A stretch of 64,000 nt of DNA from Desulfopila sp. (GTDB lineage: Bacteria; Desulfobacterota; Desulfobulbia; Desulfobulbales; Desulfocapsaceae): positions 1,318-65,317 of the forward strand of contig JBFHGS010000003.1 in assembly GCA_041582995.1 (NCBI GenBank), in the 5' to 3' direction. Positions 1 to 64,000 of this stretch are shown here, one piece after another. The stretch's first letter is position 1; each line of letters opens with the position of its first letter. The translations under genes were made by a program, and so were the position numbers. The notes under the pieces were generated by a model that made no database searches, had not been told where the DNA came from, and saw only the letters and a program-made list of their open reading frames with translations.

Positions 1-547
1 GATTACTGTTTGCCAGCATCTCAGCTACCGCACCTGATAAACCGAGTATCACTGCAGCCTTTATTCTACCGGAAACTATCAGGTAGAACTCAACCATTAA
101 CAGCCCGACAGCCATGCCATAGAGGGTACCCATCCACCAGATATTTGATGTCACGTTCGGATGTAAAACCATATTGAGCGGCATACGCCAGGGATTTTCA
201 ATTTCCAGGCCGATAACAGTAAAAGCTCCCAACAGAACGATAATAGACAGCCATACCATTCGATTGGCCAGCGGTAATAATCGCTGAATATGAAAGACAT
301 GACTTATAGCTGCCATGAGACATAATCCCGTAGAAATAATAGCGAAATATGCATAAACGCCAATCAACATTCCCCATGGCATTCCACGCGTGTTGGCAAA
401 TGCATGGTGATGCCCAACCAGCTGAGCATATATTCCTCCACCAACTCCCACTGCGATAAAGAGTAACATTAACAGCAGCAACCCATTGATCTTCGGCGCT
501 GCAAACTCCACATGTTCAACTCCTGCTACTGTACTATTGCCTTCCAT
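1..547 (-). CDS. NrfD/PsrC-family integral membrane quinone-interacting subunit, N-terminal part only (gene continues past window start)
   Basis: Absent from ORF track because it runs off the window. Hand translation of minus strand from ATG at 547 (GGAGG about 8 nt upstream) gives MEGNSTVAGVEHVEFAAPKINGLLLLMLLFIAVGVGGGIYAQLVGHHHAFANTRGMPWGMLIGVYAYFAIISTGLCLMAAISHVFH..., with no stop seen in the part translated carefully (about 241-547) or in a rough read of the rest. Clear paralog of the 2724..3917 protein (shared PWG.LI, STGLC, HVF and NIWWMGTLYG blocks). Confidence 0.8.
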   Translation of the reverse strand, partial: MEGNSTVAGVEHVEFAAPKINGLLLLMLLFIAVGVGGGIYAQLVGHHHAFANTRGMPWGMLIGVYAYFAIISTGLCLMAAISHVFHIQRLLPLANRMVWLSIIVLLGAFTVIGLEIENPWRMPLNMVLHPNVTSNIWWMGTLYGMAVGLLMVEFYLIVSGRIKAAVILGLSGAVAEMLANSN

Positions 548-623
548 TTCAACTACCTCCTGTTGTTCCCCTATTATCTTTCGTAAAAGAAACTTGAATT
601 TTCACTCTGCATTCTGAAATCTG

Positions 624-845
624 TCATTCGCACGATTCAGGCTCTATACAACCCCGGTCATCACCCTCTAGTGAAAAGATGGCAATCAACGCCACCGGTC
701 CGGCAAAAGGCCCAAGAATTAGAAAGAGCACAAATGAGATCAGGAACCAGAACACGTTCTGAAACGATGGGAGGGAGACATACATCTGGTGCAAACGCTC
801 AGATATTGATATCGGTAATTCCCTGTATTCAGTTGCAGTTATCAT
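624..845 (-). CDS. small (73 aa) single-TM membrane protein, hypothetical, upstream of and co-oriented with the NrfD paralog
   Basis: ORF track. ATG at 845 preceded by AAGGAGG about 7 nt upstream. Hydrophobic stretch FWFLISFVLFLILGPFAGPVALIAIF. Confidence 0.5.
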   Translation of the reverse strand: MITATEYRELPISISERLHQMYVSLPSFQNVFWFLISFVLFLILGPFAGPVALIAIFSLEGDDRGCIEPESCE

Positions 846-1371
846 ACGATGTCCTCCTTGCTATAATTAATGACCGCCTCTATTTCTGTTAATTATTAAA
901 TAGCAAGGGGCATGCCACTCAGGGCAACAGACATGAATACCGTTTCGTACTACAACATAAAAGACTGTTATAACTAGCTTTATCAAACAGAACACAAGGC
1001 CGCTGATCTGGTTAGTACAGGGTGAAAACTCTCTTGAGGGCGTGTTCTGCGCCTTCAGTACCACAAACAGCAGGCGCAATATGCGTCTTAAGGAGAAGGT
1101 TCTAAGATATCGTTTTCTTGAGAAAAGGAAGAATAATGAGGATAAGATAAGGAATATACGCCGGAGGCAGATGCTGCAGCACAAAGAGGGATTTAATTTT
1201 TAACTATTATTTCAGGTTGTTACTGAACAGTTCTAGAGAAAGGGCGCATTATGCGCCTTCGAGATGGGAATAAAGGGGAAAGACTGCTGGTAATATATTG
1301 GAAAAGTGCATACTGCAATCAGAAGGGAGATTTTACCTCTGAAACAGTATGCACAATAGATACAACACAGA

Positions 1372-1785
1372 TCAGTGGCCACTCGTATCTTTGTCACCAC
1401 CAACAAGACGTGCATGGCCCCGTACACCTATATGACAGGTGGTACATCGGGTATTGGAGGCAAATGCAGTACTACCATCATGGCAGGCACCACAATAGTT
1501 ACCGTCATACAGGGAAGCCATTGTAAAATCCTCAGCTTCTTCAGCGGCACCAGCCTCCATCTGAAACAGTTCGTCATGACAGGAGTCACAATCAAGACCC
1601 GCCTCCATGGTGTGAGTCTTATGGTTGAATTCCACTGACCTGACAGGTTTCACCCATATAATCGGAGCCAATGGCCCGTATTCGTCCTCATCGTAATCGC
1701 CATCAGCAACTTGTGCCTCTGAGGCAAACACCACGCCGGAAAGCAGGAACCCGCCCAGGACGATAAAAAGCAGAATATTCTTCAT
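1372..1785 (-). CDS. periplasmic trihaem c-type cytochrome (c3/c7-like)
   Basis: Three CxxCH motifs (CDSCH, CGACH, CTTCH). Signal peptide MKNILLFIVLGGFLLSGVVFASEA. Start moved to internal ATG at 1785, which has AAGGAGA 5-6 nt upstream. Confidence 0.85.
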   Translation of the reverse strand: MKNILLFIVLGGFLLSGVVFASEAQVADGDYDEDEYGPLAPIIWVKPVRSVEFNHKTHTMEAGLDCDSCHDELFQMEAGAAEEAEDFTMASLYDGNYCGACHDGSTAFASNTRCTTCHIGVRGHARLVGGDKDTSGH

Positions 1786-1857
1786 GTCGTTCTCCTTATG
1801 AAACTCAAAAGCCTGCCCGACCAGTACCGCATCCTTCTCCAATCGGGCTTTTTCGTC

Positions 1858-2613
1858 TTAGGCGTTTGTATAAAATATGTTTGGAATGGCACCTGTCTCA
1901 GGCCTTAATACCCAGACGATGGTCTCCGGTGCGTGCACCAGTTCGTAGACTCTGCTTTCCGGGTCGGCCAGGTTACCGAAAACACGCACATCAGCAGGAC
2001 ATGCCTCAACACATGCGGTGTCTTTCATTCCCTTAGAAAGCCGAGTATCAAGACAGAAGTTACATTTATCAACAGCTCTTGTCTCTTCCTTAAAATACCT
2101 GGCATTATATGGGCACGCCGTCATACATGTTTTACAACCGATACATCTGCTCGGATTCATGACAACTATACCCGTCTTCTTGTCTTTCCAGGTTGCTGTT
2201 GTCGGACAAACCCGGACACATGGTGGGCGATTACAGTGATTACACAACACGGGCATAAAGGTTGTTTCATATTCACCACCAGCAAGTGAGCGCCTTCTTT
2301 CCAGGATAGTTGTTCTAAACCCATAGGCGGGAACACTGTTGGTTTTCACACATGCATCCTTACAACGCTCACAATCAATACACAATCGCTCACGAATAAC
2401 CATAGTGTAATGTGGATTGTATGGGTAAGTGCCAGGCTCCGGCACAACACCTGAAGATGCATGTGCATTACCAGCGGAGGTAAGTGAAAGTACTGAACCT
2501 CCCAGGTAAACACCCGTCACTGCAAGCCCGAGTTTAAGAAATTTTCGCCTTTCAGCAGAAGTAATTGCCGAAAGGTCCTCGCTTTCGAGCTTCTCTAAAT
2601 CATCAATTTTCAT
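1858..2613 (-). CDS. Tat-exported 4x[4Fe-4S] ferredoxin-type subunit (PsrB/NrfC/HybA-like)
   Basis: Twin-arginine signal ERRKFLKLGLAV...AHA. Cys clusters CIDCERCKDAC, CNHCNRPPCVRVCP, CIGCKTCMTACP, CNFC...C..C.EACP. Start set at MKIDD (ATG 2613, GGAG upstream). Confidence 0.85.
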   Translation of the reverse strand: MKIDDLEKLESEDLSAITSAERRKFLKLGLAVTGVYLGGSVLSLTSAGNAHASSGVVPEPGTYPYNPHYTMVIRERLCIDCERCKDACVKTNSVPAYGFRTTILERRRSLAGGEYETTFMPVLCNHCNRPPCVRVCPTTATWKDKKTGIVVMNPSRCIGCKTCMTACPYNARYFKEETRAVDKCNFCLDTRLSKGMKDTACVEACPADVRVFGNLADPESRVYELVHAPETIVWVLRPETGAIPNIFYTNA

Positions 2614-2723
2614 TCTTGTGCTCCGTGATATTCCACCCTTTTGGAAAAGGTGTACCAGAAATAGAATACCTGTGTTGCGCCCACGGGTCGAAGATGGAAC
2701 GCATCTCAATGCTTCACCGCGCG

Positions 2724-3917
2724 TTAATGATCTTCTGAAAAGTGCCCGCGGAACAATTTTTCACCCATCAAAAAGAGCAGACCGCAAAATCCGATACCGC
2801 CCAGCACAACAAGATTCTCATGCAGTCTGGGAATATACGATACCAGCTCAGGATAATCAACCAAACCCATGCCATGATAATGTGGAACAAGCTGTCCTAC
2901 AATCACAAGATCATATCTCATGAAAAAAATACCTACCATCCCGGCAAATGAAGCAACAAAGAGTGCGTTCATATTCTTTCCCTTCACCGCCATAATGATG
3001 ATGAACGGGATGATCATACCAAGGCCTACTTCTCCCACCCAGAAGTTTATACTGTAATCGCCGCTGATAAGTGCCTGCATGGCAGCAAATTTTCCAGGAG
3101 CATGTCCGGTAACACCGGTTATCATTTTCCAGCTGGTGAAAAAGATGATAATCGCCATCATTAAAGCACCAACTTTTGCAACACTTTCAAGGGAGCCTTT
3201 CATTTCCTCGCTCATCTTCCAACCATTAAATTTATAGGCCAGATACGTGAAGAAAATGATAGCAACACAACCAGACATTGCTGCAGAGGTAATAAAATAA
3301 ATCGGCATATATGGACCATGCCAGAATTCACGTCCGTTCAGTAATCCGAATACTGCACCAAGATTTGAGTGAGCCACAACACCTGTCAGCAGACCTGCAA
3401 GACCAAAAGCCGTCGCAACTTTATGATTCTCTTTCTGAAGCATGACGAATTCAATCATCATAAAGAAGAGATATGCGCCATACAAGGTCCCCATCCACCA
3501 GATGTTCGAAGTTGCATTAGCACCGATAACATTGCCTACCGGCATTCGCCATGAGTTCTCAATCTCAAAGGCGATAACCAGAAAGCCCGCAACGATAGTT
3601 GCAATCGACATGAAAACAGCACGTTTGGCAATCGGATTAAAATTTTTAAATCCGAATACATGACCAATTGAAGATACAATGCAAAGGCCGGTAGATGTCA
3701 CTACAAAAAAGACATAAGCAGCGATAAGAATCCCCCACGGCACTTCACGACTTACCCCGAAGGTATGCTCATGCCCTGCATAAATTGAATGGATTCCAGC
3801 GGCTATACCAACCAATGATAACAGACCCATCAGTCCGATTGCCAGGTTGTATTTCCCGGATACCGGAACTTCCAGACCACCTTCCTGGGGAAGCACTCCT
3901 GCCAACAAATTGTTCAT
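2724..3917 (-). CDS. NrfD/PsrC-family polytopic membrane quinol-interacting subunit
   Basis: About 397 aa, highly hydrophobic multi-TM protein directly upstream of the FeS and cytochrome genes. Start set at MNNLLAG (ATG 3917) with AAGGAG upstream. Confidence 0.8.
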   Translation of the reverse strand: MNNLLAGVLPQEGGLEVPVSGKYNLAIGLMGLLSLVGIAAGIHSIYAGHEHTFGVSREVPWGILIAAYVFFVVTSTGLCIVSSIGHVFGFKNFNPIAKRAVFMSIATIVAGFLVIAFEIENSWRMPVGNVIGANATSNIWWMGTLYGAYLFFMMIEFVMLQKENHKVATAFGLAGLLTGVVAHSNLGAVFGLLNGREFWHGPYMPIYFITSAAMSGCVAIIFFTYLAYKFNGWKMSEEMKGSLESVAKVGALMMAIIIFFTSWKMITGVTGHAPGKFAAMQALISGDYSINFWVGEVGLGMIIPFIIIMAVKGKNMNALFVASFAGMVGIFFMRYDLVIVGQLVPHYHGMGLVDYPELVSYIPRLHENLVVLGGIGFCGLLFLMGEKLFRGHFSEDH

Positions 3918-4513
3918 CGTTATTTGCTCCTTGTTACTTTTCTGACTCAGCATAACTGCTTGGAAAAAGCTACATCACCCCGTCCGCATGCCCAGTATGC
4001 CCAGTACTGCACAACAAAACACACGAAAAATGGTTCGATAGCCGCCAACCTGCAGGAAATTACCTGTGCGCACTGCACAGATGTGCAATTTACCCGTCAC
4101 ATGATGTATTGAGAAAAAGGGTAAGAATTTTACCCTTCACCTTATAGGCACAATCACTCCTGATTTTCAAGACGAAATGACATCAAAGGACCTGATTTTA
4201 AAAAGAGAGCATACTACAAATGTCTATTAATACGTGGAATGTTTACGCTGTGGTAATTGACATCTGTATTTAACCAATGCCTTTTCCTGACATTAGTTAC
4301 ATCTTTATACTACTCCGTCAAGGTATTATTTTGTGCATTAGCCAAAAACCTTTAAAGATTGATTTTATCCTTTTAAAAATCATAATCTTACCTTTCAAAG
4401 ATTCCATATTAACGAATTAATACACCATACATGTAGTGTAATTTCAACACGTTGAACAACAAGCAGACTTATAGAAATAACACTATAACTGAAGGAAAGA
4501 GTACAGACAGCAC

Positions 4514-4562
4514 ACTCAGTATGACAATGTGGCAACGGATTCACCACAATGTCATACTGAGT
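4514..4562. repeat. 19-bp inverted repeat (1 mismatch) with 11-nt loop, just downstream of the zwf stop
   Basis: ACTCAGTATGACAATGTGG-caacggattca-CCACAATGTCATACTGAGT read directly. No T-tract follows on the zwf strand. Confidence 0.6.
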
Positions 4563-4611
4563 ACTATTGAATGTCAGGCACGATAGTGCACCGCATTTTC
4601 ATGGAGAATTG

Positions 4612-6072
4612 CTACCTGATGCTGGCAAGGGAGACAGGGCGTGCAGAGGTACCTTCATAAGTCCAGGCTCTGCCATCTGCCGCAAGCAGATCATCAGCAG
4701 CCTGAGGTCCGCTGGAACCAGCTTTATATCTTATCGGAGGTCTTGCAATAGAACGAAGCTTGTCAACATACTCCCAACTCGCTTCAATCCAGTCACGACG
4801 TGGGAAAAGACTGTGATCACCTTCCATAACGTTATGCAAAATAGATTCATATGCCTCCGGTGTATTGGGACCAAAATAACAATGATGACAAAAATCCATC
4901 AAAACCGAGGAGGTTTCATTCACATCTCCGGGTTTCTGCACGTTAAAGGCCATGGCAATACCTTCATCCGGCTGTATACGTATAATTATCATATTCGGCT
5001 CACCCTGACCGACAATATGTCTGCGACGCTGCTTGAAGACTATTTTGATATCCGCATAACGCTGCCGGAGACGTTTGCCCGTTCGCAGATAAAACGGAAC
5101 TCCCTGCCATCGGTCGGTATCAATATAGGTACGGATACAGGCATACGTCTCAGTCAGAGAATCTTGCGGCACTCCTTCTTCGTCAAGATATCCTGGTACC
5201 TGTTCAGAATCAATTGTACCTTCTGCATATTGGCCAAGAACAATATCCTCTCTCAGAAGCGGGCGAAGATGACGCATCACCTTGACCGCTTCATCCCGAA
5301 GCCCATCAGCTGCCCCTTCCCGTGGGGGTTCCATGGCTACAAATGAGACAAGTTGCAGCAGATGATTCTGGATCATATCACGTACAGCGCCACTCTTATC
5401 GTAATATCCTGCACGCTTTTCAACCCCAAGGGTTTCCGATACTGTTATCTGCACATGATCGATAGCCCTGTGACGCCAGGCACCTGAAAAAATTTCATTG
5501 GCAAACCTCAAGGTAAGAATATTCTGAACCAGTTCTTTCCCAAGGTAATGATCTACTCGATATATTTCTTCTTCTTTCAGGACACTGCGAATACTTTCAT
5601 TTAATTTTTTCGCGCTTTCAAGATTCTCACCAAAAGGTTTCTCAAAAACTACTCGCCTCCACCCATCTCCTGATCCGAGTGCACCGATCAGTTGTGCAGT
5701 CTGCTGAAACACAGATGTCGGGAGTGCAAGATAAATAAGGGTGTTGGCCGTGCAGCCATAACGATCTTTTACTTCCCGGATGCCGCGGGAGAATTCTTCA
5801 GGAGTACCATCTTCTGTATTGAAACGAAAATACTCAATTCTGCCGAGAAGTCTGCTCATAGCTTCAGCATCAGAATCCGGAATGAAACTTCCAACAGAAA
5901 GCAGATCAATAAAATCCTTTTGTGACAGATCTCTCCTGCCGATGCAAACGATAGGCGTGCAGGTGGTCAGCAATTTCTTTCTTTCCAGATGATAGAGAGA
6001 CGGGATCAGTTTTCTACGTGTCAGATCGCCCGTCGCACCAAAAATAAGTATCATCTGTGATTCTATTGTCAT
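4612..6072 (-). CDS. zwf: glucose-6-phosphate 1-dehydrogenase
   Basis: FGATGDLTRRKL dinucleotide-binding motif, RVDHYLGKE active-site motif, MIQNHLLQL. 486 aa. Confidence 0.95.
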   Translation of the reverse strand: MTIESQMILIFGATGDLTRRKLIPSLYHLERKKLLTTCTPIVCIGRRDLSQKDFIDLLSVGSFIPDSDAEAMSRLLGRIEYFRFNTEDGTPEEFSRGIREVKDRYGCTANTLIYLALPTSVFQQTAQLIGALGSGDGWRRVVFEKPFGENLESAKKLNESIRSVLKEEEIYRVDHYLGKELVQNILTLRFANEIFSGAWRHRAIDHVQITVSETLGVEKRAGYYDKSGAVRDMIQNHLLQLVSFVAMEPPREGAADGLRDEAVKVMRHLRPLLREDIVLGQYAEGTIDSEQVPGYLDEEGVPQDSLTETYACIRTYIDTDRWQGVPFYLRTGKRLRQRYADIKIVFKQRRRHIVGQGEPNMIIIRIQPDEGIAMAFNVQKPGDVNETSSVLMDFCHHCYFGPNTPEAYESILHNVMEGDHSLFPRRDWIEASWEYVDKLRSIARPPIRYKAGSSGPQAADDLLAADGRAWTYEGTSARPVSLASIR

Positions 6073-6752
6073 GGTGTTTCCACCTCCTGATCAGTCAACA
6101 CATAATATTGTGATAATTTCGTCATAATTTTTGCCGGACATTCCATGTGTGACAAATGAATATTGAAAAAGTTACGCAACGCATTTTTCTTTTCACTACC
6201 TAGAAAAAGGATAATTCCGCTATCCGCCTGACGAATCAGATCTAAGCTTGCGGACATTCGGCCCGGTGGCGGCTTAGGCGAATCATACATCAGGAAAAAA
6301 CCGTTCCTGGGTTCCACAACAGAATGGTGGTTAGGAAAAAGTGATGCGATATGACCGTCTTCGCCACTGCTGACCATAACAACATCCAAACAACCACCAT
6401 AACGCTGTAATTCTTCATTATAGGCCTTCACACTTAACTCAGAGGCATTCGGGTCGTAAATGAATGGATGAATCATATCGGCCGGAACAGTATCGCCCAT
6501 ATGCTGTTTCACAAGTTTATAGTTGCTATCCGGATGATCAAGCGGCACCAGCCTCTCGTCAAGCATAAACATCTGGATACGCTTCCAGGGAAGTGCAAAA
6601 TCCTTAAAACATTTCAGGATATCACCCACACTCCGTCCACCGGGAATTCCCACACTCGCGTGTTCTTTTTTTTTCAGAACAACCTGTATAGACTTATAAA
6701 GCACATATGCCGTTTTTTCGGCCAGTTGTTCACGTGAACCTTGAATTATCAT
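6069..6752 (-). CDS. pgl: 6-phosphogluconolactonase
   Basis: GIPGGRS, MFMLDERLVP, GEDGHIASLFP motifs. Stop overlaps the zwf start by 4 nt. Start set at MIIQGSREQ (ATG 6752). Confidence 0.85.
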   Translation of the reverse strand: MIIQGSREQLAEKTAYVLYKSIQVVLKKKEHASVGIPGGRSVGDILKCFKDFALPWKRIQMFMLDERLVPLDHPDSNYKLVKQHMGDTVPADMIHPFIYDPNASELSVKAYNEELQRYGGCLDVVMVSSGEDGHIASLFPNHHSVVEPRNGFFLMYDSPKPPPGRMSASLDLIRQADSGIILFLGSEKKNALRNFFNIHLSHMECPAKIMTKLSQYYVLTDQEVETP

Positions 6753-7085
6753 ATGTTCCCCTCTCTTTGAGCAATTCCACTCAATACCCGATAGTGCCTT
6801 GCAGAGTAAGTAAACGACTTCCAACATGAGAAGCTCTCAGGAATTTCAACTGTAGTCATTGTACATCTCCTTTGCTCATGTGTATAAATCAAATGTTCCC
6901 TCTTACTTTACTCTCCGGCCCATCGCCTCTTCTTTACTGCGGCAAAATTTCTTCTGCAATTTTTCTCGATGCCCATATTTTTTTTAAACGTACATCTGGA
7001 GAATTCTCGAGTAAGATACGGCGTCGTTTATTACAATCACCCTGTTCGTTTTCATAGAACGCGAAATCACCAGACTGCATGGCAC

Positions 7086-9419
7086 ATGAAAAAAAAATCA
7101 CCCACCCAGAAGAAATCACTAAAAACAATCGTGCCGGTAACACTGGCCATTTTTATTTTCCTGCTTGCAGGACTCTATTGCGTCAATTACATCTCTCAAG
7201 TAAACGATGAGATCCGGCAGAAATTCGATGGAAAACGATGGTCAGTACCGGCAGTGATTTACGCCCGTCCACTTGAACTCTATCCGGGTATGCAACTCAC
7301 ACCGGACATGTTCATTCAGGAACTTCAGCTCGCCGGATATCGACAGGAAAATCCTGTACAGAGTCCCGGTGGATATTTCCGCAAAAACTCTACTATTAAC
7401 CTTATCACACGTGATTTCTCTTTCCCTTCCGGTATTGAAAAATCCACCTCGTTACGCATCACTTTTTCGGCCAACAGTATTACCAATCTGAGTAATAATA
7501 AAACCGGAGAGGAACTCACTTTTACCAGGATCGATCCAGCCAGAATAGGTAGCTTCCATCCTCTTATACATGAAGACCGGCTGGTCTTGAAATCATCAGA
7601 AATACCTGAAATTCTTCGCCAGTGCCTGATAACTGTCGAGGATAAAAACTTTAATACCCATTATGGCGTTTCGCCAACCGGTATCCTGCGTGCGCTTTAT
7701 GCAAACATGAGAGCCGGCCGTACTGTACAGGGAGGATCGACTCTCACACAGCAGTTGGTAAAAAATTTCTTTTTGAACCGAGACCGTACACTGTCAAGAA
7801 AGATCCAGGAAGCCGTGATGGCCATCCTGCTCGAATACCATTACACCAAAGAAGATATATTTACTGCTTATCTCAATGAAGTTTTCCTCGGCCAGGACGG
7901 GGGAAGAGCTATTCACGGATTCGGTCTTGCCAGCCAATTCTATTTCCGCAGAAATATAAATGATCTTTCTGTAGCCCAAGTCGCAACTCTCGTCGGAATG
8001 GTCAAAGGACCTTCTTATTACGATCCGAGAAAGAACCCTGAAAACTGCCTTGCCCGAAGAGAAATCATTCTGCGTCTGATGCTTGATGACAATATCATCA
8101 CTCAGGAAGACTTCACTCTCGCACAGAAATCTCCACTCAGTGACGTCGTACCCCAAGGAAACGGTTTTAACCGCTTTCCTGCATTTCTTGACCTGGTACG
8201 GCGACAACTCACAGAACAGTACAAAGAGGATGATCTGAAGAGCAACGGCCTGAAAATTCTCACCACTCTTGATCCACAAATTCAGTGGAATACAGAAAAG
8301 CAAATCAAAGAGTCCACCTCAGTACTCGCAAATAAAACCGACCAGAAGCAACTCCAGGGAGCAATGATTGTTACTGGTCGGGAAAATGGAGAGGTGCAGG
8401 CAATAGTCGGCAGCGTAAATCCACTCGATGCCGGCTTTAACCGCGCCGTTGATGCCCAGCGTCAGATTGGCTCACTGGTAAAACCTGCAGTTTATCTCGC
8501 AGCGCTGGCTCGTGGGTATACCCTGGCCTCACCGATAATGGATGTGTCACTCGCCATCAACAATGATGGAAAGAGTTGGCGTCCTGAAAATTATGACAAA
8601 AAAGAGCATGGTCAGGTTGCCTTGTATGCAGCTCTGGCAAAATCATATAATCTTGCCACAGTAAGACTCGGCATGGATGTTGGTATGCAGAACGTCATTA
8701 CCACTATAAAAAGCTTGGGCTACTCTGAACAACTACAACCATACCCCTCACTTCTGCTTGGTTCAGTTACGATGTCTCCCCTGCAGATCTGCCAGATATA
8801 CCAAACCATTGCTTCCGGCGGATTTTATCTACCGCTTCGTTCAATACACAGCGTAATGGATAGTGATGATAAGGTACTCACCAGGTACGCTCTTGAAGTT
8901 GAGCAACGTTTTTCGCCCGAGCTCATATTTTTGTTAACCCATGCGCTCGAACGGGTTATGCATGAAGGCACCGGCAGCAGACTCCAATTCTCTAAAGATC
9001 GTTTCTATGCCGGCAAAACCGGAACTTCCAATGATCTTCGGGACAGCTGGTTTGCCGGTTTCAGTGATGCTCATCTTGCTGTGGTCTGGCTTGGGAGAGA
9101 CGACAACAAACCTGTATCACTCACTGGTTCAACTGGTGCGCTCAGAGTTTGGGGCAAAGTAATGGAAGCAATTAATTCAAACTCACTTGAAGCTACTGAA
9201 CCTGAAAATATAGCATGGCAGAGAATAGATACAACCACACTCCAACCAGCTACAGCCATTAATCGTAACAGCACACTCCTGCCATTTGTTTCAGGAACTG
9301 AACCTGTTACATCATGGAGCGCTCCCGAGATTGATTTACAGAAAATAGAAGACGGGGCCAAAAAAGTTGAAGATGGGGCTAAAAAAATTTTGGAATCTCT
9401 CAATAACCTCTTCAAGTAA
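7086..9419 (+). CDS. mrcB: bifunctional class A penicillin-binding protein 1B (glycosyltransferase + transpeptidase, UB2H-type insert)
   Basis: N-terminal TM. GT51 motifs EDKNFNTHYG, GGSTLTQQLVKN. TP motifs SLVKP (SxxK), KTGTSND. A segment between TM and GT (RWSVPAVIYARPLELYPGMQLTPDMFIQELQLAGYRQ) resembles the PBP1B UB2H domain. Start set at MKKKSPTQKK. Confidence 0.9.
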   Translation: MKKKSPTQKKSLKTIVPVTLAIFIFLLAGLYCVNYISQVNDEIRQKFDGKRWSVPAVIYARPLELYPGMQLTPDMFIQELQLAGYRQENPVQSPGGYFRKNSTINLITRDFSFPSGIEKSTSLRITFSANSITNLSNNKTGEELTFTRIDPARIGSFHPLIHEDRLVLKSSEIPEILRQCLITVEDKNFNTHYGVSPTGILRALYANMRAGRTVQGGSTLTQQLVKNFFLNRDRTLSRKIQEAVMAILLEYHYTKEDIFTAYLNEVFLGQDGGRAIHGFGLASQFYFRRNINDLSVAQVATLVGMVKGPSYYDPRKNPENCLARREIILRLMLDDNIITQEDFTLAQKSPLSDVVPQGNGFNRFPAFLDLVRRQLTEQYKEDDLKSNGLKILTTLDPQIQWNTEKQIKESTSVLANKTDQKQLQGAMIVTGRENGEVQAIVGSVNPLDAGFNRAVDAQRQIGSLVKPAVYLAALARGYTLASPIMDVSLAINNDGKSWRPENYDKKEHGQVALYAALAKSYNLATVRLGMDVGMQNVITTIKSLGYSEQLQPYPSLLLGSVTMSPLQICQIYQTIASGGFYLPLRSIHSVMDSDDKVLTRYALEVEQRFSPELIFLLTHALERVMHEGTGSRLQFSKDRFYAGKTGTSNDLRDSWFAGFSDAHLAVVWLGRDDNKPVSLTGSTGALRVWGKVMEAINSNSLEATEPENIAWQRIDTTTLQPATAINRNSTLLPFVSGTEPVTSWSAPEIDLQKIEDGAKKVEDGAKKILESLNNLFK

Positions 9420-9429
9420 ATTCAACACA

Positions 9430-9963
9430 ATGCAAAAAGACTCTATGAAAATCTGCACTACCGAGAAAACCGCAAACCGATACGCATCTCTGCTACCGGC
9501 ACTTCTGCTTGCTACACTTCTGCTTCATGGTTGCGCAGTAAAACGCCCTGTTCAAAGACCGGATTATCCCGCAACTCCAACGACTCCAACAACTCCAACG
9601 TATCCAACGCCCCCAGCATATCCGACACCCGCTGAAACTCCTGTCCCTCCACCAGTCAAATCGGATCAGATAAAATACACACCAAAAATTGGCCCTGCTG
9701 GTTCATTGTATCAGCAGGCGACAGCATCTATATCTGCCGGCGACTATGATAAAGCCGAACTTGCTCTGGAGCGCGCTTTACGAATTGAACCAAGAAATGG
9801 TCATTACTGGTACACAATGGCCCAGGTTAAATACGAACAAAAACAGTACTCCCAAACCATACACCTATGTTTGAAATCGAAGAGCTTTGCCGGAAAAAGT
9901 GACCAGTTAAAGCAATTAAACGACAGGCTGATTCAAGATGCCCGTCAACAGCTGAATGAGTAG
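9430..9963 (+). CDS. outer-membrane lipoprotein with Pro/Thr-rich linker and C-terminal TPR (LpoP-like candidate PBP1B activator)
   Basis: Lipobox LLLHGC. Linker PATPTTPTTPTYPTPPAYPTPAETPVPPP. TPR-like YDKAELALERALRIEPRNGHYWYTMAQV. Sits 11 nt after the mrcB stop. Confidence 0.6.
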   Translation: MQKDSMKICTTEKTANRYASLLPALLLATLLLHGCAVKRPVQRPDYPATPTTPTTPTYPTPPAYPTPAETPVPPPVKSDQIKYTPKIGPAGSLYQQATASISAGDYDKAELALERALRIEPRNGHYWYTMAQVKYEQKQYSQTIHLCLKSKSFAGKSDQLKQLNDRLIQDARQQLNE

Positions 9964-10171
9964 CATTAGTGGAGGGTTGAGCAAATAGCACTCTCCCTCA
10001 ATCATTCCTCCCATTCGTGTCCTTACGGAAATGAAGTCCTCTTAAGAAAAGCGGTTTAACCACTCTCTCTTATTATGATAAGATGAAGAGTGGTTTCACT
10101 ATTCTCTCATATTTTCACATCATAAAACCGCTGTCATTTTAGAGTTTTCCTCAAACTGCTGGAGAATAACC

Positions 10172-10600
10172 ATGGCGCAAATTGAATGGGATAGTACCTT
10201 CTCGACAGGTAATGACACTATCGACAAACAGCATCGAAAATGGATTCAATTATACAACGACGTTGACCATGTATTGCATAAAACAGATCCTGCAGATTCT
10301 GCCCGAATCAAAATTGAAGCACTTAAGGCAATGCAGGATTATGCACTTTATCATTTCCGATTTGAAGAGAACTACATGAAAGAAATCCACTACCCTGAGC
10401 TTGCACAGCACTGGAGATTACACAAAGATTTCGATTATAGAATCTTTGAATACATCCGCCAGCTTGAAATCGGGGGTGTTATTCTTAACTCTGAAATATT
10501 AACAGTTACCAGAAAATGGCTTATCGACCATATTCTTACGGAGGATATGAAAATTCTCAAATACCAGGAATCTCCGGCTGCTAACGCTGAAACAGCCTAG
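10172..10600 (+). CDS. bacteriohemerythrin-like metal-binding protein
   Basis: WDSTFSTGNDTIDKQHRKW, HFRFEENYM, WLIDHI: the characteristic His/Glu iron ligand pattern. Confidence 0.85.
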   Translation: MAQIEWDSTFSTGNDTIDKQHRKWIQLYNDVDHVLHKTDPADSARIKIEALKAMQDYALYHFRFEENYMKEIHYPELAQHWRLHKDFDYRIFEYIRQLEIGGVILNSEILTVTRKWLIDHILTEDMKILKYQESPAANAETA

Positions 10601-10645
10601 CGCACAAATAACTCTGATCTGCAGGTTTTGTGCGCTATTTCGAAT
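10600..10645. terminator. hairpin between convergent hemerythrin and selD genes (bidirectional terminator candidate)
   Basis: GCGCACAAA-18 nt-TTTGTGCGC followed by TATTT. Confidence 0.5.
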
Positions 10646-10652
10646 TATAAAA

Positions 10653-11702
10653 CTATCGTACCGTTAAGCCAACGTTATCACCGGTAACCTCTCCAATCAT
10701 GGACGCAACAGCAATGCCTGCATTATGCAGATCAACCAGCAGCATTTTGGCATGATCTGCAGGCAATGCCAGCAACAGACCTCCCGAAGTTTGTGGATCA
10801 TACAACAATTCTTCTTCAGCCTTACTTAAGCGTACAGCAACATCCAGACTGCTTCTCGCGACCATAGCCCTGTTAGCCTTATTGCTACCAGTAGTTTCAC
10901 CTTTTTTATACATCTCAGCTGCCCCGGAATAAAACGGCAATGAATAGTAATCGATAACTATATGGGTATTACTACCTAAAGCCATTTCCAGAGAATGTCC
11001 TAGAATTCCAAAACCGGTAACATCAGTACACGCATGCACATCATATTGCAGGGCCAATTCCATAGCCTTGCCGTTTAAAGCAGCTATTAATGGCAGAGTT
11101 TCTCTTTCGAGGGTTTTGAAATCAAATTTCCCAGCTCGGACAGAATTAAACAAAACACCAGAACCGAGTGGCTTTGTAAGAATTAACACATCACCAGCCT
11201 GAGTCCCGGCATTGGTAATAATCTTATCCGGATGAACAACTCCATTAACGCATAAGCCATATTTAGGCTCATTATCATCAACTGAATGCCCGCCGACCAG
11301 ACACGCTCCCGCTTCGACAACTTTATCATGTCCACCACGGAGAATTTCTCTGAGAATTCCCATATCCAAGTGCTTTGAAGGAAACATGACCAGATTCAAA
11401 GCTGTAAGTGGTTTTCCACCCATGGAATACACATCAGAAATGGAATTTGCGGCCGAAATCTGACCAAACCAATACGGGTCATCAACGGGTGGCGTTATAA
11501 AATCAACCGTGTTGATCATCGCTACGTCGTCTGACACCCTGTATACGGCAGCATCGTCTGATGTTTCTATCCCAACAAGCAAATCAGGATCTTGTGACTG
11601 GCTAAAACCTGCAAGTGCGTCCGACAAGTCCGTCGGACCAATTTTAGCAGCTCAACCGCAGGTACGTGCAAGTCCAGTCAGCGTTTTCTTTTTAAACAAC
11701 AT
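10653..11702 (-). CDS. selD: selenide, water dikinase (selenophosphate synthetase), selenocysteine-containing form; in-frame TGA at 11654..11652
   Basis: The body of the ORF looks to me like a SelD/PurM-type fold (family judgement by eye; motif blocks not checked one by one). Extending the ORF-track TTG ORF upstream in frame gives MLFKKKTLTGLARTCG-TGA-AAKIGPTDLSDALAGF, with ATG at 11702 and GAGGTGA upstream. The TGA aligns with the catalytic Cys/Sec of the SelD N-terminal loop. Confidence 0.85.
11619..11638 (-). promoter_or_regulatory. candidate bacterial SECIS hairpin 13 nt downstream of the selD UGA
   Basis: Perfect 7-bp stem GTCCGAC / GTCGGAC with 6-nt loop GGACTT on the coding strand. 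Confidence 0.6.
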
Positions 11703-12177
11703 CACAATCATCACCTCACAATTTTGAAAAGAGTCATAGCGACTCATTAGGCGCGTAATTTCCCGATACAAAGCATAAGCATAATCCATATACAAGGAAA
11801 GTTCAGAATTGTCACCCCGACGCATTGCTTACTATAAGGAACATTACATACACCGTTATTGCTTTCAGGGACCCAGTTCTTTGAACGAGCACAGATTCCT
11901 GAAAAAATAGCTCATTGAATTATTCAATTACCTGCGACAAACGGTGCTTATCCTAACTTAATACCCGGAATCTTATACAGGTTTGAGATGTAATACATCA
12001 AGGATGTTATTTACCCAGCAAGTATCTACACAAAGTAGAACATATGATAGCCACTATAACACAAGAGCCCAAGTAACCTCAAAAAGCGCAAGTACTCTCG
12101 TCTGCAGATCGGAAAAAATGCACTTGTAAAACAAGGCAACGTAGAGAGTGTTTCCTTCTTGTCCTTGTCAGCCATAT

Positions 12178-12340
12178 CAGAGGTTAGGAGTGAGACATGA
12201 ACTGCATTCGTCGCATGCAACTCGATAAATCACAGCATTTACCTTACTATTGAATGGTTGGGTTGCAACATGAATCGTTGTGCCCCTTACAGCTAACACG
12301 TATTACGTCACCATACTTGCCGAGAAAGAGGAATAATCAG
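12178..12340 (-). repeat. dispersed element family, copy A (degenerate; lacks the ATCAAGCTGAAATTC arm)
   Basis: Minus strand reads CGACGAATGCAGTTCATGTCTCACTCC (compare GAATGCAGTTCACGCCTC in other copies). The other end on the plus strand is CGTCACCATACTTGCCGAGAAAGAGGAATAATCAG (compare CACCTCATC...GAAAAAGAGGAG). Confidence 0.45.
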
Positions 12341-12390
12341 AAAAAGAATATGGAACAAAAGAGGTGAGATGTTCGAATAACGTGGATAAT

Positions 12391-12446
12391 AAAAACTTCA
12401 AAAAACACTCCCTGCCGGACATCCGGAATAAGATGGCGCGGCAGGG
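12391..12446 (-). terminator. rho-independent terminator candidate after the CBS-domain gene
   Basis: On minus strand CCCTGCCG-21 nt (inner CCGGA..TCCGG)-CGGCAGGG followed by a T-rich tract (AGTGTTTTTTGAAGTTTTT). Confidence 0.6.
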
Positions 12447-12471
12447 AACAGCATCTATATTTCTTTACTTA

Positions 12472-12912
12472 TCAGGCGGGATATTTCCCTTCTATGTAAT
12501 CTTTCAGATACATATTCTCGACTTTCTTTTCTTTCATCTGCGCTTTTACCACATCACCAATTGAAACCAGGCCTACAAGTTTTCCTGACTCAAGAATAGG
12601 AATATGACGAACTCGATTTTCAGTCATGACATTCTGTAGATAATCCAGATCATCATCTGGAGTCGCGACAATGAGGTCTGGGACCATAACTTCACGTACC
12701 TTCATTTGCGGCACTCTGTCCAAATCTTTATGAACAGCCTTTAAAATGTCATTGGGCGCCACAATTCCCTGGATGTTGTCATATTTGTCTACAACAAGTA
12801 AAGAACCAACCTTGTTAGCAAAAAAGATGGCCATTGCATCCACAAGTAGACTGTCTTCATGGGTTGTTATTACCCTGCTTCCTTTTGCTTCCAAAATCTC
12901 TTTTGCTTTCAT
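12472..12912 (-). CDS. CBS-domain pair protein
   Basis: Two CBS repeats (VGSLLVVDKYDNIQGIVAPNDILK; RHIPILESGKLVGLVSIGDVVK). 146 aa, 123 nt downstream of nuoN. Confidence 0.8.
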   Translation of the reverse strand: MKAKEILEAKGSRVITTHEDSLLVDAMAIFFANKVGSLLVVDKYDNIQGIVAPNDILKAVHKDLDRVPQMKVREVMVPDLIVATPDDDLDYLQNVMTENRVRHIPILESGKLVGLVSIGDVVKAQMKEKKVENMYLKDYIEGKYPA

Positions 12913-13034
12913 TTCCGCTCACTCCTGTAAAGACCATCGCCCGATTTCTCCTGCGACAGTTGATATCAACTTAATAACAGTAACCCCAATCGTACTGAAA
13001 ATATTTAACAGGTCTGAAATACCAATCCGCCAGG

Positions 13035-14447
13035 CTACAGTAATACGGGGTAAAACCCGATTGCGAAAACACAAACAGCAAGTATAGCCGTACCGATAGG
13101 TGCCAGTGTCATTCCTGCTGTTTCAAAACTATCTTCAGGCTCTTTGAAATACATGAGAATTATCAAGCGCAGGTAATACCACATAGAAAGTATACTCGAA
13201 ACAATACCAAGTACGGCAAGAAGCATATGCCCAGCTCTGATTGCGTCTGTGATAATATAAAATTTACCCATGAAACCAGCTGTAGGCGGAATACCTGCCA
13301 TGGACAGCATGAATATTGTTATTGCTGCGGCGGAATAAGGTCGAACCTTAGCAAGTCCCTTGAAATCATCAAAGCTATCACGCTTCTCTCCGGCCCCGCC
13401 AAGGTATGACAATGCTGCAAAAATACCAAGTGTTGAAACAGTGTAGGCCGCAAGGTAAAAAAGGATAACTCCGCCAGTAAAATTAGCAGTTCCCACCGCC
13501 ACCAGAGCAATCAATATATACCCGGTATGAACTATTCCCGAAGCAGCAAGCATCCGTTTCAAGGTATTCTGACCAATGGCAATGAGATTGCCTGCGAACA
13601 TTGTAAACACTGCTATGTAAAACAAATAGTCTACCCAGACATCTTTTAATCCGCTGTCAAGCACCAGAAAGTTCGCAAATACTGCAAAAATTGCTGTTTT
13701 TACTGCCGTGGCCATAAATCCTGTCACCGGTAAAGGAGCGCCGTCATAAACATCAACAACCCATGCATGGAACGGAAATGCGGCCACTTTGAATAAAAAT
13801 GCGACAATCACCAGAAAGGCACCCGCCGCCATAGCAGGACTGCTGAGGAAACTGGTTGTACTCAGATAGTCAGCTATCGCAACAAACCGGGTACTCTCGG
13901 CTGCACCATAAACCAATGCCGAGCCCATTGTAAAAAAAGCACCAGCAAATGCACCCAGCATCAGGTACTTAAGAACAGCCTCAGACCGCTTTACACTGGA
14001 TCTGTCATAGCCAACCAGCACATAAATCGCAAGCGACATGATTTCCAATGCTATGAACAGCGTAATGAGTTCAGCTGACATCGTAAGGAGCAGCATACCG
14101 CAAGCTGCAAACATCAGCAGGCTGTAGAACTCTTGTGAATAGGATTTGTTCTGGGTGAAATACGTCTGAGCAATCATACAACTAAAAAAGCCACAGGCGA
14201 GAATGATCAGCCCTGATACCTTGGTAAATGTACTGGCAACCAGCATACCATTAAAAACGGCATCATATGGCATTACACTTCCTGAGACGCTGACCATCAT
14301 CTGTACAGCGAAGGCAAAGGCAAATACACCCATAGCAACCAAGGCTGTGTTTCCTTCGCTCAGGCTTTCCATCGAAGCCAACAGCATGAGCGTAATTGCC
14401 CCTGCTCCAACCACAAGTAGCGGAAGTATTACGATAAAATCCAGCAT
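13035..14447 (-). CDS. nuoN: NADH-quinone oxidoreductase subunit N
   Basis: 470-aa polytopic antiporter-like protein, last gene of the nuo cluster after nuoM. Confidence 0.9.
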   Translation of the reverse strand: MLDFIVILPLLVVGAGAITLMLLASMESLSEGNTALVAMGVFAFAFAVQMMVSVSGSVMPYDAVFNGMLVASTFTKVSGLIILACGFFSCMIAQTYFTQNKSYSQEFYSLLMFAACGMLLLTMSAELITLFIALEIMSLAIYVLVGYDRSSVKRSEAVLKYLMLGAFAGAFFTMGSALVYGAAESTRFVAIADYLSTTSFLSSPAMAAGAFLVIVAFLFKVAAFPFHAWVVDVYDGAPLPVTGFMATAVKTAIFAVFANFLVLDSGLKDVWVDYLFYIAVFTMFAGNLIAIGQNTLKRMLAASGIVHTGYILIALVAVGTANFTGGVILFYLAAYTVSTLGIFAALSYLGGAGEKRDSFDDFKGLAKVRPYSAAAITIFMLSMAGIPPTAGFMGKFYIITDAIRAGHMLLAVLGIVSSILSMWYYLRLIILMYFKEPEDSFETAGMTLAPIGTAILAVCVFAIGFYPVLL

Positions 14448-14463
14448 AGTCTGTCACCTGGCC

Positions 14464-15984
14464 TCAATTCTTTTCCTGTGTTTGTTCCACAACCGGAACG
14501 GTGTTATCCGCAAGCTGCTGCTGTACCGCACTGACTGAGGCGACCTGTTTGAGTGCAGCAGGAGTCACTTTGTCAAGGAACGGTTGCGGATAAATCCCCA
14601 TAAAAAGTATCAGAATGACTAACGGCAGAATGGTCAGAGTCTCAATTGCTGTAAGATCTCTGAACCCTTCAGTACGTGCGTTACTTTTCTCGAAAAATAC
14701 CCTTTGAAACATCCAAAGCATATAACATACGCCTATTATCAGGGTCGTTCCCGCCAATACGCCAATTGCCATGTTAAATTTCACTGCACCAAGAATAATC
14801 AGGAACTCACCGATAAATCCGCTGGTACCCGGCAAACCGACTGATGCCAGCATAGCAACTGCAAAGAATACTGCAAAGATAGGCGCTTTATAAGCAATCC
14901 CCCCAAGATCCTCAATATTTCTTGTTTCCATTCGTTCTTCAATTATGCCTATAAGAAGAAACAAAGCGCCTGTGCTTGTTGCATGGGCAACTATCTGATA
15001 CAGCGTCCCGGTAAGTGCCTGTACATTCATGCAAAACACACCAAGAGCGATAATACCCATATGCGAAGCGGACGAGAAAGCCAGCATCCGTTTAAAGTCT
15101 TTCTGAGCAATTGCCGCTATCCCGCAATACATCATGCCGATTACCCCAGAGTACGCCAAAACTATCGCATACCTGGCAAAATCCTCCGCAAAAACAGGAA
15201 GTACGAATCGTATTACTGCATACACGCCGATCTTAGCCATAATAGCAGACAGCAGAAACGTTGCGGCTGTCGGAGCTTCTGTATACGCATCAGGCAACCA
15301 GGTGTGAAAAGGAAAGAGCGGAATTTTGATGGCAAATGCGAGCATAAAGAAAACAAACGCTGCGGTAGCCGCCTTCCCTGAAAGATTCAATGCCGTGAGT
15401 TGGGCAATATCAAAACTCCACACACCTGTCTGGGCATGGTATGCCACACCAACATAGACAATAGCCGCAAGCATAAAGAGTGATCCGGCAATAGTGTACA
15501 GAGTGATCTTCAGCGTTGCCGGGAGTCTGTTTGGTCCACCATAAAGACCGATCATAAAAAAGACCGGCAGCAGCATAATTTCCCAGAAGATATAGAACAG
15601 AATCATATCGGCGGCACAGATCGCACCAATCATTGCTCCCTGTGCTATCATCAGGTTCGCATAGTACCCCTTGCTCTTTGTTTTCAAGAGCAGGTAGGCC
15701 ATCGGGAATAAACAGGATCCTGCCATAAGAACCAACAGCGAAATACCATCAACACCCAAATTATAACTGACACCAACAGACTCAAACCACGGTATATTGA
15801 TGGCAAATTCGAGGCCGCTTGTCCCGGTAAAGTTAAAAAATACTTTTATTCCAAGTATTACAACCAGAATGGCTGATACCAAGCCGATAGCCCGCGCTGC
15901 CTCTTTCTTTACAGGCAGAATGAGCACCCCAAAACCGGCGACAATGGGGAGAAAAATCATGACTGATAGGATATTCTCAAACAT
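14464..15984 (-). CDS. nuoM: NADH-quinone oxidoreductase subunit M
   Basis: 506-aa antiporter-like subunit (FPFHTWLPDAYTEAPT motif). Confidence 0.9.
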   Translation of the reverse strand: MFENILSVMIFLPIVAGFGVLILPVKKEAARAIGLVSAILVVILGIKVFFNFTGTSGLEFAINIPWFESVGVSYNLGVDGISLLVLMAGSCLFPMAYLLLKTKSKGYYANLMIAQGAMIGAICAADMILFYIFWEIMLLPVFFMIGLYGGPNRLPATLKITLYTIAGSLFMLAAIVYVGVAYHAQTGVWSFDIAQLTALNLSGKAATAAFVFFMLAFAIKIPLFPFHTWLPDAYTEAPTAATFLLSAIMAKIGVYAVIRFVLPVFAEDFARYAIVLAYSGVIGMMYCGIAAIAQKDFKRMLAFSSASHMGIIALGVFCMNVQALTGTLYQIVAHATSTGALFLLIGIIEERMETRNIEDLGGIAYKAPIFAVFFAVAMLASVGLPGTSGFIGEFLIILGAVKFNMAIGVLAGTTLIIGVCYMLWMFQRVFFEKSNARTEGFRDLTAIETLTILPLVILILFMGIYPQPFLDKVTPAALKQVASVSAVQQQLADNTVPVVEQTQEKN

Positions 15985-15994
15985 TATTCCACCT

Positions 15995-17914
15995 TTACAA
16001 ATTCAGGGAGCGGGAAATCATTATGCTCAGGACACTGAGCCCGATAACCATATAAATTGCATATACCCGTACATATCCGACCTGCACCACCTTGAAAGCA
16101 TTTGCCAGTGCACCGTATAACCAGACAGCAATCTTCACAGGTCCATCCGTCACGTAAGGCTCAATACTTTTCCAGATAGTCTGGCCGAAGAACTTATACG
16201 GAACCACAATAAGGTAATGATACAGCTCATCGACGAAAAACTTATTGTAGGCAAAATTGGCCATACCAGTATAGAAAGGCTCTTCTGCCTCCACCACGCC
16301 AAATCTTTTCCAGGCAATATAAATACCTCCGGCAAATGCCATAATGCTGGTCAGCACGGCAATAATTTCAATCCAGATACTCACATGTGGATGATGCTCA
16401 GCCAGACTTGGTGCCAACCAGTGCGAAACCTGGAGATTACCACCAAAAATTGACGGGATATTGAGATAACCTGCAAACAGAGCACCTACAGCCAGGATAA
16501 TCAATGGAACTGTCATCACTCTTGGAGGCTCATGAGCCGCTTCAAACGCATGCTGATCTCGTGGTTTGCCATGGAAAACTACAAAAAACATTCTGAATGT
16601 GTAATACGCTGTCATCACCGCAACCAGAAGTCCTACAAACCAGATCCCAACATGACCTGAGGCAAGAGCAGAAAAGAGAATTTCATCCTTGCTGAAGAAA
16701 CCGGAGAACAAAGGACAGCCTGCCAGAGCTAAAGCTCCGACCAGCATTGTTGCATAGGTAATAGGCATTTTCTCTTTCAAGCCGCCCATTTTCCAGATAT
16801 CCTGCTCGTGATGCATGGCATATATAACCGAACCGGCACCAAGAAAGAGCAAGGCCTTAAAGAAAGCATGAGTAAAAACATGGAAAATACCGGCAGAGTA
16901 GGCAGCAACACCAACGCCTGCAAACATATACCCGAGCTGACTTACCGTTGAGTAAGCCAGAATTTTTTTGATATCACGCTGAAAACAGCCGAATGTTGCG
17001 GCCAGAAGCGCAGTTAGAATACCGATCCAGGCGACAATAGACCCGGCCAGCGGTACTTCAACATAGAGGAAGCTGAAGCGTGCAACCATATACACACCAG
17101 CAGTTACCATTGTCGCAGCATGAATCAGTGCAGAAACAGGTGTAGGACCGGCCATGGCGTCAGGAAGCCATACATAGAGCGGAATCTGAGCTGATTTCCC
17201 CGTCGCGCCTACAAAGAGCAGTAAACAGACAGCTAGTCCAATGGCAGGTGTTATCTGAGGAGCGTTGGCTCTGAGTGACATATAGTCAAACCCACCTGCT
17301 CCTATAGCCCAGAACAGAAGAGACATTCCCAGAACAAAACCCAGATCACCAATCCTGTTTACGATAAAGGCCTTATTTCCCGCCAATACATTATTGGTAT
17401 CTTGACTGTAGTAACTGATCAGCAGATAAGAACAGAGACCAACACCCTCCCAGCCTACGAACATGACGACCGGTCCGTTGCCAAGTACAAGAATCAGCAT
17501 TGAACCAAGGAAAAGATTCAGGTAGGCAAAGAATTTACCGAAATTCTCGTCTTTGGCCATATAGCCGATAGAGTAGATATGGATTAGTGTGCCAATGAAT
17601 GTGACAAAAAGCAGCATCAATGAACTGAGCGGATCTGCAAAAAATCCCATAGAGACATTGAGATCACCGACATGGATCCAGGTAAAGACATCCTGCACCA
17701 AATACCGTGCTTCTTCAGGGAGAAGTCGAAGGCCAAAATACACCTTAAGCGCGAGTATGCAGGCAAGTACCGGACCTGCACAAGCCAGGATGCTGTAAAT
17801 TTTTTCAGGAAGGGGTCTGCCCTTGCAAGTCGCCATGTGCATAACACCGAGGACCAGGGCCCCGAGTAGCGGCAGCAAGGGTATTAACACAAGGTATGAT
17901 ACGGTATGTTCCAT
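15995..17914 (-). CDS. nuoL: NADH-quinone oxidoreductase subunit L
   Basis: 639 aa. WEGVGLCSYLLI, PLYVWLPDAMAGPTPVSALIHAATMV. Long C-terminal extension typical of NuoL. Confidence 0.92.
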   Translation of the reverse strand: MEHTVSYLVLIPLLPLLGALVLGVMHMATCKGRPLPEKIYSILACAGPVLACILALKVYFGLRLLPEEARYLVQDVFTWIHVGDLNVSMGFFADPLSSLMLLFVTFIGTLIHIYSIGYMAKDENFGKFFAYLNLFLGSMLILVLGNGPVVMFVGWEGVGLCSYLLISYYSQDTNNVLAGNKAFIVNRIGDLGFVLGMSLLFWAIGAGGFDYMSLRANAPQITPAIGLAVCLLLFVGATGKSAQIPLYVWLPDAMAGPTPVSALIHAATMVTAGVYMVARFSFLYVEVPLAGSIVAWIGILTALLAATFGCFQRDIKKILAYSTVSQLGYMFAGVGVAAYSAGIFHVFTHAFFKALLFLGAGSVIYAMHHEQDIWKMGGLKEKMPITYATMLVGALALAGCPLFSGFFSKDEILFSALASGHVGIWFVGLLVAVMTAYYTFRMFFVVFHGKPRDQHAFEAAHEPPRVMTVPLIILAVGALFAGYLNIPSIFGGNLQVSHWLAPSLAEHHPHVSIWIEIIAVLTSIMAFAGGIYIAWKRFGVVEAEEPFYTGMANFAYNKFFVDELYHYLIVVPYKFFGQTIWKSIEPYVTDGPVKIAVWLYGALANAFKVVQVGYVRVYAIYMVIGLSVLSIMISRSLNL

Positions 17915-17918
17915 CTTG

Positions 17919-18215
17919 TCACCCTCTTAACAGGCTGAATACGTTTGTATCCAGATTGCCTTTATGCTTATGCAGAAGAATTACGACTGCCAGCGCAAGC
18001 GCAGCTTCCGCCGCGGCAACAGCCATGACCATCAGGGCCAGAACATGCCCATCCATGCTTTCATGTAGCCGAGCCAGCGCTACAAACGTTAGATTTGCGG
18101 CGTTCAGCATCAACTCAATCGACATGAACACCGTGAATACATTGCGACGGGAAATGACACCAAGCAACCCGAGGCAAAAGAGGATGATGCTTAACGAAAG
18201 ATAATTCAGAATCAC
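17919..18215 (-). CDS. nuoK: NADH-quinone oxidoreductase subunit K
   Basis: 98-aa 3-TM protein between nuoJ and nuo[13 protein letters not shown] motif. Confidence 0.9.
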
Positions 18216-18721
18216 GCCCTTTCCTCCCTCTTGCCTGCCAGCACAACGGCACCAACAAGCGCCACCAGCAGCAGAATTGACACGATTTCAAACGGTAGTA
18301 ACCAGTCCCTAAACAGCACCTTACCAACCTCTTTAACACTGCCGAACCCGTTACCGACTATCTGTGTATCTCCACCCGGTAATCTGTTCACCACTTTGAG
18401 CAGAAACAGAGCCATCGGAGCAATCACCACCGCGCCACCCGCAAAATAGTACCAGCGGCTTGACTCATCCGGCAGGTCTTTTTCACCAATATTCAAGAAC
18501 ATGATAATGAAGAGAATCAGAGACATAATGGCGCCAGCATACACAATCAGCTGAATTGCAAAGATCAGCTTCGCTGAAAGTAGTGCATACAGTCCTGCAA
18601 GAGAAATAAGGGTAATGATAAAACTCATCGCCCCATTCATCGGATGCCTCAACAGAACCAAGCCTGCAGCGCCTGCCACTGCCAGAACTGAAAATGCGGA
18701 AAAGAGTATAGTTGAAACCAT
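18212..18721 (-). CDS. nuoJ: NADH-quinone oxidoreductase subunit J
   Basis: Hydrophobic roughly 170-aa protein in the nuoJ position. Start set at MVSTILF (ATG 18721, GGAGG upstream). Confidence 0.85.
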
Positions 18722-18725
18722 GATA

Positions 18726-19250
18726 TCAGCACCCTCCCTTCTTGTATTCTTCTTCCGAAAAACCACCCGGAGTCGTGAGTAGATCGTCAATTCCGACCAT
18801 CATCGCCCCCCGGGAGTAACTGGTTACAGAAAAGATCCCGGTATCCATACGAATTGCATCCATTGGGCAGGCTTCTACGCAGTACCCGCAGTAAATACAC
18901 TCCAACAGATCGATATCAAAGCGTAGAGGCAGCTTCTCGGTTCTACCGTCCTTGCGCTCTCCGGCCTCAATCATTATGCAGTTGGAGGGGCAGTTTGTCT
19001 GACACATAAAGCAGGCCACACATTTTACCGTGCCGTCCTCATGAGTAGTCAGACGATGCCTTCCTCGCCATCGTGGAGAAATTTCAGGTTTTACTTCCGG
19101 ATAATGTCGAACATAGAGTCGTTTATTATCCGCCAGATTCCTGAAAAAGTGGCCTAATGTTACGACCATGCCTTTCACTACCTCGACCAGATAGAGCTGT
19201 TCGAGGAAGGTTCCACCCTTGCGCTCAATCGTTTTTACTTTTGCACTCAT
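18726..19250 (-). CDS. nuoI: NADH-quinone oxidoreductase subunit I (2x[4Fe-4S])
   Basis: CVACFMCQTNCP and CIYCGYCVEACP ferredoxin motifs. Start set at MSAKVKT. Confidence 0.9.
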   Translation of the reverse strand: MSAKVKTIERKGGTFLEQLYLVEVVKGMVVTLGHFFRNLADNKRLYVRHYPEVKPEISPRWRGRHRLTTHEDGTVKCVACFMCQTNCPSNCIMIEAGERKDGRTEKLPLRFDIDLLECIYCGYCVEACPMDAIRMDTGIFSVTSYSRGAMMVGIDDLLTTPGGFSEEEYKKGGC

Positions 19251-19261
19251 AACAGATTCCC

Positions 19262-20551
19262 TCAGGCCAGTGACACGACAACTGCGCTGGTAATGAAAAT
19301 GTTGAGCAGAGCCAGTGGCAGAAGCTTCTGCCAACCGAGTTTCTGCAGCTGATCATAACGGAACCGGGGCAGGGTCCATCGTACCCAAATATAGACAAAA
19401 CACATCATGAAGGTCTTGACCAGAAAACAGCCAACCTGCAGCAACGCCACCAGTATTCTCCCGCCACTTCCGTCTGCTGAGGAAAAAAGCAGGAAACCGA
19501 TAAAGATAACCTCAAGAAATACCACCAGGCTCCAGATTACTGCAGCATACACCTGAGCTTCCCGAACACGTGGATCATTAGGGCGATCGTAATGACTACG
19601 GTTGTTTTTCTTCATCCATAGGACGAAGTAATATGCGAGTGCCGGAATGGCTACGAGCAGCAAAACCACAACTGGCTTTGCATAGGCGAGAAGTGTTTCG
19701 GTGCTGAACCATGGAATTTGATAGCTGCCGAAATACAGCGTAACGATAAGAGCAGAAGAAACAAACATTGCAACATATTCACCCATGAAGAATAAAGCGA
19801 ATTTCATAGAACTGTATTCAACATGGAAACCTGCTACGATCTCACTCTCGCCTTCTGCCAGGTCAAACGGTGTTCTATTGGTTTCAGCAAATGCGGCGAC
19901 TATAAAAATCACAACTCCGATAGGCTGCAGGAACACACCCCACATCGGAATGAAACCAAAGAGTAGCTGCCCTTGAAACTGCGCCATTTCACTCAAATTG
20001 ACTGTGCTGTAAATAGTCAGAAGAGAAACGAGTGCAAGACCCATAGGAATTTCATAACTGATAACCTGGGCTGCCGCTCTCAGTCCGCCAAGTACGCCAT
20101 ATTTGTTATGTGACGACCAACCAGCAAGAATAATTCCGTATACACCAAAGCCAACCACAGCCAGGAACCAGAGAATACCGACATCAGTCGGTATCGCCTG
20201 CATGATGTAACTCTTATCTCCCAAAACCAATGTGTCAGCAAACGGAATAACGGCAAACGAAAGTATCGCAGTAATGAACACCAGAGTTGGTGCAAGAATG
20301 AAATAAAATTTATGTTTGATGTGACCGGGTACTATATCCTCCTTGAAGATCAGTTTCACCGCATCTGCAATATTCTGAATGAGCCCGCCAGCACGAAATC
20401 CCATAACATGGCAACGATTAGGTCCTGAACGATCCTGAAAATAACCAGCCCCGCGCCTTTCCATCCACACAAGGATGGCCACAAAACAAAGTGGTACAAA
20501 AGCACCGAAAGCTATCCGTACAATGACTAAAAGGTAATCAAGCGCTGACAT
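19262..20551 (-). CDS. nuoH: NADH-quinone oxidoreductase subunit H (long form, about 429 aa)
   Basis: ERRGAGYFQDRSGPN, VAGFHVEYSSMKFALFFMGEY, WVRWTLPRFRYDQL motifs. Start set at MSALDYLL (ATG 20551). Confidence 0.9.
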   Translation of the reverse strand: MSALDYLLVIVRIAFGAFVPLCFVAILVWMERRGAGYFQDRSGPNRCHVMGFRAGGLIQNIADAVKLIFKEDIVPGHIKHKFYFILAPTLVFITAILSFAVIPFADTLVLGDKSYIMQAIPTDVGILWFLAVVGFGVYGIILAGWSSHNKYGVLGGLRAAAQVISYEIPMGLALVSLLTIYSTVNLSEMAQFQGQLLFGFIPMWGVFLQPIGVVIFIVAAFAETNRTPFDLAEGESEIVAGFHVEYSSMKFALFFMGEYVAMFVSSALIVTLYFGSYQIPWFSTETLLAYAKPVVVLLLVAIPALAYYFVLWMKKNNRSHYDRPNDPRVREAQVYAAVIWSLVVFLEVIFIGFLLFSSADGSGGRILVALLQVGCFLVKTFMMCFVYIWVRWTLPRFRYDQLQKLGWQKLLPLALLNIFITSAVVVSLA

Positions 20552-22100
20552 GGGCTTCCTCGCTTTCTCTGAGTTGCAATCCCTCTGCTGGGATCTGATC
20601 CGGTTGAACATCAGCCAGTACAGATACTCTTGTCCGTATCCCCGGCCATGCCTGCTCCGCATTACGTACAGCACCACCCAGCATGCGGGTTACTTCTAAG
20701 ATGTCGTTTTGTACCTCATTTTTATGCACTGCCGCATGAAATCTCTGCAGCACATTATCTTCGCTAATAATTGTGCCCTCGTACTCGCTATACGAAGAAA
20801 CCGGTAATGCTACTATGCTCGCCTGCGTCAACAGATTTTGATGACTTGAGATTGCGAGGATCTTTTTGGACTCAACAAGCAATTTAAACTCGCTGTTATT
20901 GTCGAACATAAAAAGATCATTATCAAAACTCACAAGCAGATCACATTTCTGCAGAGCTTCTTCAAAACTCTCTTTGTCACAATCAATATCGAGAATCTTG
21001 AGGCCATTACGATTTGCGGATTTGTCATCACTGATGAGGTAATCATCACCATCGCCCTCCTTAACATAGGCATCACTGTAACCGGAACATGCTGCCCCAT
21101 AGAGCGTCGCAACCCTCTTGACTGCCCACTGCTGCTCGAGACTCGAATTCGGTGATACCAGCATCAGCGGACGTTTAGCCTGGTTCAGCTCAAGTTGTAT
21201 ACGCTGCACACCATCTTCAAATCCCGCTTCGCTACCATTTATAGATGTGACAATCAGCCTGTTCTCATTTTCCAGTTTATAGCTCAACCGACCTTCATCA
21301 CAGATGAAGTAACCATTAACCAGATCGTTCTGCCGTGCACGGAACCGGTAGATAACGTCATCTTTATATTTTTCACGGTTATGGTCGATATAGATATTGC
21401 AACCTTTGCCACAGCCATGGCAAACGCCTTGATCCTTTTTCAGAAACCAGACTCTCTGACTGAATCTAAAATCCTTACTGGTCATCGCGCCCACCGGACA
21501 AAGATCAACTACATTCAGAGCATAGCGGTTGTTTAAAGGCCTGCCGGGAAAAATATTGACCCTGGCTGCGTCAGTTCGGTTAACGATTCCGAGTTCACCG
21601 GTTTTAGTGATCTGTCGGGTAAAACGAACGCAACGACCACAGAGCACACATCTCTCCTGGTCATGCACCACCCCGCAACCGAAATCCATGTTTTTGCTTT
21701 TCTTCACCTGAGGAACGCGCATCCTGCTTTCCTGCAGATCATAAGCCATGTAATAATCCTGAAGTTTGCATTCTCCAGCCTGATCACAAATAGGACAATC
21801 AACCGGATGGTTGATCAATTCCAGCTCCATGATATCACGCTGAATTTTCAGAATTTTTTCGGTATCGAGCTGCACCCGCATACCTTCCTGAGCCGGTGTC
21901 TTGCAGGCCGGTACCAGCGGCGGCCTGCCGTCCTCAATTCCCACTAGACACATCCTGCAGTTGCCATCTGCCCCCAGTGCCGGATGATAACAAAGATGAG
22001 GTATCTCAATACCGACTGCGCCAATGGCGTCGATCAGGTTCTTGCCGGCCTCGACCTCAACCTCCTCGCCGTTCACAAACAGTTTCACCATTTCAGCCAT
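20538..22100 (-). CDS. nuoG: NADH-quinone oxidoreductase subunit G (short, 520 aa)
   Basis: N-terminal 2Fe-2S ferredoxin fold. HPVDCPICDQAGEC, CVLCGRCVRF, CHGCGKGCN cluster motifs. Confidence 0.88.
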   Translation of the reverse strand: MAEMVKLFVNGEEVEVEAGKNLIDAIGAVGIEIPHLCYHPALGADGNCRMCLVGIEDGRPPLVPACKTPAQEGMRVQLDTEKILKIQRDIMELELINHPVDCPICDQAGECKLQDYYMAYDLQESRMRVPQVKKSKNMDFGCGVVHDQERCVLCGRCVRFTRQITKTGELGIVNRTDAARVNIFPGRPLNNRYALNVVDLCPVGAMTSKDFRFSQRVWFLKKDQGVCHGCGKGCNIYIDHNREKYKDDVIYRFRARQNDLVNGYFICDEGRLSYKLENENRLIVTSINGSEAGFEDGVQRIQLELNQAKRPLMLVSPNSSLEQQWAVKRVATLYGAACSGYSDAYVKEGDGDDYLISDDKSANRNGLKILDIDCDKESFEEALQKCDLLVSFDNDLFMFDNNSEFKLLVESKKILAISSHQNLLTQASIVALPVSSYSEYEGTIISEDNVLQRFHAAVHKNEVQNDILEVTRMLGGAVRNAEQAWPGIRTRVSVLADVQPDQIPAEGLQLRESEEAHVSA

Positions 22101-22108
22101 GATAACCC

Positions 22109-23389
22109 CTAATTCCGTTGCAGCTCAACTTCTGCAGAAATATTGTCAATGGCATATGCCTCAAACTCATGCCGGAATTTATCAAGATAACTGCGTACTG
22201 GCATAGTACAGGCTGCCGAAAGTACACAGACGGTTTTCATTTCGATATTGTCACAGAGTTCACGCAGCAGGTTGATATCTGCGATGGTTCCTTCACCAGC
22301 GAGCAGTTTCTGCGTAATCTTCTTCATCCAGCCCAACCCTTCTCTGCAAGGGGTGCACTGACCGCATGACTCATGGTGATAAAAATGAATCAGATTCTCG
22401 ACCAGCTTCACAACATCCACTGTCTCATCGAGCACAACAATACCACCGGAACCGAACATTGTTCCATGCTGTGCCATTGACTCATAATCAAGAGTTACTG
22501 TTTTGGCCTGCTCAGCTGTAAGGACAGGGGTTGAGCTTCCGCCGGGAATAACAGCTTTCAACTTCCGTCCCTTCCAAACTCCGCCCGCAACCTTTTCTAT
22601 CACCTCAAGAAGAGGTAATCCGAGAGGAAGCTCATACATGCCAGGTTTTGCGACATGGCCTGATATTCCGAAGAGATGGGTTCCTGGACTTTTTTCTGTA
22701 CCGTATGCCTTATATGCATCTGCACCGTTTTTCATAATGAACGGTAAAGATGCAATAGTCTGAACGTTATTGATAATAGTCGGACATCCATAAAGACCTT
22801 CTACTGCAGGGAATGGAGGTTTGGAGCGGGGTTGGCCTTTTTTGCCTTCGATCGACTCAAGCAATGCTGTCTCCTCGCCACAGACATATGCTCCAGCACC
22901 ACGATGTACAGTGACATCAATACGGAAATCCTTTCCACCGACCTTCTCTCCCAGATATCCAGCCTCGTATGCTTCATCTATCGCTTTCTGCAGCGCCTTG
23001 ACCTGAGTAGTATATTCGCCTCGAATATAGATGTAGACGTCATGACAACCGATCGCCCAACAACAGATAATTATTCCTTCAATCATCATGTGCGGGTCAC
23101 GAACAAGAATATATCTGTCTTTAAATGTTGCCGGCTCCGACTCATCCGAGTTGACAGCAAGATAGATCGGCTTATTAAGCCCCTTAGGCAAAAAACCCCA
23201 CTTCACGCCTGCAGGAAAACCCGCGCCACCACGACCGCGCAGACCCGACTTTTTCACCTCGTCTATTACCTCTGTCGGCTCCATAGAGAAGAGCTTGTCC
23301 AGCGTCGAATATGCTCCATGCTCTTTAGCGACTTCGATGAGATGGGCATTTTCGATATCAAATTTTTCGCTGAGAATTTTAACTTCCAT
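22109..23389 (-). CDS. nuoF: NADH-quinone oxidoreductase subunit F (NADH/FMN-binding)
   Basis: GRGGAGFPAGVKW, ESCGQCTPCREG motifs. Confidence 0.95.
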   Translation of the reverse strand: MEVKILSEKFDIENAHLIEVAKEHGAYSTLDKLFSMEPTEVIDEVKKSGLRGRGGAGFPAGVKWGFLPKGLNKPIYLAVNSDESEPATFKDRYILVRDPHMMIEGIIICCWAIGCHDVYIYIRGEYTTQVKALQKAIDEAYEAGYLGEKVGGKDFRIDVTVHRGAGAYVCGEETALLESIEGKKGQPRSKPPFPAVEGLYGCPTIINNVQTIASLPFIMKNGADAYKAYGTEKSPGTHLFGISGHVAKPGMYELPLGLPLLEVIEKVAGGVWKGRKLKAVIPGGSSTPVLTAEQAKTVTLDYESMAQHGTMFGSGGIVVLDETVDVVKLVENLIHFYHHESCGQCTPCREGLGWMKKITQKLLAGEGTIADINLLRELCDNIEMKTVCVLSAACTMPVRSYLDKFRHEFEAYAIDNISAEVELQRN

Positions 23390-23402
23390 TTCCGTACGCC
23401 TC

Positions 23403-23909
23403 CTATTCCAGCGTGGCCAGAAGTGCTTTCATCTTATCGACATCCATTTCTTCGTGGAACTCGCCATTGACCTGTACTACAGGAGCAGTACCGCAGTGTC
23501 CGAGACACTCAACCTCTTCGAGACTGAATTTACCGTCTGCGCTTACCTTGCCCGGCACAACTCCAACCTCTTTGGCCAGATAATCTACAATCTCCTGCTT
23601 CTCTCTGAGCCAGCATGACAAAGTACGACAAACACAGATATGGTATCTGCCGGTAGGAGTGAGATTGTACATGGTGTAAAAGGTGGCAGCCTCGTACACT
23701 TTTGCGGCAAATGTCCCTATCCTGTCGGCTATGTATGCCATTGCCTCAGCACTGATCCACCCTTCCTGCTCCTGTACGAGCCAAAGGGCTGGCAGAATCA
23801 TAGACTCCCTGGTTGGATAACGTTTGATAAGACGCTCAAACTCAGCATCTCTTTCCTCATCAAAAACAAACGTGTTCCCTGTGACAATCAGATCTGATCG
23901 GTCGCTCAT
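23403..23909 (-). CDS. nuoE: NADH-quinone oxidoreductase subunit E (2Fe-2S)
   Basis: CVCRTLSCWL ... CLGHCGTAPV cysteine pattern. 168 aa. Confidence 0.92.
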   Translation of the reverse strand: MSDRSDLIVTGNTFVFDEERDAEFERLIKRYPTRESMILPALWLVQEQEGWISAEAMAYIADRIGTFAAKVYEAATFYTMYNLTPTGRYHICVCRTLSCWLREKQEIVDYLAKEVGVVPGKVSADGKFSLEEVECLGHCGTAPVVQVNGEFHEEMDVDKMKALLATLE

Positions 23910-25621
23910 CTGTCCAACTCCCCGCCGATAATGTTGATACTCCCAAGATTGATGACAGCATCGGCAATCATCTCGCCTTCGACCATCTCATGGAATCCAC
24001 CCATTATATAAAAACATGGCGGACGAACCTTTAACTTGTAGGGCTTACCCGAGCCATCAGAGACGAAATGAAAGCCAAGCTCACCGTTGGCCGCCTCATA
24101 ACTGTCGTACCATTCGCCGACTGGTGCTTTGATACCTTCAAAGATCAGTTTGAAATGATTTGCCAGTCCCTCGATATTCCCGTAGACCTGCTGTTTCGGT
24201 GGCAATACAGCTTTGTGATTCTCTACAAAGACAGGACCATCAGGTATAAACTTCATTGCCTGCCGGATAATTTTAATGGATTCAAATATTTCTTCAAACC
24301 GTACCATAATACGATCATAGATATCTCCGGCAGAACCTACCGGAATATTGAAGTCAAAAGCATCGTAATTGTAGTATGGATTGTCCTTCCTCAGGTCAAA
24401 CGGTACTCCGCTAGCGCGCAGGCACGGGCCGGTGAAACCGTAAGACAAAGCTTTATCTGCAGGAAGCACGCAGGTCCCCTGGGTACGGTCATGAACAATT
24501 CTGTTTTTCAAAACCAGTGCCAGAGAATCCGATACACCCTTCTCAATAGCCTTGAGCTGAAACTCCATGTCACTTTCCCAGCCCTCATAGAAGTCTCGGT
24601 ACATTCCGCCTATTCGAGTGAAAGAACTTGTCAGGCGGGCACCAGTCAGACGACTTATAAGATCGTAGGAGGATTCCTTCTCGTTGTAGAGATACCAATA
24701 GTTGGTAAGGCCACCCATATCCACCAGATTGGCTGCGATGCACACCAGATGGTCCTGCACTCTGAAAAATTCCGAGAGTACGACACGCATAAACTTACAA
24801 CGCTCTGTAATCTCTATTCCCAGCCACGATTCAACCGCTTTCACGTAAGCGATATTATTCATCATAGCAGAGCAGTAATTCAACCTGTCCGTCAGAGGTA
24901 CAACTTGATTATATGTCCGATTTTCTGCTGTTTTTTCAAAGCCACGATGCAGGTATCCAATTTCATTTACATTAGCCAGGATAGTCTCACCATCAAGCGC
25001 TGTAAAAATACGGATTGCCCCATGCGTCGCAGGGTGGGACGGTCCGAGATTTAAAAACATGATCTCGGTATTGATATCCTGCATGGTGCTCTCGTCAACA
25101 CCCTTCTTTAACAACCGTGCCTTGATCTCACTCTCCATGCTGTAAGTATCAGAGCAGATCTGACGATTGCAGATATCGTAATCTTTCCTCAGAGGATGAC
25201 CTGTAAATTGCCAGTGGTTCAGGATTCTACGCAAATCAGGATGACCGATAAAATTGATACCATATTGGTCATACACTTCACGCTCACCCCAATTGGCCGA
25301 ATTCCAGAGGTGACTACAGGTAGGTACACCAACCTCAGGGTCATTTACTGGAACCCGAACCTGAACCAGCATGTTATCGTGCCAGTTCCTCAAGGTGTAT
25401 ACCACGTAAAACCTGCAATCTTGCTTAATAGGATATTCCTTATAATCAATACCTGTTATATCCACCAGCAACCCGAAATTGAGTTCCGGGTACAATTTAA
25501 GCTTCGAGAGGGTTTCTTCCAGCTTCTCAGGCTGAACGGTCATCTCCACACATTTCAGGCCTTCCCTGCAAGCGATGCCCGGAAATGCGGTACAGATTTT
25601 CTCAATCGCGGTCGCATTCAT
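23906..25621 (-). CDS. nuoCD: NADH-quinone oxidoreductase fused subunit C/D
   Basis: Single 571-aa ORF. N-terminal NuoC-like part (ANWGEREVYDQYGI), then NuoD-like part (NLGPSHPATHG, RLNYCSAMMNN, ...INIIGGELDR). Confidence 0.92.
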   Translation of the reverse strand: MNATAIEKICTAFPGIACREGLKCVEMTVQPEKLEETLSKLKLYPELNFGLLVDITGIDYKEYPIKQDCRFYVVYTLRNWHDNMLVQVRVPVNDPEVGVPTCSHLWNSANWGEREVYDQYGINFIGHPDLRRILNHWQFTGHPLRKDYDICNRQICSDTYSMESEIKARLLKKGVDESTMQDINTEIMFLNLGPSHPATHGAIRIFTALDGETILANVNEIGYLHRGFEKTAENRTYNQVVPLTDRLNYCSAMMNNIAYVKAVESWLGIEITERCKFMRVVLSEFFRVQDHLVCIAANLVDMGGLTNYWYLYNEKESSYDLISRLTGARLTSSFTRIGGMYRDFYEGWESDMEFQLKAIEKGVSDSLALVLKNRIVHDRTQGTCVLPADKALSYGFTGPCLRASGVPFDLRKDNPYYNYDAFDFNIPVGSAGDIYDRIMVRFEEIFESIKIIRQAMKFIPDGPVFVENHKAVLPPKQQVYGNIEGLANHFKLIFEGIKAPVGEWYDSYEAANGELGFHFVSDGSGKPYKLKVRPPCFYIMGGFHEMVEGEMIADAVINLGSINIIGGELDR

Positions 25622-25623
25622 GA

Positions 25624-26136
25624 TCAGTCAAGGATTCCTTTGTATTCTTTATGTCGGTCAACCAGCACACTTTCTGTCTGGATCAGCTCCTGAATTTTTA
25701 TCAGCGCATCCAATACTGCTTCAGGCCGAGGCGGGCATCCGGAAATGTAGACGTCAACAGGGATGATGTTATGGATCCCCTGAACCGTAGAATAGTTGTC
25801 ATAAATTCCGCCGGAGCTCGCACATGCTCCCATCGCTACAACCCATTTCGGTTCAGGCATCTGATCGTAGATTCTTTTAAGAATCGGCGCCTGTTTGTAA
25901 CTCACCGTCCCGCAGACAAGCATCAGGTCTGCCTGTCGTGGTGAGAATCGTACAACTTCTGCACCGAATCTTGAGATGTCATGCTGACTTGCAGCAGCAC
26001 TCATAAATTCAATGGCGCAACAGGCTGTACCAAAGACCATGGGCCAAAGGGAGTATTGACGCCCCCAATTGACAACCTCATCCAACTTAGTGGTTATTAC
26101 CGATTCGCCGAGAGCGGCTTCCAATCCTAACGCCAA
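25624..26136 (-). CDS. nuoB: NADH-quinone oxidoreductase subunit B
   Basis: GTACCAIEFM, GACASSGG, SGCPPRPE motifs. Confidence 0.95.
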   Translation of the reverse strand: MALGLEAALGESVITTKLDEVVNWGRQYSLWPMVFGTACCAIEFMSAAASQHDISRFGAEVVRFSPRQADLMLVCGTVSYKQAPILKRIYDQMPEPKWVVAMGACASSGGIYDNYSTVQGIHNIIPVDVYISGCPPRPEAVLDALIKIQELIQTESVLVDRHKEYKGILD

Positions 26137-26486
26137 TTGAGCACCCCTTTCTTTAAGATGTAAATAAGTCCGGTAAGCAGCAGAAGAATGAATACTACCA
26201 TCTCGAGGAACCCGAACATTCCGAGTTCACGCAGACTTACCGCCCACGGGTACATAAAAACTGCTTCAATATCGAAGATGAGAAAGAGAATTGCCAGAAG
26301 GTAAAACTTGACACTGAATTTCTGGTCAGCCATACCAACGACGTTTTTGATACCGCTTTCGTACGCGTCATTCTTTGCAATACCTCCCGAGCGTGGTCCA
26401 AAGACTGCGGTAAGGAGCATAATTGCAGGTATAATAACTGCCAGGCCAAAGAAAACTGCTGCGGATAGAACCAATTCTGTCGACAT
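26127..26486 (-). CDS. nuoA: NADH-quinone oxidoreductase subunit A
   Basis: 119-aa 3-TM protein at the head of the operon. YESG and FDIEAVFMYPW motifs. Confidence 0.9.
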   Translation of the reverse strand: MSTELVLSAAVFFGLAVIIPAIMLLTAVFGPRSGGIAKNDAYESGIKNVVGMADQKFSVKFYLLAILFLIFDIEAVFMYPWAVSLRELGMFGFLEMVVFILLLLTGLIYILKKGVLNWR

Positions 26487-27429
26487 CTGAGCACATCCCT
26501 CCGACGTTCAACTGCACTTTTGGGTTCAATAGCTTACACTGCCTAGATCTGCTTAAACATTGGACATGAATTACCAAGGAGCATGCGACGTTGTCAAGAA
26601 AAACAAATCGTCTTTTCAGGCACTTACATTCTACATCACAAGTTAGCCTGTGCAAACTCAAAGGATGTTTTGTGCATGGTATGCGGTCAGCCCTGTCTTG
26701 TTCTCCAGGGATCACCGCGGTGCAAAATGACAAAAATATTATGCAACATACCTAGCACGAGACAATTACACATGAAATGGAACTTACCAATCAAACGAAG
26801 AACAAATCAAGCTATTTGTTTGTCAGGCGCCATTTTGACTTTACCACCCTTCACTGCACTCTTTGCACAACGCGACCATTTTAAGATATTTGCAAATGGT
26901 GCATATAAAAAATACATATGCTGACTCCAAAAACACCTTATAAATACAGGTGTTTCATGCACAATCTCCATGCACAATAACACTTTTGGGTTCATTAAAT
27001 TCTTTGACAGATCTTTACGTAAACTGATTATGGTCGGAATTACCGGAAGTTCGTGGTTTATTGACTGAACCAATTACATATTTTTCGGACAACAACAATC
27101 AGCATACCACTCCAATAGAGCTATGCTACCACTAGCGTCTACCTTCTGTCTGTTCTTTGAGTTGCTTGACTCCTTGATTAAAAATACCGTTCACGTGTTA
27201 ACCGCTCTGCCCTTTCTGCCAAACCAAAAACAGCTTGCAATGTCTATTTTAAATATGATAATTAAACATTGTTCTGAATTTACAGACATTTTCAACAAAT
27301 ACAGAACATATTGAAAACACTCCTATTTCCTCTGCGACCCTTTCGGGGATCATTCACGAAGCACCTGATATTCAAATAGAATGTTTCTGTCTTCAGGTCT
27401 TTTACACATCTACCCCAGCGACACAGCTT

Positions 27430-28815
27430 ATGAGAACGTACAACCTTCGTATTGAAAAAATCGGCGGTACTTCCATGTCCCGTTTTCCGGAGATCGTAGA
27501 CAATGTCATTCTTCGTAATCAGGACGATATTTACGGCCGCATTTATGTCGTTTCAGCCTATGCAGGCGTAACCAACGAGCTGCTTGAACATAAAAAATCC
27601 AATAAACCCGGAATTTATAAACTTTTTGAGGTGCAAGAGAAATATCCTATCAAGATGCTTGCATTACGCGATAAGCTTTTTCAGATAAACGAGAGCTTTG
27701 TTGAAGCCGGGTTAGACCTTGATATCGCCAATGAATTTATTGGTGACCGTATAGATCTAGCCATTAATATACTCCGCAGCATGGATAATGTACTCGCATC
27801 CGGATATGTTACCAGGCAAGAACTCCTACTCGCCGCTCGTGAATTACTTGCTTCGCTCGGAGAAATGCACTCCGCATTCAACTCAGCCAACATTCTGCAA
27901 AATCGCGGATTCAATACCACATTTGTTGATCTTAGTGGCTGGGAAGACGGACGCCAGCTGACCATCGATGATCGGATCAAAGGCAGTTTCGACGGCCTGG
28001 ATCCATTCTCTACCATGTGCTTTGCGACTGGTTACACCAAAGGTACCGAGGGTATCATGCGCGAATTTGATCGCGGCTATTCAGAAGTGACCTTCTCTAA
28101 AGTGGCTGTACTGCTCGGAGCTTCAGAAGCAATCATTCACAAAGAGTACCACCTTTGCTCAGGTGACCCTCTGACTGTAGGCGAAACCGAAGCTCACCCG
28201 GTCTGCAATACCAATTATGATGTAGCGGATCAGCTGGCGGACGTCGGAATGGAAGCCATACACCCTAAAGCATCAAAACCTCTTGAAATAAACTCTATCC
28301 CTATCAGGGTAAAAAATGCCTTCGACCCTGATCACCCCGGAACGCTGATAACCAAAGAATTCATTGCTCCGACATCAAAGGTTGAAATTGTTACCGGTTC
28401 AAACACCGTTGCTTGTCTTGAGATACACGATACCCGCATGGTTGGTGAAGTTGGTTTTGACCTCAAAATCATGCAGATCTTTGCCAAACATAAGATTTCG
28501 TATATCAGTAAGGTCACTAACGCTAATACAATTGATCTTGTTATTGCCGAGAAAGATTGCACGCCACGGCTCGTAGCTGAACTCAGTGATACATTCGAAC
28601 TCGTATCAACATCACTCGTTGCAATCGTCTGTGCTATTGGCTCTAATATTGCGCAACCTGGCATCATGGCCAAAGCATCCCAGGCTCTCGCAACTGACCG
28701 GATCAACATTCTCGCTGTCTCCCAGACATCTCGACAAACAAATATGCAGTTTATTGTCGAACGGGATCAGTTTGCCAGTGCCCAACGAGCACTTCATAAA
28801 GCTCTCTGCATGTAA
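27430..28815 (+). CDS. aspartate kinase (monofunctional, with C-terminal ACT domains)
   Basis: N-terminal IEKIGGTSMS kinase motif. C-terminal ACT-like repeats (VACLEIHDTRMVGEVGF; VAIVCAIGSNI...GIMAKA). Confidence 0.75.
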   Translation: MRTYNLRIEKIGGTSMSRFPEIVDNVILRNQDDIYGRIYVVSAYAGVTNELLEHKKSNKPGIYKLFEVQEKYPIKMLALRDKLFQINESFVEAGLDLDIANEFIGDRIDLAINILRSMDNVLASGYVTRQELLLAARELLASLGEMHSAFNSANILQNRGFNTTFVDLSGWEDGRQLTIDDRIKGSFDGLDPFSTMCFATGYTKGTEGIMREFDRGYSEVTFSKVAVLLGASEAIIHKEYHLCSGDPLTVGETEAHPVCNTNYDVADQLADVGMEAIHPKASKPLEINSIPIRVKNAFDPDHPGTLITKEFIAPTSKVEIVTGSNTVACLEIHDTRMVGEVGFDLKIMQIFAKHKISYISKVTNANTIDLVIAEKDCTPRLVAELSDTFELVSTSLVAIVCAIGSNIAQPGIMAKASQALATDRINILAVSQTSRQTNMQFIVERDQFASAQRALHKALCM

Positions 28816-28864
28816 AAGCGCACATTCTTTACCAACAGAAAGCATAATATTGTTTTTTCTTCCG

Positions 28865-28905
28865 AAACCGGACTGCATCGCATGCAATCCGGTTTTCTTT
28901 TTCTT
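28865..28905 (+). terminator. rho-independent terminator after the aspartate kinase gene
   Basis: AAACCGGACTGCAT-cgc-ATGCAATCCGGTTT (14 bp, 1 mismatch) followed by TCTTTTTCTTTC. Confidence 0.75.
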
Positions 28906-29110
28906 TCTCTCATCATCAGACTGAACTTCCAAACCAGAGAACTCCCTCTATACACTTGACCGCGGGCTGGCACGCACAACGCCCTCCACAAAAAACCAAT
29001 TGTCTGTAATTACATCATACATCTTTCCGATATCGACCGATATCTACCTTACATGGGCCTATATCGGCTGGAAATTTCGCCTTACTCACCTACTATAGAC
29101 ATAAGACACT

Positions 29111-29283
29111 CTGATTACCCCGTAATTTCAGCTTGATCAGGTGAAACGAAAAGAGTGAAGATAGAGGCGTGAACTGCATTCGCTGCAGAACCACCGATAC
29201 AACAGTATCTACTGCAATTCAGTTGACCAGGACACACTGCCTGTATGCTTCTTACACCATACGTCTACCACCTCAGACAGGAG
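29111..29283 (-). repeat. dispersed element family, copy B; outer arm abuts the start codon of the 29292 gene
   Basis: Minus strand reads ...TGAGGTGGTAGAC-core-GCGAATGCAGTTCACGCCTC-26 nt-ATCAAGCTGAAATTACGGGGTAATCAG. On the plus strand it ends CCACCTCAGACAGGAGATGACACC-ATG. Confidence 0.7.
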
Positions 29284-29291
29284 ATGACACC

Positions 29292-30338
29292 ATGACTTCC
29301 AGGTATTTCATGTGGATAGTATTAAGCGTGAGTCTTATATGCTTTCCCGCATTGTCAAAAGCCCGCCAGGCTGAGCAACTACATTTGCATTTCTTTGATA
29401 TGAACGTGCAGGGCTCACGGAGTGAACCCACTTCCATCAACCTCGAAAAGGAGATCAATATTCGTTATCCTGATCTTCATATCAGCTCACTTGACCTCAG
29501 AAAAATAATTGTTGTTGCCAAAAGCAGTAAAGGACGCGGTGCCATACAGCTTCGCACAGGCAAAGAGATCACCGGTAAATACTCTATATCTGGAAATCCA
29601 AACACCTTTCGGGACCCATCCGAATACACTTTTGACCAAATCAATATAAACAACAACAGCAACCACAGTAATGGTCCGTGGGAACTACACTTTTCAGGAA
29701 ATATAATTCTACGTAAAATCATACTTTTTGTAGAAGAAGACATTTACAGCTCCACTACCCCATATCTAAAAGGAAATGATCGCAGCAACCATTATGGCAA
29801 ATGGCAAAGAGACTCACTGCAACAGCCCCCTTTGCCTCTTATTCTTCCCGGCAGGTCCTGGGGAACTGAACTAGAAGGAGAACAACTGTGTGGTCAACGA
29901 TCGAGAAACGTAAGAGATGGCTGGGATTTCCCTGATTCAATATGTCAGGCTGGCAGCAGGGCCAGTTATCATCAGGATTATAGACCTGTTCAACTTTTTT
30001 TACGCCCGGATATTCGTCCGCTAGAGCTTATACAACTGTATCATAACATCCGAGATCTTAAGGTGAGCGCAACCTTATCAGCCCAGCCCCAGGACCATAC
30101 GACAAATTCAGTTTTTGCTATACTCGGAATTGAAATTGCCGGACATACTTACACGAAAAATATCTCCATCAACAGTCGAGCAAACTGGCGCAAGAGGAGC
30201 AGTATCGAATCACTTGAAATATCAGGAAACTGGACTCGAAGAGATCTGAACAATGCTCGAGTTTATATTTTACCGCAAAAAAATTGCGGCGATTTTACTG
30301 TACAGCAACTACAAATAAGTGTTACAGGAGTCCGCTGA
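29292..30338 (+). CDS. secreted hypothetical protein (348 aa)
   Basis: Start moved to ATG 29292 (AGGAGA upstream). Signal peptide MTSRYFMWIVLSVSLICFPALSKA. No recognisable motif. Confidence 0.55.
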   Translation: MTSRYFMWIVLSVSLICFPALSKARQAEQLHLHFFDMNVQGSRSEPTSINLEKEINIRYPDLHISSLDLRKIIVVAKSSKGRGAIQLRTGKEITGKYSISGNPNTFRDPSEYTFDQININNNSNHSNGPWELHFSGNIILRKIILFVEEDIYSSTTPYLKGNDRSNHYGKWQRDSLQQPPLPLILPGRSWGTELEGEQLCGQRSRNVRDGWDFPDSICQAGSRASYHQDYRPVQLFLRPDIRPLELIQLYHNIRDLKVSATLSAQPQDHTTNSVFAILGIEIAGHTYTKNISINSRANWRKRSSIESLEISGNWTRRDLNNARVYILPQKNCGDFTVQQLQISVTGVR

Positions 30339-30511
30339 AAATGCACTGCTGGAATTTTCACTTGCATCGCAGTATGAATGTGGTATCAAATTGTAACCAT
30401 ACACTCTGCAGTTTATGCAAAGAAAACCTACGTCCCAGCCTCTTCTCTCTTGGCAGGTTCGGATGTTTCTCAGGTGCCAAAAATACACAATCCACGTAAG
30501 GAGATAGTAAG

Positions 30512-31162
30512 ATGAAAAAGTATTTGTCACACGCATCGCGGATTATTGTTATCGCGCTCACCCTCAGCCTCGCCGGCTGTGCAGGTCAGACAAACCAACA
30601 GCAGGGCACTGCAATTGGTGCCGGTGTCGGGGCAGGACTTGGCGCACTTCTCGGCCAGGCTATTGGTGGCAACACAGAAGCAACCATACTCGGCGCAGGA
30701 GTAGGAGCTGCACTTGGTGGTATTACAGGCAATCAAGTTGGTCGGTACATGGATCAGCAGGAACAGGAGCTGCGCAGCGCCATCGCATCTTCTGAAGCCG
30801 CCAGCATCCGGAGAGATGAAGACGTCCTTACCGCGACCTTCAAGGCTGAAACGTTCTTTGATTACAACTCTTCGAATTTGAAACCCGGTGCATACACAGA
30901 AATTTCCAGAGTAGCCAACGTCCTGAACAAGTATCCGCAGACCCGTATACAGGTTGCAGGTCATACTGATTCAAAAGGTTCAGAGGAATATAACCTTCGT
31001 CTCTCACAGAGTCGTGCTGATGCAGTAAAGAATGCTCTTGCTCAACGGGGTGTTGACCCTGCACGAATTGAAACGATCGGTTTCGGAGAATCATCACCTA
31101 TTTCCTCAAGTGATGCTATGAACAGACGAGTTGAGATTATCATCGTTCCTGTTCAGGCCTGA
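30512..31162 (+). CDS. OmpA-family lipoprotein with glycine-zipper region
   Basis: Lipobox LSLAGC. GAGVGAGLGALLGQAIGG glycine zipper. OmpA_C motifs NSSNLKP, VAGHTDSKGSEEYNLRLSQSRADAV, RRVEI. Confidence 0.88.
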   Translation: MKKYLSHASRIIVIALTLSLAGCAGQTNQQQGTAIGAGVGAGLGALLGQAIGGNTEATILGAGVGAALGGITGNQVGRYMDQQEQELRSAIASSEAASIRRDEDVLTATFKAETFFDYNSSNLKPGAYTEISRVANVLNKYPQTRIQVAGHTDSKGSEEYNLRLSQSRADAVKNALAQRGVDPARIETIGFGESSPISSSDAMNRRVEIIIVPVQA

Positions 31163-31181
31163 TATAGCCACTGTTTCACAT

Positions 31182-31231
31182 AAAAAAAGTCCCCGGTTCG
31201 TGCATCTGCGTCGTTCCGGGGACTTTTTTTA
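31182..31231. terminator. bidirectional rho-independent terminator between convergent OmpA-like and transglycosylase genes
   Basis: AAAAAAAGTCCCCGG-19 nt-CCGGGGACTTTTTTT. Confidence 0.8.
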
Positions 31232-31282
31232 TTCTCTGCTCACAACGATAATGTAATGAAAATACAACGGCCAAGCTTTTGG

Positions 31283-32506
31283 CTACTTCTGCAACGCCTC
31301 AAGAATAGCCCGTGACGGCATACCATTAACCTGACGGCCCTTCTGCTTTTCAAATTCCCGTATCGCGGCTTTTGATTCTGTACCGAGATAACCATCAATT
31401 TCGCCGTTGTAGTACCCCTGGTTTTTCAATAGTCGTTGCAACTCGATATTCTCATCCGCAGATAAGGAATCTTTTGGTCGTGGCCAGGCTTGAACCAGAC
31501 CTTCTATTCCTGCAATCCTGTCAGCAAGCAACCCTACAGCCAGGGCATACTTATCAGAGTTGTTATAGCGCTTTATTACAAAAAAGTTTTTCAACATTAA
31601 AAATGCAGGACCATTCTCGCCAGCAAGTATTTTCAGTATGGCTTTATCATCAGGTCGCGGAAACTGCCTGTTACCAACACGCACAATACCCATCTTTTCC
31701 CACTCGGATAGTGTCCGTGTTTCCTCAGCGTACACACCTGCACCGGGGGGTAACTTTACTTCATAGCCCCAGGTTTTATCAGATTGCCAACCATTTTTCG
31801 CCAACAGGTTTGCAGCTGTAGCCAGAGCATCAGGCACGGAATTCCATATATCCCGACGACCATTTCCATCCATATCGACTGCATAGGCCAGATAGCTTGT
31901 CGGTATAAACTGGGTATGACCCATTGCCCCGGCCCAGGATCCTAAGAGATCATCGCGTGTAATATCCCCGGATTGGAGTATCTGCAACGTCGCTATAAGC
32001 TGATCACGTGCAAACTTTCTTCGTTTCTCATCCCCCCAGCCAAGCGTAGCCAAAGCCTGTGGAACATAATGCAGTCGGTCCTTTCGGCTGAGTACAGCGC
32101 CATAATTCGTTTCCATCGACCAGATTGCCAGCAAAATTGTCTTGCTTACACCAAATTGATTTTCAAGCAAAACCAGTGTCGGCATATGAAGCTCTGCCTT
32201 TTCAAGCCCGCGTTTGGTAGATAGCTGATTTACTCTGGTATCGAGATACTGCCACACCTCCTGTATAAATTCAGGCTGGTACGATGCTCGCTCCAATACC
32301 AGCTTATCCGGCTCAGTAATCCCTGAAAAAGCAATATCCCATGTCTGTCGCGTTATGCCATTCCGTTCCGCTTCCGGGTAAAAAGCATTCAGCCACTCAA
32401 CAAATCCTTCATCCGCCCATGCTGCAGCACTTGTCAGAGCCATACTGACTGCTAACACACACACCATAATTGTCATGCGCATACTGTTGCCCAATCGTTT
32501 CTCCAT
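31283..32506 (-). CDS. lytic murein transglycosylase (MltB/SLT_2-like) with C-terminal peptidoglycan-binding domain
   Basis: Core block GAMGHTQFIPTSY read as MltB/SLT_2-type (family judgement by eye). C-terminal PG_binding_1-like LQRLLKNQGYYNGEIDGYLGTESKAAIREFE. Start uncertain (ATG 32506 or 32482). Confidence 0.85.
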   Translation of the reverse strand: MEKRLGNSMRMTIMVCVLAVSMALTSAAAWADEGFVEWLNAFYPEAERNGITRQTWDIAFSGITEPDKLVLERASYQPEFIQEVWQYLDTRVNQLSTKRGLEKAELHMPTLVLLENQFGVSKTILLAIWSMETNYGAVLSRKDRLHYVPQALATLGWGDEKRRKFARDQLIATLQILQSGDITRDDLLGSWAGAMGHTQFIPTSYLAYAVDMDGNGRRDIWNSVPDALATAANLLAKNGWQSDKTWGYEVKLPPGAGVYAEETRTLSEWEKMGIVRVGNRQFPRPDDKAILKILAGENGPAFLMLKNFFVIKRYNNSDKYALAVGLLADRIAGIEGLVQAWPRPKDSLSADENIELQRLLKNQGYYNGEIDGYLGTESKAAIREFEKQKGRQVNGMPSRAILEALQK

Positions 32507-32508
32507 AG

Positions 32509-32760
32509 CTATCGCCTTCTCGTCAGCAACCATCCGGTTGCCTGACAAGCCACACAACTGTTACCATCAAAAGCCTCACCGCTACCACTACATGCAGTAC
32601 ACTCTTTCCAATGTATCGGGTCGGTAGCATCCATATATGTTCCCCCGCAGTGACGCTCACCCCGTCGGACTCTGCATGGTTGAAGAATATCTATTTTGTC
32701 AAACGAATAGCTGATGCAATCTGTACAGACTGCAACCGGCCTCTTTCTGCTCCCCGTCAT
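32509..32760 (-). CDS. small Cys-rich zinc-ribbon-like protein (83 aa) with DnaJ-type CxxCxGxG-like repeats
   Basis: CTDC, CTACSGSG, CVACQATG motifs. ATG 32760 with AGAGGAAA upstream. Stop lies 2 nt before the likely transglycosylase start. Confidence 0.5.
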   Translation of the reverse strand: MTGSRKRPVAVCTDCISYSFDKIDILQPCRVRRGERHCGGTYMDATDPIHWKECTACSGSGEAFDGNSCVACQATGWLLTRRR

Positions 32761-32787
32761 ATATTTCCTCTTGCTGAAATATGCCGA

Positions 32788-33456
32788 TTACTTTCCATTC
32801 AGAATTTTTTCTATTTCCACATAGTCTGCAAGGCTTCCATTTCCAACCTTCACCAGTATTTCTGCATTGGCCAGACACTCACTCAGCCTTTCCTGAGCAT
32901 TATTTTCATACAGGATCATCAACAGATCAAAAAACAATTGTGATCGCCCGATGCATCTTTCAGCAAGAGCCTTTCTTCCAACATCATCATCCTGAAGCCC
33001 CTGTTCCAGTACCTGCTGCATCTTCTCGATCACCTCCGCAGGCCTGGTGCATGTTCTCAACACTTCTGCGGCAATGACTGGGGAATCTGCGGCAGCCGCC
33101 AGCTGAGGATCGGCATTCATATCCCCGCTACTTCCAACAAGCAGCCGTTCAAGATATCCTCTGCCCTCAGAGTCCTTTGCACCACGTGCGATGATATTCC
33201 TGATTATATCAACAGGCACATCTTCGATATTACAGAGCAATCTTAACAGACCATAGCTCTTATCACCTGCCAGGTAATCCGGTAAAATTGTTGGCCCCAT
33301 AGCCGCAGTTGCCAGCCATGGATATTTGCTTATGTACACATCCAGCTCTGCCCACGATTTCTGCTCGGCATAAGCCAACACCTGTTTCCAGTACTTATCC
33401 CGCATTGATCGCTGCGAAAGCATCTTTTTGCCTGCCAACTTCAGTTTTTTCCCCAT
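32788..33456 (-). CDS. hypothetical protein (222 aa, predicted helical)
   Basis: ORF track only. No recognisable motif. Co-oriented with the two genes above. Confidence 0.5.
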   Translation of the reverse strand: MGKKLKLAGKKMLSQRSMRDKYWKQVLAYAEQKSWAELDVYISKYPWLATAAMGPTILPDYLAGDKSYGLLRLLCNIEDVPVDIIRNIIARGAKDSEGRGYLERLLVGSSGDMNADPQLAAAADSPVIAAEVLRTCTRPAEVIEKMQQVLEQGLQDDDVGRKALAERCIGRSQLFFDLLMILYENNAQERLSECLANAEILVKVGNGSLADYVEIEKILNGK

Positions 33457-33880
33457 TCCGCTTCCATTTTAATAATTGATAATTCATTCATGCCTGCACA
33501 CTTGCTGATTTCTCTTTTGCCTCAAAGTGATTTGCATCTGAACTGTCCTATATTCTTACCATCTTGAAGCTAAAATTACCATGAGAACAGGATTACCTGT
33601 ACCAGTGTAGCCTTTCGCGTGTAACGTTTCTGAAGTTAAATGTATACATTTCACATCGTCGCCAGCCCCCCTCAATCATAACTGACAGATGCAGTTCATC
33701 ATGTACAGCGACGCCCCGTACCACTACGTATCAACTCACTGTTTTTATTTTATTTAATCAGGTAACAATCTTTCATAACATGCATAATGCGGTTGCGATT
33801 TAGTCGTTGAAGAGTTACCTCTAAAAGCTAGAATCTCTCATTTACCTCCCCATTCATTCTACTACATAAAGGAGAACACT

Positions 33881-34231
33881 ATGGCCAGTTTCCTGTTTGT
33901 TTTACGTCACAATGATTATGAGAAAGCTACCCGATGTTTTCAATTCGCTAAAATAGCTCACACCAAAGGGCACCATGTTAATCTGTTTTTCATAGACAGT
34001 GGTGTCGACTGGGCCGTGAAAGATCGTGATGGGAGTCAGAAAACTATCACAGGTGATTGCGTGAATGATTACCTTCCATATCTTGTAGAGAATGAGGTAA
34101 AAACAGGTGTATGTACCCCCTGCGCAAAAAATAGAAATCTCGATGAAGCAAGGTTTCACACTAATATGGCGCTTGATGGTGGACCTCATTTGATAGATAT
34201 GGCGGCTGAATCCAAAATTTTTAATTTCTGA
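33881..34231 (+). CDS. DsrE/DsrF/TusD-like sulfur-relay family protein
   Basis: 116 aa. N-terminal FLFVL...A.RCFQFA...GH.V.LFF...GV and C-terminal VC.PC...R.L......DGG...L......SKIFNF pattern typical of the family. AAGGAGA RBS. Confidence 0.55.
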   Translation: MASFLFVLRHNDYEKATRCFQFAKIAHTKGHHVNLFFIDSGVDWAVKDRDGSQKTITGDCVNDYLPYLVENEVKTGVCTPCAKNRNLDEARFHTNMALDGGPHLIDMAAESKIFNF

Positions 34232-34443
34232 TCCACCTTTCGACTTCCACGCTCATTTCGTATCTTGGGCGTGGAACTTCACTCTTAGTTTTCTCCTGCC
34301 ACTATTTTCCAACTTGCAGAAATACCGGGATACCAATATACTCCTGAAAACACAGCTGCAAATACGTACATATGTTTATACACACAAACACCTGTACACA
34401 TAAACCCCTATACATCTCCACTCTTACAAGTATTGATTCCGAT

Positions 34444-35151
34444 ATGTCTATATTCTCATTTGTACAAACGAAAGGTGGTACAGGCAAAACAACCCTTTCG
34501 CTCAGCGTTGCCTGCTCCAAAACCTTTAAAAAAACATACGGCCAGGTTGCTCTGGTAGAACTGGATTCCCAAGGTACGCTCGCAGACTGGATAGGTGAGC
34601 GGATTGCAAACAAAAGGAAAATGAAAAATCTTTCCTACTTTCAGCTTGCAGGTCTTGAACTCGACGTCCTCACCGCCAAACTTGAAAAAATAATAGCTGA
34701 ACATGAAGCTGTAATTCTTGACGTCCCGGGTGAATCAGTTGGAGGTTTTGCAACAAAACTTGCCTTGAACCTTTCAGATCTCGTTCTTTTACCCATGCGC
34801 ACTTCAACCAATGACGAAGCAAGTTTTGGCAGAAATCTCTGGCCGGTTATTCAGGAAGGATTGAAAATTAACCGGGCACGATTTGCGATCATCCCGACAT
34901 TCGTACACCCTCAGACAAACACGAATAATGTTAACGCCTATTTCAGTAGTATCATGCCTGACCAGATCAGTTGTCTTCAAAATGCCCTGCCCACACGAGC
35001 CGCCTTTGAAAACTTTAATCGCGACGGAATGACTCTTGAAGAATATGCTGCCAGTGTACGCACCAACGGCCGCCTCTCAAAGCAGGCTAAAAATGCAACT
35101 CAGGATATCGAATCGATTGCCATAGAGGTAATAGACTTCATTAAGGATTAA
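34444..35151 (+). CDS. ParA/MinD-superfamily ATPase (deviant Walker A)
   Basis: SIFSFVQTKGGTGKTTLSL (KGGxGKT). Walker B-like AVILDVPG. Start set at MSIFSF (ATG 34444). Confidence 0.85.
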   Translation: MSIFSFVQTKGGTGKTTLSLSVACSKTFKKTYGQVALVELDSQGTLADWIGERIANKRKMKNLSYFQLAGLELDVLTAKLEKIIAEHEAVILDVPGESVGGFATKLALNLSDLVLLPMRTSTNDEASFGRNLWPVIQEGLKINRARFAIIPTFVHPQTNTNNVNAYFSSIMPDQISCLQNALPTRAAFENFNRDGMTLEEYAASVRTNGRLSKQAKNATQDIESIAIEVIDFIKD

Positions 35152-35153
35152 AC

Positions 35154-35471
35154 ATGGCCCTGCCCAAAACCAAAAAAAAAATAGTCCCTGATATCAGTTC
35201 TGCCGTACAACGGGCTGCCGAAAATTCCGAATTGGCTGGAAAACCGACAAGCCAGCAGGAAAGCACATCCCGTAATAAAGGTGGAAGACCAAGCCCCAGA
35301 CAAGGGAACGTGGTTCGTCAAACTCTACTACTAAGTGAAGAAACTGCCGAACGTCTCACCATGGCATATGCAGCCGAACAGAATAAAAGACGCAAAATTG
35401 GTAAGAAACTCGACAAATCACAGCTTATAGAAGAAATGGTCATCAACTGGCTTGACATACAGGGCTTCTAA
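35154..35471 (+). CDS. small basic partner protein, possible ribbon-helix-helix (ParG/CopG-like) C-terminus
   Basis: Starts 3 nt after the parA-like stop. Disordered K/R/S-rich N-terminus. C-terminal VRQTLLLSEETAERLTMAY...LIEEMVINWL fits a strand-helix-helix pattern. Confidence 0.5.
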   Translation: MALPKTKKKIVPDISSAVQRAAENSELAGKPTSQQESTSRNKGGRPSPRQGNVVRQTLLLSEETAERLTMAYAAEQNKRRKIGKKLDKSQLIEEMVINWLDIQGF

Positions 35472-35859
35472 GCCTTTTTCTCCTGAACATTATGTTAACT
35501 CTGAAAAGCCTCTGTACTTCTTGAATTCACCAGAGATTAGTTCATGCGATGCACTATTATTCAGTCTATTGCCATAAAACATGGGGAGCTGTTGTCTGCT
35601 GACAAAATCAAAACCTTGCATCGCGTGATATGATGAGAAATGCGGAGTAACCAAAAGTTCTCACCACGCATATAAGAGCAACACTGGATTTTCAGAAACG
35701 CATCATAATTATACGTCTGAACATTTCTCATTTTGCGTAAATCACCTATACTGATTATATAGAAATAATTAATTGTTTCGATGAAATGAGAGAGCACTTA
35801 TACATAAATCTATTGCAGGATACTATCGCAGTTTACTCTACTTGCACGGGAGGAACACA

Positions 35860-36477
35860 GTGACGATTATCAAGCATGATTTCCAGGCAGAAAAGCACGT
35901 TCAGAGTCAAAACGACAAGAAGACAAAAGAGATTCCCGGGTACCAGTTACGTTTTGATCTTGATTACTCGTCACCTGCCATCTGGCGAACAGTCCGCGTC
36001 CCAGGAACTCTGACGTTACAGGCACTCCACTCAATTTTGCAAGTTTGCTTTGGCTGGAACGATGACGCCACATATCGTTTTCTTGTTGGCAAAATGTATT
36101 ACGGACCGGACAGCAACCAGGTGTCTGAAAACATTTTCAATGCCTCAGAAGTTCAGCTGCATGAACTGGAAAAAGGAATGGGGTTTATATTTGCGTACAT
36201 ATACGACGGTGGCAATGGCTGGGAATGTGAAATAACCCTTGAAGAGATCCTTTCTGCCAACGACAAAATTCCATACCCACAGCTACTCACCGCACACCAG
36301 GGACGCCCGCCTGCAAGCTTCGACGACATCCATGAATACCAGGAATTTCTTGCCATTCTGAATGATTCAGCTACAGACAGGGCAAGCGTACTGGCCAGGC
36401 ATAACCTTGCGGACTCCTACGATCCTGAATTCTGTGACATTGAATCTTTGAAGAAACAACTAAAATCAATTTCCTGA
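35860..36477 (+). CDS. pRiA4b ORF-3-like (PRiA4_ORF3 / DUF-type) domain protein
   Basis: YQLRFDLDYSSPAIWRTVRVPGTLTLQALHSILQVCFGWNDDATYRF matches the family hallmark (Y.L...L....P.IWRR..VP....L..LH..IQ...GW...HL..F). Start set at GTG 35860, 6 nt after GGGAGGA. Confidence 0.65.
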   Translation: MTIIKHDFQAEKHVQSQNDKKTKEIPGYQLRFDLDYSSPAIWRTVRVPGTLTLQALHSILQVCFGWNDDATYRFLVGKMYYGPDSNQVSENIFNASEVQLHELEKGMGFIFAYIYDGGNGWECEITLEEILSANDKIPYPQLLTAHQGRPPASFDDIHEYQEFLAILNDSATDRASVLARHNLADSYDPEFCDIESLKKQLKSIS

Positions 36478-36535
36478 AATATTACTGAAGCTTCAACCAC
36501 CTTTTATAACATTTTTTTGACTTAAGGAAAGTTCC

Positions 36536-37195
36536 ATGCCCCTGCTTCCTTCCATTGAACATGAAACAACCACTTCCGTCGATGCTGCCATAATCTGGCT
36601 GCATGGACTTGGTGCCGACGGACATGACTTTGCACCCATAGTCCCACAACTCAACCTTCCGAAAGGTCTGGGAATACGTTTTATTTTCCCCCATGCTCCA
36701 CAGATCCCGGTGACTGTAAATGGCGGTTATGTAATGCCTGCATGGTACGACATTCTGGAAATGAAAATAGACAGGCGTGTTGACTCCAAACAGCTTCTCG
36801 CTTCTGCCCAAGCTATCTCCCTCCTTATAGAGCACCAGATAGACCGTGGCATCGATAGCAAACGAATACTTATTGCCGGTTTTTCTCAGGGCGGAGCAGT
36901 TGCCTACCAGACATGCCTCAGCTTCCCAAAGCCGCTTGGAGGTCTTCTGGCAATGTCTACCTACTTTGCAACCAGCGATTCAATTGAACTGAACGCCGCC
37001 AACTACAGTATTCCAGTTGAGATCCATCATGGAAGTTTTGATCCGGTAGTCCCTGAGCAACTCGGACAAAAAGCGCATACATTTCTAAGCGACAAAGGGT
37101 ATACCGTCAATTACCGATCCTACCCCATGGAGCACAATGTCTGCCCTCAGCAAATTAGCGCGATATCCTTTTGGATCCAGGAAATTTTGGCATAA
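36536..37195 (+). CDS. carboxylesterase / phospholipase family alpha/beta hydrolase (Abhydrolase_2)
   Basis: IIWLHGLGADGHDF, nucleophile elbow GFSQGG, C-terminal HG..D..V and H. Confidence 0.85.
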   Translation: MPLLPSIEHETTTSVDAAIIWLHGLGADGHDFAPIVPQLNLPKGLGIRFIFPHAPQIPVTVNGGYVMPAWYDILEMKIDRRVDSKQLLASAQAISLLIEHQIDRGIDSKRILIAGFSQGGAVAYQTCLSFPKPLGGLLAMSTYFATSDSIELNAANYSIPVEIHHGSFDPVVPEQLGQKAHTFLSDKGYTVNYRSYPMEHNVCPQQISAISFWIQEILA

Positions 37196-37314
37196 TTTAC
37201 TCTCACCTCAACACACTGTAAAGATGCTACCCATCGACATTTCTCAAATATATCCACCGGTATTCCTTTTTAAAACATATAGGCAATCTCAGCCAGATAC
37301 ACACGTAACGACTT

Positions 37315-39204
37315 ATGGTCCATTTTCTTAGGAGAAGCTTTGCAATACTCCTTGGCCTTGTTTTTGCTCTGGGGGGTGCGTTTCTTTTCTTTCAGACATC
37401 CGTACCAACGTTTAAAAGCTGGCAGGAAATGCGAACATGGCAGTCAGCTCAAGCAGAAATTCTCAGTGTCGGCGGTACCGATTCGACAACCACGGCATCA
37501 TATCGGTACATATATCTTGGAACAAAATATCAAAACAACAGGGTATATGTAGCATCATTTAATGATTCTATCGGCAACTATCATAAACATCTGCATAACA
37601 GACTTCAAAATCTCCTCCAGCAGGGAAATTCAACAATTATCTGGCTCGACCCTACAAACCCGCAGAACGCAGTTCTTGATCGCGATATGCGATGGGGACT
37701 CTTTGCCCTGACAACGGCTTTTTGTTCGGTTTTTTTGGGCGTAGGTATTCTCCTCATATTGTCTGCTCTATCCCATAAAAAACCTGCCTCAGCCCTTACT
37801 CGCAAAGCGATTCAGGAGCTGAAAAGAGAATGGTTCATCCGCAGGAAAAGTGCTCACAACGCTGTAAACCTCCAAGAATTCATGCAGCAAAAGATACACG
37901 TTGCTCTGCACCACAATGCTGCATCGACGCGGGAAAACTCAGGAACAGCATGGCAGCTCAGAAAAGGTTGGAAAACTCCACGTATTCGATCTGATGCCAA
38001 ATCAAGTACCAGAATCATGTGGTTCTTTGCCATTATTTGGAATGGTATCAGCCTCCCCGTTCTCTTCGCTTTTTCCAGAGAATGGCAGAGTGGTAATTAT
38101 GCAATTCTTTTAGCCTTGCTTTTTCCACTTACAGGAATGTGGCTGGTGTATAAGGCAATCACCCAGAGTCGTGAATTTCTTCGTTTCGGTATTGTCGAAC
38201 TCACTATGGACCCATTCCCCGGCAGCATCGGAGGACATATAGGCGGTACAATCGAGCTGAAAGGTGTTCATCAGAGCAATGCTGTTTTCCGGGTTGAACT
38301 TGAATGTGTCTATAGTTACATGTCCGGCAGTGGCAACGACAGGTCAAGACGCGAAAATATACTATGGGCAGAAGCAGGCTGTCCTGCATCAAACAGGACC
38401 TCAGCAGGTACTATTCTCTCTTTTCGCTTTACCATCCCGGACTCTCTCCCTGAAGCTGACATTCAACAGACCGGTGACTATTACTTCTGGCGATTGAACA
38501 TCACCGCTGATATCATCGGAGCGGATTTTAACAGATCATATAACATTCCGGTTTTCGCAACTGCTGAGCAATCACACTCTATACACCTTGATATCAGCCG
38601 ACAGACAGAAGAACATCTCAAAGAAACAGCTGCACGTCACAAAATGGCAGTCAATAGAGGTAAATTTGAAGACACACCATTGGCAAGAGCCGTTCGGTTA
38701 CAAAAACATGATAGAGAGATGAGCCTCTATTTCCCTATGTTCAGAAATAAGATGCTTACCGCTTTTGCCTTGGTATTTGCGGGTGGCTTCGGTTTCGCCA
38801 CGTTCGGAATCACCAACACCTTTGATTCCACAACCATTTTCAGGATACTTTCACTGCTCTTCAGCCTGCCATTCGGCCTGGTTGCACTCTTTTCGACTAT
38901 TGCTGCTATCTATCTGCCCCTCAACAATCTCAAAGTCACCATAAGTCGCGGCCAGGTGCGTATTCGAAGACGTATCTTCCTGTTTCCTGTCTACATTAAG
39001 ACTTTTTACAGCAGAGACCTTGTGGACATTACCCTAAAGCAATCAGGCAGCACTGGCCAGGGTACCAGAAAGATTGTTCACTACAAATTGCTCGCCGAGA
39101 CCAGACAAGCTACCTCAGTCACAATTGCTGAAGATATCGACGGTGAAGAACTCGCCAAACAGTTACGCGACTACCTCCTGCAACGAATTCGCTCCGGATA
39201 TTAA
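37315..39204 (+). CDS. large multi-TM membrane protein with DUF3592-like N-terminal module
   Basis: N-terminal TM followed by W....A.I......YRYIYLGTKYQNNRV pattern seen in DUF3592. Further TM clusters mid-protein and at the C-terminus. Confidence 0.5.
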   Translation: MVHFLRRSFAILLGLVFALGGAFLFFQTSVPTFKSWQEMRTWQSAQAEILSVGGTDSTTTASYRYIYLGTKYQNNRVYVASFNDSIGNYHKHLHNRLQNLLQQGNSTIIWLDPTNPQNAVLDRDMRWGLFALTTAFCSVFLGVGILLILSALSHKKPASALTRKAIQELKREWFIRRKSAHNAVNLQEFMQQKIHVALHHNAASTRENSGTAWQLRKGWKTPRIRSDAKSSTRIMWFFAIIWNGISLPVLFAFSREWQSGNYAILLALLFPLTGMWLVYKAITQSREFLRFGIVELTMDPFPGSIGGHIGGTIELKGVHQSNAVFRVELECVYSYMSGSGNDRSRRENILWAEAGCPASNRTSAGTILSFRFTIPDSLPEADIQQTGDYYFWRLNITADIIGADFNRSYNIPVFATAEQSHSIHLDISRQTEEHLKETAARHKMAVNRGKFEDTPLARAVRLQKHDREMSLYFPMFRNKMLTAFALVFAGGFGFATFGITNTFDSTTIFRILSLLFSLPFGLVALFSTIAAIYLPLNNLKVTISRGQVRIRRRIFLFPVYIKTFYSRDLVDITLKQSGSTGQGTRKIVHYKLLAETRQATSVTIAEDIDGEELAKQLRDYLLQRIRSGY

Positions 39205-39238
39205 CTGTGCATCAAGGCTCATCTTCCTGAGAAAGTTC

Positions 39239-39523
39239 TTACTGATGCACTGTATATTTGAAGATGAAATACACACATGTCCCCAGCAACAGTGCAAGTA
39301 AATAGACCTGAAATGTGAAAAGGGATGTAAAAAAGGTTCGCACAAAAAGATCCATCCTGTTTTCAAGTGTTGCAGTGCCCTGTTTCACTTTGAGTTCATT
39401 CTTGGTCAACCGGCCCAAGGCCTTTCTCCTGTACAAGACAGGTGACAGACTAGCCAACAATGCATAACCAACTGCTACTATGATAAAAGCTAGCAGAAAC
39501 ACTTCCCAGAAATCAGCAGTCAT
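39239..39523 (-). CDS. small membrane protein (94 aa), hypothetical
   Basis: ORF track. Preferred start is ATG 39523 (GGAGGA 8 nt upstream). Two hydrophobic segments. Confidence 0.45.
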   Translation of the reverse strand: MTADFWEVFLLAFIIVAVGYALLASLSPVLYRRKALGRLTKNELKVKQGTATLENRMDLFVRTFFTSLFTFQVYLLALLLGTCVYFIFKYTVHQ

Positions 39524-39584
39524 GTGCTCGTTCCTCCATTTGGGCATACGTGAGCCTTGAAAAGGGTACTTACAAATACCTGCT

Positions 39585-39769
39585 TACCTCCTCTTTTTCA
39601 GTATGAATGATGAGGCGTTAGATTTTAGGAGAATACAATGCAGTGTTTTTTAGTCATTATTATTGCCGCGGATACGGTTACATATGTGCGACTTCGAGGA
39701 ATGGCGTTCACACCTCACTCTTCAATCCTTACGCGTCACCCAATCAAGCTGAAATTCAGGGGTAATCAG
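39585..39769 (+). repeat. dispersed element family, copy C (full-length reference copy)
   Basis: TACCTCCTCTTTTTCAgtatgaaTGATGAGGCGTTAG-85 nt core-GGAATGGCGTTCACACCTC-26 nt pyrimidine-rich-ATCAAGCTGAAATTCAGGGGTAATCAG. Confidence 0.75.
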
Positions 39770-40416
39770 ATAATAATCTGACATCAAATTTTATTACTCG
39801 TCACACACCGATGACAGTCACACAGCCACCTGCCATTGCAATTATACACAGCCCATTGCCGTATTTCCTGTTCATTTTTGTTTTGATTATAAAAACTGTC
39901 GGTCAAGCTAAAGCAGCCTGAGCTGACATACACCATAAAGCAATACAATGAATAGAATTTTTGACATTCACATATCCAATGATATACTTGTGGGATATGT
40001 GAGCTAGCTACTCACCTTCACTTGTAACGATGATTTTCTGTATGCCTGCAGATTTACATAAACCTCATGTACAGCCCAACCCTGTAACGACCTGCGGAAT
40101 GCTCAACCTCATTCTACTGGTTGGCAACACCTGTATTTTTTAGCATCCTCAATGTTGCAAATGGGTACCACGACTTTTGGACAGTACCAGCAGTAGCCAT
40201 AAACCGAATTAACAGCCAGGGTCTATAACACGTGCAGCATCCGACAACTGGCAGCACAGCTTAACTACATGGCCTGTAATCTACAATATAACGCTCCCTA
40301 AAGAAAAATACTGCCAGAGTGAAACGGCATGAACCTGATTCGGAAACCTTCGCTTTTTTATCTATCGCCACATACACGCTTTTGAACACATCAACCTCAC
40401 AGGAGGTAATTCCACC

Positions 40417-41496
40417 ATGTTTCGTCCCGGATGTTTACCTATACTTATTGGAAGTTTGCCTCTAGAGGATCACAGAGAAGCCACAAACCTCATTCTTCAA
40501 TACACACCTGAAATTCCACTTTGGCCGCAACTCCCAAAGAACGATCGGGAAGGCATGGTTCGGCAGTTCCTTTCAGGCTTCCCTGGCATAGTCGATGAAG
40601 GAAAGAAATTTTGGATCAATTCAGGATGCTCCGACTTTGCCGACCAGATGACGTTATTCTACGAGGAGTACATGCTGGCTGAATCTGATCCGGCCATTCT
40701 CAGCTCATCGCGATTTAGGCTAGACAACGATACTGCGAAAGGCTTTGCCTCACTGCTCGACGTTATTACAGAAGTAAAGCATACTTTCCTGACACTTAAA
40801 GGACAGATCACAGGTCCGATAACGACAGGGATTGGAGCTAAGGACCACCTTGGAAATTCCATATTCTATGACGATAATCTTCGAGATATGCTGGTGAAAC
40901 ATCTTACAATGAAAGCCCGGTGGCAGGTCAAAGAATTGCTCAAAACGACAGGCGCCAGTAAACCCATTATATTTATAGATGAACCAGGTCTCGTCAGTTT
41001 TGGCTCCAGTGCTTTTACCGGCATATCAAGAGAAATGGTTAAGGAAGCCGTTGGCGAAGTGATATCAGGGATTCAAAATAGTGGCGGTCTTGCTGGCGTG
41101 CATATCTGCGCAAATGGGGATTGGGGCCCCGCCCTTGACTCTGGTGCAGATATTATAAGCTTTGATGCCTACTCGTACTTTGCTAACTTTACTCTTTTCC
41201 GGAATCAGCTAATCGGATTTCTTAGACGAGGCGGTATTCTTGCCTGGGGAATAGTGCCTACAGGGGACCCCCTCGTTATCGCAAAGGAAACAGCGACAAG
41301 TCTTTTCCAAAAATGGCAGGATCAGTTGCAAACTATCTGCGATTTCGGCTTTACCGAGAAACAATTAGGAGAACAAACGTTGATAGCTCCCGCATGTGGA
41401 ACAGGATCACTTACTCTTGAATTTGCAACAAAAGTATTGTCCATGACCAGGGAAGTTTCTGCAATGAGTCAGGCATATCTGAATCGCCCCTTATAA
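40417..41496 (+). CDS. UROD/MetE-like (cobalamin-independent methionine synthase C-terminal-like) superfamily protein
   Basis: 359 aa. Overall pattern (LPQLP...; IFIDEPGL; GVHICANGDW; ISFDAY; APACGTGS) resembles the URO-D/CIMS TIM-barrel family. AGGAGG RBS. Confidence 0.45.
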   Translation: MFRPGCLPILIGSLPLEDHREATNLILQYTPEIPLWPQLPKNDREGMVRQFLSGFPGIVDEGKKFWINSGCSDFADQMTLFYEEYMLAESDPAILSSSRFRLDNDTAKGFASLLDVITEVKHTFLTLKGQITGPITTGIGAKDHLGNSIFYDDNLRDMLVKHLTMKARWQVKELLKTTGASKPIIFIDEPGLVSFGSSAFTGISREMVKEAVGEVISGIQNSGGLAGVHICANGDWGPALDSGADIISFDAYSYFANFTLFRNQLIGFLRRGGILAWGIVPTGDPLVIAKETATSLFQKWQDQLQTICDFGFTEKQLGEQTLIAPACGTGSLTLEFATKVLSMTREVSAMSQAYLNRPL

Positions 41497-41605
41497 TAAT
41501 CAGATTATGTTTCAAGAAACTTCTCTAACGCTTCATGTCACGCCCGTATTCCTCATCTTGGCAAATCCAGGCAGGGGATAGTGCCACCAAATACAGAAAT
41601 ATGAA

Positions 41606-41745
41606 CACCTCTCTTTTCAGCAAGAATGGTGAGGTGTTAAACGTCGAGGAACCACAATCGTTTTTGGTTCACGATAATTGCTGCCGAGGCTGTTATATAG
41701 GCCCGCCTTCGACGAATGCAGTTCACGCCTCAGCTGATCAATCAG
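41606..41745 (+). repeat. dispersed element family, copy D (short form)
   Basis: CACCTCTCTTTTCAgcaagaaTGGTGAGGTGTTAA-80 nt core-CGACGAATGCAGTTCACGCCTCAGCTGATCAATCAG. Confidence 0.65.
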
Positions 41746-42602
41746 ATACAGAGAATACCTTTACCACCAGTAAAAAGTGTACCATCACAGCAAACGTTCT
41801 GTATTCATTTACCTGAAAGGCATTTCACTTTGCAAGGAATCATATATATACAAACGTTTCCATATACTAAACTACGTCTCTTTTCAACCATACTTGGCAG
41901 TAGATTTTATACATGTAATCGCGACACCTTCACATGATTCACCCTATCCACTCCTGTATTCATTTTAAAGGATACAAACCTTATCGCCGCTATCTCTCAA
42001 CCTCATAAATGCAAAACAACAGTTACTTATTCCTTAGGGCTAAAAATAATTATTTCGATCACACCATGCAAAAATACCAGGCAACCTATCAACTCATTCC
42101 CCCTAAATCTAACACGTTACACGATATTCAATAATTCCTTTTTTATTCCACATTTCATTAACAACTATCGGCTATATTTAATATTCGGCATTATCAGCGA
42201 TCTCAACCCCACTGTGCTTGAACTATGTTTGATCTCGCCAGAAATCCATTGCCTCTTATATTGTTCAAATACCATAAACTTGGCAAGAAGGAGCATCGCA
42301 TGATTGTTTTTTTTCAGACGAACACTATAAGAAAACAGTCCGATATATCAGAATAAATTCTATAACAGCCACTTTACATGTCATGCAACACGTAGAAACA
42401 ATTAAGAATTATGACAGTAGCGGTTAATTCCAAATACTACAGAGTTATTTTTCCTCACATACAAACGTGATACTGTACAAAAACTGATATATATTTTGAC
42501 CAAGTATTAATAATAAAATGGTTGCACACTTTAAAAACTATATTATTATTTCATTAACAACCTCACATGTATTTCTATCTCACTCACTATAAGGATATAT
42601 CA

Positions 42603-42998
42603 ATGAACGAGTTCCTGAAAATTATCACTCATGCGCGGCGCTTCAAAAGTGCAGCTAAAGATTTGAACCTTGAGCAGCTTACTGAAGTCAAAGAGAAGCT
42701 TGAAAAAATTATCGAAGACCGAATTCTCTCCGAAGAAGAATCCAATCGGTTAAATGCGGAAAAAATCGAGAAGATAGAAAAGCTCAAGGAAATCATGGCC
42801 GCCGACGGAATTGAAATCGACGACCTTGTAACTGAAGCACCTGCTAAGAAGAGCAAACGTGCTCCTCGACCACCTAAATATGAGATAAAGAACGAAGCCG
42901 GTGAACGTATCACCTGGACCGGTCAAGGCAGAATGCCTAACATTTTCAAGTTACGTATTGAAGCTGGAGAATCTATCGATAACTATCTCATTAAATAA
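42603..42998 (+). CDS. hns: H-NS family nucleoid-associated DNA-binding protein
   Basis: C-terminal ITWTGQGRMPNIF...IDNYLIK matches the H-NS DNA-binding loop (TWTGQGRTP). Coiled-coil N-terminus. Start set at MNEFLKI (ATG 42603). Confidence 0.85.
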   Translation: MNEFLKIITHARRFKSAAKDLNLEQLTEVKEKLEKIIEDRILSEEESNRLNAEKIEKIEKLKEIMAADGIEIDDLVTEAPAKKSKRAPRPPKYEIKNEAGERITWTGQGRMPNIFKLRIEAGESIDNYLIK

Positions 42999-43790
42999 GT
43001 TCTGGTATAGATATTAACGGTGAGCATTAATGTGTATTTCCTATGCATGCTCACCGTATAAATATTTCAAAATACATCTATCATTTCCGTCACATCTCTA
43101 ACATAGAGTTGAGCTAAACGTGCTCCGTAGAGGTATTTCACATTCTATCTATGCTCTCTGCCAGTACTCAATCAGTTATTCCTGATATTCAAAGAATATG
43201 CGTTTTGCTGATACCGTCACCTTACATCAGCATCTGAATTTTATATTAAAAATTATCCTTTAATTACGTTCACACATACCTTTTCCGCCAGATATACTTC
43301 CTGCTGACTTTCACGCATCCCCTCCCCTGTCTCCTGAATATGTGTTTTTATGCTTTGCAAGACTAACACTTTTCCAATAATATTTTTCTTAGCAATATTG
43401 CATTATGTCATACCAATCCATTTGCGGCCCCATATATTTCATCGTACATCCCCCCCCTTAAACTCCCTTTCCATACTCAAGAAACTAATCCGATCTCAAT
43501 TATCTTATGTTTGACCATAAAAGAGATGTGACACTTCAAACAAGACGATAATCGCTCCACCTTACCATGTGCCTCCAGATCTACATGCGGAATAGCTCTT
43601 AAAAACCTCGTAATAGACAGATACCATCCCTTACATAACCAGCCAGTATTCTACTCAGATTTTATTACCTCAAAATATCCCTGCTAATTTTTGTATCTTT
43701 TGTGCGGTTTTTGCGTTTTCAATAGCAGAGAGAGGCGAATGAGAGAAAATATCATTTTTATACAAAACATAATTTCCTCAGGAGACTATT

Positions 43791-44309
43791 ATGAAAATTG
43801 AAAAATATGTACATCTGGTATCAGTAATCACATTACTGATGTCAAGTGGCGTAGCAGTAGCCGTTGACAAACAACAGGATAGGCTACGCATTCATGTCGA
43901 CGACCCTCTCTATCTCCAGGTCAAAGAACAAAAGCGTTTACAGATTTACGGTTCCGAACTTATGACTCCGCAAGAAAGGGCTGAATATCAGCACCAGTAT
44001 CTTTCATTACAAAGTGAACAGGCACGAAATGAATTCCGACATAGACATGAAATACGTATGAGGCTTCGAGCCGACGCCGAGGGCATTGAACTTGCAGAAC
44101 CTGCACAACTCCAACCTCAGAATCAGGAAGGTCAGTCTGTTGCCGGTAACACTGGCAGTGGTGCAGATACGCGTGGAAACAACAGTGATAACGGCAATAA
44201 CTCCAACGCCAGTTCCGGGAACAGCAATTCTGATAAAGGTGGAAGTAACAATAATGATGGTGGCGGTAAAGGTGGTGGAAACGGTAACCGTGCTGGCGGT
44301 AAAAGGTAG
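43791..44309 (+). CDS. periplasmic protein with LTxxQ-like helices (Spy/CpxP/ZraP-like?) and Gly/Asn/Ser-rich tail
   Basis: Signal peptide. ELMTPQERAEY and SLQSEQARNEF motifs. Tail GNNSDNGNNSNASSGNSNSDKGGSNNNDGGGKGGGNGNRAGGKR. Confidence 0.4.
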   Translation: MKIEKYVHLVSVITLLMSSGVAVAVDKQQDRLRIHVDDPLYLQVKEQKRLQIYGSELMTPQERAEYQHQYLSLQSEQARNEFRHRHEIRMRLRADAEGIELAEPAQLQPQNQEGQSVAGNTGSGADTRGNNSDNGNNSNASSGNSNSDKGGSNNNDGGGKGGGNGNRAGGKR

Positions 44310-44541
44310 TGTGTAAAAACGAGTGACAGTTACGCATATTTTGGCTGCAGACAGGTCAACTCGGAGCTAGATGGTAATTCGTGTAATTAACATAATTCCC
44401 ATGAATAAAATGGTCTCACATGGAATGCCCCTGGGCAAGCATTGCGCACGTTCTAACGCATTAATTTGTTAACATCATACATATCGATTAGTTAAGATGT
44501 TTTGTTTATGGCATGAAGGTACCCTTTACGATAAATATGGA

Positions 44542-45669
44542 CTAGAACCCATCTAGTTTATAGCAGTTTTCACATCCGGCCGGTGGCGGGTGATCAGCGA
44601 AATATGACTCTATGTGTCTAATCGCCCGCTTCAGTTCTTGAGCGCCTGCAATTGAATAGCTCACCTTGGAAAGCAAACTGTCATGGAAATGCAAACGTCT
44701 TCTATAAGCATCTCTAAAAAATACATATGGTGCAGATTTCCAGATTTCTTCGAGACTATTGTCACGAAGGTTGCCGAAGATCAGGTTCTCACTCTTTTTT
44801 ACACAACCTTCATGATGCCAGGTTATCCCTCCCCGCACCGGAGTTGATAAAAACACGCATGGAGAAACCTCTCCCCGCACATTTATGAAAATATTGTGTA
44901 AAGGATTCTTATCACACACCGGGGTTAATTCTGTCGAGAAAGGAGCAAGTTTAAGGCGCATCTTGCCAAACAGTGACCTCAGTCGGCTCTGCAGGCGCAA
45001 CCCTCTATATTTAAACGGCAGAGCCAGTGGAAGATGAAAACGTAAAGCCTGCTGCTCATCATTTGCAACCTGAGTCAGATGAATCGTGGCAAATAAGTCT
45101 ACATCGTTTTTTCGGCACCATGTAATTGCTTCAGGGATTTCCTCTACAGTTTCAGCTGTCACCAGATAGCTTACTCCCAATTCAAGCGTACTATCCCGGC
45201 TTTGCCTTCGAGCTTCTGCTATCATTGCAATAGCCTCATGCACCTTCCCGCTGGTTCCCCGGCCACGCAATACATCCTGGACCCCAACACTGTTACCAGC
45301 CATTGAAAAAGTAATACCATCAAGACCCACCTTGAGGTACTCTTTAGCCGTCGGATAATCAAGCAGTGTACCATTACTGGTAAGACTTACGTGTAGCCCA
45401 CGTTCTTTTATACAAGATATATGTTTCAGGGTATCCGTATGCAACAGCGGCTCACCCCAACCCTGAAGATGGATCAGTGATTCTCCTGGCAACTGGTCAA
45501 TGATTGCTATAAACAGATCAAAATCCATATCCTCTTCCTGCCATTGATCAAGGAAATATGGCTTTAAGCACGTTTTACAGTTGAGATTACAGCGGCTGGT
45601 TGTTTCAAGCTGTATGCAGCTAGGTACATCAAAAGCAGTATCAGTAAATGTGCAGGGTCTCGTAACCAT
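44542..45669 (-). CDS. radical SAM enzyme with C-terminal SPASM/twitch-like Cys cluster
   Basis: CxxxCxxC motif in ETTSRCNLNCKTC. GGEPLL-like GWGEPLL. C-terminal Cys (CDKN...VSPCVF...GCENCYKLDG). Confidence 0.8.
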   Translation of the reverse strand: MVTRPCTFTDTAFDVPSCIQLETTSRCNLNCKTCLKPYFLDQWQEEDMDFDLFIAIIDQLPGESLIHLQGWGEPLLHTDTLKHISCIKERGLHVSLTSNGTLLDYPTAKEYLKVGLDGITFSMAGNSVGVQDVLRGRGTSGKVHEAIAMIAEARRQSRDSTLELGVSYLVTAETVEEIPEAITWCRKNDVDLFATIHLTQVANDEQQALRFHLPLALPFKYRGLRLQSRLRSLFGKMRLKLAPFSTELTPVCDKNPLHNIFINVRGEVSPCVFLSTPVRGGITWHHEGCVKKSENLIFGNLRDNSLEEIWKSAPYVFFRDAYRRRLHFHDSLLSKVSYSIAGAQELKRAIRHIESYFADHPPPAGCENCYKLDGF

Positions 45670-45918
45670 GGCATCAACGTTACGGTTTCAGATCGTTGCC
45701 GACCCAAAACTCTTCAAAGGGTTTCTTTAGTACTCTTCTCTATGAATAATTTTCACCTCATTCCTCTGCAGCATACATCTCCGTTCAAAATTACGACATC
45801 ACGCCATCAAGTCCTAACCACGACCTGGAACTAGACGATTGCCCTATCTCTAATACTTTGGTACATTTTCACAACCGACTGATTAGAATCGTACAGTAAT
45901 GATCCATACGCTCTGCCA

Positions 45919-46389
45919 ATGAAAAAATACTCCATACTGTTCACACTTTTTTGCTGCCTGCTCTGCCAGGCCAAACATGGATATGCAATTACACCATTTA
46001 CCACAGATGGTTGCAGCATGTTTCCTAACGGCACCATCAATCGTAACAGCCTCTGGCTTGACTGCTGTATTTCTCATGACTTCGCCTACTGGCAAGGCGG
46101 AACGTATCAGCAAAGACTCGCGGCAGATCAACAGTTGCGAGATTGTGTTGCTGGAACGGGTGCCTCCTTTACAGCTGAAATTATGATGGAAGGCGTCAGG
46201 TTCGGTGGCTCCCCGTTCTTTCCTACAACTTACAGGTGGGGATACGGCTGGCCATGGCCCCGAGGCTATAAGCAACTCAACTCATCTGAGCGTGAACAGA
46301 TCCAACACGCACTGCGTGATTCAATGAATCACCTTCTTAAAAAAGTTCAGGCTCCATCCAACGCTCTTACAACGCCTGAGCGGGCCTGA
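45919..46389 (+). CDS. secreted protein with phospholipase-A2-like CC.xHD.xY motif (tentative)
   Basis: Signal peptide MKKYSILFTLFCCLLCQA. TDGCSMFPNG and DCCISHDFAYWQGG. Confidence 0.35.
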   Translation: MKKYSILFTLFCCLLCQAKHGYAITPFTTDGCSMFPNGTINRNSLWLDCCISHDFAYWQGGTYQQRLAADQQLRDCVAGTGASFTAEIMMEGVRFGGSPFFPTTYRWGYGWPWPRGYKQLNSSEREQIQHALRDSMNHLLKKVQAPSNALTTPERA

Positions 46390-46398
46390 TATCTGCTT

Positions 46399-47793
46399 TT
46401 ATTTAAGAAGTTTTTTCACATGAGAGGAGAGCGTTATTTCTCCACGTCCCCTGTACATTTCGTGGTTCTTCTCGATCTGCGACAATTTATAGAGATAATT
46501 AACCATAATACCTGCTGACTGTTCCATTCCCGCCTGTGTCTGGTTCGCACCCCAGTTAATTCTCTCTATCTGAGCTCCATTCGAAAGATGAAAATGAGCA
46601 ACCCGGTCATAGGCCTGATCACCTCTCTTAGCCAAAGCAAGATAGCGGGCACACAGTGTTAACAACAAATTCTTCAGGGTCTCTGCATTTGAAGCACCAT
46701 CATCCTCGCCCGAGCTCTCAACCATCCGGCTAAGAACCTCTATCGGGTCATCAGCTGATTGCACAGATTCCCAAAGTTCACGTTCTTTATTACCAAGATC
46801 AAAAGACTCGTCCTGACCTCGCAACCACGTAAGAAACCCTGGAATTGGTGATAAAGTCGAAAAGTTTTTAAGATTGGGAAGCTTTGCAGTCAAATCTGCA
46901 ACGACACGCTTAATGAGGAAATTACCAAAACTTACTCCTGCAAGTCCCTTCTGACAGTTGGAGATAGAGTAGAAAATAGCAGTATCTGATTTCAAAGGGT
47001 CTTCAATCGGTGCGTGCACATCAAGAAGTTCCTGCACATTATCAGAAATACCACTCACAAGAGCAACTTCTACGAAGATAAGCGGCTCATCAGGCATTCG
47101 TGGATGAAAAAACGCATAGCATCGGCGATCTTCACGTAACCTGTTTTTCATATCTGCCCATGATGAAATCTCATGTACAGATTCATATTTAATAAGTTTT
47201 TCAAGAATAGCGGCAGGGGTATCCCAGGTAATACGTCTCAAATCAAGAAAACCTATATCAAACCACGATACCAGCAATCGGTGCACATCCTGATCAAGTG
47301 CCTTCAGTTCATTGTCCTTCCTGGACCAAGGAATAAGTTCTGCCCGCAGATCCACCAGAAACTTCACACCTTCCTTAAGCTCATTAAACTGCTGAAATAA
47401 TCTGGCCCGTGGTGGATCTAGCAGCAGTCTCAGTTTTTGATTGGCAGCCTGAAGTTCGAGTGGAGAAGTGATACTATTTCTGGCTTCGATAGCCTTTTCA
47501 ACAGCTACATTATCAACATCATACTCTCTGGCCAGCAGTTGCAGAAATTTGAATCGTCCATCTGCACCAAGAACAAGGTAGGCGCGCCCAAGTTCAGCTG
47601 CCCTACTACGCGCTGACACCTCACCACCTCTTCCTCCGAGACAGGCACTAATTGCACGTCGCAATACATTCAGATCACTATCAGGAAGATCTACATGTAT
47701 TTTGTCTTTCAGTTCGTTTTGTTCACCAAGTGGCCAGATTTCGCGAATAAGCCGTAGTGTCCTGTCCCAGAAAGGTTCTTCAGCTATATACAT
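46399..47793 (-). CDS. malonyl-CoA decarboxylase
   Basis: FYSISNCQKGLAGVSFGNFLIKRV and HFHLSNGA motifs characteristic of the MCD family. 464 aa. Confidence 0.85.
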   Translation of the reverse strand: MYIAEEPFWDRTLRLIREIWPLGEQNELKDKIHVDLPDSDLNVLRRAISACLGGRGGEVSARSRAAELGRAYLVLGADGRFKFLQLLAREYDVDNVAVEKAIEARNSITSPLELQAANQKLRLLLDPPRARLFQQFNELKEGVKFLVDLRAELIPWSRKDNELKALDQDVHRLLVSWFDIGFLDLRRITWDTPAAILEKLIKYESVHEISSWADMKNRLREDRRCYAFFHPRMPDEPLIFVEVALVSGISDNVQELLDVHAPIEDPLKSDTAIFYSISNCQKGLAGVSFGNFLIKRVVADLTAKLPNLKNFSTLSPIPGFLTWLRGQDESFDLGNKERELWESVQSADDPIEVLSRMVESSGEDDGASNAETLKNLLLTLCARYLALAKRGDQAYDRVAHFHLSNGAQIERINWGANQTQAGMEQSAGIMVNYLYKLSQIEKNHEMYRGRGEITLSSHVKKLLK

Positions 47794-48196
47794 GTAGTTC
47801 CCCCGTACTGTAATGATGACAGGTTATCCAGCATTTCTCTTAAAAGATGACAAGAAATGGCGGGTAGTACACTGATATTCTTAACAGGCTACAGAAAGGA
47901 TATTGTTTTTAAAGAAGCAACTACAGAATATAGTAGATGCAGACATGAGTTCAAGACGTTTTCTTGTACATCTCAAGAAAGACTTCGCAAGCTGAGTTGT
48001 AGTATTTTCTTTTCAACCTTTTTGTAACACGGAATACACCAGTCTCTGCTGTCAGATCTACAGGTTCTGGATTCCGGGGTATACTTCTGATATTTTCGCA
48101 GTACAAGATTTACACACAAGTAGTGCAGCACAAGGTACCAGAGCATCAAGAGGCGGCACACTAATATCGGAATTCACTGGGGGGGATAGAGAAACA

Positions 48197-48247
48197 AACA
48201 CAACGTGGAAAAAAATAAGCAGCCCAATATTGGGACAAAACACCAGA
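48197..48247 (-). terminator. rho-independent terminator after the symporter gene
   Basis: On minus strand GCAGCCCAAT-19 nt-ATTGGGCTGC followed by TTATTTTTTTCC. Confidence 0.8.
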
Positions 48248-48266
48248 ATTGGGCTGCGCGATAATA

Positions 48267-50168
48267 TCAGCTAGCGTGTCCTGAAAAACATGAAATATGG
48301 CTTCGCAGTGTATTTTCAACCTCTGAATATGCCACCACCACTTCACGTTGTAATTCTTTCAGAGTGCAGGTCGTACCTTCAATCTCAATCCACGCATTTG
48401 CAGCAGCTTCGCCGCGAATAAGTGAGGCACAGGAAAGAATATCCGGCCGGGTACATCGTCGAATCGAATCCACTCCTGATAACGAAATCCAGTGCCCGTG
48501 AGTTGCTGACATTAGCCTGATAAAGTCATGCCAGGCCATATTCACCGGCAAATCAACACTTACCTGCAAATAGACCTGATTGCCCTGAATGACCTCAACA
48601 AGATCATGAGTAACTGGAAGTATTGTTTCCGGATCATTCACGGCGCTGACCTCGACAAGCTCTTTTGCCTTATCAGCAAAGAACGGCGCAAGACGATAGA
48701 TCGGAGACGGCGTAGTAACGAGGGAAACACTCACATATACAATTCCGCTCAAAGCCATGGCTACAATTACACCGTGTCCCATCAATAACGGGTTAATTAT
48801 CTCCAGCGCCGGTGGTGCACCGGCAGGTGTATACATGATATCATATACTACCAGACCGCACTGACTGAAAAATCCTGTAAACATTGAGGCTGTAGCCCCT
48901 TCCGCCGTCCCTCTTCTCCAGTACATACCTCCCATAAGCACAAAAAAGTACGAGGCGCTGGCGATGAAGGTTGCAATATGTATAGCATCAATAATTGAAT
49001 TAATAAAAAATGAGCCTACAGTTGCGCTGGCAATAATACATAACACACTCAACCTGTTGACAGTCAACATCTCTTTCATTGACGCTGCGGGGTTAAACTG
49101 ACGCTGGTAGATATCACGTGAAATACATGACGCACCCGAGGCTGCAAAAGTATCCGCGCATGACATAGCTGCAGTAGCCAGAGCTATCGCACAAAGAGCG
49201 ATCATAATGTCTGAATAATCCTGTGACATTATAAAATTGAGCAATGCCGGTTCCGCTTTACCCATCCCCATAGGAAACCCCATACCAGCTATATCCGGGT
49301 AAATCACCCGTAATCCCAGTGCAATAAATGCACAACCTGCAAAAACTACTGCTACGAGAAACGAACCCAGTATCATTCCCGTTCTGGCAGACTTCACATC
49401 CCGCGCTGCCCATATTTTTTGCCAGGGATCCTGTTCTGTAATCCAACCTGGAATAATTGCGATGGAGAATATCAGAACCATCGGTAAGCCGATAGACATA
49501 GGATTCCACCATGATACATCCATTGCGGTCACCATCTGCGTAACACTTTGCCCGGAGACCTCGCCTGCTCCACCAAGTACCAGAAACGACATTAATAGTA
49601 CAAAAAATGACAGGCAGAGAAATTGAATGACATCTGTTGTAATAACTGCAGATAAACCTCCCAGCGTAACATAGACTGCCACAGAAAGGCCGACAATCAA
49701 CGCAGCCTGCAGACTGCTGATTCCATAAAACACCTGCAGTACCATGGCAAAACCTTTAATGTCCGCCACAGCAAAGAGAATCATGACTACGATAATTATG
49801 AGCGCCACAGGTGTTCTCAGAAAAGAACCATACCGGATTTCAAGCAATTCCGGCTGAGTCATCGCAGGGATTGATTTTATCTTTTTGACAAAGATGGCGA
49901 TAATCAACAACGCCAGAATATTTGGTGCCACAAAGCCCCAGATAGATCCCATACCAAGCAGGATAAATAAACCAGTTACTGCAAGCAGGGCACCGGCAGT
50001 TAGCCAGGAGGCCGCAGCTGAGAAACCGATGGATATTGCTCCAGCCCGTTTGCCTGCCAGTAGAAATTCTCTCAGCGATATCTGACGTTTGTTAAAATAA
50101 TAGCCTGTAGCAACCAGAAAAGCGATGTAGCCAGCCAGCAACACCATGAAAATTGGATACCCGTTCAT
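48267..50168 (-). CDS. sodium:solute symporter (SSF) family transporter with roughly 150-aa C-terminal soluble extension
   Basis: Typical SSF N-terminus (YFNKRQISLREFLLAGKRAG...SAAASWLTAG) and 13+ TM segments. Start set at MNGYPIF (ATG 50168, GGGAGGAAG upstream). The hydrophilic tail after about residue 490 has no recognisable motif. Confidence 0.85.
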   Translation of the reverse strand: MNGYPIFMVLLAGYIAFLVATGYYFNKRQISLREFLLAGKRAGAISIGFSAAASWLTAGALLAVTGLFILLGMGSIWGFVAPNILALLIIAIFVKKIKSIPAMTQPELLEIRYGSFLRTPVALIIIVVMILFAVADIKGFAMVLQVFYGISSLQAALIVGLSVAVYVTLGGLSAVITTDVIQFLCLSFFVLLMSFLVLGGAGEVSGQSVTQMVTAMDVSWWNPMSIGLPMVLIFSIAIIPGWITEQDPWQKIWAARDVKSARTGMILGSFLVAVVFAGCAFIALGLRVIYPDIAGMGFPMGMGKAEPALLNFIMSQDYSDIMIALCAIALATAAMSCADTFAASGASCISRDIYQRQFNPAASMKEMLTVNRLSVLCIIASATVGSFFINSIIDAIHIATFIASASYFFVLMGGMYWRRGTAEGATASMFTGFFSQCGLVVYDIMYTPAGAPPALEIINPLLMGHGVIVAMALSGIVYVSVSLVTTPSPIYRLAPFFADKAKELVEVSAVNDPETILPVTHDLVEVIQGNQVYLQVSVDLPVNMAWHDFIRLMSATHGHWISLSGVDSIRRCTRPDILSCASLIRGEAAANAWIEIEGTTCTLKELQREVVVAYSEVENTLRSHISCFSGHAS

Positions 50169-50240
50169 ACTTCCTCCCGGCAATGGTACGGAAACCTTTA
50201 GCAGTACAGTCCGTCGCATTGCGTACGTGTACGTCGGTAG

Positions 50241-50525
50241 AAATACAAAACCCCAAACCGACGCATGTCAGCCCGGGGATTTACCGTCTCTCCGAGAGAA
50301 ATAAGCTTGACTGGCAGATATTCTGACTCGTGAGTCACCCTCGGCCGCGCCTTCCCATTCTGTTTCGTAGGAGTGTCATTACAGAACAGTGGCTTTCTAT
50401 GCGGCGTCGTCATCACTTACAGCGGCGGGTCCGTTCCGGAGTCACACCGGATTCCCTGCAGGGTCATCTGCCTTTTTGGCATGATCACCCGGATCCTTGT
50501 TAAGGATCACCAGCTAGCCTCAGCT
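50241..50525 (-). promoter_or_regulatory. cobalamin (B12) riboswitch with terminator-type expression platform, in the 5' leader of the SSF transporter
   Basis: Minus strand reads ...AGGGAATCCGGTGTGACTCCGGAACGGACCCGCCGCTGTAA...GCCACTG...TGGGAAGGC...AGTCAGAATATCTGCC (B12 box). This is followed by hairpin CCCCGGGCTGAC-atgc-GTCGGTTTGGGG + TTTTGTATTT (50278..50241). Confidence 0.88.
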
Positions 50526-50931
50526 AGAATGTAGACCGGATGATCGTTTAACATCCGGCATCTTCTTCATTTATTGTAAATCCACTGCCCTGTCAAGCTC
50601 CATCTGAAGGTGATAACATGAACTTCACATCATCCCAACAGACTGATTCGATATGACTTTTGAACTCATTGCACACTTCGCGGCACAACAGTTCTTCTAT
50701 TGTGTAGTATTCAGACTCAAATGCGTTTCTCATGCAAACTCACATACACCGTCACACATATACGTATTTACGTATTTACATATTTACACATGAGCTTCTA
50801 TACTATTTTACGCCTTTACTTGCATATTCATATACGTACTGAAATGCCTGTTTCCATCCGGAAAAAATATCAGACTTAAAAGATCCAGGCGTGTGGTTAC
50901 TTTTGACGAAGACACATATATGATTCAGATT

Positions 50932-51104
50932 CCACCTCTTTTTCAACAATTATGATGAGGTGTTAACTGTTAGGTGCGAGGAGCGCACAAGGATTCATGT
51001 TGCAATCATTCAATAATAAAGTGAATGCTGTATTGTATTGAGTTGCCTGCGTTGAAGGCTGTTCACGCCTCATCTCATCAAGCTGAAACTAAGAGGTGAT
51101 CATG
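50932..51104 (+). repeat. dispersed element family, copy E (short form, lacks the 21-nt pyrimidine-rich block)
   Basis: CCACCTCTTTTTCAacaattaTGATGAGGTGTTAAC-95 nt core-GAAGGCTGTTCACGCCTCATCTCATCAAGCTGAAACTAAGAGGTGATCATG. Confidence 0.7.
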
Positions 51105-51148
51105 TAATTGATATCCCTTTATGATTAAGCTGAAACTACCTCAGAATT

Positions 51149-51874
51149 TTAGCTACTCGCAAAAGGATGAACAATAGATTCCTGCTTCAACATATGGCGA
51201 ATCTCTCTCCATGTGGGAAGAAATACATCCATAAAATTCCAGAAACGTCTATTGTGATAACGTTCCAGCAGATGTACAAGCTCATGAACCAACACATACT
51301 CAAGGCATTCTGGAGACATCTTTGCCAGTTCAAGATTCAGCCATATACGTTTTTGCGTAATGTTACAGGTCCCCCATCTGGTCCTCATTCTTTTAATACG
51401 CCATTCAGAAACCTCAACTCCGACAACCTGCTCCCAATGACGAAGTAAACCTGGAATTCTTTCGCTCAACTGCTCACGATACCAATCATTCAAAATAGCA
51501 TATTTTTTTTCTACTGGAGCATCAGCCTGAACGAGCAAAACAAGAGTTGTATCATCCTGTACATAGGCTCCACTCCAACGATCCCTGCAAATAACCCGCA
51601 AAGCGAGCTTCTTTCCGAAGAGAAAATGCTCCTCGCCGGAAACGAATTTTTTATCAGGCAGCTGAGGTTTTCCAAGCAAAAGCGCTTTTTTCTGCCTGAT
51701 CCATGGCAAACGGGCGATTATCGCTGAACGAATATGCACCTCGCTTAACTGCATGGGAACCGACACCCTAACTCTTCCATCCGGAGGATATATTGCCAGG
51801 TTAATATTCTTAATGGCTTTACGCTCAACAACAATTTCGAGATCATCAACAATAAGTAAACTGGAGATTTTCAT
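51149..51874 (-). CDS. YgjP-like (DUF45 / M48-type) zinc metallohydrolase
   Basis: HELVHLLERYHNRRFW (HExxH...H) near the C-terminus. WGTCN motif. 241 aa. Confidence 0.8.
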   Translation of the reverse strand: MKISSLLIVDDLEIVVERKAIKNINLAIYPPDGRVRVSVPMQLSEVHIRSAIIARLPWIRQKKALLLGKPQLPDKKFVSGEEHFLFGKKLALRVICRDRWSGAYVQDDTTLVLLVQADAPVEKKYAILNDWYREQLSERIPGLLRHWEQVVGVEVSEWRIKRMRTRWGTCNITQKRIWLNLELAKMSPECLEYVLVHELVHLLERYHNRRFWNFMDVFLPTWREIRHMLKQESIVHPFASS

Positions 51875-52055
51875 AATTATTATGCGCCACCTAAATCAAT
51901 CGTTCCCTGAGTTTTCAGTTTCATGCTCTATTCTTATATCTTGGTTTGGTAATACAATTCAATTATTGTTACAACTTGTAGCTCCTGACCGCTCTAAGCT
52001 AAAACCTCAACATTCTCTATCTAGTTACTCGACCAACTACTGATTACATTGCCAT

Positions 52056-52685
52056 ATGAAGTGTTATTTTAATGGGTTACCACTCATTATCCTTGGCATT
52101 CTGTCGCTCACAAGTTGCGCGACTCTCAGCAAAAATGAATGTCTTACCGCTAACTGGGCAAGCATTGGGTATGAAGACGGGGTGCAGGGACAGGCACAAG
52201 ATCGTATAGGTTCTCATCTTCGGGCCTGTGCAGATCATGGAATAAACCCAAACCTTCAAGAATACCAGCAGGGATACAATCAAGGACTGGAAATTTTCTG
52301 CACCCCGCAGAATGGATATATAAAAGGCAAGAGCGGTTACACGTATGCTGGAGCATGCACGGAAAGTCGCACATCAGGTTTTCTTCTGGGATATGAGGCC
52401 GGGAGAGAAGTATACCTTGCCAACGCTGAATTGAGCAGACTGCGACGAGATTTACAGGCTGTTGAAAACAGGATACGCCATCTTAAAAACGAAATATACC
52501 GGAAAGAACGATTTCTTTTTTCTGATTCTGTCTCAAAAAGCGTGCGCAGAAATATCTATTATGAAATAGCCGACCTGAAAATGGAACAAGAAGATCTTCT
52601 TATGCAAAGAAAAGCATATATTAATGACAGGTATGATGCTGAAGAAAATCTTGAATACCTTAAAGGCAGATATCCGAACTATTGA
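52056..52685 (+). CDS. DUF2799-like lipoprotein with C-terminal coiled coil
   Basis: Lipobox LSLTSC. C..ANW..IGYEDG..G and repeated Cys/Gly pattern of DUF2799. Confidence 0.55.
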   Translation: MKCYFNGLPLIILGILSLTSCATLSKNECLTANWASIGYEDGVQGQAQDRIGSHLRACADHGINPNLQEYQQGYNQGLEIFCTPQNGYIKGKSGYTYAGACTESRTSGFLLGYEAGREVYLANAELSRLRRDLQAVENRIRHLKNEIYRKERFLFSDSVSKSVRRNIYYEIADLKMEQEDLLMQRKAYINDRYDAEENLEYLKGRYPNY

Positions 52686-52804
52686 TCACACAAATAGTTC
52701 AAAGGGAATGAACCCATGCAGTGCTTCGCCCTGCTGCTTTTCTCCTGCAGCAGGGCGAAGCGTGACACACTCCAGTCCATCTGGTAAATTGTATGAACAG
52801 AACC

Positions 52805-53977
52805 TTACAGAGCGGCTTTCAAAATCAGTCTGCAAATTTCAGGTGTAACATCCCCACTTTCAGAGAGCGCAGTCATACCATGTTTTTCCAGCGAGGCTAC
52901 AACTCTATCAATGTCCTTGTCACCAAGATCATGATCTGAAAGCCTCGTCTTTACTCCCAGACTATGGAAGAATTCCTCTGTCCTGGCGATAGCCTTATCA
53001 ATTCTTTCATCTTCACTGCCGTCAGCAATTCCCCAGACGCGTTCACCAAATTGCAGCAGTTTTGTACGCTTCTGCTCTTTTCGCACTTTCCATACTGCCG
53101 GTAATACTACAGCAAGAGTTCTTGCGTGATCAATGCCGAAGAGTGCCGTCATTTCATGCCCCATCATATGAGTAGACCAGTCCTGGGGTACACCCATACC
53201 GATAAGCCCATTCAGTGCTAGAGTAGCAGACCATACAAGATTTGCACGCGCATCGTAATCTTCTGGATTCTCAAGTGTTTTCTGACCAATTTCTATAAGA
53301 GTCTGCAGAATACCTTCGGCCATTCTGTCTTGCACTCTTCCTTCCACACCATAGGTCACGTACTGTTCGCACACATGGATAAAGGTGTCGACCACACCAT
53401 TTGCAACCTGCCTTGAGGGCAGTGTGTATGTAAGTACAGGATCGAGAATAGAAAATTTTGGAAAGGCAAGAACACTGTTCACAGGCAGCTTATCCTCACC
53501 ATTACTTATTACCGCAAAAGTATTGGCCTCAGACCCCGTAGCCGGCAAGGTCACAACTGTGCCGATCGGTACTGCACTCTTTACCGGGACGGGCATAAAG
53601 CCAAATTTAAGCAGCTCCTCCTCTTTACCGACAAACTCTTCTGCAAAGGAGGCAAGGGCCACAAATTTAGTGCCATCCATTACAGACCCACCACCGACAG
53701 CAAGAAGAAAATCAACCTTTTCCTTGCGTACCAGTTCTACTGCACCCATCAGAATCGAAAATTCCGGATTTGCACCAATACCACCAAACTCAAAAACTGT
53801 GCGTGACGATTTTGCCAGTTCCTTCTGTACTGTGGCTAACACCCCTGTTTTCCGGGCACTGCCACCGCCATAGGTGATGAGTACTCTGGCGTTTTTAGGC
53901 ACAAGATTATCAAGTTCCTGCAACTGGTCTTTACCAAAAACAATGTTGGTCGGATTATAAAAACTGAAATTCAACAT
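52805..53977 (-). CDS. yqhD: NADPH-dependent iron-type alcohol/aldehyde reductase
   Basis: Near full-length similarity to E. coli YqhD recalled from memory (ARVLITYGGGS..KTGVL, LPATGSE, LP.RQVANGVVD.F.H..EQYVT, VPQDW.TH..GHE.TA, ERVW.I..GS.DERID.AI). Confidence 0.88.
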   Translation of the reverse strand: MLNFSFYNPTNIVFGKDQLQELDNLVPKNARVLITYGGGSARKTGVLATVQKELAKSSRTVFEFGGIGANPEFSILMGAVELVRKEKVDFLLAVGGGSVMDGTKFVALASFAEEFVGKEEELLKFGFMPVPVKSAVPIGTVVTLPATGSEANTFAVISNGEDKLPVNSVLAFPKFSILDPVLTYTLPSRQVANGVVDTFIHVCEQYVTYGVEGRVQDRMAEGILQTLIEIGQKTLENPEDYDARANLVWSATLALNGLIGMGVPQDWSTHMMGHEMTALFGIDHARTLAVVLPAVWKVRKEQKRTKLLQFGERVWGIADGSEDERIDKAIARTEEFFHSLGVKTRLSDHDLGDKDIDRVVASLEKHGMTALSESGDVTPEICRLILKAAL

Positions 53978-54201
53978 ACAATTCTCCTTTCATACACGTA
54001 ATGCATGAGGTTCTATAGTGAAGCGTTCCATAACGGAGTGCTGCGTTCAGACTGCATGCTAATTTAAGGCAGACTGTATGAATGAAAAGACACATTACTG
54101 CTGATCTTATGCCTATTCCTACTTTCTTGCATAAATAATGTTATATTCCAAGACAACCTGATTATGATAAACGGGATGAACATTTTTACCAGGAGATCAC
54201 A

Positions 54202-55089
54202 ATGACAAATATAGCATCACTTATGAATGCACTGGCAAAACAGGATGGTTTCAACACTACCCTGCTTGCCGGTATAGGCATTTATAAAGCATCACAACCA
54301 CGCCCGCGGGAACCACTCTGCTATGAACAGGGGGTAATAATTGTTGGTCAGGGTTCAAAGCGCGTATTCCTGGGCAATACTGTATATGAATACAATCCGG
54401 ATAATTATCTGGTTCTTTCTGTTCCTATACCAGCAGAATGCGAAACAAAGGCAGCCGAGAATGAGCCAATGCTGGCCATGACGGTGGATATCGATATCGG
54501 TCTCCTGAATCGAATTATCGCTGAAATGGATAACCATATCAACCATGAGATGCTGGCAAAGCATGATAAACACAAAGGTCTTTTTCTGGCCTCAACAACC
54601 CCTGAGATCAAAGACACTGTCCATAGACTCCTTATGGTATTGCAATCCCCTCTTGACTGCAGCGTGATCGGACCCGGCATTGTACACGAACTCTTATACA
54701 GGATAATGTGCGGCGAAAATGCATCTTCCCTGTATGCACTTGCCATGAAAAATACCAACATTGCACGAGTCGACAAAGCACTGAAACTGATCCACTCGAG
54801 CTATCGCGAATCTATGGATGTCGACCGCCTTGCAGCTCTTGTGAACATGAGCCCATCAGCATTTCACCGCGCATTCAAAGATGTCACCTCATCCTCACCA
54901 ATCCAATATGTAAAAAAAATACGCCTCAGCAAAGCCAAAGCACTACTGATAGAAGAAGGGGCGCGGGTAAACGAGGCTGCTACTGAAGTGGGCTATGAAA
55001 GTGCAGCACAATTCAGCAGAGAATTCAAGCGATACTTCGGAACAAGTCCGGTTGAGTACATTAATGTAAACCGTTTGGCTCAAATGTGA
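54202..55089 (+). CDS. yqhC: AraC-family transcriptional regulator with AraC_N-type sensor domain (YqhC-like), divergent from yqhD
   Basis: C-terminal double HTH (SPSAFHRAFKDVTSSSPIQYVKKIRL...; GYESAAQFSREFKRYFGTSP). Divergent arrangement as in E. coli yqhC-yqhD. Confidence 0.75.
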   Translation: MTNIASLMNALAKQDGFNTTLLAGIGIYKASQPRPREPLCYEQGVIIVGQGSKRVFLGNTVYEYNPDNYLVLSVPIPAECETKAAENEPMLAMTVDIDIGLLNRIIAEMDNHINHEMLAKHDKHKGLFLASTTPEIKDTVHRLLMVLQSPLDCSVIGPGIVHELLYRIMCGENASSLYALAMKNTNIARVDKALKLIHSSYRESMDVDRLAALVNMSPSAFHRAFKDVTSSSPIQYVKKIRLSKAKALLIEEGARVNEAATEVGYESAAQFSREFKRYFGTSPVEYINVNRLAQM

Positions 55090-55101
55090 GGGGGGGACAA
55101 A

Positions 55102-58100
55102 CTACTGCCGTTTATCAAGAACATCCCGAATCATGGATGTCAGATCTCCGATCGAAAAGGGTTTCTGGATGAAGTTTATCCCTTCATCTAAGACACCGTT
55201 ATGGACTATGACATTTGCAGTGTATCCGGACATGAATAAAACTTTCATATCGGGATGTCGTGTCTGAATCTGGTACGCCAGTTCTTTACCGTTCATTTCT
55301 GGCAAAACTACATCAGTCAGGAGCAAATCGATATTCTCTGAATATCTTTCTACCATTTCCAGACATTGTCGCGGCGAGCTTGCCACAAGAAGACTATACC
55401 CAAGCTTTTCAAGTATTTCCTTAGTCATTTCAAGGATTCCCGATTCATCTTCTACCAGCAGTATAATCTCCCCCCGCCCTTCGACGGGCAGTTGTTCCAC
55501 TTGATCCATTAAGACTACAGGATCCTCGTTGCAAACCGGAAAGTACAGCTTGAACGTGGTTCCCACATTGGGCTCACTATAAACATTGATAAAGCCTGAG
55601 TTTTGCTTAACAATTCCATATACTGTTGATAATCCGAGCCCGGTACCCAGACCTAAGCCTTTCGTTGAATAAAATGGTTCAAAAATCTTTTCAGCTGTTT
55701 CCTTATTAAAACCTATACCGTTATCACTCACTGACATCTGCACAAAAGTTCCTGGTATAAAACCAACATGAGCTGCACAATAAGCATTATCAAACGTAAC
55801 CATCGCCGTTTCTATAGTAATTCTGCCTGAATGCGTCGCTATAGCATCTTTAGCATTTACACAAAGGTTTGCCAGAATCTGGTCAACCTGAGTTGGATCA
55901 ATTTTAATCCGCCGCAGCTCCTGACCTGGAACCCAAAGCAGATCAATATCTTCTCCAATCAGTCGATTGAGTATTTTCAGCATTCCCTCTATTGATTGAT
56001 TGAGACTGATAACCTTGGGAGCGATTGGTTGTTGACGTGAAAACGCTAAAAGTTGACGAATGAGATTTGCAGAACGCCCGGCAGCATCGCGTATTTTCTT
56101 CAAATTACCATACAAAGGCTTGTCTGAGTCTGTTTCCTCAATCGCAAGTTCTGTATACCCAATAATAACGCTGAGAATATTGTTGAAATCGTGAGCAACA
56201 CCACCAGTAAGACGGCCTACAGCTTCCATCTTCTGGGCCTGGAAAAATTGCGCCTCAAGTGATAATTGTTGACTAATATCCCGTTTTACTGACACAAAAT
56301 TGACAAGACTACCTTCAGAATCACACACAGGTGAAATGGTGACCTCTTCTGTAAACAACTCACCATTCTTCCGCTTATTTACCATTCGCCCCTGAAAGGT
56401 CTTACCTGCAGTAATTGTTTGCCATAATGACTGGTAAAAGGCGTCGTCCTGTTCACCACTTTTAAGGATTCGCGGATTTTGGCCTATCAACTCAGCAAGA
56501 GCATACCCAGTGACCTTCTCAAAAGCAGGGTTAACATACTGGATAAAGCCCTTGGGGTCAGTAATCACTATGGCATCACTTGTTTGCTCAATAGCGGCAA
56601 CTAACTTATCACGTTCTGCCTCAGTCTCTAACCGTCGAGAGATGTCTCTCATTATGCCAAGATTGCCAATCCATTTATTATTCTGGTCATGAAGCCTGAC
56701 ACCGAGGGTCTCCCCTTGAAATTCTTTACCTGACTTATGTCTGTAAGAAGTAATATATCGTTTATCAATGCGCTCGGAGTCCTGATTAAAAACAGTTTTA
56801 CCCATCGTCTGAAAGGCCTCAAAATCAGCATAGAGCTGCTGGGTCGTTCCACCGAGTAAGTCTTCCGGAACATATCCAAACGTGTATTCCATCCCCTTGT
56901 TAGCCAGGATGATATTTCTATTGATATCAGTAATGACAACACCGTCGGTAATTGCATTGAACATTGACTCAAATAAAAGTTTTTGTTCGACAATCTTCTG
57001 TTTGCTTTCCCGTAAGTTCTTTGCTGCTTCTTCACGCTCTGTAATGTCATGTATCAACGAGAGCATCATATTTCTGCCGTCAATGCTTATGACTTCAGCA
57101 AACCAATGAGCGAAACGGATTTGACCCCCTTTTGTCCGAAATCTCACAGGTTTCTCTTTGAAAGATTTTTTTAGGCGCAGCACGGCAATCATTTCATCCC
57201 GCACTTCGCTATCTCCCCATAAACCTATTTGCACAGATGTCTTACCGATGATTTCTTCCCGTGAATATCCGAGCATATCCAGCCACTTTTGATTAACATC
57301 GATAAATAGACCGGAATCTATTTCAGATATTGTCATTGGTGCAGGATTAGACTGAAATGCTTTGGCAAAACGTTCTTCACTTTCCCGATAGATACGCTCC
57401 GATTCTATGTTTTGGGTTATATCTGTGGCAACGTGTACCAGATACCCTTCCCCTTCACGTTCTGACAGGATATGGGACGAACTCACCCGAAACGTCGTAT
57501 CAAGACGCTCATGATGGATAACAGCGGAATGCGAACGACCATGCTTCACGGTATCCAGTAACGGACAACCAGGGCATGGTTCTGATTGCCCGGTAAATAT
57601 CTCGTAGCAATTTCTCCCTGTAAGCTCACCATTATTGACCTTAAAAAAACGATGAGCCGCTTTGTTCGCTCTTATAATAGTAAGGTCATTATCCTGAATC
57701 GTAACAATATCAGGTATGGCATCAAAGGTGCGGGACCAAATGTCACTGCTTCGATATTGCACAGCCTCCCGTTTCCGGCGTTCAGTTACATCATGGAGGA
57801 TGCAGTCTGTATGGCGGAGAACACCATTTTCATCATCTATTACTTTGCCATCCAGGATGACGAAAAGTGAATCTCTATCTTTATTCTGTAAGTGAATTTC
57901 GAGATTTGAAACAGAACTGAGATGTGTAAGATTAGCTATTTGTTCGTTAAAAAATTCTTTATCATCCCAATGGATGTATTGAGCAAAAAAAGTTCCGATA
58001 ATTTCTTGCCTGGAATACCCAAGAAGATCCATGAAAAGATGATTTGCACTCAGTATTCGACCGCTTACACTCAAAGACAAGAAGGGGAGCGGAAGTCTTT

Positions 58101-58182
58101 CATGGCATGAGCTAAATTCAGCACTAACACGGTCTCCCCCCGTCCTAACCTGATTATTTAAACAATCACCTTTCTGTCTCAT
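55102..58182 (-). CDS. hybrid sensor histidine kinase: multiple PAS domains, HisKA, HATPase_c, C-terminal receiver
   Basis: At least 4 PAS-like repeats. H-box GGVAHDFNNIL. G-boxes GIGF...GLGLGTGLGLSTVYG. Receiver ILLVEDE...LLLTDVVLPEMNG...K. Confidence 0.9.
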   Translation of the reverse strand: MRQKGDCLNNQVRTGGDRVSAEFSSCHERLPLPFLSLSVSGRILSANHLFMDLLGYSRQEIIGTFFAQYIHWDDKEFFNEQIANLTHLSSVSNLEIHLQNKDRDSLFVILDGKVIDDENGVLRHTDCILHDVTERRKREAVQYRSSDIWSRTFDAIPDIVTIQDNDLTIIRANKAAHRFFKVNNGELTGRNCYEIFTGQSEPCPGCPLLDTVKHGRSHSAVIHHERLDTTFRVSSSHILSEREGEGYLVHVATDITQNIESERIYRESEERFAKAFQSNPAPMTISEIDSGLFIDVNQKWLDMLGYSREEIIGKTSVQIGLWGDSEVRDEMIAVLRLKKSFKEKPVRFRTKGGQIRFAHWFAEVISIDGRNMMLSLIHDITEREEAAKNLRESKQKIVEQKLLFESMFNAITDGVVITDINRNIILANKGMEYTFGYVPEDLLGGTTQQLYADFEAFQTMGKTVFNQDSERIDKRYITSYRHKSGKEFQGETLGVRLHDQNNKWIGNLGIMRDISRRLETEAERDKLVAAIEQTSDAIVITDPKGFIQYVNPAFEKVTGYALAELIGQNPRILKSGEQDDAFYQSLWQTITAGKTFQGRMVNKRKNGELFTEEVTISPVCDSEGSLVNFVSVKRDISQQLSLEAQFFQAQKMEAVGRLTGGVAHDFNNILSVIIGYTELAIEETDSDKPLYGNLKKIRDAAGRSANLIRQLLAFSRQQPIAPKVISLNQSIEGMLKILNRLIGEDIDLLWVPGQELRRIKIDPTQVDQILANLCVNAKDAIATHSGRITIETAMVTFDNAYCAAHVGFIPGTFVQMSVSDNGIGFNKETAEKIFEPFYSTKGLGLGTGLGLSTVYGIVKQNSGFINVYSEPNVGTTFKLYFPVCNEDPVVLMDQVEQLPVEGRGEIILLVEDESGILEMTKEILEKLGYSLLVASSPRQCLEMVERYSENIDLLLTDVVLPEMNGKELAYQIQTRHPDMKVLFMSGYTANVIVHNGVLDEGINFIQKPFSIGDLTSMIRDVLDKRQ

Positions 58183-58377
58183 ATTTCTATATATCTTTGT
58201 ATAATATTACAGGCATAACTATTGGAAACTGACATCAGGAACACACATAGATACTGCTCATTCCTGAGTACAATGAAAAGTGCTCATTTTAGAACAAATA
58301 GAAATATTAGCCTATTGCAAATTCGACAGGACGTCAACCTGATATAATGGGCTCACATTGGGACATATAACGTCCCA

Positions 58378-60546
58378 TTAATCACACGCCATAAGATAGG
58401 TACGCAAATTTACTTTTGAGTTTTGCAGATTCAAGCGTTCACGTATGCGTTTACGATACGTTTCAACAGTTTTGACAGAGATTCCCTGCAGTTCAGCAAT
58501 CTCTTTACTTGAACGCCCCCTTTTTATAAATTCTGCAATTTGCAGCAGCGCCGGAGACAAAGAAACTGGTGCTGATGTAAGCTGTTTTGCGAAAGGAGAT
58601 AAAATATTCTCAAGGTTACTTTGCAAAACATTGAGATGAGCTTTTTGCTGAACACTCAAATTACCAGCCTTTATATTGTCTATTGAAGGTAAAACCAGTT
58701 GTTTAATATTTGCCATAATCTCCCGCTCGTGCTCCAAGGCATCATTTTCCCTGGTTTTGAGGAGAACTCTAAGTGCGGAGTTCATCTCTTCCAGCTCAGA
58801 CTGCTTTGCCATAAGCTGTTCTTCAATCAAACGTTGTGCAACGGCCACAGATATATAATCCGCGAGACGCTCTACGGTTGCAACGGACTCTGCAGGAAAC
58901 TGATCTCTTTTTCTATCGTTAAGCTGGAGTAGACCAAGAGTATTACCTCCGGCTCTCAATGGAACCAGGAGAACTGATTCGTACCCAGCTGCATTGCAAT
59001 GATTACGCAACGTACCAACCTTCCGCTTATAAGTATATTCATTCAGAAACAGAGTAGTGCTGTTGGAGTAGAAGCTTCCCTTAGGTGTGAAAAAAGGTTC
59101 TGAGTTTCCTGCACTCCCACGGATAACATGTCCACACATACATTCTAAATACGGCGATTGTCCATTACCTCGACCAGCTACAGCACGCTCCATACCATCC
59201 TGTCTCTCAAGATTCCATTCACGGAGCACAAACTCTTGAGGAAACCCGTTTGTCTTGAAATAAGGATAATCTCCACCGCGTTTAAGACGAAAAGCTATAG
59301 CATCGACCTGGGCCCATGACTTCAAAAAACACAGTATCGTCTCCAGCATGTTTTCCAAATCACTTTCAGCATTTACGATGTCTAACAATTGCAAAAGGAT
59401 GTCCTTCTCCTCCTCCAAACGTTTTTGGTCGTTGATATCCTCCATCATTGGTAAATAATAAAGTGGTTTTTTTTGTCGATCACGAACTAAACGAACAGAT
59501 AACCGTATCCATATACGTTTACCATCTTTGCCAACACAACGCCTATCTGACGTATACTGATCCTCTTGGCCTTCAAAGAGATTATGAACGTGCTTCAGGT
59601 CGATTCTCCAATCCTCATCGTAAAAAATATCGGCAAAGCCCAACCCATCAAATTCACCAGCCGAATATCCAGTGATTCGGCAAAGCTCCTGATTTACCTT
59701 TTTGAATCGCAAATCAAGCCCTACCATTGCAGCCCCGATAGGTGATTGATCGAAAGTATACCGAAAGAGTTCCTCATTATGGCTTATCGCAATTTCCGCT
59801 CTTTTCTGATCAGTAATGTCTGTAATAACGATGGCAAACTGCATTTCAGCCGGACTGAAAGCCAACACATCCAAATGACGTTTCAATACTTTACTGAACT
59901 TTTGAAAATGTATAGGTTGCCGACGAAGGGCAACCTGGCCGAATGTTACAAGCCAGAATTCTTCCAAATCCGGATAAACTTCCAGAACAGTCTTGCCTAC
60001 AATCTGGTCAGCAGCAAGATTTGTTATTCGCTCAAAAGCGGAGTTTACCTCAAGATACCTGTAATTTACTACCTGGCCGCTCGCATTACATATCACCTCA
60101 TGCAATGCGAACCCGTTCAGCATTTCCTTTACCATGGTGCGGTAACGTAATTCGCTGACCCGGAGTTTCTTCTCCATGGCATTATGTTCTGTTACATCAA
60201 TCGACACAGCATAGGACTTCATGAACTCACCATTATCATCACGCTTACAGTTCCCGGTCATGATAACATCAAAAACTTCACCGTTCTTTTTAACGAAAGA
60301 GTAGTGAATATCCTGCGCGACACCAGTCTCGTAGAATTGAGGTAGTGTTTTACGTAAGGCGAGTTCACGAGAATCTGCCGTCAAGAAGTCGACAGACATA
60401 CGACCAATGACTTCTTCTCTTCGATAACCCATCTTCGTGAGCCACATATCGCTCACATCGATAATCTCTCCGGCATCATTAATTGAATGCATCATGGCAG
60501 GAATAGATTTCAGACAGATTTTTTCCCCATCAGGACTGGTATACAT
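58378..60546 (-). CDS. PAS-PAS-PAS-GAF-LuxR(HTH) one-component transcriptional regulator
   Basis: Three PAS-like repeats, GAF-like region (VDAIAFRL...LLVPL), C-terminal LuxR/GerE HTH (SSKEIAELQGISVKTVETYRKRIRERL). Confidence 0.85.
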   Translation of the reverse strand: MYTSPDGEKICLKSIPAMMHSINDAGEIIDVSDMWLTKMGYRREEVIGRMSVDFLTADSRELALRKTLPQFYETGVAQDIHYSFVKKNGEVFDVIMTGNCKRDDNGEFMKSYAVSIDVTEHNAMEKKLRVSELRYRTMVKEMLNGFALHEVICNASGQVVNYRYLEVNSAFERITNLAADQIVGKTVLEVYPDLEEFWLVTFGQVALRRQPIHFQKFSKVLKRHLDVLAFSPAEMQFAIVITDITDQKRAEIAISHNEELFRYTFDQSPIGAAMVGLDLRFKKVNQELCRITGYSAGEFDGLGFADIFYDEDWRIDLKHVHNLFEGQEDQYTSDRRCVGKDGKRIWIRLSVRLVRDRQKKPLYYLPMMEDINDQKRLEEEKDILLQLLDIVNAESDLENMLETILCFLKSWAQVDAIAFRLKRGGDYPYFKTNGFPQEFVLREWNLERQDGMERAVAGRGNGQSPYLECMCGHVIRGSAGNSEPFFTPKGSFYSNSTTLFLNEYTYKRKVGTLRNHCNAAGYESVLLVPLRAGGNTLGLLQLNDRKRDQFPAESVATVERLADYISVAVAQRLIEEQLMAKQSELEEMNSALRVLLKTRENDALEHEREIMANIKQLVLPSIDNIKAGNLSVQQKAHLNVLQSNLENILSPFAKQLTSAPVSLSPALLQIAEFIKRGRSSKEIAELQGISVKTVETYRKRIRERLNLQNSKVNLRTYLMACD

Positions 60547-60555
60547 ATATCTGAT

Positions 60556-60732
60556 TACTCCTCTTTTTCAACGAGAGTGATGGGGTGTCAGGTGTATACA
60601 GAGCAGCGTGTCTTTGCCAACAGTATTTCCCCAGATACAATTACATAGTTAGGTCTTCTACGGATACAGTTCACGCCTCTTCCTTCACGTCCTACTCCTT
60701 ACCCAATCAAACTGAAATTCATAGATAATCGG
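60556..60732 (+). repeat. dispersed element family, copy F; outer arm is the SD of the PAS/GAF/LuxR gene
   Basis: TACTCCTCTTTTTCAacgagagTGATGGGGTGTCAG-78 nt core-GGATACAGTTCACGCCTC-26 nt pyrimidine-rich-ATCAAACTGAAATTCATAGATAATCGG. Minus-strand GAGGAG lies 11 nt before ATG 60546. Confidence 0.75.
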
Positions 60733-61892
60733 ATACATACATCAACTATCAGGAGTTTAAATATTAGATGAGCAATGATTGCAGAATACAACTGCAGTTA
60801 TTTTTACCCCCAAAAATGGCCGACTATCAAACTCTTCGTAAACCATAAAAACGCTTTATTCAAGGTACCATGCAATCTGCAGATTGAGGCGGGTTGCAAA
60901 AAGTAGATACCGCAATAATACTTAAAGAATAGATGTAGACGATGTCCAGACAATAGATATAATTGAACATTATTTATTCGTCCACCACCTGGCATTTGGG
61001 CAGCCGATAGTCCAACTGCTCACTTTTTCTTAATTGATTTGAATTGTCATCTGCCAAAAACGTTCGTTATGGGTTAACCCAGATATTATCCTGCACGAAA
61101 ATCAGAACTTTCTTCTGCGACAGGATATTTCCCCTAAATCGCACCCTTTTGAAAGGTCATATATATTGCTTATTGCACTTGCACTTCCCTGCCGGACCCA
61201 CCATGACCGCCATCGAATATGTTGCAATCGACTTTACGCCATCATCTGTCGCACAGGAACCGACTTAGAGCTCATTGACGGGGTACGAGACATAACATTA
61301 GGCCCCGACACGAACAACTCACAATCGGCCAATTCACAAGAAAAGTCCTCATTCTGTTGCAGATTCCTGCACATCACCAGGAATCTGCAAATACGACTAT
61401 CACTCAATCGGTTAAAGATTATTCCTTTTTCCCGAGGTATTTCTTAGAGGTCTTATCCGGTAAGGCAGCATGAAACTCTCGACAGCAAAAGACGCACACA
61501 AATGTAAAATACTTACACTTACATCTTCAATAATGTAATTTTTTTTACAGGCGTATTTTTTGTCGTCAATGACAAAAGAGACGAAAGTAATGCCATTCCA
61601 AACATAATCGAACAGCCTATACTCCTGAAATTGAATGGATTAATTTCTTTTGTTCATAATTTTAGAATTATTTTTTTCATCAAAATGAAATATGGACAGG
61701 ATGTTGCAATCAAGATGGCGTTACATCACTGCTGGAAACAATTCTGAATTATTTGTTGCTTTAAAAAAAGCTTTAAAAATATTGGGCCTGTTTTGAAATA
61801 TTTTTTTCGAAAAAAATCATGCTGAACTGAATCTCGCCTGACGAAGTGATGAAAAAAGGATTTACACACAAACACTACCTGGAGGTAAAAAA

Positions 61893-62678
61893 ATGAAATT
61901 TGGACGAATCTTACTAGGAAGCTCTTTACTGATTGCTCTTACGCATCCTGCATTGGCAGCAGAGTTAACAGTTGGCGCTAATATGGGTAATGTACCTTGG
62001 GAATTTGTTAACAAAGATAATAAAAACGTAGGCTTTGAGATTGATCTTGCAGAAGAAGTTGGAAAGCGACTTGGTAAAGACGTTGTAATAGAAAATATTC
62101 CATTTAATGGTCTCTTTTCAGCAGTACAATCTGGACGCATTGACATCGCCATGTCTTCAATCACTATCACTGAAAAACGTTTAGAATCTGTGTCCTTTGC
62201 TCAACCGTATTATGACAGTGATCAATCACTTACAACTCTGAGCAAAGATGGCGTATCTGGCCTTAGTGCTCTCGAGGGTAAAGTTATAGGTGTAGACACT
62301 GGTTCAACAGGCGATATGTGGATCTCTCAAAGAGAAGGCGAGTATAAATACAAAACTATTAGCCGATACGAAGGACTGGCACCAGCAATGCTGGATCTTG
62401 CAGCTCACCGTATTGACGCCTACATAAGTGATATCCCGGCCGTTCAGTATTATATCCAAGATAAACCGCAGTATACCGTAGCAGAACGGATTCCTACTGA
62501 CGAAAAATACTCAATGATGTTTGCAAAGAACTCTCCTTTATTAGATGAAGTAAACGCAATCCTCAGCGATTTAAAGAAAGAGGGTTTTATTGCTAAAACC
62601 CATGAGAAATGGTTTGGCTTCCCGGCCCCTGCGACCTCTTCAACAATAGAGGTTAGGCCAGTACCTGCCCTAAAGTAA
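61893..62678 (+). CDS. polar amino-acid ABC transporter substrate-binding protein
   Basis: Signal peptide. SBP_bac_3 pattern (GFEIDLAEEVGKRLG, IDIAMSSITIT.KR, D...D..A). Confidence 0.85.
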   Translation: MKFGRILLGSSLLIALTHPALAAELTVGANMGNVPWEFVNKDNKNVGFEIDLAEEVGKRLGKDVVIENIPFNGLFSAVQSGRIDIAMSSITITEKRLESVSFAQPYYDSDQSLTTLSKDGVSGLSALEGKVIGVDTGSTGDMWISQREGEYKYKTISRYEGLAPAMLDLAAHRIDAYISDIPAVQYYIQDKPQYTVAERIPTDEKYSMMFAKNSPLLDEVNAILSDLKKEGFIAKTHEKWFGFPAPATSSTIEVRPVPALK

Positions 62679-62796
62679 AAAGACAAACTATGATGGGGTT
62701 ATACCGGATATGGTGTCCCGCATAACCTCATCATATAGTCACGGCATTCACTGAATAAAAATTTCATCGTTTCTACTAGAGCTACAAAGGGTTTCC

Positions 62797-63471
62797 GTGA
62801 ATATTTTCGAAACATTCTTTAACATACCTGTTCTTATTGATTCTTTCCCTATGCTGATGAGGGGATTAGGGATAACTATAACGCTCGGGGCCCTAAGTAT
62901 TGTATTAGGGTTGATATTAGGCTTAATCTTTGCGCTAATTCGAACATATGGACCACGAAGTCTGCGTTGGTTCGCTTGCGGCTATATCGATATCTTCAGA
63001 TCAATCCCCATTCTAGTTCTTTTAGTGATAATCTACTATGCCTTACCTTTTGTTGGTATCCGTTTGTCTGCTTTTGCAGCTTCAGTAGTAACTCTCTCTC
63101 TTGTCTCTTCCGCGTATACAGCTGAGATATTTCGCTCTGGTATTGAGGCTATCCCAAAAGGCCAGGTTGAAGCATCCCTAGCCCTCGGGTACCGATTTTT
63201 TCCTGCTCTGATAGACATCATTCTCCCACAGGCAATTAAAATTGTCATTCCACCTTTAACCAGCAATTGCATAAATGTTGTTAAAGATACAGCTCTTGCC
63301 TCTGTGGTAGCAATGCCGGATTTGCTTAAACAGGCAACACAGGCTCAAGCCTTGGCTGCCAACCCCTCTCCTTTGATAGGGGCGGCTATTATCTACCTTG
63401 TAATATTACTGCCACTTGTACACCTGGTGAGTCGTTTAGAACGCTACTTAAATGTGAGTCAGAAAAAATGA
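62797..63471 (+). CDS. polar amino-acid ABC transporter permease (HisM/GlnP family)
   Basis: 5-TM protein with EAA-loop-like YTAEIFRSGIEAIPKGQVEASLALG. Confidence 0.88.
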   Translation: MNIFETFFNIPVLIDSFPMLMRGLGITITLGALSIVLGLILGLIFALIRTYGPRSLRWFACGYIDIFRSIPILVLLVIIYYALPFVGIRLSAFAASVVTLSLVSSAYTAEIFRSGIEAIPKGQVEASLALGYRFFPALIDIILPQAIKIVIPPLTSNCINVVKDTALASVVAMPDLLKQATQAQALAANPSPLIGAAIIYLVILLPLVHLVSRLERYLNVSQKK

Positions 63472-64000
63472 GACCTATTATTGAAATTCGTAATTTAAAA
63501 AAGAATTTTGGGAATTTTACTGCACTTAACAATATTAATTTACTCATGTATGAGAAAGAGGTTGTGGTCATCGTTGGCCCATCTGGGTCAGGCAAGTCGA
63601 CTCTGATCAGGTGCATAAATTTTCTGGAAAAGCCTACCGAAGGGGAAATATTTCTTGAAGAATACCCTATCCAGGACGGGCCCAATCTCCCCGAAATCAG
63701 GGCAGATATCGGTATGGTATTTCAAAATTTTAATCTTTTCCCCCACATGACAGTTCTGAAAAATGTTGCACAACCACCGATCAGGGTTCGTCAGATGGGT
63801 CAGAGTGAATCAGAAAAACGCGCAAAGTTGTTACTTGAAAAAGTGGGATTACAAGATCATATCCATAAATATCCTGAACAATTATCGGGCGGTCAACAAC
63901 AGCGGGTAGCTATAGCGCGGGCCATGGCAATGAAGCCACGCGTTCTTCTCTTCGATGAACCTACTTCAGCTCTTGACCCGGAAATGGTTGGAGAAGTCCT
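63468..64000 (+). CDS. amino-acid ABC transporter ATP-binding protein, N-terminal part (runs off window end)
   Basis: Hand translation from ATG 63468 (ATGA overlap with the permease stop): MRPIIEIRNLKKNFG...GPSGSGKSTLIRC (Walker A), LSGGQQQRVAIARA (signature), LLFDEPTSALDPE (Walker B). Not in ORF track because it is open-ended. Confidence 0.9.
   Translation, partial: MRPIIEIRNLKKNFGNFTALNNINLLMYEKEVVVIVGPSGSGKSTLIRCINFLEKPTEGEIFLEEYPIQDGPNLPEIRADIGMVFQNFNLFPHMTVLKNVAQPPIRVRQMGQSESEKRAKLLLEKVGLQDHIHKYPEQLSGGQQQRVAIARAMAMKPRVLLFDEPTSALDPEMVGEV

Follow-up and report, generated by a model that had tools for sequence, protein, structure and literature searches.

What does a sodium:solute symporter family (SSF) permease carry when its gene stands alone behind a cobalamin riboswitch? 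Such a gene lies on the minus strand of the 64-kb stretch of Desulfopila DNA analysed here (the window), and on balance we lean toward its being a cobamide-repressed uptake gene for a building block of the B12 lower ligand. The lower ligand attached to a cobamide decides which cobamide a cell makes and who can use it, and exogenous benzimidazoles redirect cobamide structure ("guided biosynthesis"). To our knowledge, free lower-ligand bases have so far lacked a described transporter, and no paper retrieved by a full-text literature search connects an SSF permease with cobalamin riboswitches or with the uptake of benzimidazoles, or describes this family. As an importer of a benzimidazole lower ligand the riboswitch-SSF family, a new entry among the gene families of the B12 regulon, is probably the first candidate.

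Riboswitch leader and transcription unit

A cmscan of the whole window returned one match above an Rfam gathering threshold, the cobalamin riboswitch RF00174 (Table). It scored 85.9 bits against a cut-off of 31.5 (E 9.1e-20) and covered the model at full length (positions 1-189 of 189). The motifs from which the initial annotation had recognised an aptamer core, GGGAAUCCGGUG..., GCCACUG, GGGAAGGC and the B12 box AGUCAGAAUAUCUGCC, fell in conserved columns of the RF00174 alignment, with the B12 box fitting the consensus, so that both the aptamer and its assignment to this Rfam family were borne out. Compensatory or double changes keep pairing in 18 of the 47 predicted pairs in an alignment of 27 orthologous leaders.

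Terminator scanning and folding agreed on a 12-bp hairpin (50278..50251) followed by the U-tract UUUUGUAUUU (50250..50241), as had been proposed for this leader, and UUUCUCUCGG (50301..50292) is able to pair with the Shine-Dalgarno (SD) region CCGGGAGGAA. The platform element UUUCUCUCGGAGAGACGGUAAAUCCCCGGGCUGA..GUCGG is nearly invariant across the 27 orthologous leaders, where it belongs to a terminator in long leaders and to an anti-SD/SD helix in short ones; the SD GGGAGG is kept at the same position. As a cobalamin riboswitch the leader is typical of its class; it has an intrinsic terminator and a possible SD-sequestering helix, either of which would make its expression platform able to switch expression. 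By analogy with the riboswitch class, corrinoid binding is predicted to repress. A weak candidate -10 (TAAATG/ATAAAT) lies 16-17 nt 3' of TTGACA and about 35 nt before the aptamer; the promoter scan did not report this candidate promoter because the -10 is poor.

The SSF gene (50168..48267) encodes a product of 633 aa. Its start is the ATG at 50168, not position 50219 of the mechanical ORF list; all of the 22 aligned homologues start at the equivalent position. Beyond the stop codon, folding revealed an intrinsic terminator with its stem at 48257..48219 and its U-tract at 48218..48209 (-23.4 kcal/mol, z -3.63; 0 of 200 shuffles folded as well), which the terminator scan missed because the loop exceeds 8 nt. 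A terminator had been placed here before at 48197..48247, slightly offset from where it was found. The next gene, encoding malonyl-CoA decarboxylase (47793..46399), starts 474 nt beyond. The SSF gene's own terminator and this gap indicate that it is monocistronic in the window, as the initial annotation had held. Malonyl-CoA decarboxylase adjoins the SSF gene in six Desulfocapsaceae loci, on either side. It was ruled out as an operon partner by the terminator that intervenes here and the riboswitch that intervenes in L007 and L010; its recurrence is synteny, not co-transcription.

Table. Features of the riboswitch-SSF locus (positions in the window)
Feature	Position	Strand	Basis
Candidate -35 box TTGACA	50591..50596	-	read from sequence
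Cobalamin riboswitch aptamer (RF00174), including B12 box AGUCAGAAUAUCUGCC	50296..50524	-	cmscan and leader alignment
Expression platform: element UUUCUCUCGGAGAGACGGUAAAUCCCCGGGCUGA..GUCGG, terminator hairpin 50278..50251 and U-tract	50241..50301	-	scan, folding, leader alignment
Shine-Dalgarno GGGAGG, 4 nt 5' of ATG 50168	50173..50178	-	sequence
SSF-family transporter core, residues 1-492, ~13 TM helices	48693..50168	-	Pfam, profiles, hydropathy
Cytoplasmic C-terminal extension, residues 493-633: linker helix and folded alpha+beta domain (predicted)	48270..48692	-	AF2, searches
Stop codon TAG of the SSF gene	48267..48269	-	sequence and ORF reading
Intrinsic terminator 3' of the SSF gene: 10-bp stem GCAGCCCAAU/AUUGGGCUGC, then UUAUUUUUUU	48209..48257	-	folding

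The permease and its C-terminal domain

The assignment of the product to the SSF was upheld by Pfam profile PF00474, which matched residues 35-432 over profile positions 1-406 of 406 (105.2 bits, cut-off 22.8); the superfamily model TIGR00813 gave 132 bits, under its cut-off of 184. Hydropathy and the positive-inside rule predicted 13 TM segments, N-out and C-in, with which the helix count of a low-confidence full-length AF2 model agrees, and this predicted topology falls within the 13-14 TM LeuT-type topology of the SSF. Mean column identity across 23 homologues was 61%. No named SSF subfamily in NCBIfam was matched above its cut-off (PutP 71.7 of 515 bits, PanF 63 of 328, ActP 51.6 of 750, VC_2705 100.7 of 320); by its profile scores, the permease is outside every named subfamily tested (PutP, PanF, ActP, MctC and VC_2705 type).

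Sequence profiles placed vSGLT (2XQ2/3DH4) and SiaT (5NV9) in the same fold family (E 6e-25 and 2e-20, respectively), aligned over the length of the core. Within TM8, A333-A-M-S336-C337 aligns with A361..S364-S365 of vSGLT and A339..S342-S343 of SiaT, and the motif A-x-x-S aligns with the Na2 site. The first Na2-site serine is kept (S336), and the second is replaced by Cys337, which is invariant in the homologue alignment. The relationship to vSGLT and SiaT is remote: their substrates are galactose and sialic acid, and neither has the C-terminal alpha+beta domain of the window permease. The full-length AF2 model (pLDDT 64.5) was too poor for reading the binding pocket or domain docking.

The initial annotation had described the tail, which it marked for structure prediction, as hydrophilic, without recognisable motif and roughly 150 aa long. 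Its character was confirmed and its length revised to ~140 aa, of which a folded domain of roughly 110 aa (~residues 522-629) has the modelled order b-b-a-b-b-b-long helix. AF2 predicted the extension with confidence (pLDDT 86, pTM 0.76). Residues ~493-633 had no sequence match in Pfam, NCBIfam or the PDB, and Foldseek gave no convincing PDB match (best E 4.6e-3, TM 0.44; SRPBCC/START-like folds only TM ~0.3), so the model describes a confidently folding module without a solved structural relative. A profile search of 1.84 billion representatives gave 38 tail matches; nearly all are fragments of the same SSF family, and no function can therefore be borrowed from them. Judging from these searches, the domain is essentially confined to this SSF family and optional there, one clade of transporters being without it. 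Our guess is that it provides post-translational feedback, through trans-inhibition by an intracellular product.

Conserved pairing of riboswitch and permease in Desulfobacterota

Conservation of the riboswitch-SSF linkage in relatives had been set beforehand as a check on the initial annotation, and its outcome was strongly positive. RF00174 was found directly 5' of the orthologous SSF gene in 30 of 32 species-representative Desulfobacterota loci, and likewise in two cultured strains, Desulforapulum autotrophicum HRM2 (100.7 bits) and Desulfogranum japonicum. In most loci 73-135 nt separated RF00174 from the start codon; in three the distance reached up to 312 nt. Of the two loci without an aptamer, one (L005) lies at a contig end and the other (L041) is rearranged. 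The riboswitch has been kept at 56-76% protein identity while the flanking genes were completely reshuffled, which, together with the compensatory changes in the leader, argues for selection on the linkage rather than inertia. Riboswitch and permease are thus a conserved unit across Desulfobacterota.

In 13 loci the SSF gene is the first of a tight operon in which the riboswitch and SSF gene are followed by a BzaC-like gene (O-methyltransferase+DUF2284), a BzaD-like B12-binding radical-SAM gene and a BzaE-like radical-SAM gene, with gaps of 0-47 nt or overlaps. The B12-binding radical-SAM protein matches the BzaD model TIGR04385 (401 bits, E 8e-120). BzaC-like proteins of Desulfobacterota score 244-296 bits on the published BzaC model, versus ~400 for Firmicutes; the 508-aa O-methyltransferase+DUF2284 proteins of HRM2 and Desulfospira are given as bzaC in the list of Shelton et al. 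2019 (PMC6461909, supplement). In HRM2, the SSF gene (ACN14676.1) adjoins bzaC (ACN14675.1). Judged by homology, the enzymes encoded by these operon partners tailor 5-hydroxybenzimidazole during anaerobic synthesis of the lower ligand. The bza link occurs in three of the four bacterial subclades of the transporter, in tail-bearing and tail-less forms alike, and in Desulfobacterota only. In the window's own subclade (nine loci) bzaCDE never adjoins the SSF gene, and tblastn found no bzaC, bzaD, bzaE or bzaF homologue in the 64-kb window.

The arrangement resembles the Eubacterium limosum-type bza operon (bzaAB or bzaF, cobT, bzaC, bzaD and bzaE behind a cobalamin riboswitch) in that relatives of the window gene head a BzaC/D/E-like operon behind the same riboswitch class. 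It differs in that bzaF, the gene of the first step, lies elsewhere in Desulfobacterota and the permease takes first position; in the window the permease stands alone. In one locus (L030) a ThiC-family (BzaF-like) gene 2.4 kb upstream stands under a second cobalamin riboswitch, and a ThiC-family gene lies 0.7 kb downstream of the SSF gene in an ANME-2 locus. Since bzaF is also encoded by D. autotrophicum HRM2, Desulfospira and Desulfopila, a transporter that compensates for missing BzaF was ruled out. D. autotrophicum was reported to make 5-methylbenzimidazolyl-cobamide (PMC6461909, supplement file 7), which the canonical BzaC/D/E scheme does not predict, so that the chemistry of the operon is only partly accounted for.

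The transporter family is held by Desulfobacterota and Methanosarcinales only. Methanosarcinales are known to use 5-hydroxybenzimidazolyl-cobamide. Methanogens have 5-hydroxybenzimidazole as their lower ligand, and both holder groups share a conserved BzaF (PMC7617358). No riboswitch was found at any of the 17 archaeal loci scanned, and archaeal neighbours gave no clear cobamide signal except at one locus. The archaeal neighbourhoods show lineage synteny without a clear message (DUF5803, a PTO1314-type radical SAM protein, a Mod ABC transporter, the Mtr operon and ribosomal proteins). Other neighbours were not recurrent or were uninformative: HlyD/GAF, patatin, helicase, TPR-sulfotransferase, P-type ATPase, IS605 transposase, DUF362 and HAD.

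Candidate substrates

The initial annotation had offered three ideas for the substrate: a corrinoid precursor, a lower ligand and the substrate of a B12-independent bypass pathway. The lower ligand gained support, and is favoured here, because the SSF gene heads operons with BzaC/D/E-like genes in 13 loci; the bypass idea was left without positive support. From gene context only, we infer that the substrate of this probably Na+-coupled importer is a benzimidazole-type lower-ligand precursor. At high intracellular cobamide, ligand binding would favour the terminator/anti-SD conformation and the gene would be off; with cobamide scarce, the transcript would read through and the permease be made, which would use the gradient of Na+ (or H+) to draw in a benzimidazole-type base scavenged in the sediment. 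This would most likely be 5-hydroxybenzimidazole, the common denominator of all holders, or possibly its riboside. Once imported, the base could be used directly in nucleotide-loop assembly, or first be methylated by BzaC/D/E where present.

Several points count against lower-ligand import. It is weakened by the window and its nine-locus subclade, which are without adjoining bzaCDE. BzaF in D. autotrophicum, Desulfospira and Desulfopila makes an own supply of 5-hydroxybenzimidazole possible, so that import would not be strictly needed. Small benzimidazoles are generally assumed to cross membranes unaided, and the unpredicted cobamide of D. autotrophicum and the mostly silent archaeal neighbourhoods also count on this side. 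A bolder version, which we entertain only tentatively and think rather doubtful as a whole, is that the family comprises the first carriers dedicated to free benzimidazole bases, which they would import with high affinity and by ion coupling, with 5-hydroxybenzimidazole the core substrate common to marine sulfate reducers and Methanosarcinales/ANME, and that its C-terminal domain is a new sensor of small ligands, closing the carrier once the cell's pool of base or cobamide has filled. In this bolder version, lower-ligand bases would be a scavenged and traded commodity in anoxic sediments, not passively diffusing molecules. A conserved riboswitch-controlled candidate would make such transport directly testable, one being in the cultured and sequenced D. 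autotrophicum HRM2 (ACN14676), and would allow cobamide salvage in sulfate reducers, methanogens and ANME consortia to be better predicted from genomes.

The gene is best read as a counterpart of ThiV or CblT, encoding a transporter for vitamin-precursor salvage under riboswitch control. ThiV, a PanF-like permease of the SSF, stands behind a TPP riboswitch (THI-element), and its predicted role is salvage of a thiamine pyrimidine precursor (PMC2211319). In both cases a vitamin-sensing riboswitch would repress a secondary carrier of the SSF superfamily whose substrate is a heterocyclic compound from which the vitamin is built. The two precursors would be biosynthetic cousins, as the paralogues BzaF and ThiC have AIR as their common starting compound (PMC7617358). 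The riboswitch class and the vitamin differ, however, and no close sequence relationship is apparent, the PanF model scoring 63 bits against a cut-off of 328 on the window permease. We know of no comparable C-terminal domain in ThiV. CblT/CblS salvage of alpha-ribazole in Firmicutes belongs to the B12 regulon (PMC6461909), and no other route has been described by which a lower-ligand moiety is taken up pre-formed. CblT is a different type of transporter and carries a riboside that needs the kinase CblS.

An unlikely alternative, with some claim to attention, is that the permease imports another cobamide building block: alpha-ribazole, as a functional analogue of CblT, an aminopropanol or threonine-derived linker, or 5-aminolevulinate. 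The regulatory evidence (RF00174 and the conserved linkage) would fit equally. SSF members carry glycosides, vSGLT being the closest solved structure, so a benzimidazole riboside is chemically plausible, and alpha-ribazole is among the metabolites known to be exchanged in the sea (PMC9296465). The operon partners, however, are specifically base-tailoring enzymes rather than cobT/cblS-type, linker or tetrapyrrole genes, and no CblS-like kinase gene was found in the flanks of the SSF loci scanned. The riboside variant overlaps with lower-ligand import, and sequence cannot separate the two.

Unlikely to very nearly the same degree, perhaps a shade more so, is import of a nutrient that lets the cell do without a B12-dependent reaction, such as methionine when MetH runs short of its cofactor. 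The logic would be that of metE and nrdDG, whose repression by cobalamin riboswitches is established (PMC545781; PMC2211319), and an OFF-type leader suits genes of a bypass no less than those of biosynthesis. Amino-acid carriers are among the SSF relatives (of the NCBIfam equivalogs PutP scores best, though far under its cut-off), and the window gene is monocistronic with no cobamide genes nearby. Such a role would leave unexplained both the co-transcription with BzaC/D/E-like genes in 13 loci of three subclades and the restriction to two heavily corrinoid-dependent groups; nor did bacterial loci have recurrent met or nrd neighbours.

It is quite improbable that the substrate is unrelated to cobamides, with an ordinary osmolyte or carboxylate carrier behind the riboswitch by chance and the bza adjacency explained by common descent of a few loci. 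No member of the family is characterised, the neighbours are mostly unrelated housekeeping genes and the bza-linked loci are all Desulfobacterota, but the riboswitch persists despite reshuffled flanks, with compensatory changes in the leader, and the bza linkage spans three subclades, tail-bearing and tail-less. Characterised SSF members are ion-coupled importers, which tells against any role in export. Least credible of all is a safety valve that exports or re-captures a toxic BzaC/D/E intermediate, since, although high levels of DMB, a flavin antagonist, are toxic in Salmonella (PMC10468695) and the SSF gene appears to be co-expressed with the enzymes expected to produce such bases, S336 lines up with the serine at the Na2 site of vSGLT and SiaT and many holders, including the window's subclade and all archaea, are without bzaCDE nearby.

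Lower-ligand import would also set the permease apart from BtuB, BtuFCD, ECF-CbrT and BtuM, which are repressed by the same riboswitch class and carry whole corrinoids (~1-1.6 kDa). Its SSF/LeuT fold is that of a small-solute carrier, and it has no homology to them. One relative has a separate bzaCDE, which adjoins a CobQ/CbiP-like gene and a riboswitch-controlled TonB-dependent receptor.

The riboswitch-transporter unit in the window

Scanned end to end with Rfam, the window gave a single above-threshold match, a full-length RF00174 cobalamin aptamer (85.9 bits, E 9.1e-20; gathering score 31.5 bits), confirming the aptamer that the initial annotation had read in the leader of a sodium:solute-symporter-family (SSF) gene. 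The terminator it had placed before the SD was found as a hairpin followed by a U-tract. Although a mechanical ORF list starts the transporter at 50219, alignment of 22 homologues places the start at 50168. The annotation had described the gene as a lone SSF-type permease; this stands, because the product matches Pfam SSF and a hairpin with a U-tract precedes the next gene (malonyl-CoA decarboxylase, beginning 474 nt beyond the end of the transporter gene). The annotated features were correct and their coordinates needed small corrections, the downstream terminator lying at 48257..48209 rather than 48197..48247.

Features of the window
Feature	Position	Strand	Remarks
Radical SAM/SPASM protein	44542..45669	(-)	
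Malonyl-CoA decarboxylase	46399..47793	(-)	Pfam MCD, 350 bits
Hairpin + U-tract 3' of transporter gene	48257..48209	(-)	strong, z -3.6
Transporter gene	50168..48267	(-)	633 aa
Transporter start codon ATG	50168	(-)	22 aligned homologues all begin at equivalent residue
SD GGGAGG	50178..50173	(-)	between U-tract and ATG
U-tract of leader hairpin	50250..50241	(-)	
Leader hairpin	50278..50251	(-)	12 bp, G+C-rich; directly 3' of aptamer
Expression platform	50301..50241	(-)	leader alignment
Cobalamin aptamer	50524..50296	(-)	RF00174
Direct repeats	50740..50800	(-)	short GTAAATA(C/T)G units, within 600 nt of ORF-free sequence 5' of the riboswitch promoter region
Divergent reductase/regulator pair	52805..55089		

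Conservation of the riboswitch and its expression platform

Homologues of the transporter (54-88% identity) were confined to Desulfobacterota, namely Desulfocapsaceae (e.g., Desulforhopalus, Desulfopila, Desulfotalea) and Desulfobacterales (e.g., Desulforapulum autotrophicum HRM2, Desulfobacula, Desulfospira), and to Methanosarcinales archaea (Methanosarcina, Methanococcoides, Methanohalophilus, ANME-2 and ANME-3). Among 80 species-representative loci, all 32 bacterial and 17 archaeal ones were scanned with Rfam. RF00174 (75-102 bits) lay on the same strand directly 5' of the transporter in 30 of the 32 bacterial loci, the other two being cut by a contig end (L005) or rearranged (L041), and the arrangement recurred in HRM2 (100.7 bits) and Desulfogranum japonicum (74 bits); the linkage is not peculiar to the window. 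The 17 archaeal loci gave no Rfam match of any kind. Because the genes flanking the transporter differ almost wholly from lineage to lineage, the riboswitch-transporter pair is maintained by selection.

In an alignment of 27 orthologous leaders, 18 of 47 predicted pairs had compensatory changes, and the platform 3' of the aptamer (CUCGGAGAGAYGGUAAAUCCCCGGGCUGA..GUCGG) was nearly invariant, almost as conserved as the aptamer core. Its use differs by species, with termination in some and SD sequestration in others: in long leaders, including that of the window, it completes a terminator (..GGGGAUUUUUU), whereas in short leaders the flank on its 5' side, CUUCYCGG, base-pairs with the SD (CGGGAGG). 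The window's UUUCUCUCGG (50301..50292) is also able to pair with CCGGGAGGAA at the SD. Going by the behaviour of this riboswitch class, we infer that the switch turns the gene off.

Association with bzaCDE-like genes and the candidate substrate

When ORFs were called in all loci and clustered, one functional association recurred among the neighbours, a three-gene set 3' of the transporter and on its strand in 11 of the 32 bacterial loci as well as in HRM2 and D. japonicum; neighbouring genes lie 0-47 nt apart, or a stop codon overlaps the next start. The genes encode, in order, a protein of 508 aa that combines an O-methyltransferase with a DUF2284 domain, a B12-binding radical-SAM protein (~443 aa), and a radical-SAM paralogue (~495-520 aa). 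The second protein scored 401 bits (E 8e-120) against TIGR04385 ('B12 lower ligand biosynthesis radical SAM protein BzaD'), just below the 450-bit cut-off. Two of the 508-aa proteins, HRM2 ACN14675.1 and Desulfospira WP_022669285.1, are named bzaC in the Shelton et al. 2019 supplement (PMC6461909), and the HRM2 transporter (ACN14676.1) has the adjacent accession. On the published BzaC model, Desulfobacterota BzaC-like proteins reach 244-296 bits, lower than the Firmicutes ones at about 400 bits. In the anaerobic pathway, BzaC, BzaD and BzaE convert 5-hydroxybenzimidazole stepwise towards 5,6-dimethylbenzimidazole (PMC6461909; PMC7617358).

A neighbour-joining tree divided the bacterial transporters into four subclades; the bzaCDE link occurs in three of these, in tail-bearing and tail-less forms alike, and is absent from the loci of the window's own subclade. 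Further cobamide links lie outside the operon. In the genome of L016, separately encoded bzaCDE genes adjoin a CobQ/CbiP-like gene and a TonB receptor under riboswitch control; in Desulfonema they have a cobalamin riboswitch of their own. In a Desulfobacterales MAG (L030:929-2536), another cobalamin riboswitch (80 bits) drives a 434-aa ThiC-family (BzaF-like) gene that lies 2.4 kb 5' of the riboswitch-transporter unit; this gene is presumably bzaF, the NCBIfam models that score it as ThiC being unable to tell ThiC from BzaF. A ThiC-family gene also lies 0.7 kb downstream of the transporter on an ANME-2 contig.

The best-supported reading of this gene context is that the transporter is a cobamide-repressed importer, which would take up a benzimidazole-type lower-ligand precursor; this supports and sharpens the initial suggestion of a corrinoid precursor or lower ligand. 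The likeliest core substrate is 5-hydroxybenzimidazole: the BzaC-like enzyme made from the same transcript acts on it, holders with bzaF alone among the genes listed (e.g., Desulfopila; PMC6461909 supplement) are predicted to end their synthesis with it, and methanogen cobamides have it as their lower ligand (PMC7617358). The imported form may be the free base or the riboside, as the sequence fits either. Three observations count against this reading. The holders examined also encode BzaF, so that import would be salvage, not necessity; no bza genes were found in the window's 64 kb; and D. autotrophicum is reported to make 5-methylbenzimidazolyl-cobamide (PMC6461909 supplement), whose base is off the canonical BzaC/D/E route. 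HRM2 (L081) has bzaF and an SSF-bzaC-bzaD-bzaE operon, yet this cobamide is the one reported for it.

Other readings have less positive support or none. Export or detoxification of benzimidazoles would accord with the action of DMB as a flavin antagonist (PMC10468695); the others are uptake of some other cobamide building block, uptake of a bypass nutrient (e.g., methionine), and a substrate unrelated to cobamides.

A full-text literature search found no paper tying an SSF permease to cobalamin riboswitches or benzimidazole uptake, and a 2004 reconstruction of delta-proteobacterial regulons lists only cbi, btu and nrdDG as targets (PMC545781). In logic the transporter most resembles ThiV, the PanF-like SSF permease that a TPP riboswitch controls (PMC2211319); in pathway it comes closest to CblT/CblS alpha-ribazole salvage (PMC6461909). 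Together with the literature result, these comparisons lead us to class the transporter, on gene context, as a putative riboswitch-controlled vitamin-precursor salvage carrier, belonging to an SSF subfamily that is uncharacterised and bears a novel C-terminal domain. For cobamide biology it is of interest as a concrete, testable candidate for lower-ligand uptake.

Transporter architecture and other neighbours

The Pfam SSF match covers residues 35-432 (105 bits), and against the named NCBIfam subfamilies, PutP, PanF, ActP and the VC_2705 type among them, the product scores well short of each cut-off. Hydropathy indicates 13 TM segments, an external N-terminus and a cytoplasmic tail. Profile alignment to vSGLT (E 6e-25) and SiaT (E 2e-20) puts invariant Ser336 at the first Na2-site serine and invariant Cys337 where those proteins have the second, making Na+ coupling plausible.

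For the tail (residues 493-633), a model built from 44 sequences (pLDDT 86, pTM 0.76) shows a linker helix and a b-b-a-b-b-b-long-helix domain. As the initial annotation had said, it has no recognisable motif: a PDB sequence search gave zero matches, and Foldseek against the PDB gave nothing below E 1e-3 (best TM 0.44). Searching 1.84 billion representative proteins with a profile gave only 38 matches, nearly all fragments of this SSF family, and one Desulfobacterales clade entirely lacks the domain; the tail is thus an optional module specific to the family. Our guess is that it is regulatory and senses a ligand.

Malonyl-CoA decarboxylase adjoins the SSF gene in six Desulfocapsaceae loci (the window, L002, L003, L005, L007 and L010). 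It was rejected as an operon partner; it is upstream in some loci and downstream in others, and since a terminator or riboswitch intervenes, the adjacency looks like synteny. The SSF gene of Desulfopila aestuarii is probably co-transcribed with the gene that overlaps its stop codon (L003:6899-7579), which encodes an FmdE-domain protein bearing a DksA/TraR zinc finger; a homologue is 4 kb away in L035.

In Methanosarcina (L040, L047, L055, L062 and ~15 more loci), a riboswitch-less orthologue has on one side a divergent Mod-type ABC transporter and a ModE-like regulator, and on the other the mtrEDCBA operon, whose start is ~1.6 kb downstream. The operon encodes MtrA, a major corrinoid protein, but the layout may reflect nothing more than synteny. 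In ANME-2 loci L023, L032 and L037, the gene directly upstream of the transporter runs divergently and encodes a PRK06052-type 'methionine synthase' (514 bits, MetE-core-like).

The nearest families of the window's radical SAM/SPASM protein are a putative metalloenzyme maturase and a tungsten-cofactor oxidoreductase maturase, both matched far below cut-offs. The divergent pair, in a genome that is probably of Desulfocapsaceae, comprises a YqhD-like iron alcohol/aldehyde reductase (534 bits on NF011717, cut-off 645 bits) and a regulator of the AraC type that has an AraC_N domain, and resembles the enterobacterial yqhD/yqhC aldehyde-stress module.
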